From Dehalococcoidia bacterium (GTDB lineage: Bacteria; Chloroflexota; Dehalococcoidia; Lucifugimonadales; CAZENU01), in assembly GCA_965117035.1 (NCBI GenBank), contig OZ220748.1, forward strand, positions 390,339 through 414,338: a stretch of 24,000 bases of DNA, written 5' to 3'. Shown in pieces: positions 1-24,000 of the stretch (positions are counted from its first letter, which is position 1; the number at the start of each line of letters is the position of its first letter). The notes below the pieces were generated by a model. It was given only the letters and a program-made list of their open reading frames with translations. It made no database searches and was not told where the DNA came from. Position numbers and translations under genes: made by a program.

Positions 1-82
1 ATAGCTGCCCTGGTAGAAGAACAGGAACGCGCCCGCAAACGTAGCGGCGGCGGACAGCGGGATCAGCGCCAGCAGCGCGAGC

Positions 83-1138
83 CTAGGAGCCACGGCCCAC
101 GTACAGGTAGTAGATGTTCGGGCGGTTGATGTCCAACGGCAGGTCCGGGAGGGGGTCTTCCTCGTCCGCCGCGATGCCTGCGGGAGCCATCAGGTCCCTC
201 AGGGTCTGCAGCCGCGACATCGTGCTGGCGGCCTCCGCTTCGGCGAGAGCGGCTCCCAGGTCGCCGGGTTCGGTCCCGATGCGGGTCAGGGCACTGGCGA
301 GAGCGGCGTTGGTCCCGTCATCGTCCGGGGGAAAGATATCGTTCAGCTCCCCGACGAGCTCCCTGAGCACCTCGAGGTTGACGTCTACGAAGCCGTAGTT
401 GGAGATTCCCGCCAGCTCGGCCGCCTTGCGGACGGCATCGCTGTCGCTGCCGATCTCGTCCGCGAGGCCCAGTCTGACGGCGGCCATGCCCGGATAGATG
501 CGCGCCTCGCTGAGCTCTTCCCGGGACATGCGCAGCCTGTCCCCGCGTTCGCTGACCACCAACTGCACGAAGGCCTCGGCCAGCAGGTCCACCATTCCGA
601 TCCAGTCCCTCCTGGGCGCCCCGTCCAGCTTGTGGAGACTGCTGAACACGGTGGTCTCATCGGGCAGCTCGGGGAGCAGCGGTCCCGCGAAGGAGACCAC
701 CCCCACGTTGCCGATGAGAGAGGAGGTCTGGGTGTAGGTGTACGAGGCGCCCATCGACATCATGTACCCGCCGCTGGCGACGAGGTCGCTCATGACGATG
801 ACGACGGGCTTTTCCTCACGCAGCCTGCGGGTCTCGGCGTAGAGGCGTTCGCTGGCGGAGGCGCCGCCGCCGGGGCTCGTCAGCTTGATGACCACGGCCC
901 TGATCGAGTCGTCCCGTCGGGCGTAGTCGAGATACTCGCCGATCACGAGGGCGGAGTCCTCGGAGATGACGGTGTACGGCACGCTTATGACGCCGACGTT
1001 GGGTCTTCCCGGAGACAGGTTGAAGAAGGCCAGCGCGCCCGCGGCGGCGCCGATGCCGACGAATACCGGGGCGAGGAAGTACCAGCCGGTCAGGAATCTT
1101 CCCAAAGCAGCAAGAATGCGTATGGCGCACCTCGACAA
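83..1138 (-). CDS. sppA: Signal peptide peptidase SppA, 36K type (peptidase family S49)
   Basis: 351-codon ORF. It has an N-terminal hydrophobic anchor (FLAPVFVGIGAAAGALAFF) followed by an S49/ClpP-fold core with KLTSPGGGASASE and DLVASGGYMMSMGA motifs. The start codon read on the minus strand is TTG at 1138. Confidence 0.85.
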   Translation of the reverse strand: MSRCAIRILAALGRFLTGWYFLAPVFVGIGAAAGALAFFNLSPGRPNVGVISVPYTVISEDSALVIGEYLDYARRDDSIRAVVIKLTSPGGGASASERLYAETRRLREEKPVVIVMSDLVASGGYMMSMGASYTYTQTSSLIGNVGVVSFAGPLLPELPDETTVFSSLHKLDGAPRRDWIGMVDLLAEAFVQLVVSERGDRLRMSREELSEARIYPGMAAVRLGLADEIGSDSDAVRKAAELAGISNYGFVDVNLEVLRELVGELNDIFPPDDDGTNAALASALTRIGTEPGDLGAALAEAEAASTMSRLQTLRDLMAPAGIAADEEDPLPDLPLDINRPNIYYLYVGRGS

Positions 1139-1460
1139 TCGTGGCCGTATGTTGGTGGCTCCGGAAAGGCCCTGAACCGCGCTCCTACGGGGTTTGCGGG
1201 TCCAGGAAGTCGCATCGGCATACGGGCTTCTCGGGGCATCTGATTGACAATGTAAGGCAGGACGGTCGCGTATTTCAAGTGGACGAAGACCAGAGGACAG
1301 CCTCGACCGGACCGGCCTGCGCCGCGCGGTGGCGACGGCCTGGGGGCGCGTCCTCCACGATGGTATCCTGTCTCTCGCCGTATTCCTCTCGCGGACGGCA
1401 ATTCGCTCGGCGAAGTGGGGTCATGTCAGCGTATCGGACTCATATGCACGGAGGGTCTTT

Positions 1461-3248
1461 GTGAACGTGCCTGCGGCCTTTCGCGAGCCCGCCGTCAGGA
1501 TCGAGGCGCGGCAGTACGGCGGCCTCCTGCGGCGCTACCTGGGGCCGCAGCTTCCGTTCGTCGTCGTCCTGGGCGTGCTGCTGTTCCTCAGCCTGGGGCT
1601 GCAGCTCGCGCTGCCCCAGATCATCCGGTACTTCATCGACGAGGCGCAGGCGGGCGCGGCGACGGAGTCTCTCGTGGCCGCGGCCGTCGCCTTCATGGTG
1701 ATCGCGGTGATCCAGCAGGTGGTGCAGGTCTTCGCGACCTACTTCTCGGAGCGGGTGGCGTGGACCGCCACGAACAACATCCGCGAAGACCTGGCCGGGC
1801 ACGCTCTGTCGCTGGACATGTCGTACCACAACGAGCGCACGCCCGGGGAGATGATCGAGCGGGTCGACGGCGACCCGAACGAGCTGGGCACCTTCTTCTC
1901 GCTTTTCATCTTCGAGATGCTCGGAAGCATGCTGCTGCTGGTCGGCATCCTGGTGCTGCTGATGCGCGAGGACTGGAGGGCCGGCCTCTCGCTGACCGGC
2001 TTCGTCGTCGCGGGCATGTTCGTGCTCACGAGCATCCGCAACATCGCGGTGCCGTACTGGAAAGCCAACCGCGAGGCGAGCGCCGACTCCTTCGGCTTCC
2101 TGGAGGAGCGGCTGGCCGGGACCGAGGATATCCGCTCGAACGACGCCAAGCCGTACGTGATGCGCCGCTTCCACGAGCTGATGCGGGGCTGGTACCACAA
2201 GGCGCTAAAGGCCGGGCTCATGAGCAGCATCATGTTCAGCACGACGATGTTCATGTTCGGCGCGGGAAGCGCGATCTCGCTGTCTCTCGGCGCGTACCTG
2301 TACTTCGGCGGCTGGATCAGCCTGGGCGCCGTCTACCTGATCTTCCACTACACGCAGATGCTGGTGATGCCGATCAACCGGTTCACGCAGCAGCTCGACA
2401 GCTTCCAGCGCGCCAGCGCCGCGATATCGCGCATCCGCGAGCTCGACGCGGTCCGAAAGACGGTGCTCGACCCTCCGGCGGACGAGCGGGTCGAGCTGCC
2501 CGACTCAGGGCCTCTGGCGGTACAGTTCGACGGCGTTACGTTCGCCTACGGTGAGGAGCCGGTGCTGTCCGGCGTCTCTCTCGACCTGGCTCCTGGGCGC
2601 GTGCTCGGCCTGCTGGGCCGCACCGGCAGCGGCAAGACGACGATGACGCGCTTGCTGTTCCGGCTGTACGACCCGACGTCGGGCGTCGTCCGCGTCGGCG
2701 GCGAGGATATTTCCCGGCTGCCGGTGACGGAGCTGCGGCGGCACATCTCGATGGTGACGCAGGACGTGCGCCTGTTCCACGGCACCGTGCGCGACAACCT
2801 GACCTTCTTCGACGAGTCTATAGACGATGGGCGGCTGCTCGAGGTGATCGACGAGCTGCGGATGCGGCCGTGGCTGGACTCGCTGCCCGACGGTCTCGAC
2901 ACGCGGCTGCTGTCCGAGGGCGCCGGCCTGTCCGCGGGCGAGGCGCAGCTGCTGGCGTTCGCGCGGGTATTCCTGAAAGGCTCCGGCGTGCTGATCCTGG
3001 ACGAAGCGTCGTCGCGGCTGGACCGGAGCACGGAGCAGATGATCGAGCGTGCGGTCGACCGGCTGGTGCGCGACCGGACGGTGATTGTCATCGCGCACCA
3101 TCTCGCCACGATCCGGCGCTGCGACGAGGTCCTGATCCTGGAGCAGGGCAGCGTGGTCGAGTACGGGGAGCGCGAGCGGCTGGAGGCCGACGACTCGACC
3201 CGGTTCCACCAGCTTCTGCAGACCGGGCTGGAGGAGGTGCTCAGGTGA
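1461..3248 (+). CDS. ABC exporter subunit 1, fused permease plus ATPase (MdlB/MsbA-like type I exporter half-transporter)
   Basis: Six-helix TMD followed by an NBD: Walker [11 protein letters not shown]-loop MVTQD, signature LSAGE (deviant), Walker [11 protein letters not shown]-loop IAHH. I place the start at the in-frame GTG 1461, preceded by GGAGGG at 1451-1456. The ORF-track start at 1329 adds a non-transporter-like leader. Confidence 0.9.
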
Positions 3249-5023
3249 CGACCTGGCAGTACCTCGTAGGCCTGGCCCGGTACCAGCCGCGCTACTTCGG
3301 GATGCTGGCCGCCCGCACGATCAGCATCGCGCTCATACCGCAGGGCGTCGCCCTGACGACCAAGGCCATATTCGACAACATGACGAACGAGCAGGCCGCG
3401 ACGGTCGGCTTCTGGAGTCTCGCGGCGATCCTCGTGGGCCTCGCCGTCGGCCGGTCGCTGATCATATTCGGCAACGTAGTGCTGAGCGTGCGGGTGGAGT
3501 TCACCTTCGCGACGCTGCTGCGCAAGAACGTGTTCGACCACGTGCTCGACCAGCCGGGCAACCGCGCGCTGCCGGAGTCGACCGGCGAGGCGGTGACGCG
3601 GTTCCGGGAGGACGTCGACTACATCACCCGCTACCTGCAGCGGTTCGGGTTCGCGCTCCCGCTCGTGGTGTTCGCCGTGGTGGCGCTGTACGTCATGGTC
3701 CAGATCAGCCCGCTGATCACCTTCGCCGTCTTCCTGCCGCTGGCGCTGATCATGCTCACGGTGAGCGCGGCTACCCGGTGGCTGCGCCGTTTCCGCATCG
3801 ACAACAGGGAGTCGACCGGCGACGTGACGAGCCTGCTGGGCGAGATGTTCGGCTCGGTGGAGGCGATCAAGGTCGCGAACGCCGAGCACCGGATGCTGGG
3901 CGAGCTGAAGCGACTGAACAGCCGCCGCAAGACGTACACGATCCGCGATACGCTGCTGACGCAGGCGCTCAACTCGGTCTTCCAGAACACTGTGACGATC
4001 GGCACGGGCCTGATACTGCTGATCGCGGCGTCGGAGATGCGCAGCGGCTCGTTCTCGATCGGCGACTTCGCGCTGTTCGTGAGCTACCTGTACACGGTCG
4101 GCTGGCTGAACACGGAGGTCGGCGGCGTGCTGGCCGAGTACCGCCAGACCGGGGTATCGTTCGACCGGCTCAGGCGGCTGATGCCGAGCGCGCCGCCCGG
4201 CAATCTCGTGCGCCACCGGGAAGCCCATCTCGCCGGACCGCTGCCCGAAGTGCCGTACGCGGCCCGGACCGAGGCCGACCGCCTCGACGTCGTGGATGTC
4301 GACGGCCTCGGCTACCGCTATGGGGGCAACGGCCGGGGTATCGAGGACATCCGGCTGCGTGTGCCGCGCGGCTCGTTCACGGTCGTGACGGGGCGCATAG
4401 GCTCGGGCAAGACGACGCTGCTGCGGGTGCTGCTGGGACTGCTGCCGAGAGACGCGGGCGTGGTGAGGTGGAACGGCGAGCCGGTGGAAGACCTGGCCGC
4501 ATTCTTCGTGCCGCCGCGCTCGGCGTACACGTCCCAGGTTCCGCGGCTGTTCAGCGAGCCGCTGAGAGACAACATTCTCATGGGCCTGCCGGAGCAGCGG
4601 TCCGACCTCGACGGCGCCGTCCGGGCGGCTGTCATGGAAGACGACGTCGATGAGCTGGAGGACGGGCTGGACACGGTGGTTGGCGCGCGCGGCGTGAAGC
4701 TGTCGGGCGGCCAGCTACGGCGCTCGGCCGCGGCCAGGATGTTCGTCCGCGAGCCCGAGCTGCTGGTCTTCGACGACCTGTCGTCGGGGCTGGACGTGGA
4801 CACGGAGCGGGAGCTCTGGGCGCGCCTCTTCGCGCGGCCGGACGCCACGGCGCTGGTCGTGTCTCACCGGCGCGCCGCGCTCCGCCGCGCCGACCACGTC
4901 GTCGTCCTCAAGGACGGCCGCGTCGACGCGGAGGGCACGCTGGACGAGCTGCTGGTCAGCTCCGATGAGATGCGCCGCCTCTGGGCCGGCGACATCGGCG
5001 AGCCCGGCGAACCGGGCGGGTGA
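3245..5023 (+). CDS. ABC exporter subunit 2, fused permease plus ATPase, partner of the upstream subunit
   Basis: GTG at 3245 overlaps the upstream stop (GTGA, 4-nt overlap), suggesting translational coupling. NBD motifs: Walker [10 protein letters not shown], canonical signature LSGGQ, Walker [10 protein letters not shown] (Asp where the catalytic Glu is expected), H-loop VVSHRR. The ORF-track N-terminal extension from 2870 lies inside the previous gene in another frame and is Arg/Ala-rich junk. Confidence 0.9.
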
Positions 5024-5103
5024 AGGCGCGCCCAGCACTCGGCACCGAATTCCTTAGTGCTCCGGCCCGTTCGACCCACGACCTTATCCGATAGAGATAC
5101 ATT

Positions 5104-6405
5104 ATGACTGAAGACAGGATTGCGGAGTACAAGACCAGGTACTCGATGGACGACACGCTCAGGCTACTCGATGCCGTGCCGTTGAAGCCCGACTTGTCGC
5201 GAGATCACATGCTGGTGGGAATAACCAATCGGGCGGCGATAGCACACCTCGCCATAGAGCGGGGACTCAAGCACTTGGTAGAGAGAGCCGGCGGAGCTTT
5301 CAAGCACGAACACGGGCTCGGCCAGTTCTACAGGCAACTCTCAAGATTGGACCAAGCGACCGCCGATCAACTAGCAGACGCGTTCGACGACGCCGTGCAG
5401 TTCTTCGGGTACAACCCGAACTCCAAGGGTTTCTGTCATCTCCGTTCGCTCGGGGATTATCTCTCGCAGACAGGGAGTAAGGATGCGTTTCAGCGGCTGC
5501 GCTATTGGGCAATAGGCGAATCTGAACCGACGCAGCCTCCCTACCTAGTCCTGCACCGTGAGCTGCTGTATTACCTCACGCGGTTACTCTGGACGGCACC
5601 GGAGACCGTTACTGCAAGGGTAGAGCGCCTTATCTTCGATGCACTGTACAAGGACCGGCAAATTTCCTGGGTTGAGGGAGACACAGAAACGGAAGCCTCC
5701 GTACGCCTGTACAGAGATTGGCTCCGCAGCCACGACTCAGGACGGCATGCTATACGGGACATCAAGCAATCAGCGTTCGAGGTCGGGGACGAGTTTGCCA
5801 ATCGAATAGTGCGAGAAGCGTACGACGAGCTGTCCGTATCTGACGACGACGCAGTGCGGTATTTCTTGCTGACGCTCGAATATCTACCCAAGGGTTCTCA
5901 GCCACGGCCTGCAGATGCAGCTCCTGTCGTTCAATTCAACGCCAATGAGACTCGAGGTTTCTTCGCAACGCCCAGCGGAAGCGATTTGGGTTGGCTCGAA
6001 AAACGCCACGATAACTCATGGCTCGTTCAGCCCTGGATCCACTCGGATAGTGCTCCACCTGCCATCGTCCAATCTCTCGCGGATGCCAAGAACTACGTCG
6101 TCAACAGTGTGACCCGCATGCTCCGGGTCCATGTCGACGACGAACCCAGGGACCTACGCATCGTTAGCCGATTCGACTTTCTCATCTCACGATCCGCCGC
6201 CGATTGGGATAGTGTTCTCGCAGGCAAGAGCCAGGACTATGAGCTTGAGTTCTGGGACGACGCGCATGGTCTCGTAGTCGGCGATGAAGTGAAGGCCAGA
6301 ATGGAATCAAACACGCATTCGGCCATTGAAGGTCTAGTCGTAGAAGTTGAGGGTTGCAGGGTCGTGGTAGAGGGAACTGAGATTCCATCCTCCCGGGTCC
6401 CATAG
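5104..6405 (+). CDS. Hypothetical protein, 433 aa, compositional outlier; N-terminal helical region with a HEPN-like helix pattern (unverified)
   Basis: Single long ORF with no competing ORF and balanced, non-GC-artefact amino-acid composition. Hand-counted lines give about 50-55% G+C versus about 70-78% in the flanking genes. The upstream 60 nt are AT-rich and there is only a weak RBS (agagatacattATG). I recognise no family. The segment AIERGLKHLVERAGGAFKHEHGL loosely resembles the conserved helix of classical HEPN domains. Confidence 0.75.
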   Translation: MTEDRIAEYKTRYSMDDTLRLLDAVPLKPDLSRDHMLVGITNRAAIAHLAIERGLKHLVERAGGAFKHEHGLGQFYRQLSRLDQATADQLADAFDDAVQFFGYNPNSKGFCHLRSLGDYLSQTGSKDAFQRLRYWAIGESEPTQPPYLVLHRELLYYLTRLLWTAPETVTARVERLIFDALYKDRQISWVEGDTETEASVRLYRDWLRSHDSGRHAIRDIKQSAFEVGDEFANRIVREAYDELSVSDDDAVRYFLLTLEYLPKGSQPRPADAAPVVQFNANETRGFFATPSGSDLGWLEKRHDNSWLVQPWIHSDSAPPAIVQSLADAKNYVVNSVTRMLRVHVDDEPRDLRIVSRFDFLISRSAADWDSVLAGKSQDYELEFWDDAHGLVVGDEVKARMESNTHSAIEGLVVEVEGCRVVVEGTEIPSSRVP

Positions 6406-6420
6406 TGGGCCAAGTCGTAC

Positions 6421-7236
6421 TCAGACCGGGCCGATGTCGGCGACGTTCAGCACTTCGGTGACGTGGTCGATGGTGTGGTCCGGGGGGAGCAGGTCGGGCG
6501 GGCATTTGCGGCCGCGCCGGATCCAGGCGGCCTCCATTCCGAACCGCTTCGCGCCGTCTATGTCGGCGACGGGGTTGTCGCCGACGAACATGACGTCATT
6601 GGGCTCCGTCAGGCCGGTGGCCCCGAGGGCGTCGCGGAAGATGCGCGGGTCCGGCTTCCTGTAGCCGGCCTCCTCGGAGACGATGATGAAGGGGGCGAGC
6701 GTGTCGAGGCCCGCCGCCCGGCACTTGGCGTGCTGGTTCGGCGAGCCGTTCGTGACGATGCCCCAGGGCACGCCGCGCTCGTTCAGCCCGGCGAGCATGG
6801 CGTTGACCTCCACGTCCGGCGCCACCTGCCGCTCCATCGCGGCACGGTACCACGCCGTCAGCGGCTCCTTGTCGAGGCCGGCCTCGGGCCACTCTTCGAG
6901 CCAGCGCGCGAGCATCGCCTCGCGGTCCGAGTAGCCGTCGTCGTCCCAGCGGACCATCATGGCGACGGCATCCTCTCGCGTCAGGGACATTTGCGTAACT
7001 CCAGGGCATGCGGCCGATTCCTCGGATGTGCGTCTGTTTCGTAGCTGGGAAGCCCCTCCCCTGGGTTCCCGCCTGCGCGGGAATGACGGTTGTGCAAGGG
7101 TCTCCGTCACGCGTGTCGCGGCGCTGAGATGCTCATCGTAGAAGCTCTCCGCGACGCCGAGGAAGGCGGCGAACCTGTCGAGCAGGGTGTTGTCCAGGTC
7201 GAACAGCAGGCCGCGTACGGTAGTGCGCAACGTCAA
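6421..7236 (-). CDS. HAD-superfamily hydrolase (subfamily IA-like), carrying an in-frame repeat-element insertion in the cap region
   Basis: Motif I is FDLDNTLLD at the N-terminus; motif II is IVTNG; a Lys follows in YRKPDP; motif IV is FVGDNPVADIDGA. Residues 44-82 (TETLAQPSFPRRREPRGG...GVTQ) are encoded by the MITE-like repeat. The start is TTG at 7236, or TTG at 7230, which has better spacing from GGAGA. Confidence 0.75.
   Translation of the reverse strand: MTLRTTVRGLLFDLDNTLLDRFAAFLGVAESFYDEHLSAATRVTETLAQPSFPRRREPRGGASQLRNRRTSEESAACPGVTQMSLTREDAVAMMVRWDDDGYSDREAMLARWLEEWPEAGLDKEPLTAWYRAAMERQVAPDVEVNAMLAGLNERGVPWGIVTNGSPNQHAKCRAAGLDTLAPFIIVSEEAGYRKPDPRIFRDALGATGLTEPNDVMFVGDNPVADIDGAKRFGMEAAWIRRGRKCPPDLLPPDHTIDHVTEVLNVADIGPV
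6990..7107. repeat. MITE/REP-like element copy A (about 100 nt: TTTGCGTAACTCCA ... CCCTGGGTTCCCGCCTGCGCGGGAATGACGGT), inserted inside the HAD gene
   Basis: The ends and core match the copy at 11660-11753 (opposite orientation) and the core at 11891-11923. The core has a 7-bp palindrome TTCCCGC/GCGGGAA. The translation gives the SFPRRREPRG-type peptide typical of such repeats read through in frame. Confidence 0.8.
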
Positions 7237-7348
7237 TCTCCGGTCGGGATGGGCAACTGTTCACGTTCGAGGGGACCGCGCGTGCGCCCTTCGATACGGC
7301 CCGCCCGGAGCGGCGGACCTGCTCAGGGTGAACGAGCTGTCTGTCCTG

Positions 7349-7582
7349 TCAAGTCTGAACAGTTACCGGGATAGGTCGGGGATAGTATCGCATGGGTGGA
7401 GGCCACCGGATCAAGACACGAGGGGCCTGCGTCCGATCCACGCGGAAGGAGGCGATTTGCGGGTCGAGCCGGTCTATGCGCGCCAGGAAGGTCTCCATGA
7501 GCTCGACCGGCGACACCTGCTTCGACGCAATCAGTTTCAGCAACTTCGTCGCCGGCTGGTATGCCAGTCGTTCGTCCGCCAT
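7349..7582 (-). pseudogene. Amidase-signature family (GatA-like amidase) 5' fragment; gene remnant
   Basis: ATG at 7582 is preceded by GGGGAGG. The first 50 or so residues (MADERLAYQPATKLLKLIASKQVSPVELMETFLARIDRLDPQIASFRVD) match the characteristic amidase N-terminus. The frame then degenerates (RTQAPRVLIRWPPPMRYYPRP) and stops after 77 aa. Full amidases are about 450-500 aa, and no downstream amidase sequence appears in any frame. Confidence 0.55.
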
Positions 7583-7750
7583 ATGTCCGCCTCCCCGGTG
7601 GCTTCGGCGCGGCGCGCCGAGCACGGCCCAATTGTAGAGCCATCCGCCGCGGGAGGGACAGGCGGTCGGCGAAGCCCTTGTCGGGTCCCAATTGCAGCTT
7701 GTCGGAAAAACTGTCACGATACCGCGCCGGAAGGAGGAGGGCAGAGAGCG

Positions 7751-9301
7751 ATGGTGTTTCTGAACGTCTGGGTGGTCTCTGTCTTCGCGGCCTACTTCGC
7801 GGTGCTCATCGGCATCGCGGTGGTGCGGTCACGGCAGATGCGCGAGATGCAGGACTACGTGCTCGGCAGCCGGCGGCTGGGCGCGGCGACCTCCGCGCTG
7901 AGCGCGAGCTCGTCGGCGGTCAGCAGCGGCTCGATGCTGGTGGTGCCGGCGCTGGCGTTCGCGGACGGCGGGATGACGCTGTGGCTGGCGGGGAGCGTCT
8001 TCCTGGGAGCGATGCTCTCCTGGACTGTGTTGCCGCGGCGGCTGCGACGCTACACGTTCGCCGCCGGGAACTCGCTCACGATCTCGGAGTTTCTCGAGAG
8101 GCGGTTCGACGATCGGACGGGCGTCCTGAGGACGCTGGTGGCGGCGGTGACGCTGTTCTTCGTGATCGTCTACATCTCGTCCGGGCTGGTGGGCGGCTCG
8201 AAGCTGCTCGAGGAGACGTTCGGCCTGGAGCCCAACACGGGAATCGTCGTGACGCTGGTCGCGGTGGCGTCGTACACGCTGGTCGGCGGGTTCCTGGCGG
8301 TGTCGCGCACCGACGTCTTCCAGTCGCTCATCATGCTGGCCTCGTTCACCATCATCCCCGCCATGCTGCTGCACGTGACGGACAACCCGGTGACGGAGAT
8401 GGTGTCGGGCCGGTCGGACTTCCTGGACCCGTTCTCCGACGCGACTGGGGGCGCGCTGTCGTGGGTCTACGTGGCGTCGCTTCCGGGCTGGGCGCTGGGG
8501 GCGTTCGGCTCCCTGCGGGTGCTGCAGCGGTACATGGCGATCGAGGACGAGGCGCGGATTCCGGCGAGCCGCAACATAGGCGTCGCCTGGCTGTTCCTGA
8601 TCACCGTGTTCGGGCTGCTGATAGGCTGGGCGGCCCGCCCGGCGCTGGAGCAGGCGGGAATGCTGGCAGCGGCAGCGGACCCCGAGAAAGTGTACTTCGT
8701 GGTGACCGAGGCGTTCTTCCATCCGCTGGCGGCGGGCGTGCTGCTGTGCGGTGTCGTCGCGGCGGTGATGAGCACGGCAGACTCGCAGTTGCTGCTGGCC
8801 TCGGCGGTGGCCGCCGACGACATGCCCCTGTCGCGACGGTTGGCCCAGGCCATCCGGACGCGGTCGCGCATCTGGTTCGGGCGCATACTGCTGGTCGCGA
8901 TAGGGCTGGTCGCGATGGCTATCGCCATGTACAGGCCGGACTCGATCCTGGCGCTGGTGGCGCACGCCTTCGGCGGGATGGGCGCGGCGTTCGGCCCGTG
9001 CATCGTCCTGTCGCTGTACTGGCGGCGGTTCAACTACTGGGGCGCGCTGTCAGGAGTAGTGGCCGGGACGGCCGTGTCGTCGGTCTGGTGTTTCGCCGAG
9101 GGTGGCGTGTGGGACGTCATGGTGGGCACTCCGGGATTCGCGGCCGGCCTGGTCGCCGCGGTGGCGGCGACGCTGCTGACGCCCGCGCCGCCGTCGTCGG
9201 TCGTGGCGCTGTTCGACGAGGTGAATTCTCCGAAGCCGGGAGGGAGCCCCGGAGCGGCGCGCTACCCGGAGGGTCCTTCGTCGCGGGCCGCGCGGATGTA
9301 G
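7751..9301 (+). CDS. putP: Sodium/solute symporter (SSS family), PutP-like sodium/proline symporter
   Basis: Colinear with E. coli PutP as I recall it: DYVLGSRRLG versus DYILGGRSLG, and LVGGFLAVSRTDVFQSLIM versus IGGFLAVSWTDTVQASLM. GAAFGP is shared near the C-terminus. ATG at 7751 is preceded by AAGGAGGAGG (7731-7740). The 188-codon ORF-track extension upstream is non-membrane junk. Confidence 0.85.
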   Translation: MVFLNVWVVSVFAAYFAVLIGIAVVRSRQMREMQDYVLGSRRLGAATSALSASSSAVSSGSMLVVPALAFADGGMTLWLAGSVFLGAMLSWTVLPRRLRRYTFAAGNSLTISEFLERRFDDRTGVLRTLVAAVTLFFVIVYISSGLVGGSKLLEETFGLEPNTGIVVTLVAVASYTLVGGFLAVSRTDVFQSLIMLASFTIIPAMLLHVTDNPVTEMVSGRSDFLDPFSDATGGALSWVYVASLPGWALGAFGSLRVLQRYMAIEDEARIPASRNIGVAWLFLITVFGLLIGWAARPALEQAGMLAAAADPEKVYFVVTEAFFHPLAAGVLLCGVVAAVMSTADSQLLLASAVAADDMPLSRRLAQAIRTRSRIWFGRILLVAIGLVAMAIAMYRPDSILALVAHAFGGMGAAFGPCIVLSLYWRRFNYWGALSGVVAGTAVSSVWCFAEGGVWDVMVGTPGFAAGLVAAVAATLLTPAPPSSVVALFDEVNSPKPGGSPGAARYPEGPSSRAARM

Positions 9302-10443
9302 AGTGCCGTGGGCAGCGCGACGATGGCCACGGCCGCGCTGACGAAGAAGGGGGCGCCGAGTCCCGTGGCCATCTCGGCCGTCAGGCCGGAGACCCCCGAC
9401 CCTACGACGACGCCCAGCGAGTATACGGCGTAGAAGATGCCGAAGGCGATGCCCCTGCGGCGGCTGGACGCGACCTCCGAGACGGTCGTGCCCAGCGACG
9501 GGAACAGCAGGCCGAAGCCGAGGCCGAAGACGACCATCGCTCCCAGGGCAGGGACGGTCGCTCCGTCGGACGCGGCCAGGACGACGCCGCTACCGCAGAG
9601 GAGCGCGAGTCCCAGGAGCACCGCGAGCCTGCGCGATACCTGGTCGACCGCCCGGTGCGCCGGGCTTCCCATCACGACGGTCGCCACGAGCGAGAATGTC
9701 GCGAAGGCGATGCCGGAGATGCGGGGAGCGGCCCCGGCTGCCTCCAGGGCAATCGGGAGGTGGTTGATGAGGGCGCCGATGCAGAACGTCATCGCGATGA
9801 GCGCGCAGAACACCGGCGCCAGCCGGCGCCACATCTCCGTCGATGGGCGTGTGCCGTCCGCGTCCGGACGTTCCGTGGGTGCGACCGACGCTCCGGGCAC
9901 GCGCACGAGGAACACGACGGCGGCGACGAGCATCAGCGTGCCGCTCGTGGCGAACACGGCCCCGAAGTCCCAGATGTCCCGGATCAACGCGGCGGCCGGA
10001 GGGCCTATGACTGCGGAGACGGCGATGAGGGCGCCGGTCATGCCGATGGAGCGGGTCTGGTGTCGGCTCGCGCGGTCGCCGAGCATCGCGAACGCGCCGG
10101 GCGCCAGCACGCCCGCGGCCAGGCCGTGGAACGCGCGGAGCGCGAGTAGCTGGCCCGGCGTCGACACGAACGCGTAGAGGTAGAGCGACACCGCGGTCAG
10201 CAGCATCCCGGCGGCGACCAGTCGCCTGCGGTCCAGCCTGTCGAGCAGCGCGCCCGCGCCGACGTTGCCGATGAGGTTGGACGCCGAGTACATCCCGACG
10301 ATGGCGCCGCCCATCGACGCCGACGCCCCGAGCGACTTCGCGTAGGCCGAGATCACGGGCAACTGCATGAACAGGTCGAGGAACGCGACGAGCACAACGG
10401 CCCGGATGGCCCAGGTAGTGGATAGTGGATAGTGGATAGTCAA
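9262..10443 (-). CDS. MFS transporter
   Basis: Twelve-TM-like hydrophobic profile. The MFS loop motif is LLDRLDRRRL (the G-x-L-x-D-R-x-G-R-R region) after TM2. The 3' end overlaps putP by 40 nt (convergent). The start is unresolved: TTG 10443 or GTG 10530, and both lie in or upstream of the heptamer repeat array; GTG 10395 would truncate TM1. Confidence 0.8.
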   Translation of the reverse strand: MTIHYPLSTTWAIRAVVLVAFLDLFMQLPVISAYAKSLGASASMGGAIVGMYSASNLIGNVGAGALLDRLDRRRLVAAGMLLTAVSLYLYAFVSTPGQLLALRAFHGLAAGVLAPGAFAMLGDRASRHQTRSIGMTGALIAVSAVIGPPAAALIRDIWDFGAVFATSGTLMLVAAVVFLVRVPGASVAPTERPDADGTRPSTEMWRRLAPVFCALIAMTFCIGALINHLPIALEAAGAAPRISGIAFATFSLVATVVMGSPAHRAVDQVSRRLAVLLGLALLCGSGVVLAASDGATVPALGAMVVFGLGFGLLFPSLGTTVSEVASSRRRGIAFGIFYAVYSLGVVVGSGVSGLTAEMATGLGAPFFVSAAVAIVALPTALYIRAARDEGPSG

Positions 10444-10477
10444 GATAGTGGATAGTGAATAGTGGATAGTTGGGAAG
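10417..10477. repeat. Heptamer array (AGTGGAT)n, left arm of the inverted repeat flanking the four-helix-bundle gene
   Basis: AGTGGAT occurs three times perfectly (10417-10437), followed by degenerate units (AGTCAAG, AGTGGAT, AGTGAAT, AGTGGAT, AGTTGGG). The array abuts the TAA stop of the 10478-10831 gene. It is complementary to the array at 10826-10878. Confidence 0.9.
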
Positions 10478-10831
10478 TTAGGGGCGGAGGGATTTGACGA
10501 GGCCGGTGAGGAGTCTGCCGGTTTCGTCACAGAGTTTCAACGCATCGTCTGAGGTTGGTTTGGGCAAGAGATCCAAGTTGCGGCACAGCGTCAGGAGCGT
10601 CTCCAATTCTGCCAGCGAGCCTCGTGCGACGCCGAGGAAATGGAGGAACTCCCCGGTCCCGTGCCTGGCCTGACCCTCCGCGATGTTTGCAGGAATGGAC
10701 ACTGCCGCCCGCGTCAACTGCGACCGGATTCCATACGTCTCTTCCTTCGGTAACAGCCGCGCACAGCGGTAGATCGCTTCGGCGAGGCTCATCGACTTCT
10801 GCCAGGCGACGAGCTCCCCGTAACTATTCAC
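10478..10831 (-). CDS. Four-helix-bundle protein (23S rRNA intervening-sequence protein family, PF05635/TIGR02436; same fold family as DGR Avd)
   Basis: 117 aa with the family hallmarks ELVAWQKSMSLAEAIY, YGIRSQLTRAAVSIPANIAEGQAR and FLHFLGVARGSLAELETLL. The GTG start at 10831 lies inside a repeat unit (GTGAATAGT). Confidence 0.9.
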   Translation of the reverse strand: MNSYGELVAWQKSMSLAEAIYRCARLLPKEETYGIRSQLTRAAVSIPANIAEGQARHGTGEFLHFLGVARGSLAELETLLTLCRNLDLLPKPTSDDALKLCDETGRLLTGLVKSLRP

Positions 10832-10878
10832 TATCCACTATCCACTATCCACTATCCCACTACTCCCACTACTCCCCC
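10826..10878. repeat. Heptamer array (ATCCACT)n, right arm of the inverted repeat, then CCCACTACT x2
   Basis: CACTATCCACTATCCACTATCCACTATCC is the reverse complement of the left-arm units. At least 24 nt of perfect complementarity exist with 10417-10440. The array ends 1 nt from the stop (10879) of the upstream gene. Confidence 0.9.
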
Positions 10879-11364
10879 CTACATGAAATGGCTGTAGTGG
10901 CCGACGATTATCTCCATCTGCATCTGGTCCCAGGCCTCGCGCTTTTCGGTGATCTTCTGCTCCATGATGCCGACGTCGCCGACGAAGTGGTCGTTCCAGA
11001 GGCCGTCGCCGAACTGCATGGCGTCGACGAGGCGTCCGAAGCCCTCGAGGATCATGCCGTTGGCGCGCTGCAGGTCGATGATGGACAGGCAGACGCCCTC
11101 GTACTCGGCGTCGTCTGGAGGCTCGGTCAGGTAGTAGACGCGCATCTCGACGCCGCTTGAGGCTGGCTTCGTATTGTGGAACAGGACGCTCATGGCGGGA
11201 CCGCCGGTGGTCTCCATCCTCTCCCAGTCGCAGTCCTCGTCCTGCAGGTACCGCTCCAGCTCCGCCTCGTCCCTGCGCTTCATCAAGTGCATCGTCCCGA
11301 AGAACGCGGCGACGATGGCCAGTGCGAACAGGACTATTCCGACAACTACGTAGACTACGAGCAC
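10879..11364 (-). CDS. Hypothetical single-pass membrane-anchored protein (161 aa)
   Basis: GTG at 11364 is preceded by GGAGAGGAG at good spacing. The N-terminal TM helix is LVVYVVVGIVLFALAIVAAFF, followed by an acidic soluble domain. I recognise no family. The ORF-track extension to 11481 is Arg/Pro-rich. Confidence 0.65.
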   Translation of the reverse strand: MLVVYVVVGIVLFALAIVAAFFGTMHLMKRRDEAELERYLQDEDCDWERMETTGGPAMSVLFHNTKPASSGVEMRVYYLTEPPDDAEYEGVCLSIIDLQRANGMILEGFGRLVDAMQFGDGLWNDHFVGDVGIMEQKITEKREAWDQMQMEIIVGHYSHFM

Positions 11365-11624
11365 GGCAGTGTCTCCTCTCCGCAGGACTCCGCCGCGGGC
11401 CGGGGGTCTGCGCCGACGCCGCGGGGGCGTTCCAATGGTACCACCCGGCGGGGCGACGGCGTTTGTCGCGGCCCGCCGCAATTGTGGATGTCTGGCCCTC
11501 GGAATTGTGGCGCGTGGCGCGCCGACCGACGAGGCGATGCGTTCGGAGCCGCTTCCGCGACCCCACGTGGGAAACAGGCGCGGCAGACGGCAGTGTGTGC
11601 CTTCGGCCCATCCGGGCGCCGCAG

Positions 11625-11753
11625 CCCCCTGGATTCCCGACTGCAGAAACTACTGTATCACCGTCATTCCCGCGCAGGCGGGAATCCAGGGGCGGGGGCC
11701 TTCCAGATACGAAGACGACGCATCTGTTACCCACAGGTGGAGTTACGCAAAGG
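11625..11753. repeat. MITE/REP-like element copy B (reverse orientation) plus an adjacent partial core forming a large palindrome
   Basis: The reverse complement of 11660-11753 reads TTTGCGTAACTCCA...CCCCTGGATTCCCGCCTGCGCGGGAATGACGGT and aligns end-to-end with copy A. 11625-11646 (CCCCTGGATTCCCGACTGCAG) is a degenerate core in the opposite orientation. Confidence 0.8.
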
Positions 11754-11890
11754 TCTCACCACACGGGAAGGATGGTTGTGCGGAGGTTTCAGCTCGCCGT
11801 GGTGACCGTCGTGCCTGAGTCTCCGCCGACAGGAACACCATCCGCGCATCCCGTTTCCGTGGAGACCGGAACCCCGCCAAGCGCCTCCAC

Positions 11891-11923
11891 GCCCTGGGTT
11901 CCCGCCTGCGCGGGAATGACGGT
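11891..11923. repeat. MITE/REP-like element core, copy C (same orientation as copy A)
   Basis: GCCCTGGGTTCCCGCCTGCGCGGGAATGACGGT is identical to the core at 7058-7090. Weaker similarity extends roughly 50 nt upstream. Confidence 0.8.
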
Positions 11924-12017
11924 CAGGCAGGGGCCTCCGTGCGGTGCAATGGCGGTAATGCGGCGGCGCACGTCGTGATCGGGGGCGAGGGATATGGCGT
12001 CGAGATGCGGTCGCGGG

Positions 12018-12887
12018 TCAGGCGACGCCGAGCTCTTTGAGCCTGTCGGCCATGCGCCTGATGCGGGGGCGGTCGGACTCGAGGAAGGCGTCCTCGTGTG
12101 CCTGGTCGCGCTGCCGGAACTGGATGGCCTGCTGCGCTCCCATCGTGGTCCTGTGCATCTCCTGGATCGCGTCTTCCTGGGCCTGTGTTGTGGGATTCGA
12201 GAAATAGTTCAGGGTGAACATGCGCCTCCCGGTGCGTCCGCCCCAGGAGCCGTGGTAGAGGTGCTGGTCGAAGAAGACGACGTCGCCCGGGTTGGACTCG
12301 ACGGCGTAGCCGGGCAGGTCGGGCTGCTCCGCGCCGAAGACGGGCTTGTTCGGATCGAGGCCCTTCTCCAGGTACGGCTTCAGCGCCTCCTCGGTCTGCC
12401 TGCCCTCCGCTATGGTCTGCAGCGTCCGCCACATCCTGAGCGGCCTGAGCTGGTCGTGGAACGGCAGCCGGTGGGAGCCGGGGATGAAGCGGATGCAGCC
12501 GCTGTCTCGCGTGACCGGGTCGAGGTAGAAGGCGACCTTGATGCGGCCGTGGCCGAGCTCCGGCTCGTGAGCGTCCGGGTGCCATGCGGTGTCGCCGACG
12601 TAGAGGTTGCCGTCGGAGCCCCACCAGAGGAAGTCAGGCCCGAGGAGCTGCTCCATCGGCTCGTAGATGCGGTCGTCGTCCAGCAGGCTGAGCAGCTTGG
12701 GGCGCTGCTCGGCGAAGGCCATGACGGCCTGCCGCTTCTCGCCGCGGAACGGCTTTCCCTGTCGCTCCTCGGCCAGGACGTCCTCGAACTCGCGCTCGAT
12801 CTCGGCCATCTCGTCCGGGGAGAAGAGCCCCGGCAGGGCGATGAACCCGAAGGTCTTGAAGTGCAGCACCTGCTGGTCGTTCAGCAT
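12018..12887 (-). CDS. Phytanoyl-CoA dioxygenase (PhyH) family Fe(II)/2-oxoglutarate-dependent oxygenase
   Basis: 289 aa. The N-terminal LNDQQVLHFKTFGFIALPGLFS is typical of PhyH-family proteins. The HxD iron ligands are in TAWHPDAH and the distal His is in FFDQHLYHGSWG. Confidence 0.8.
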   Translation of the reverse strand: MLNDQQVLHFKTFGFIALPGLFSPDEMAEIEREFEDVLAEERQGKPFRGEKRQAVMAFAEQRPKLLSLLDDDRIYEPMEQLLGPDFLWWGSDGNLYVGDTAWHPDAHEPELGHGRIKVAFYLDPVTRDSGCIRFIPGSHRLPFHDQLRPLRMWRTLQTIAEGRQTEEALKPYLEKGLDPNKPVFGAEQPDLPGYAVESNPGDVVFFDQHLYHGSWGGRTGRRMFTLNYFSNPTTQAQEDAIQEMHRTTMGAQQAIQFRQRDQAHEDAFLESDRPRIRRMADRLKELGVA

Positions 12888-12902
12888 CGTGGGCCTCCGT
12901 TT

Positions 12903-14051
12903 CTACTGGTCCACTACCGAGCCGTCGACGTTGAGCCGGGTGCTTACCTCTCGCGGCGTCGGCGGGTACTTTTCCTGGGCGTCGTCTGCGAGCTCGATGC
13001 CGATGCCCGGCGCGTCCGGGACGACCAGGAAGCCGTCCTCCAGTTCCAGCGGCGTCTTGACGATCTCGCTCTTTGGCGGCTCGTGCTCGCCGGCGGGGTA
13101 CTCCTGGATGGCGAAGTTGGGGATGCACGCCGCAAGCTGGAGGCAGGCCGCGGTGCTGACCGGGCTGAGCGGGTTGTGGGGCACGACGCCGACGTAGTGC
13201 GCCTCGGCGACGGCCGCGATCTTCTTGCTGTGCGTGAGGCCGCCGGCCAGGCAGACGTCGGGCCGGACGTACTGGACGGCGCCGCGGCTGAGCAGCATCT
13301 GGAACTCGTGCACCGTGTGAAAGCGCTCCCCGGTGGCTATGGGGATCGAGATGTTCTGGGCCACGAGCCCCATCGCGTCGAAGTTGTCGGGTAGGATCGG
13401 GTCCTCGTAGAAGAGGGGGTGATACGGCTCGATGCCTTTCGCCAGCGTTATCGCCTCCGCCGGGGTCAGGCGGCGGTGGATTTCGATGCACAAATCGACG
13501 TCGTCGCCGGCCGCCTCGCGGTAGGCGGCCACGGCCTCGATGGCGTCTCGCATCTTGTCCGCGTGGGTCTTGAAGAAGGGCACCTCGGTCGGCTCGTCGA
13601 GGAACGGAGTCAGGTGGCCGACCGCCGTGAACCCGGCCTCCCTGGCGTCCTTCACGCCCTGCACGAGCTTCTCCCTGGTGTCGCCGAAGACGTGGTAGTA
13701 GACGCGCGCCCTGTCCCTCGTCTTGCCGCCCATTAGCTGGTAGACGGGGACGCCGAAGTGCTTTCCGGCGATGTCCCACAGGGCTATGTCGAGGGCGCTG
13801 ATCGCGCCCATGATGGCGGCGCCGCGGAAATGGCTGAACCTGTACATGTACTGCCAGTGGTGCTCGATCCGCAGCGGGTCCTCGCCGATGAGGTAGCGTC
13901 CGAGCTTGTCGATGGCCGCCTGCGACGCCTCGAGGAAGCCCCACGCGCCAGACTCGCCCACACCCGTTATCCCAGCGTCGGTGTGGACCTTCGCGAACAG
14001 GTACCTGTCGACGGGTATCGACTCGACTGCGGTGATCTTCATGGGCGGCAT
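12903..14051 (-). CDS. Enolase-superfamily acid-sugar dehydratase, D-galactonate dehydratase (DgoD)-like
   Basis: Colinear with E. coli DgoD as I recall it: MKIT start, GxGE, ALWDIAGK. The catalytic and metal residues are conserved in context: DLCIEIHRR (D/H), FYEDP (E), ATGERF (E), PHNPLSPV (H). The start is ATG 14051 (MPPMKIT) or ATG 14042 (MKIT). The ORF-track extension to 14906 is antisense junk. Confidence 0.88.
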   Translation of the reverse strand: MPPMKITAVESIPVDRYLFAKVHTDAGITGVGESGAWGFLEASQAAIDKLGRYLIGEDPLRIEHHWQYMYRFSHFRGAAIMGAISALDIALWDIAGKHFGVPVYQLMGGKTRDRARVYYHVFGDTREKLVQGVKDAREAGFTAVGHLTPFLDEPTEVPFFKTHADKMRDAIEAVAAYREAAGDDVDLCIEIHRRLTPAEAITLAKGIEPYHPLFYEDPILPDNFDAMGLVAQNISIPIATGERFHTVHEFQMLLSRGAVQYVRPDVCLAGGLTHSKKIAAVAEAHYVGVVPHNPLSPVSTAACLQLAACIPNFAIQEYPAGEHEPPKSEIVKTPLELEDGFLVVPDAPGIGIELADDAQEKYPPTPREVSTRLNVDGSVVDQ

Positions 14052-14052
14052 T

Positions 14053-14086
14053 ATAGTGGATAGTGAATAGTGGATAGTTGGGGAGT
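14053..14086. repeat. Solo copy of the heptamer-cassette end
   Basis: ATAGTGGATAGTGAATAGTGGATAGTTGGG (14053-14082) is 30/30 identical to 10445-10474, and 33/34 identical through 14086. It lies in the 117-bp divergent intergenic region and directly abuts the dehydratase start. Confidence 0.9.
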
Positions 14087-14168
14087 GAATCGCGGCGTTG
14101 ACAGCTTGGGGGCGAAAACCTAGAGTACGGGCTCCGAACATCCCATAGTCGAGAGGCGAGGTACAAAC

Positions 14169-15548
14169 ATGGCAGGCGCAAACGGGGAGCCGTTGCGGCT
14201 CTGGAACTGGCGCGAGCTGTTCGTCGACCACTACCTGGTCGACCGGATGGAGGGCGCGTCGCTGGTGCTGCACGAGCCGCGGCCGGCCGGCACGGCGATC
14301 GAGTACGACCGGCCGTGGGAGGGCCGAGGCTCGGCGTACATCACGGTGCTGGAGGACGACGGAGTCTACCGGATGTACTACCGCGGCGTCCCCGGCGAGG
14401 GGCCGCAGGTGACCTGCTACGCGGAGAGCGACGACGGCATCGAATGGACGAAGCCGGACCTGGGGCTGTTCGAGGTAGGCGGCACGCGGGACAACAACGT
14501 GATCCTGACGCCGGAGACGGGCGGCGCAACCACGCACAACTTCTCGCCGATGCTGGACAGGCGCCCGGGAGTCCCCGAGGCGGAGCAGTACAAGGCGCTC
14601 GGCGGATCGCGCAGGACGGGACTGATTGCATTCGCCTCCGCCGACGCGGTCACGTGGACGAAGCTCAGGGAGGAGCCGGTAATCACCGAGGGCGCGTTCG
14701 ACTCGCAGAACGTATGCTTCTGGTCGTGGTCGGAGAACCTGTACCTGTGCTACTTCAGGATATTCACGGACGGCGTCCGCACGGTGGCCCGGACGACGTC
14801 GAAGGACTTCAGGACGTGGTCGGAGCCGGTCGAGATGGAGTACGGGGAAGCGCCGAAGGAGCAGCTGTACACGAACGGCACTACGCCGTACTTCAGGGCG
14901 CCGCACATCTACGTGGCGCTGCCGGGACGCTTCTGGCCGAAACGCAGGGCGCTGAGCGACGAGGATGAGGCCGCGCTGGACGTGTGGGCCGGGTCGGGGG
15001 CCGCCGACGACTGCTCGGACGCCATCTTCATGACAACGCGGGGCGGCAACCGCTACGACCGCACGTTCATGGAGAGCTTCGTGCGCCCGGGGATGGACAA
15101 TCGGAACTGGGTGTCACGGGCCAACTACCCGGCGCAGGGCGTCGTCCCGACGGGCGAGACCGAGATGTCGATCTACGTCGGCCGCGGTATGGGCCAGGAG
15201 TCGGCGTCGCTGGAGCGCCTAGCGCTGAGGACGGACGGCTTCTCGTCGCTGCACGGCGGCTACGGCGGGGGCGAGATGCTGACGCGCCACTTCTGGTTCG
15301 GCGGCAGCGAGCTCCTGGTCAACTACTCGACGTCTGCCGCGGGAAACGTCCGGGTCGAAGTGCACGACGAGTCCGGAGCGCCCATCGAGGGCTTCACGCT
15401 CGACGACTGCGACCCGATCATCGGCGACGACGTCGACCGGGCGGTGACATGGAACGGCAGCAAGGACGTGAGCGGCACGGCGAAGCGGCCGATCAGGCTC
15501 CGCTTCGCGCTGAAGGACGCGGACCTGTACTCGCTGCGCTTCCGGTAG
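14169..15548 (+). CDS. Hypothetical protein, probable beta-propeller glycoside-hydrolase-like fold with C-terminal beta-sandwich
   Basis: 459 aa. Repeated W/Y-rich beta-strand motifs (YRMYYRG, DGIEWTKPDLGLFE, NNVIL, DAVTWTK, FRTWSEP) suggest a GH32/43/130-type propeller. The C-terminal segment VNYSTSAAGNVRVEVHDESGAPIEGFTLDDC...IRLRFALKDADLYSLRF is typical of the appended jelly-roll. The family assignment was not verified. Confidence 0.7.
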   Translation: MAGANGEPLRLWNWRELFVDHYLVDRMEGASLVLHEPRPAGTAIEYDRPWEGRGSAYITVLEDDGVYRMYYRGVPGEGPQVTCYAESDDGIEWTKPDLGLFEVGGTRDNNVILTPETGGATTHNFSPMLDRRPGVPEAEQYKALGGSRRTGLIAFASADAVTWTKLREEPVITEGAFDSQNVCFWSWSENLYLCYFRIFTDGVRTVARTTSKDFRTWSEPVEMEYGEAPKEQLYTNGTTPYFRAPHIYVALPGRFWPKRRALSDEDEAALDVWAGSGAADDCSDAIFMTTRGGNRYDRTFMESFVRPGMDNRNWVSRANYPAQGVVPTGETEMSIYVGRGMGQESASLERLALRTDGFSSLHGGYGGGEMLTRHFWFGGSELLVNYSTSAAGNVRVEVHDESGAPIEGFTLDDCDPIIGDDVDRAVTWNGSKDVSGTAKRPIRLRFALKDADLYSLRFR

Positions 15549-16397
15549 GTGGGCGAATCACAGAGCTCCCAGTATCTCGCGCTTGACGTTGGAGGGACGA
15601 ACGTTGACGCCGGGCTCGTCACCGGAGCCGGACTCGTCCTCTCCGCGAACACGGTCGCGAGTCATCCGGGCGGCAGCCGAGAGCAGGTCCTGGCTGATAT
15701 AGGGCTTGCTCTGGAGCCGTTCCGCGGCGAGCACGTGAATGGACTCGGCGCCGGGTTTCCGGCGTTCGGAGATTACGATCGCGGGATCCTCGACAGCGAG
15801 CTGTCGGCGTACCCTTCGATGCACCGCTTTCCGCTGCGGGACCACCTGGAACAGGCCTGCGGCGTCCCAACGAGGCTCGTACCCGACGCCAACCTGCTCG
15901 CGCACGGGCTGCTGCGGTACGGTGAGGGCAGGGGACTCGACAGCTTCGTGGCGGTCGGACTGGGCACCGGCGCGGCCGTCGGCCTTGTTCGAGACGCGGC
16001 GGTGGTCACGGGACCAAGGGGTTTCCCGGACGTGGTCATGCGCTTCTACACGGAATGGGGCTGGCCGGACGCCTGGCGGCACTCCGGTCTCCACTTTGCC
16101 GAGCGCTACGGCGCGGACTCCGAGACCATGTACAGGCGGGCCTGCGACGGCGATCCTGAGGCCCTGGATGTCTGGGCGCGGGTCGGCGAGGCGCTCGGAG
16201 ACACGGTTGCCCGGCTGGCCTCGGAGGCTGGGACGTCGAACGCGATCGTAGCCGGAGGGCTCGCCGGGGCATGGAGTTTCATGGAGCCGGCGGCCCGGCA
16301 ACGCGTCGAGCCTGAGGGTGTCGCCGTGGTCAGGACCGGTCTGCCGCATCCGTCGTTGGCGGGCGCGGCCGCGCTGTTCTCGCCTGAGGGAGAGTGA
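15549..16397 (+). CDS. ROK-like / ASKHA-superfamily sugar kinase (lacks the ROK zinc motif)
   Basis: GTG at 15549 follows immediately after the upstream stop. The phosphate-1 motif is LALDVGGTNVDAGLV, with later GLGTGAAVG and VAGGLAG motifs. No CxCGxxGC zinc site is visible. Confidence 0.75.
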   Translation: MGESQSSQYLALDVGGTNVDAGLVTGAGLVLSANTVASHPGGSREQVLADIGLALEPFRGEHVNGLGAGFPAFGDYDRGILDSELSAYPSMHRFPLRDHLEQACGVPTRLVPDANLLAHGLLRYGEGRGLDSFVAVGLGTGAAVGLVRDAAVVTGPRGFPDVVMRFYTEWGWPDAWRHSGLHFAERYGADSETMYRRACDGDPEALDVWARVGEALGDTVARLASEAGTSNAIVAGGLAGAWSFMEPAARQRVEPEGVAVVRTGLPHPSLAGAAALFSPEGE

Positions 16398-16409
16398 GCC
16401 CGATTCCGC

Positions 16410-17165
16410 CTACGAGATGACTCCCTGCAGGCGGAGCGCCTCGCGGACGAGGATTATGACGCTGGTGGCCAGGATGACGCCGACGACGCTCTGGCGGAAG
16501 CGCGTCTCGGACATCCGGCCGACGAGCGCGCTTCCGAGGACGTAGCCAAGGATTACCGGCGGTACGACGATTGCGATGAGCGCGAGTCGCTCGGTCGTCA
16601 GGAGGCCGGTGACAGCGTAGCCCGCCGCGGCGACCGACTCGACGACCAGGAAATACAGGGCGAGCTGGCCCCTGACGGCCTGGGTCGGCAGCTTGCGGGC
16701 CAGCACGTAGATGGCGACGAGCGGGCCGCCGATCCCGAAGCCGGCCAGCAGCGCTCCCACGGTCAGCCCGATCAGTGGCCCGGTCCATCTCCTGCGGGAC
16801 AGCTCCGTCAGCGCATCGAACTTCAGCGACAGCGTGAAGACGATCACCAGCCCGGTGATGCCGATGCGGAGCGCGCTGCCGCCAAGGGCGCTGAGAACGA
16901 GCACACCGATGGGCGCCCCCAACGCGCCGCCGGCGATCACGGGGAGCAGCTCGCGCACGCGAAGGTGCCGCCGCGTCTGCCAGATGATTAGCGCGAACAG
17001 CACGAGCGACACGGTGTTGACGACGACCACGACGGTCTGAGGCTCGATCACGAGCAGCAGCAGGGGAGTCGTCGCGATGCCGATGCCGAAGCCGACGGTG
17101 CTCAGAACAGTGGACCCCATCAGCATGACGGGGACGGCTACGAGGATTTCGGTGATGTCGGGCAT
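16410..17165 (-). CDS. TauE/SafE family sulfite/anion exporter (DUF81 permease)
   Basis: 251 aa and seven to eight TM helices. The protein is Gly-rich, with internal duplication typical of TauE/SafE (GFGIGIATTPLLLL ... GFGIGGPLVAIYVL). Confidence 0.8.
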   Translation of the reverse strand: MPDITEILVAVPVMLMGSTVLSTVGFGIGIATTPLLLLVIEPQTVVVVVNTVSLVLFALIIWQTRRHLRVRELLPVIAGGALGAPIGVLVLSALGGSALRIGITGLVIVFTLSLKFDALTELSRRRWTGPLIGLTVGALLAGFGIGGPLVAIYVLARKLPTQAVRGQLALYFLVVESVAAAGYAVTGLLTTERLALIAIVVPPVILGYVLGSALVGRMSETRFRQSVVGVILATSVIILVREALRLQGVIS

Positions 17166-17201
17166 GGGCGACGCGGCCTACGCTGGAGGCTTCAGGGGGA
17201 C

Positions 17202-17383
17202 GTGGTTGCGTTGGATGGCGGGCGGCCGCATGTCGGTGGCTGTCACCCTCACCCCAGCCCTCTCCCGCCGAGGGAGAGGGGGTCAAGAGTCCCGTCGTGG
17301 CTACGGCGGATGGGGGTAGGTCGCATGTTGGTGGCTGTCACCCTCACCCCAGCCCTCTCCCGTCGAGGGAGAGGGGGTCAAAG
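17202..17383. repeat. Tandem duplication (two units of about 87 nt, 95-nt period) of a REP-like element with a 9-bp hairpin
   Basis: Units at 17202-17288 and 17297-17383 share GGTGGCTGTCACCCTCACCCCAGCCCTCTCCCG(C/T)CGAGGGAGAGGGGGTCAA. The hairpin is CCCTCTCCC (17258-17266) / GGGAGAGGG (17272-17280), repeated in unit 2. The repeat lies between the D-aminoacylase stop and the TauE start. Confidence 0.9.
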
Positions 17384-17412
17384 CCGTTCGGCGAGTTCGT
17401 TTGTGAAGGGCG

Positions 17413-18993
17413 TCAGGGGATGGCGCGGCCGGCGAGGACGCCGGTGCACTCTTCGTCGTCTACGGCGAGCCGGCCGTTGACGAGGACGTAGGGTATGCCC
17501 GCCGGGAACTGCTTCGGGTCGTCGTAGGTGGCGTTGTCGATGATGCGCTCGGCGTCGAAGACGACCACGTCGGCGAAGTAGCCCTCGGCGATCCTGCCGC
17601 GGTCGGTCAGGTTGAAGCGGCGCGCGGCGTTGTCGGTCATGCGCTGGACGGCGTCCTCCAGGCTGATGGTGCCGAACTGGCGGCGCAGCCTGCCCAGGAA
17701 CCGGGGGAAGGTGCCGTAGCCGCGCGGGTGGGGGAGGCTGCCCATCGGTATCGAGTCGCTGCCGACCATGAAGTCGGGCCGCGAGAGGAACTCCAGCGCG
17801 TCCCGGCTGACCTGCCTCCACAGGGCCACGCTGTCGGGAGGCGAGCCCCAGTAGCCCACCTGGCCCTCCTGCTCGAGCAGCAGCTCGCACAGGGCGTTGC
17901 CGGTGCTGATGCCGCGCGCCGCGGCGATGTCCTCGAGGCTCATGCCCTCCAGCGCGGGGTCCTTGCCGAGGTACGAGAAGACGGCGTCGACGAAGCGCTC
18001 GCGCGGGTTCTCGTCCAGGTCCCTGGCCAGCTCGGCGCGTGCCACCGGGTCGCGGAGCTGCTCCAGCGCTCCGTCGAGACCGCCCTCGTGGGCCGGGCTG
18101 GGCAGGTAACTGAGCGGATAGGTGCTGCCGGTGGGGTAGGGGTACAGATCGGCGGTGACGTCGACTCCCTCGGCCTTGGCCTCGTCTATCAGCGCCATGC
18201 GCTCCGAGACCTGCCCGGCCGTCCAGGCGTGGGTGCGGTGGTGCGAGAAGTGGACCTTGACGCCTGAGCGACGCCCGATCTCCAGCGCCTCGGGGATGCC
18301 GCCGCCTCCGAACGCGCGGTCCGTGTTGACGTCCCTGAGGTGCGTCACGTAGACGCCGCCCGCCTCACGGACGACCTCGCACAGCGAGACGATCTCGTCC
18401 GTGTCGCTCCAGGCGTGCGGATGGTAGGAGAGGCCCGTGGCGAGGCCGACGGCGCCCTGTTCCATGCCCTCCGCGACCAGTCTCTTCGCCCTGTCGAGCA
18501 GCTCGCCCTCGAGCTTGACGTCCCTGAAGCCCGCGACCCCCAGGCGGACGGCGCCGTGGGCTACCAGGTAGGCGGTGTTGACGCCGACGCCGTCGTAGTG
18601 GGAGCGGAACGCCGCCACGGTGCTCATGTCGAGGTCCAGCGGCGGCATGCCGAGGATGCCGGACAGGTACCGGGCGTAGATGGCGTAGTTCTCGCGCGAC
18701 AGCGGGGCGTACGACAGGCCGTCCTGCCCCAGGATCTCGGTCGTGATGCCCTGGCGCAGGCCCTGGGCGTGCTGCGGCTTGGTCAGCAGGGAAGCGTCCG
18801 AGTGGACGTGCGTGTCTATGAAGCCCGGCGAGACGGTGAGCCCGTCGGCGTCGATGACCCGGCCGGCCTCGGCGTCGGACAGGTCGCCGACGGCCTCCAC
18901 GCGCTCCCCGGAGATCCCAACGTCGGCCGGTCGGCCGGGAGCGCCGGTGCCGTCTACAACCGTGCCGCCGCGTACTACTACGTCGAACGCCAT
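17413..18993 (-). CDS. N-acyl-D-amino-acid deacylase (D-aminoacylase), amidohydrolase superfamily
   Basis: 526 aa. The N-terminus FDVVVRGGTVVDGTG...GFIDTHVHSD (HxH metal motif) and the overall length are typical of D-aminoacylases. AGGAGA lies upstream of ATG 18993. Confidence 0.85.
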   Translation of the reverse strand: MAFDVVVRGGTVVDGTGAPGRPADVGISGERVEAVGDLSDAEAGRVIDADGLTVSPGFIDTHVHSDASLLTKPQHAQGLRQGITTEILGQDGLSYAPLSRENYAIYARYLSGILGMPPLDLDMSTVAAFRSHYDGVGVNTAYLVAHGAVRLGVAGFRDVKLEGELLDRAKRLVAEGMEQGAVGLATGLSYHPHAWSDTDEIVSLCEVVREAGGVYVTHLRDVNTDRAFGGGGIPEALEIGRRSGVKVHFSHHRTHAWTAGQVSERMALIDEAKAEGVDVTADLYPYPTGSTYPLSYLPSPAHEGGLDGALEQLRDPVARAELARDLDENPRERFVDAVFSYLGKDPALEGMSLEDIAAARGISTGNALCELLLEQEGQVGYWGSPPDSVALWRQVSRDALEFLSRPDFMVGSDSIPMGSLPHPRGYGTFPRFLGRLRRQFGTISLEDAVQRMTDNAARRFNLTDRGRIAEGYFADVVVFDAERIIDNATYDDPKQFPAGIPYVLVNGRLAVDDEECTGVLAGRAIP

Positions 18994-19057
18994 GTCTTCT
19001 CCTACTCTTCCGGCGCCGCTTGCGGGCGTCCCCCTGGGACCCGGCGTCGTGCCTGCC

Positions 19058-20851
19058 TCAGTCGATCAACCTGAGATTGAGCTCGGCCAGCTGCTCGTCG
19101 TCGACCACGTCCGGCGCCTCGAACAGGGGGTCGACGCCGGTCTGCGTCTTCGGGAAGGCGATGACCTCCCGGATGCTGTCGACGTTCAGCAACAGCATGA
19201 TGAGCCGCTCGATGCCCGCGGCGATGCCGCCGTGCGGAGGCGTGCCGTACTCGAACGCGTCGAGCAACTGCTTGAACCGCGCCTCGGTGTCCTCCTCCCT
19301 GTAGCCGAGGACCTCGAACACCCTGCCCTGCATGTCGCGCCGGTGAATCCGGATGCTGCCGCCCGCGGCCTCCATCCCGTTGCAGACGAGGTCGTAGGCG
19401 CGGGAGAGCGCGGCGCCGGGGTCCGATTCGAGCGCGCCCTCGTGACCTGCCTTGGGCGCGGTGAACGGATGGTGAGGGGAGTCCCAGCGCGCCTCGTCCT
19501 CGTTCCACTCGAAGAGCGGGAAGTCCACGATGAAGGCGAACGCAAGGACGTTCGGGTCGGCGAGCTCGAGACGCCTGGCCATCTCCCGTCGGAGGGCGTC
19601 GAGAGCGACGTTCGTAGATTTCGCGGGGCCGGCGATTACCAGGAGCAGGTCCCCGGGACTCGCTCCCGTCCTCCGCGCGATGTCCTTCACGACGTCGATC
19701 GACAGGAACTTGGCGACCGGCGACTTGATATGCTCCTCGGTCAGACCGTCGATGGACGGAGCATCCGCACCTAGGACTATGTAAACGAGTCCCTGCGCGC
19801 CGCTCTGTTTCGTGAACTCCACGAGATCGTCGAGCTGCCGGCGGGGCATGTCGGCCAGCCCCGGAGCGGCAAAGCCCTTCACGATCCCGCCGCCCGCGAG
19901 CACCGCCTGGAAGACGCGAAACTCGGTGTCCCCGACCGCCTCGCCGAGGTCGGCCATCTCGAGTCCGTAGCGAAGGTCTGGCCGGTCGGAGGCGTATCTT
20001 GCCATCGCCTCGGCGTACGGGATGCGCGGGAACGGCTTCTTGACGATCGTGCGCTCGGGGACGAGCGATTCGAACAGGGCGGTGTAGAGCTCCTCGATCA
20101 GGTCGAGCACGTCGTTTTCGTCGACGAAGCTCATTTCGAGGTCGAGCTGCGTGAATTCCGGCTGCCGATCGCCGCGCGGGTCCTCGTCGCGGAAGCACCT
20201 GGCTATCTGGAAATACTTCTCGACTCCCGCGGCCATGAGAAGCTGCTTCAACTGCTGCGGAGACTGGGGAAGCGCGTAGAATTTGCCCGGATACAGGCGG
20301 CTCGGCACGAGATAGTCCCTCGCCCCCTCCGGCGTGCTCTTGATTAGGATCGGCGTCTCGACTTCGAGGAACCCGCGGTCGCTGAAAAAGTCGCGAATGA
20401 ACTTGACGGCCCGATGGCGCATGACCAGCATGTCGCGCATGCGTGGGCGGCGCAGGTCGAGGTAGCGGTGGCGCATGCGCAGCAGCTCGTCCACCTCGCT
20501 CTCCACGCTCACCTGGAAGGGCGGTGTCCTGGACTCGTTCAGGATCGTCAGGCTCTCTGCCGCGACCTCGACGTCGCCCGTGGGCAGGTTCGCGTTGATG
20601 GTCTCGTCGGAACGCCGCGTCACCTGGCCCGAGACCTGCACGACCCATTCGCCACGCACCTGGCCGGCGAGCTCGTGCGGCTCCGGGTTCGAGTCCGGGT
20701 TGAAGACTGCCTGCACGACGCCGGAGCGGTCGCGCAGGTCGATGAAGATAAGATTGCCGTGGTCGCGCCTGCGATCCACCCAGCCCGCCAGTGTGACGGT
20801 CTGGCCGACGTGGCCGCTTCTGAGCTCCCCACAGTCGATCGTCTTCAGCAA
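19058..20851 (-). CDS. aspS: Aspartate--tRNA ligase
   Basis: Class IIb aaRS: N-terminal OB fold (CGELR...VTLAGWVDRRRDHGNLIFIDLRDRSG) and motif 2/3 contexts (FRDEDPRGDRQPEFTQLD, GGIAAGIERL). I place the start at TTG 20851, preceded by GGAGGAAG at 6-nt spacing. The ORF-track GTG/ATG at 20917 would overlap dgkA. Confidence 0.92.
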   Translation of the reverse strand: MLKTIDCGELRSGHVGQTVTLAGWVDRRRDHGNLIFIDLRDRSGVVQAVFNPDSNPEPHELAGQVRGEWVVQVSGQVTRRSDETINANLPTGDVEVAAESLTILNESRTPPFQVSVESEVDELLRMRHRYLDLRRPRMRDMLVMRHRAVKFIRDFFSDRGFLEVETPILIKSTPEGARDYLVPSRLYPGKFYALPQSPQQLKQLLMAAGVEKYFQIARCFRDEDPRGDRQPEFTQLDLEMSFVDENDVLDLIEELYTALFESLVPERTIVKKPFPRIPYAEAMARYASDRPDLRYGLEMADLGEAVGDTEFRVFQAVLAGGGIVKGFAAPGLADMPRRQLDDLVEFTKQSGAQGLVYIVLGADAPSIDGLTEEHIKSPVAKFLSIDVVKDIARRTGASPGDLLLVIAGPAKSTNVALDALRREMARRLELADPNVLAFAFIVDFPLFEWNEDEARWDSPHHPFTAPKAGHEGALESDPGAALSRAYDLVCNGMEAAGGSIRIHRRDMQGRVFEVLGYREEDTEARFKQLLDAFEYGTPPHGGIAAGIERLIMLLLNVDSIREVIAFPKTQTGVDPLFEAPDVVDDEQLAELNLRLID

Positions 20852-20892
20852 TCTCTTCCTCCGCGCGCCTGTTACTCCGGGGCGCGTTCCGC

Positions 20893-21249
20893 CTAGCCCA
20901 ACAGTACCAATCCCCACACGACGGGGACGTTGATCAGCGCCACGAAGACCGCCGCTGAGCCAATGTCCTTGGCGCGTCCGGAGAGCTCGTTGTTCTCAGT
21001 TCCCACGCGGTCTACCACCGTTTCCACGGCTGTGTTCAGCAGTTCCACGATCAGCACCAGCATGAGCGACGAGAGCAGCAGGGCGCGCTCAATGCCGTCG
21101 GCTCCAAGCAGCACGGCCGCCGGTACGAGGACTATCCCGGCCAGCAGCTCCTGGCGCACCGCCGCGTGGTGCCTGATCGCCTCCCGCAGCCCGGCGATCG
21201 AGTACCCGGTTGCGTTCCAGAGACGACCGACGTTCAGCGTTCTAGTCAA
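20893..21249 (-). CDS. dgkA: Diacylglycerol kinase (prokaryotic DgkA type)
   Basis: 118 aa and colinear with E. coli DgkA: AxGYSxxGLRxA, VELLNTAVETVVDR, ELSGRAKDIGSAAV. Confidence 0.92.
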   Translation of the reverse strand: MTRTLNVGRLWNATGYSIAGLREAIRHHAAVRQELLAGIVLVPAAVLLGADGIERALLLSSLMLVLIVELLNTAVETVVDRVGTENNELSGRAKDIGSAAVFVALINVPVVWGLVLLG

Positions 21250-21424
21250 CGGGGCTCTCCAACGGTCGCGGCGGGGAGAGCCGCCTCACCGGCCGTGCTC
21301 CCCAGGCGGTTGGCGTTTCGGCCCCCGGGGACGGACATCTGCGGTGACGCTCCCACCCGGGGCATGATGGGAACCGGGTCGATGCCGGCTCACGCCAGAG
21401 GTTCCCGGCGACGGGACGGCGGAT

Positions 21425-21865
21425 TCAGACGATCCTTCCGTTGCCGCGCTTCTTGTTCTCCAGGTTGACGAAGGTCTCGGTCCGGCGCACTCCCGGGATG
21501 ACGCCGACCTTTGTCCTCAGGAACACACCCAGCTCTTCGGCCGATCGGAGCGTCGCCCAGGCGAAGACGTCGAACGAGCCGGTCGTTATTGCCACCCAGC
21601 CTATCTCGTTGAGTGCGGCGAGGTCGTTCGCGACCTGGTCGATCTTGTCGGGATCGACCTGCACGCCGACAAGGGCCCGGGACTCGTAGCCCATCTTGAC
21701 CGGGTCCGGGAGGGCGACTATCTCGATGAATTCCTGCTCGACGAGCCGCTTGAGCCGCCGGCGGACGGTGCCCTCGCTGACGCCAACGAGCCTGGCCATT
21801 CCGGCGTTCGAGGCCCTGCCGTCCCCCTGAAGAATGTCGATTATCTTGGTGTCCAGTGCGTCCAT
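21425..21865 (-). CDS. Lrp/AsnC family transcriptional regulator
   Basis: 146 aa. The N-terminal HTH is LDTKIIDILQGDGRASNAGMARLVGVSEGTVRRRLKRL, followed by a C-terminal RAM/AsnC ligand domain. Confidence 0.9.
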   Translation of the reverse strand: MDALDTKIIDILQGDGRASNAGMARLVGVSEGTVRRRLKRLVEQEFIEIVALPDPVKMGYESRALVGVQVDPDKIDQVANDLAALNEIGWVAITTGSFDVFAWATLRSAEELGVFLRTKVGVIPGVRRTETFVNLENKKRGNGRIV

Positions 21866-21901
21866 ACGGGTCTCACGCCTCCGTGGTGATTATCGTATCG
21901 A

Positions 21902-21930
21902 ATGATAGCGTTGTCGACGAATACTGTCAA
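21902..21930 (-). promoter_or_regulatory. Putative sigma70-type promoter of the Lrp/AsnC gene
   Basis: The minus strand reads TTGACA (21930-21925), a 17-nt spacer, then TATCAT (21907-21902). GGAGG (21882-21878) and ATG 21865 lie downstream. The region is locally AT-rich in an otherwise GC-rich genome. Confidence 0.5.
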
Positions 21931-21980
21931 TGCCGAAACGGCCGAAACAGGGCTCGTTGCCGCCGTTTCCGCACGGGATG

Positions 21981-22469
21981 CTAACGGAGGCGGATGGTCG
22001 CGACGTACGCCCCGAGCGCTATGGCGAGGACGTCGAAGAGAGACCACACGCCGAGGGTCGCGGCGGTGATGGCCATGCTGACCAGGCCCGCGAGCACGAC
22101 GCCGGCTCCGGCCGCGACCTGGAGCTTTCGGCCCCGCTTGCGGCCGGCGGCGAACCCGACGGCTTCTGACATGGCGTAGCCGAGCCCGGCAAGCGCGACC
22201 AGGTGCACCAGGTCCCCCAGGAACCGGACGAACAGTCCCAACATGAGGCCACCGCCCAGGCCTATCACGACGGCGGCGAGTATGCCGAGAGCCAGCGACG
22301 AGGACTCTACGCGGTATGTGGGCGGTACCGTGCCCTTGCCGCACTCCTGGCATCGTATCCCGACGGCGGCGTGCACCAGGCACCTGGGGCAGACCGGGGT
22401 GTCGCACCTGCTGCACCGCAGGTTGGTCTGCACGCCGGGATGTCTTGCGCAGTCTGTCGTTTCGTTCAT
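21981..22469 (-). CDS. Zinc-ribbon (B-box-like Cys/His cluster) membrane protein
   Basis: ATG at 22469 is preceded by AGGAGCGGG. The N-terminus CARHPGVQTNLRCSRCDTPVCPRCLVHAAVGIRCQECG contains CxxH, CxxC, CxxC and CxxC pairs. It is followed by about four Gly/Ala-rich TM helices. Confidence 0.7.
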   Translation of the reverse strand: MNETTDCARHPGVQTNLRCSRCDTPVCPRCLVHAAVGIRCQECGKGTVPPTYRVESSSLALGILAAVVIGLGGGLMLGLFVRFLGDLVHLVALAGLGYAMSEAVGFAAGRKRGRKLQVAAGAGVVLAGLVSMAITAATLGVWSLFDVLAIALGAYVATIRLR

Positions 22470-22485
22470 GGTGGTCTGCCCGCTC

Positions 22486-23148
22486 CTACGACCCGCGCCG
22501 GCCGACCCACGCCTCGCGAGACGAGATGTCCCTGTCCCACACGAGGCGGTTGGCCATGACACGGTACCACGGCGCGCCGCGGGACAGGGGCTCCCAGTTC
22601 GCCGTGAGCCGTTTCGCGAGGAGGACCAGCGCGATGGCGACAGAAATATAGCCGAGGGCGGGCGGCTGCGAGAAGATGTAGGTCATGGGAGCCAGCGACA
22701 GCAAGGCGACCAGCACCCACAGCGCCGTGTCCTTCACGACCAGCCGCCCGACGAGGCCGAACAGCACGCCGATCACCAGCACCTCGCGCCACATCAGCAG
22801 TCCCAGCAGCACCCCTGTCGTCACCGAGACGCCCCTGCCTCCCGTCAGGCCAATGTACGGAGACCAGTTGTGACCGACTATCGCGGCGACCCCTACCAGT
22901 CCCTGCGCCGGGGTGTCCAGTCCGGCGAGCCTGGCAAGCAGGAGTGGCAGCATTCCCTTTCCGACGCAGTCGAATGTCCCTATGGCGATCGCCGGCCATC
23001 TCCCGAGGGCCTCCGCGGCGTTCGAGGCGCCGACGTTGCCCGAGCCGAACCGGCGGATGTCCAGGCCGCGCAGCCAACGCGCGGCCAGGTAGGACGATGG
23101 GACCGCGCCCCAGAGATAGGCCGCGATGACCGCCGCGATTTCTTCCAG
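22486..23148 (-). CDS. plsY: Glycerol-3-phosphate acyltransferase PlsY (acyl-phosphate dependent); 5' boundary unresolved, no canonical start codon
   Basis: GHNWSPYIGLTGGRGV lies in the ORF-track ORF (22486-22953). Reading the same frame further upstream by hand gives AAYLWGAVPSSY...FGSGNVGASN...FDCVGKG, the conserved N-terminal PlsY motifs. That stretch has no in-frame ATG/GTG/TTG. Candidate starts are CTG 23148, ATC 23154 and ATC 23166. Confidence 0.8.
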   Translation of the reverse strand: MEEIAAVIAAYLWGAVPSSYLAARWLRGLDIRRFGSGNVGASNAAEALGRWPAIAIGTFDCVGKGMLPLLLARLAGLDTPAQGLVGVAAIVGHNWSPYIGLTGGRGVSVTTGVLLGLLMWREVLVIGVLFGLVGRLVVKDTALWVLVALLSLAPMTYIFSQPPALGYISVAIALVLLAKRLTANWEPLSRGAPWYRVMANRLVWDRDISSREAWVGRRGS

Positions 23149-23240
23149 GCCGATAGGTTGTGGGATGGCGCACCTCGTGGACGTCCCGTGCCGGGTCGCC
23201 CGTCCTGTCCATGCCGCCAGGACTTCGGTTGGCCCGACGG

Positions 23241-24000
23241 CTAACGCGGAGGCCGCCGCGCAGCCTCCAGCGCGGCAACCGTCTCGAGCGGAGGCCCCAC
23301 GGCGCCGGGCTCCGGCTCCCCGGGGTTTCCCGACGCGTGATAGTCGCTGCCGCCGCAGGGTATCAGCGCCAGCTCCTCCGCGAGCGCCGCCAGCGACTCG
23401 ACCTGCTCCCGGGTATAGCTCTTGTAGTGGACTTCCATTCCGGCGAGCCCGGCCTCCTTGAGCCCCGCGACCACGTCCCTCAGGGCTCGCCGGTCGTCTT
23501 CAGTATCCTCCTGAAGGACATAGCTCGGATGGGCGAGTACGGGAACGGCGCCGTTGCCGCGCAGCAGTTCGATCGCTTCCGCGGGGGAGAGGCTGGGGCG
23601 TCCGACGTAGGCCGGGCCATCGCGCCCCAGGTACAGGTCGAATGCCTCCGCGGGGTACGCGGCATGGCCAAGCTCGACCAGGGCCTGTGCGATATGCGGC
23701 CTGCCGACGGCGGCGCCCGCGGATATCTCCTGGACGCGGCCCCACTCGACGTCCAGGCCGAGCGCCCGGAGCCTGTTCACCATCTCCCGGGCGCGCTCGT
23801 CGCGTCCGGACCGCAGCCACCTGAGCTTCTCCTGGAGAGCCGCCTCCGCCGGGTCCACGAAGTAGCCGAGCATGTGGATCTCAAGCCCTGGCGCGTCGGT
23901 GCTGAGCTCGATACCGGGGACTATCCTGAGGCCGGGCGCCCCCTCCGCGGCGTCGCGGGCCTCAGAGATGCCCTCGGTGGAATCGTGGTCGGTGATGGCG
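23241..24000 (-). CDS. PHP-domain metal-dependent phosphoesterase (TrpH/YciV-like), 5'-partial at the window edge
   Basis: The frame stays open to the window end. Hand translation of 23874-23999 gives AITDHDSTEGISEARDAAEG...GIELS. Later HMLGYF, VLAHP and GGSDYH metal-ligand motifs are present. The N-terminal DLHxHS motif must lie beyond 24000. Confidence 0.85.
   Translation of the reverse strand, partial: AITDHDSTEGISEARDAAEGAPGLRIVPGIELSTDAPGLEIHMLGYFVDPAEAALQEKLRWLRSGRDERAREMVNRLRALGLDVEWGRVQEISAGAAVGRPHIAQALVELGHAAYPAEAFDLYLGRDGPAYVGRPSLSPAEAIELLRGNGAVPVLAHPSYVLQEDTEDDRRALRDVVAGLKEAGLAGMEVHYKSYTREQVESLAALAEELALIPCGGSDYHASGNPGEPEPGAVGPPLETVAALEAARRPPR

Follow-up and report, generated by a model that had tools for sequence, protein, structure and literature searches.

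In-frame insertion of a REP-bearing MITE into a HAD-IA hydrolase gene of a Dehalococcoidia bacterium

In the stretch of 24,000 nucleotides from a Dehalococcoidia genome that we analysed (hereafter the window), a gene for a HAD-IA hydrolase was found to contain 42 additional codons that are almost certainly the product of a real insertion event by a MITE. The original prediction, made from the letters of the window, had proposed a MITE/REP-like element in frame in a HAD gene, and this proposal is sustained by terminal inverted repeats (TIRs), a target duplication, many further copies in the genome, an IS5-family parent element and a REP hairpin. In the account that we favour, a MITE of ~123 nt with IS5-matching ends and a CGTC-1 REP would have transposed into the HAD-IA gene, where it would have entered a mini-palindrome (CGCG-TGA-CGCG) of the coding sequence that looks like its usual target, with a duplication of 4-5 bp, so that the full-length protein would have gained a loop of 42 residues while the four catalytic motifs stayed intact. 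The loop would be tolerated and passively carried in a translatable, probably active enzyme; tolerance and retained activity are what we infer from the sequence and the structural model, and the account as a whole, MITE insertion included, appears to us reasonably probable. The coordinates of the features are collected in Table 1.

Table 1. Features of the HAD locus and of related elements (window positions unless stated otherwise)
Feature	Position	Strand	Remarks
HAD-IA hydrolase ORF with insert	6421..7236	minus	271 codons from the first TTG
Shine-Dalgarno GGAG of the HAD ORF	7241-7238	minus	read directly
Inserted codons, residues 45-86 (ETLAQ...QMSLT)	6979..7104	minus	gap in every orthologue
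MITE copy in the HAD gene	6984..7105	minus	122 nt, GGAGACC...GTCCC
Target-site duplication TGACG, upstream copy	7105..7109	minus	single site in relative L054
Target-site duplication TGACG, downstream copy	6979..6983	minus	single site in relative L054
5' terminal inverted repeat of the HAD copy	7089..7105	minus	GGAGACCCTTGCACAAC; matches IS left end
CGTC-1 type REP hairpin in the MITE	7062..7088	minus	CGTC tag, 8-bp stem ATTCCCGC, loop GCAG, tail CCA
3' terminal inverted repeat of the HAD copy, degenerate	6984..6999	minus	GTTACGCAAATGTCCC vs consensus GTTACGCAAAGGTCTCC
Internal start	6988..7002	minus	GGAG 7002-6999, 8 nt, in-frame ATG 6990-6988; inside 3' TIR
Intergenic full-length family member	11648..11757	plus	degenerate 5' TIR; nhmmer
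Intergenic partial family member, 5' TIR and REP	11892..11937	minus	nhmmer
Second in-frame MITE copy	genome 2277654-2277774		gene L059:201-2138 (minus) = G000:C1:2276079-2278016
IS and MITE composite	L051:301-1626 = G000:C1:1781583-1782908		only IS copy with intact transposase ORF

The interrupted gene and the borders of the insert

The identity of the interrupted gene was clear from above-cutoff matches of its ORF to Pfam (PF00702, 74 bits, and PF13419, 71.9 bits) and to the NCBIfam model TIGR01549 (HAD-SF-IA-v1; 58.3 bits, with a cutoff of 23.3). Motif I (DLDNTLLD) is encoded at 7200-7177 on the minus strand, and an alignment of 34 orthologues showed that all catalytic motifs I-IV are kept (D13/D15, T162, K194 and D220/D225, respectively; all of these but T162 are listed as invariant), in line with the initial reading that motif I precedes the insert and that the remainder of the enzyme follows it. 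The protein has the DxDxT, T/S, K and DxxxD signatures as well as the helical cap between motifs I and II by which HAD-IA enzymes are recognized, and a Foldseek and profile search retrieved the C1-capped HAD-IA enzymes NANP (2gfh), PH1655 (2hoq) and YfnB (3i76). Among the 880 homologues retrieved from a large protein collection, the best ones measure 224-236 aa with few exceptions. The first TTG of the ORF (7236) lies only 1 nt from the GGAG sequence and the second (7230-7228) 7 nt after it; because the orthologues begin at the latter, TTG 7230 is the likely true start, which would give a product of 269 aa. A promoter and terminator scan of window positions 6350-7850 returned none.

Among the relatives found, the ENA metagenome contig L054 is the closest; its nucleotide identity to the window is ~91% over the locus. 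The target site is present once in this contig and twice in the window, where the junctions read ...ACGCG-TGACG-[element]-TGACG-CGAGAG, and the DNA added to the gene therefore amounts to 126 nt (42 codons, from GAG at 7104 to ACG at 6979). A blastn comparison aligned window positions 7442-7105 and 6982-6439 with the contig, in such a way that 4 nt were aligned twice and 122 nt (6983-7104) stayed unmatched. The 126 nt are made up of an element of 121/122 nt, matched by nhmmer at 6986-7105 (model positions 1-121, E 4e-27), and a target duplication of 4-5 nt. The exact length of the duplication depends on whether the G/C at the end of the TIRs, which is indistinguishable from the duplicated bases, is counted with them; other copies of the MITE are flanked by direct duplications of 4-6 nt.

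An exactly 42-column gap was found opposite ETLAQ...QMSLT in all 34 aligned HAD orthologues, and whole-genome searches revealed a contiguous empty site in each of the five orthologue-bearing relatives examined (G002-G004, which belong to the same genus, G010 and G023). The expectation that orthologues would show a gap exactly at the repeat was thus correct in its position and wrong in its size, since the 39 codons originally assigned to the insert are 42 according to both the orthologue gap and the junctions in the contig. Two observations that had been named in advance as counter-evidence were not made: no orthologue free of the repeat carries a homologous segment (34/34 are gapped), and the similarity of the insert to other copies, present in dozens of places in the genome, is far from insignificant (BLAST E-values of 1e-22 to 1e-14). 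Two metagenome scans, one with the upstream junction flank and one with the 5' unit of the MITE, gave no matches. The insertion in the HAD gene would have taken place after the split of the lineage from its closest sequenced relative.

The MITE family, its REP hairpin and a putative IS5-family parent

The genome of 3.79 Mb (a single contig with 66.9% GC, metagenome-derived (MAG)) was searched with an nhmmer profile built from long copies, which gave 179 hits; full-length copies account for 62 of these, and the modal length is ~123 nt. The consensus element starts with GGAGACCYTTGCRTAAC and ends in its reverse complement, which defines a TIR of 17 nt; in the TIR pair (GGAGACCYTTGCRTAAC / GTTAYGCAARGGTCTCC) 9-16 of the 17 positions are complementary in individual copies, and 11 in the HAD copy. 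Subfamilies are defined by a variable central hairpin. In the window itself the HAD copy pairs with 11660-11697 (38 nt, 95%) and 11892-11940 (49 nt, 90%), and the recurrence of the insert in intergenic DNA that had been noticed from the sequence corresponds to two family members detected by nhmmer (Table 1), which share one intergenic gap. The full element is present in three of the four same-genus genomes searched; relatives from other families of the order have only the hairpin part in common with it. The element is shorter than 500 bp and without a transposase gene, has TIRs, a duplication and an empty site, occurs in dispersed copies and has a matching IS, and by every sequence criterion tested it is classified as a MITE.

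The HAD copy is the most diverged full-length member of the family (its nearest neighbour is 81% identical, versus a family median of 90%) and its predicted fold is the second weakest (-42 versus a median of -52 kcal/mol). The RNA fold of this copy is no stabler than that of shuffled sequence (z = -0.48), and the copy is therefore without sign of being a structured RNA element. No family was matched in an Rfam scan of the whole window; the element therefore does not correspond to any described RNA.

Directly after the left TIR the family consensus contains the hairpin CGTC-ATTCCCGC-GCAG-GCGGGAAY-CCA, which reads CGTC-ATTCCCGC-GCAG-GCGGGAAC-CCA in the HAD copy. The REPs of class CGTC-1 have been described as having a CGTC tag, a stem of 8 bp whose first pairs are A-T, a loop of 4 nt and the tail CCA, and in the same study CGTC-1 was equated with dRS3 of Neisseria, and CGTC-1 and CGTC-4 with the Rickettsia elements RPE-6 and RPE-4, respectively (Di Nocera et al. 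2013, PMC3733652). The hairpin of the MITE agrees with this class in tag, stem, loop, tail and copy number: the genome contains 107 intact hairpins of the CGTC-1 type, versus 0.005 expected by chance.

Another important finding concerned the sites at which the copies reside. Both halves of a split REP were found at the flanks of 30 of the 56 full copies (24 in one orientation and 6 in the other), one REP half at those of 22, and non-REP sites at those of only 4, the HAD copy among them. The bases duplicated in split REPs are those of the loop plus the closing pair (CGMAGG). As judged from these flanks, the family normally inserts into the loops of REP hairpins, also of those inside other copies; the copies nest into each other because each of them carries its own REP. 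The target site in the HAD gene (CGCG-TGA-CGCG) is a small palindrome, and we read the insertion there as off-target because this palindrome resembles the preferred loop.

Arrays of 33-nt units (a TIR joined to a left REP half) adjoin many MITE copies, probably because of the nesting. For instance, the tandem arrays at G000:C1:1507913-1508002 and 1597874-1598073 (positions in the genome) have spacings of 33 or ~56 nt and lie beside full MITEs. Nested insertion explains some of the arrays; it should also have left right-hand remainders at 1508002, and these are absent.

A search for distant TIR pairs yielded a candidate parent IS of 1231 bp, which is present in four copies, one of them with an uninterrupted ORF. 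Its TIRs (GGAGACCTTTGCATAT / GGAGACCTTTGAATCT) are an imperfect inverse of each other, and its ends match the first 14-16 nt of the TIRs of the MITE. The 345-aa product is an IS5-family DDE transposase (NF033581, 272 bits, with a cutoff of 140) that also matches PF01609 (102 bits) and PF05598 (86 bits). One copy of the IS lies within the loop of a REP that belongs to a MITE. The composite formed by this 1231-bp IS and the 3' 95 nt of the same MITE (1326 bp in total; Table 1) is flanked on both sides by TCATG, which suggests that the end of a MITE can serve as a transposon end; the composite apparently transposed as one unit by using this end. Based on the matching ends, we infer that the MITE would be mobilised by the transposase of the 1231-bp IS, and the choice of the target would likewise lie with this IS5-family transposase.

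Two other assignments were considered and rejected. An IS of 1326 bp having ~105 nt of its 3' end in common with the MITE was discarded, as the IS measures 1231 bp and the extra 95 nt are part of a MITE. A second IS5-family IS (1196 bp) was discarded as partner of the MITE, for its TIRs are unrelated and its target is YTAR. This second IS occurs in six near-identical copies (G000:C1:3138037-3139569 and five other sites) with the TIR GGACTCTCTGAATAAG; its flanks (CTAG, CTAA and TTAG) are typical YTAR targets of the IS5 group, and it looks recently active.

The open reading frame, the loop and the state of the gene

The reading frame of the HAD gene is open because element and duplication together measure 126 nt and because CAA replaces TAA: in the frame used, the consensus reads GCA TAA, and the HAD copy has CAA at that place, a variant that is common in the family. 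A frame-compatible length was found for only 16 of the 56 full copies (~29%), and frames free of stops make up ~47% for the copies of compatible length (49% of all combinations of copy and frame). Given these shares, a random insertion into a gene would keep the ORF with a chance of ~0.14 (~1/7). Being in frame is not a property of the MITE family, and preservation of the ORF is not improbable by chance.

The 42 added residues are rich in Arg, Pro and Ser, and their codon usage is poor: the GC3 of the insert is ~0.60 (counted by hand) versus 0.82-0.95 in the flanking coding sequence. When the protein was modelled with AlphaFold2 on the basis of the orthologue alignment (mean pLDDT of 82, and 85-95 for the Rossmann-like core), residues 45-86 had a pLDDT of 46-61 and no secondary structure, and were positioned between the helices 21-48 and 87-99. 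The model thus bears out the earlier suggestion of a loop in the cap domain: in the prediction, the added residues make up a disordered loop at the surface, between the first and the second helix of the C1 cap and at a distance from all four catalytic motifs.

We also found a second in-frame copy in the genome (Table 1), in which the frame of the element (ETLAQPSFPRRRE...) is identical to that used in the HAD gene. It is located in a 645-aa, glycosyltransferase-like protein (double zinc ribbon, PMT_2 and DUF167), in the linker between the double zinc ribbon and the PMT_2-type membrane domain; four same-genus orthologues of the protein are without the MITE insert. This copy has the weakest predicted fold of the family, and its presence shows that such insertions persist in the genome. 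In a census of ~100 copies by coding signature (GC3 above 0.8 and GC2 near 0.5), true coding DNA on both sides was found only for the HAD copy; the second in-frame insertion came to light when one borderline copy was inspected. In total two of the ~100 copies lie in true coding DNA, which is not the large share of in-frame copies within ORFs that characterizes RPE-like elements. No conclusion is drawn from the fact that both are in frame, because insertions that disrupt an ORF could have escaped the census. Long ORFs across other copies were rejected, as almost all of them are off-frame artefacts of high GC in which GC1 instead of GC3 is near 0.9, and further in-frame candidates in the relatives G003 and G004 were rejected as off-frame ORFs.

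The HAD gene could also be a young pseudogene or dispensable, in which case the insertion, regardless of whether it abolished activity, would have been unopposed by selection and the open frame would be luck. We consider this less likely. An insertion that preserves the ORF is well within reach of chance, as calculated above, and three lineage-specific structural changes are found within 2.5 kb, namely the MITE, the deletion of an amidase gene and the replacement of a GrpB gene. Just upstream of the HAD gene, an amidase gene that encodes 474 aa in L054 (PF01425) has lost 1254 bp in comparison with that contig; its remnant at window positions 7349-7717 (minus strand, junction near 7443) consists of ~46 N-terminal codons fused to the last ~30 nt. 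The GrpB gene found downstream of the HAD gene in L054 is replaced in the window by a 1.4-kb segment (5003-6438) of 55-57% GC within a region of ~70% GC, which was probably acquired horizontally. The 433-aa protein of an ORF in this segment (5104-6405, plus strand) had no Pfam or PADLOC match. By the evidence of its sequence the HAD locus is decaying in the lineage of the window, and the gene family is seemingly dispensable in the same-genus genome G001, in which a whole-genome search did not find a HAD orthologue. In addition, several substitutions have occurred at well-conserved, near-invariant positions (Tyr to Cys at residue 245 and Lys to Glu in GMKAAW), the HAD copy is the most diverged of its family, and the pairwise dN/dS of the window gene versus L054 is 0.47, the highest of the set (0.20-0.38 for the other pairs of HAD orthologues, and 0.09 for the neighbouring SSF transporter gene).

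Against loss of the gene stand its 269 codons without a stop or frameshift, although the inserted copy looks old, the intact catalytic residues and the conserved start codon and Shine-Dalgarno sequence. Moreover, the window gene fares no worse than its intact sister in the number of lineage-specific changes, determined with three outgroups (13 nonsynonymous to 8 synonymous in the window gene and 10 to 6 in the sister), or in branch dN/dS (~0.39 and ~0.65, respectively, as a hand-made three-taxon estimate from pairwise distances), tests that have low power at ~20 changes per branch. The evidence for selection on the HAD gene is mixed and weak, and the substitution rates hint at no extra relaxation. 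A tolerated loop in a translatable enzyme is the reading that we retain.

It is highly unlikely that the functional product is instead the protein of 189 aa that starts at Met83, with the MITE supplying a new ribosome-binding site and start codon. The Met directly after the insert had been pointed out before as a possible start, and the source annotation indeed contains only this truncated product (P0001), without motif I: the gene caller picked the ORF from the in-frame ATG inside the element, 8 nt upstream of which a GGAG is present. The ATG is due to a G-to-T difference from the consensus of the MITE family and is specific to the HAD copy. However, the product is without motif I (the nucleophile Asp13 as well as Asp15), strand beta-1 and cap helix 1, which rules out activity as a HAD phosphatase and makes folding unlikely; furthermore, the upstream start and its Shine-Dalgarno sequence are intact and in frame.

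Similarly, we find it quite improbable that the MITE is coding-competent in the manner of the RPEs, with an Arg-rich loop that would have been selected and reshaped for translation and that may add a function to the cap. What lies behind this idea is that the frame of the element (ETLAQPSFPRRRE...) is the same in two unrelated proteins, and that no other copies of the family are as weakly structured as the two intragenic ones. Finally, the genome is a MAG and repeats are prone to mis-assembly, but an assembly artefact, i.e. a chimeric consensus through a repeat, is hardly credible in view of the precise junctions with a 5-nt duplication of a sequence that is single in the relative and of the collinearity of both flanks with L054, and the HAD copy cannot have been pasted from another locus because its sequence is unique (81% to the nearest member).

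Relation to known systems and other repeats in the window

Some protein-coding genes are known to carry Rickettsia palindromic elements (RPEs) in frame (Ogata et al.; reviewed in PMC10969869). The MITE described here resembles these elements in that a small, palindrome-bearing repeat would add a translated peptide to otherwise conserved proteins, at the surface or in a linker, and in that RPE-4, RPE-6 and the hairpin of the MITE belong to one CGTC class of REPs. It differs from them in the share of intragenic copies (two of ~100, whereas nearly half are intragenic for some RPE families), in its structure, as it is a MITE that is bounded by TIRs, has duplicated its target and has an IS5-type parent, whereas an RPE is a bare palindrome, and in its host, a free-living-type member of the Dehalococcoidia with 67% GC.

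In-frame fusions of prokaryotic MITEs have been reported for QMITE1/2 of Coxiella, ERIC, BOX and the MITEs of Anabaena (PMC5896051, PMC10969869), and were called 'not unusual' in a review of 2024 (PMC10969869). Like these MITEs, the present family derives from an IS, is non-autonomous, has TIRs and direct repeats, and is mostly intergenic and sometimes in frame in ORFs; unlike them, it has a high GC content, contains a REP in its interior and nests in itself. ISs that target REPs are known from five families, with IS1397/ISKpn1, ISPpu9/10, IS621 and the IS5-family member ISNm1106 of Neisseria among them (Tobes and Pareja 2006, PMC1525189). The preferential insertion into REP hairpins is shared with these ISs, and ISNm1106 is likewise an IS5-family element associated with REPs of the CGTC-1/dRS3 type. 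The difference is that targeting is here observed mainly for a MITE derivative that carries its own target, which leads to nested arrays.

With the in-frame MITE in the HAD gene, one more case is added to a phenomenon that is already known; it will not surprise a specialist, and it opens no new biological question. It does provide a dissected case of a mobile element becoming protein, which covers the parent IS, the MITE and the REP carried by it, as well as the preference for certain targets, the empty site and a modelled loop. In the literature cited, which was consulted without a dedicated search, Chloroflexota and Dehalococcoidia are not discussed in connection with in-frame MITEs. Such insertions can distort the functional annotation of MAGs, since the gene caller annotated only the truncated protein without motif I.

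Several other repeats were observed in the window. A stretch of 78 nt in the gap between the amidase remnant and the HAD gene (7269-7346) matches, in reversed orientation and with 86% identity, DNA downstream of the HAD gene in L055, and is probably another small dispersed repeat. Tandem repeats of 86 nt, 88% identical to each other, are located at 17201-17286 and 17296-17381 and end in a CCCTCTCCC...GGGAGAGGG hairpin; they belong to a repeat family other than the MITE. Low-GC iterated ATAGTGGATAGTG motifs were found at 10415-10487, 10822-10856 and 14053-14095, two of the sets being inverted and ~380 nt apart and the third lying 3.6 kb away; these sets may be arrays of binding sites or the ends of another element.

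Follow-up and report, generated by a model that had tools for sequence, protein, structure and literature searches.

Open reading frames (ORFs) within 23S rRNA intervening sequences (IVSs) were reportedly first described in 1993; the structure of the proteins that they encode has been solved and, to our knowledge, no role is known for them. Tandem repeats of a 7-nucleotide (nt) unit are said to have been first described in cyanobacteria decades ago, and we know of no accepted origin or function for these repeats. Avd, the accessory protein of diversity-generating retroelements (DGRs), is a nucleic-acid-handling cofactor. Several published observations bear on these subjects. In the Coxiella IVS, two to three strain-variable tandem copies of the heptamer GACAGAT lie in an arm of the 28-bp terminal stem that surrounds a PF05635 ORF (PMC4990558), and the homology between Avd and PF05635 has been documented (PMC10053308). 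Bacterial heptamer arrays are mostly intergenic and near gene starts or stops, vary in length, and often form convergent inverted pairs (PMC4692102, PMC4679880), while one of the arrays published for Xanthomonas overlaps the start codon of XCC0516, a PF05635 gene (PDB 2GSC; PMC4692102 supplement). A general link between PF05635 genes and heptamer arrays was stated in no paper found by our literature search and thus appears to be unrecognised so far in the literature searched. Here we describe a locus that is probably a gene cassette of the rRNA-intervening-sequence type lying outside rRNA, in which a PF05635 gene is combined with two inverted arrays of its own heptamer and the whole would be turned over by recombination.

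The locus is located in a 24-kb stretch of DNA, hereafter the window, which was analysed at its full length; its features are listed in Table 1. The earlier note on this DNA, made from the sequence alone, had placed a PF05635-type gene for a four-helix-bundle (4HB) protein between inverted heptamer arrays, and this was confirmed by Pfam, NCBIfam, TRF and an inverted-repeat search. By sequence, the 117-aa product, which has a GTG start, is a member of PF05635 (E 6e-35, 120 bits against a cutoff of 33.8) and of TIGR02436 'four helix bundle protein' (E 3e-35, 120.8 bits against a cutoff of 24), above both curated family thresholds, and its only Pfam matches are PF05635 and PF22296. By sequence it is homologous to PDB entry 2GSC (XCC0516, 5 chains; E 1e-22). 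Homologues of Xcc0516 have the conserved motif GxxRxxxSxxxNxxE (PMC3936711), and the window protein carries RxxxSxxxNxxE (RAAVSIPANIAE; R41-AAV-S45-IPA-N49-IA-E52), the columns of which are invariant in our 4HB protein alignment (A3), as are numerous polar residues. Given the protein's homology to Avd/XCC0516, a pentameric scaffold, its likeliest activity is binding to nucleic acid or to a partner protein. The GC3 of the gene is 0.75, compared to 0.90-0.92 in its neighbours.

Table 1. Features of the cassette locus and of the related solo array (positions in the window)
Feature	Position	Strand	Evidence
161-aa hypothetical protein gene, lineage-restricted, upstream neighbour	10879..11364	-	homologues, synteny
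Upstream (5') arm	10823..10876	-	TRF, inverted repeat, pairing in 34-bp stem
4HB gene	10478..10831	-	Pfam/NCBIfam, PDB homologue, dN/dS, GC3
7-nt spacer CTTCCCA (gene strand), from TAA stop to downstream arm	10471..10477	-	sequence reading
Downstream (3') arm, inner module ACTATCCACTATTCACTATCCACTATC	10444..10470	-	TRF, inverted repeat
Downstream arm, outer module TTGACT (ATCCACT)3 A	10416..10443	-	25-nt perfect complement to 10830-10854
MFS transporter gene, downstream neighbour	9262..10443	-	Pfam MFS_1 E 7e-56; alignment with relatives
Gene-less (solo) array, same heptamer and junction as 3' arm	14053..14086	-	TRF, sequence comparison

Since all genes at the locus are on the minus strand, the AGTGGAT arm lies upstream and the ATCCACT arm downstream of the gene. 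On the gene strand the upstream arm reads GGGAGTAGT GGGAGTAGT GGGAT (AGTGGAT)3 AGTGAAT AGT, where the GGGAGTAGT units reach 10876; it begins 2-3 nt beyond the 161-aa gene's stop codon and includes the GTG start of the 4HB gene, which was rightly said to lie inside a repeat unit (AGTGAAT). The downstream arm consists of two adjoining modules, between which relatives carry a 3' fragment of the 4HB gene, and its outer module is probably an arm left over from a second cassette. Period-7 arrays were delimited by TRF at 10416-10470 (7.6 copies), 10823-10862 (5.6 copies) and 14053-14078 (3.7 copies), together with a period-9 array at 10849-10876 within the upstream arm. Allowing up to two mismatches, (AGTGGAT)2 occurs nine times in the window, only at the three TRF sites; the expectation for the window from shuffles is 0.02. 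The inverted-repeat arms of the cassette span 28 nt at 96% complementarity, and the claim of at least 24 nt of perfect complementarity is correct, as the longest perfect inverted match is 25 nt (10416-10440 with 10830-10854). The absence of any spacer between gene and arrays, also claimed, is true at the 5' side only, because 7 nt part the stop codon from the downstream array. Folding the transcribed (minus) strand of 10400-10900, a check that had been suggested, yielded the anticipated long closing stem, in which 34 pairs follow one another without a break (z = -6.15 relative to shuffled sequences). The solo array, described earlier as a second, gene-less copy of one end, is indeed such a copy: it has 30 identical nt (CCCAACTATCCACTATTCACTATCCACTAT) in common with the cassette, corresponding to the spacer plus the inner module of the downstream arm, and lies directly upstream of the start of an MR_MLE gene.

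The cassette takes up the entire gap between the 161-aa gene, whose TAG stop abuts it, and the MFS gene, a position between two same-strand protein genes that agrees with the original description. Its location outside any rRNA is likewise upheld, in that the flanking genes code for proteins and no Rfam family reached the gathering threshold anywhere in the 24-kb window. The 161-aa protein has no match in Pfam, NCBIfam or PADLOC and has 78 homologues, one of them from a Geodia barretti assembly. Between relatives, homology stops 2-3 nt past the upstream stop codon and returns at the MFS start, which gives the unit defined boundaries, and no target-site duplication is visible there. The MFS reading frame continues through the outer array module, in which there is an in-frame TTG at 10443-10441. 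The MFS start may be this TTG, in which case the array would code for MFS residues 2-9, or a GTG in the same frame some 15 codons further downstream (AVVLV segment). No promoter or terminator was found inside the cassette, a domain search of the large ORFs of the 24-kb window detected no reverse transcriptase, transposase or integrase, PADLOC gave no hits on the window, and no phage homologues were found.

Ten syntenic loci from relatives (L121, L208-L214) carry the cassette at this site; array length differs in each relative compared, and partial 4HB fragments are present. Every relative with the 4HB gene has the arrays; a gene without repeats, which the earlier note would have counted against a cassette, was not seen. 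Within this clade the dN/dS of the 4HB gene (0.07-0.12) indicates strong purifying selection. In the same genome pairs its dS is 0.73-1.30, compared to 0.15-0.33 for the 161-aa gene and 0.18-0.33 for the MFS gene, a silent-site divergence 3-5 times that of both neighbours, which could be due, instead of to replacement, to more frequent mutation at this site or to a difference in codon bias. The content of the cassette thus diverges faster than the adjacent host genes, and the arms, although their copy number is hypervariable, remain complementary. In the cassette-free relatives L202 and L207, other cargo occupies the junction, with neither arrays nor cassette remnants. A simple empty site was sought for the window's own locus, and none was present among the cassette-free relatives examined, because these carry other insertions at the junction (a TIR/DUF island, AAA_15/21 fragments).

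Relatives of the window 4HB protein are also found in frame within DNA methylase and LeuRS genes, and such embedded cassettes are concentrated in the methylase genes. In one pair of filled and empty methylase alleles (L215/L218), which are 94-96% identical, a linker has been replaced without target-site duplication, unlike in classic transposition. It is possible that this pair could have resulted from allelic recombination of the host gene, the cassette itself not being mobile. Cassettes are accompanied by remnants, solo arms and gene-less hairpins. The suggestion that the unit has moved or recombined therefore receives indirect support, from the absence of the solo array in the syntenic relative L121, the remnants, the other cargo at the junction, and the filled and empty sister alleles.

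To place the locus in a wider context, period-7 arrays were sought in the flanks of 80 independent metagenomic 4HB loci, and were present upstream of the gene in 65, downstream in 68, and on both sides in 59. There were 148 such arrays in 26 kb of 4HB flanks and 105 in 287 kb elsewhere, so that array density is approximately 15 times higher beside 4HB genes than in the rest of the same loci; ubiquitous arrays with no enrichment near these genes, an outcome named beforehand as adverse, were thus not observed. Fifty-eight loci were scorable for unit pairing, a match being a reverse complement with at most one mismatch. The upstream unit was the reverse complement of the downstream unit in 48 of these (about 5 expected), and the upstream arm was G-rich on the coding strand in 53, which amounts to a fixed polarity. 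The flank-to-flank inverted repeat exceeded the 95th percentile of controls in 64 of 78 loci. The heptamer varies between loci, yet tracks protein identity (Spearman -0.27, p 6e-35), and all six pairs with at least 80% protein identity have their heptamer in common. The same arrangement of gene and arms occurs in annotated records of Calothrix and Nostoc plasmids, and the architecture is found in gaps separating unrelated genes, in either orientation with respect to the neighbours, in rRNA, and inside ORFs. Across the sequences compared, these results indicate that the inverted-heptamer layout around 4HB genes is the rule in bacteria, forming one oriented, co-inherited unit across phyla.

It had been suggested to tabulate whether matches to (AGTGGAT)3 consistently flank PF05635 genes. 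Of 120 loci bearing this sequence, 117 had no 4HB gene within the block examined, which suggests that the gene is not needed for arrays to persist, and perhaps also not for them to spread. Taken together, arrays lacking a gene and convergent hairpins greatly exceed 4HB genes in number. Two other candidate features of the arms were rejected. The junction motif CCCCAACT, noted beside arrays both in the window and on a contig of Syntrophomonas, accompanied just 6 of the 157 arrays, and nothing but decaying periodicity was seen in the flanks. While (AGTGGAT)n has a TAG in every frame and (ATCCACT)n is open, there was no general asymmetry (28/65 versus 31/67) of the kind expected if upstream arms were barriers with stops in all three frames.

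We propose that the cassette lacks a promoter of its own and that its transcription would depend on read-through from the 161-aa gene that precedes it. In such a transcript the arms would pair into a stem of at least 34 bp, burying the 4HB start codon. By analogy with rRNA IVSs, a stem of this length would be an expected substrate of RNase III, and a transcript cut there would yield a free 4HB message and two separate host messages. Replication slippage would alter the length of the arms, and arm complementarity may be kept at the DNA level (e.g., by intrastrand template switching between arms). Cassettes would be gained, lost and replaced through recombination at the arrays or close to them, with no dedicated transposase; the label 'non-autonomous' given to the cassette earlier is an assumption. 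Mismatches between the arms that would be G.U wobbles in the mRNA were no more frequent (67) than those that would be wobbles in the antisense RNA (69), a symmetry that gives no sign that selection acts specifically on the stem of the sense RNA. A comparison of RNA duplex energies between sense and antisense flanks was abandoned as non-discriminating, mismatched-partner controls being almost equally stable. As the mismatch classes show no strand bias, selection at the RNA level is not claimed.

There are several other potential explanations for the association of gene and arrays. It is possible, though somewhat doubtful in our judgement, that arrays of a given heptamer are targets, in trans, of the cognate 4HB protein, which would bind, protect, propagate or generate them in the manner of a REPIN-RAYT system, so that the cassette would be a master copy and the solo arrays and hairpins its progeny. 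The gene is flanked by inverted repeat copies, as RAYT genes are, the protein is under strong purifying selection and has its numerous invariant polar residues, the homologue Avd handles nucleic acid, the heptamer co-varies with the protein, and 16 of 29 gene-less arrays in the same loci are within one mismatch of the nearby cassette heptamer (1.5 expected). In addition, the excess of gene-less arrays and hairpins over genes would be that of progeny over masters, with 186 arrays and 70 inverted pairs in Xanthomonas (PMC4692102). However, both the co-variation and the local sharing of heptamers are also expected from common descent combined with local recombination, and the AGTGGAT unit of the window recurs with the divergent 4HB proteins of L008 and L017. 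Moreover, we know of no nuclease or recombinase motif in the PF05635 family. A domesticated regulatory module is unlikely; here the arms and stem would uncouple the 161-aa gene from the MFS gene in expression, or tune the expression of both, by processing of the RNA, by control of translation at the MFS start, or by on/off switching through 7-nt slippage, with the 4HB gene as incidental cargo. Such a role would fit the retention of the cassette at one site across the clade, the copy number that differs in every relative compared, the MFS frame running through the outer array with its candidate TTG start, and the concentration of embedded cassettes in DNA methylase genes, which are well known for phase variation driven by repeats. 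A role in regulating translation has also been proposed for heptamer arrays in 5' UTRs (PMC4679880). The occurrence of the same architecture in unrelated contexts nevertheless counts against a function specific to these host genes, as do the close relatives without a cassette at the 161-aa/MFS junction, and conservation covers the ORF, not the arms alone.

Many bacteria have an excess of heptameric simple repeats (PMC4692102) and most AGTGGAT arrays have no 4HB gene nearby, which might suggest that the gene came by chance to lie between two generic, slippage-prone repeats of the genome. This is very improbable, and is already contradicted by the two-sided arrays in 59 of the 80 loci, by the pairing and fixed polarity of the arms, and by the co-inheritance of heptamer and protein; furthermore, insertion into an existing simple array would leave direct flanks rather than inverted ones. 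That the protein is the Avd of a DGR, with the arrays as template and variable repeats, seems extremely improbable. PF05635 genes are common near DGRs (PMC10053308) and there is a weak match to bAvd (PF22296); however, its 28 bits fall below the cutoff of 40, the Avd equivalog scores 25.8 against 80, the repeats are tandem heptamers with no template/variable pair, the window has no reverse transcriptase, and there were no phage hits.

Beyond the probable IVS-type cassette in the window, we put forward tentatively, as a possibility short of our favoured expectation, that PF05635 genes with cognate inverted heptamer arrays may form a widespread class of selfish elements in rRNA, in intergenic gaps and in frame within genes, where an alternative frame would stay open and the host protein be translated through. 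The protein would act on its own repeats, and STRR and its kin would be gene-less derivatives. Two old puzzles, the unexplained heptamer repeats and the mystery ORFs inside rRNA insertions, would thereby be joined into one system, raising the questions of whether a 4HB protein recognises its own heptamer and whether the stem is processed. There are also practical consequences, as the cassettes are unannotated in public records, they mislead gene callers (about 165 foreign residues are fused to the host protein, or the host gene is dropped), and the heptamer arrays break short-read assemblies.

Compared to integron cassettes and MITEs, the window cassette is likewise a small, apparently promoter-less unit bounded by hairpin-forming repeats at variable host-gene junctions; in contrast, an integron cassette has a single 3' attC and depends on IntI, whereas here there are repeats on both sides of the ORF and no integrase in the window. 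An IS or MITE is opposed by the lack of a transposase in the window and of target-site duplications at its cassette boundaries or in L215/L218. The likeness to DGRs lies in the homologous pentameric four-helix-bundle fold of Avd (2GSC, 4DWL), whereas no reverse transcriptase domain was found in the large ORFs of the window, there is no template/variable repeat pair, and the Avd model scores far below its cutoff. REPIN-RAYT systems are similar in having a single gene between inverted short repeats, dispersed gene-less inverted doublets, and a repeat matched to the protein lineage, and both the inverted cognate repeats and the gene-less inverted doublets were found among the loci compared, of which the window is the part taken from the source genome. 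However, RAYTs are homologues of HUH/Y1 transposases, to which (IS200/IS605-like) the window protein has no Pfam match, while PF05635 proteins are small four-helix bundles without known catalytic activity; in addition, REPIN-RAYT repeats are single palindromes rather than tandem 7-nt arrays.

Among heptameric repeats, we compared the cyanobacterial STRR, GGGAATC of Xanthomonas, GGGGATT of Nostoc and TAACTGA of Beggiatoaceae. The window arrays resemble STRR in being intergenic, in their head-to-tail 7-nt units and in a length that varies between relatives, and the heptamer of one metagenomic cassette, GGGACTG, is the reverse complement of CCCCAGT, which we take to be the STRR1 unit. The searched literature treats such repeats as stand-alone, their origin not known, whereas here they are the arms of gene cassettes and the heptamer co-varies with the enclosed protein. 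Published data place XCC0516 of Xanthomonas in the same layout as the window cassette. The 23S rRNA IVSs of Leptospira and Coxiella burnetii (S23p) differ from it in several respects, since it does not lie within a 23S rRNA gene (helix 25 or 45) but between two protein genes, its unit is AGTGGAT rather than the GACAGAT of Coxiella, its ORF is under purifying selection while that of the Coxiella IVS appears to be decaying, and excision by RNase III, demonstrated for rRNA IVSs, is a prediction here. The earlier reading of the locus as an IVS-like cassette is thus supported in part, and most clearly in its layout: in both cases a PF05635 ORF is enclosed by terminal inverted repeats in a long closing hairpin, the stems being similar in length, 28 bp with a heptamer arm in Coxiella and, in the window, a 25-nt perfect match and 34 bp in the fold.

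Searches against NCBIfam placed the ORF in TIGR02436 ("four helix bundle protein", hereafter 4HB), with a score far under the cutoff for the Avd equivalog model, and its Pfam match to bAvd was weak. The window contained nine AGTGGAT doublets (at most two mismatches) against 0.02 expected from shuffles, all of them at the three places where Tandem Repeats Finder detected period-7 arrays. The earlier note had described the gene as lying between inverted AGTGGAT-type arrays, and this was confirmed (28 nt at 96%, with a perfect match of 25 nt). Its description needed small corrections: a 7-nt spacer sits 3' of the stop codon, there are two modules in the downstream arm, and the upstream arm is longer, running on into GGGAGTAGT units. 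The long closing stem anticipated on folding 10400-10900 was found on the transcribed strand (34 consecutive pairs, z = -6.15), with the GTG start at the top of the helix. By direct reading, all genes of the cassette region lie on the minus strand, and the cassette (GC 0.55-0.63, compared to approximately 0.70-0.73 in flanking genes) entirely fills the gap between the 161-aa gene and the MFS gene. Neither a sigma-70-like promoter nor an intrinsic terminator was found in the cassette on its own strand. The other genes of the window have commonplace products (ABC transporters, an SSF symporter, PhyH, an MR_MLE enzyme, ROK, TauE, an amidohydrolase and AspRS). Genes for a reverse transcriptase, a transposase, an integrase or rRNA were all absent from the window.

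Features of the cassette locus and of the compared loci (coordinates without an L-number are window positions; L-numbers are loci from relatives or homologues)
Feature	Coordinates	Strand	Remarks
4HB ORF	10478-10831	minus	GTG start, 117 aa; PF05635 "23S rRNA-intervening sequence protein", E 6e-35
161-aa hypothetical	10879-11364	minus	lineage-restricted; predicted N-terminal hydrophobic segment; homologues P0138-P0215
Period-7 arrays	10416-10470; 10823-10862; 14053-14078
Perfect arm-to-arm match	10416-10440 vs 10830-10854
MFS start	10398-10443	minus
In-frame TTG	10443-10441	minus	within outer array
23-nt tandem duplication	11464-11510		upstream of 161-aa gene; TGTCCGGCCCCCGCAATTGTGGA, 2 copies
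Solo (gene-less) array	14053-14086		interval 14040-14130; divergent gene at 14169
Cassette-free junctions	L202:4486-6848; L207:4486-7457
Host-gene-embedded cassettes	L156:1770-4745; L127:1431-5843; L150:1908-6347; L148:1-2610; L215:2696-5722; L122, L124, L129, L132, L134, L143
Filled and empty methylase alleles	L215:4860-5500 (filled); L218:3640-3860 (empty)
Nostoc edaphicum plasmid pNe_5 cassette	L217:2400-2900
Gene-less AGTGGAT/ATCCACT hairpins	L004:1900-2130; L100:3240-3440 (Thiotrichaceae)

An exact scan for (AGTGGAT)3 in one genome per species returned at least 120 loci, and the phyla among the matches listed include Cyanobacteriota, Chloroflexota, Planctomycetota, Verrucomicrobiota, Acidobacteriota, Bacteroidota, CPR bacteria and a methanogen. 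Of the at least 120 loci, just 3 among those listed had a 4HB gene within the block, directly flanked by the arrays in all three. The majority were either an array on its own or a convergent hairpin without a gene, (AGTGGAT)n-loop-(ATCCACT)n. Two of the gene-less hairpins hold a nested second palindromic element in their loops (GGACTAGAGGCTT.AGCCGGTG...CCGGCTAAAGCCTCTAGTCC). The arrays appear to host other small repeats.

The decisive test of generality came from the protein side, in 80 metagenomic loci with 4HB homologues 43-75% identical. Period-7 arrays were present upstream at 65 of these loci, downstream at 68 and on both sides at 59, and the predicted enrichment around 4HB genes was evident in array density (148 in 26 kb of 4HB flanks vs 105 in 287 kb elsewhere). 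The 58 loci scored contained 43 distinct heptamer units; the upstream unit was the reverse complement of the downstream unit (at most one mismatch) at 48 of them, compared to approximately 5 expected, and 53 had the G-rich arm upstream on the coding strand. The flank-to-flank inverted repeat, with a median length of 31 nt, exceeded the control 95th percentile at 64 of 78 loci. Because polarity is fixed and the arms are inverted rather than direct, chance placement of the gene between pre-existing repeats is ruled out; gene and arms are one unit. The same structure occurs on annotated Calothrix and Nostoc plasmids (units GGGTGTA and GGGAGTA), where the arrays are unannotated. Across loci, the neighbour lay on the cassette strand in 35 of 48 cases upstream and 40 of 57 downstream. 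The pNe_5 cassette, with arms (GGGAGTA)8 and (CCCTACT)5, lies between nrdB and nrdA on the strand opposite to both, and therefore co-orientation with neighbours is not obligatory.

The gene order MR_MLE, PhyH, 161-aa gene, 4HB, MFS is common to a clade of metagenome-assembled relatives, in which between-genome homology stops 2-3 nt past the 161-aa stop codon and is back at the MFS start. The arms are hypervariable, with a different array length in every relative compared. In two relatives (L121 and L208), the complete 4HB gene is followed by extra 3'-end fragments of 53 and 63 nt (92% and 89% identity to the window gene), each with its own array following, while a third (L209) has a duplicated 5' fragment upstream; the two-module downstream arm of the window looks like the residue left after loss of a 3' fragment. 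The cassette is also polymorphic for presence. In two relatives, whose 161-aa protein is 83-87% identical, the 4HB gene and any array are missing from the junction, which is filled by other cargo: a TIR (CAP12-PCTIR)/DUF6978/DUF1828 island with a duplicated 161-aa gene in one, and AAA_15/AAA_21 fragments with a truncated MFS gene in the other. Purifying selection acts on the 4HB gene within the clade (dN/dS 0.07-0.12). For the same genome pairs, however, its dS of 0.73-1.30 exceeds the values for both the 161-aa gene (0.15-0.33) and the MFS gene (0.18-0.33) three- to fivefold. GC3 is 0.75 in the 4HB gene compared to 0.90-0.92 in its neighbours, and cassette content turns over or mutates faster than the neighbouring genes. 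Taken together, these comparisons show the 161-aa/MFS gap (10879|10416) to be a variable junction whose cassette is kept by a whole clade.

An assembly of the sponge Geodia barretti is the annotated source of one 161-aa protein homologue, a hint that the window may derive from a bacterium living with sponges. At the MFS start there is no ATG where L121 begins (ATG ACT...); the in-frame TTG aligns with the L121 ATG, and the array may therefore encode MFS residues 2-9. Alternatively, translation may begin at an in-frame GTG approximately 15 codons downstream of the TTG. On one side of the solo array is the MR_MLE start codon, and on the other a conserved promoter-like site (TTGACA-17-TAGAGT) of the divergent gene. 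The array stands in place of approximately 56 nt of unrelated sequence that L121, which lacks the array, carries between conserved flanks. A TATAAT beside the MR_MLE start codon is conserved in L121, and the array may affect MR_MLE expression.

Genes can also harbour the unit, and one of these genes is essential. The +2 frame was stop-free over the whole 4HB gene at 23 of 80 loci, compared to 1.8% of codon-shuffled controls, and the +1 frame at one; at approximately 15 loci the +2 frame was joined to a long upstream host ORF. In embedded cassettes, the host reading frame is open through the 4HB +2 frame and both arrays. According to Pfam, the editing domain of a LeuRS host is broken at profile position 145 of 185 and the anticodon-binding domain follows in the same frame, the N6_Mtase domain of MmeI/Eco57I-type methyltransferase hosts is split near position 43-46, and further hosts are other DNA methylases. 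The window protein's nearest relatives in other phyla (75-78% identity) are among those encoded by embedded cassettes. Arms are weaker in embedded than in intergenic cassettes (median score 31 vs 46.5, p 0.007). Homologues of one host methylase fall into uninterrupted (~860 aa) and interrupted (~1000 aa) classes, and one protein (P0216) lacks the insert despite 94-96% identity with the interrupted host in L215. The filled allele has a ~465-nt cassette where the empty one has a 42-57-nt linker (ELEQVSDGEDKGKF), and no target-site duplication is visible in the pair; such alleles of a near-identical methylase show that a sister cassette was recently gained or lost. In public gene calls at embedded cassettes, either the methylase is lengthened by approximately 165 fused residues or the host gene is missing.

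Lacking a recognisable promoter, the cassette would be transcribed by read-through, and its arms would pair into a stem of at least 34 bp. Stems of such length are RNase III substrates, and by analogy with rRNA intervening sequences this one would be expected to be cut by RNase III. The arms would grow by slippage, and their complementarity is probably maintained at the DNA level, as G.U-compatible changes on the mRNA strand are not in excess among the arm mismatches (67 vs 69). Linker replacement and tandem remnants suggest a mode of movement other than transposition, namely recombination or template switching at the arrays. In the main rival reading, the 4HB protein would act on its own repeats in the manner of RAYT on REPINs. 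This is compatible with the joint inheritance of heptamer and gene (heptamer distance against protein identity, Spearman -0.27, p 6e-35; unit common to all six pairs at ≥80% identity) and with local reuse of the heptamer by gene-less arrays, 16 of 29 of which were within one mismatch of the local unit compared to 1.5 expected.

Among homologues, a structure has been solved only for XCC0516 of Xanthomonas campestris (2GSC). GGGAATC repeat 15 of that genome (622956-622983) is separated by 6 nt from bccP (XCC0517) and overlaps the start codon of XCC0516 (PMC4692102, supplementary file 2), which places a cassette directly beside accB (bccP) of a model organism, a convenient experimental system. 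The same study, on Xanthomonas GGGAATC heptamers, reported 186 arrays and 70 convergent pairs in that genome, with the protein family unmentioned (PMC4692102), and heptamer arrays of Beggiatoaceae and cyanobacteria have also been reported as unexplained (PMC4679880). Published occurrences of PF05635 genes include cas loci (PMC3936711), the vicinity of DGRs (PMC10053308) and, in CPR bacteria, insertions in 16S and 23S (PMC11270868), in each case with the function given as unknown. The full-text literature searched, of incomplete coverage, contained no statement of a general PF05635 gene-heptamer array architecture, and the family-wide generalisation appears not to have been described previously.

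The locus does not belong to a DGR, IS element, MITE, integron or RAYT system, nor to the rRNA intervening sequences, the last because it is not in rRNA. The core idea of the earlier note holds: the feature is an intervening-sequence-like, ORF-bearing cassette outside rRNA. The system joins unexplained heptamer repeats to an uncharacterised, structurally solved protein family and is open to simple experiments. A close likeness is the Coxiella 23S rRNA intervening sequence, where tandem GACAGAT heptamers (two or three by strain) lie in an arm of a 28-bp, RNase III-cut stem around the S23p (PF05635) ORF (PMC4990558); both have a PF05635 ORF within a heptamer-armed stem, whereas the window cassette lies outside rRNA.
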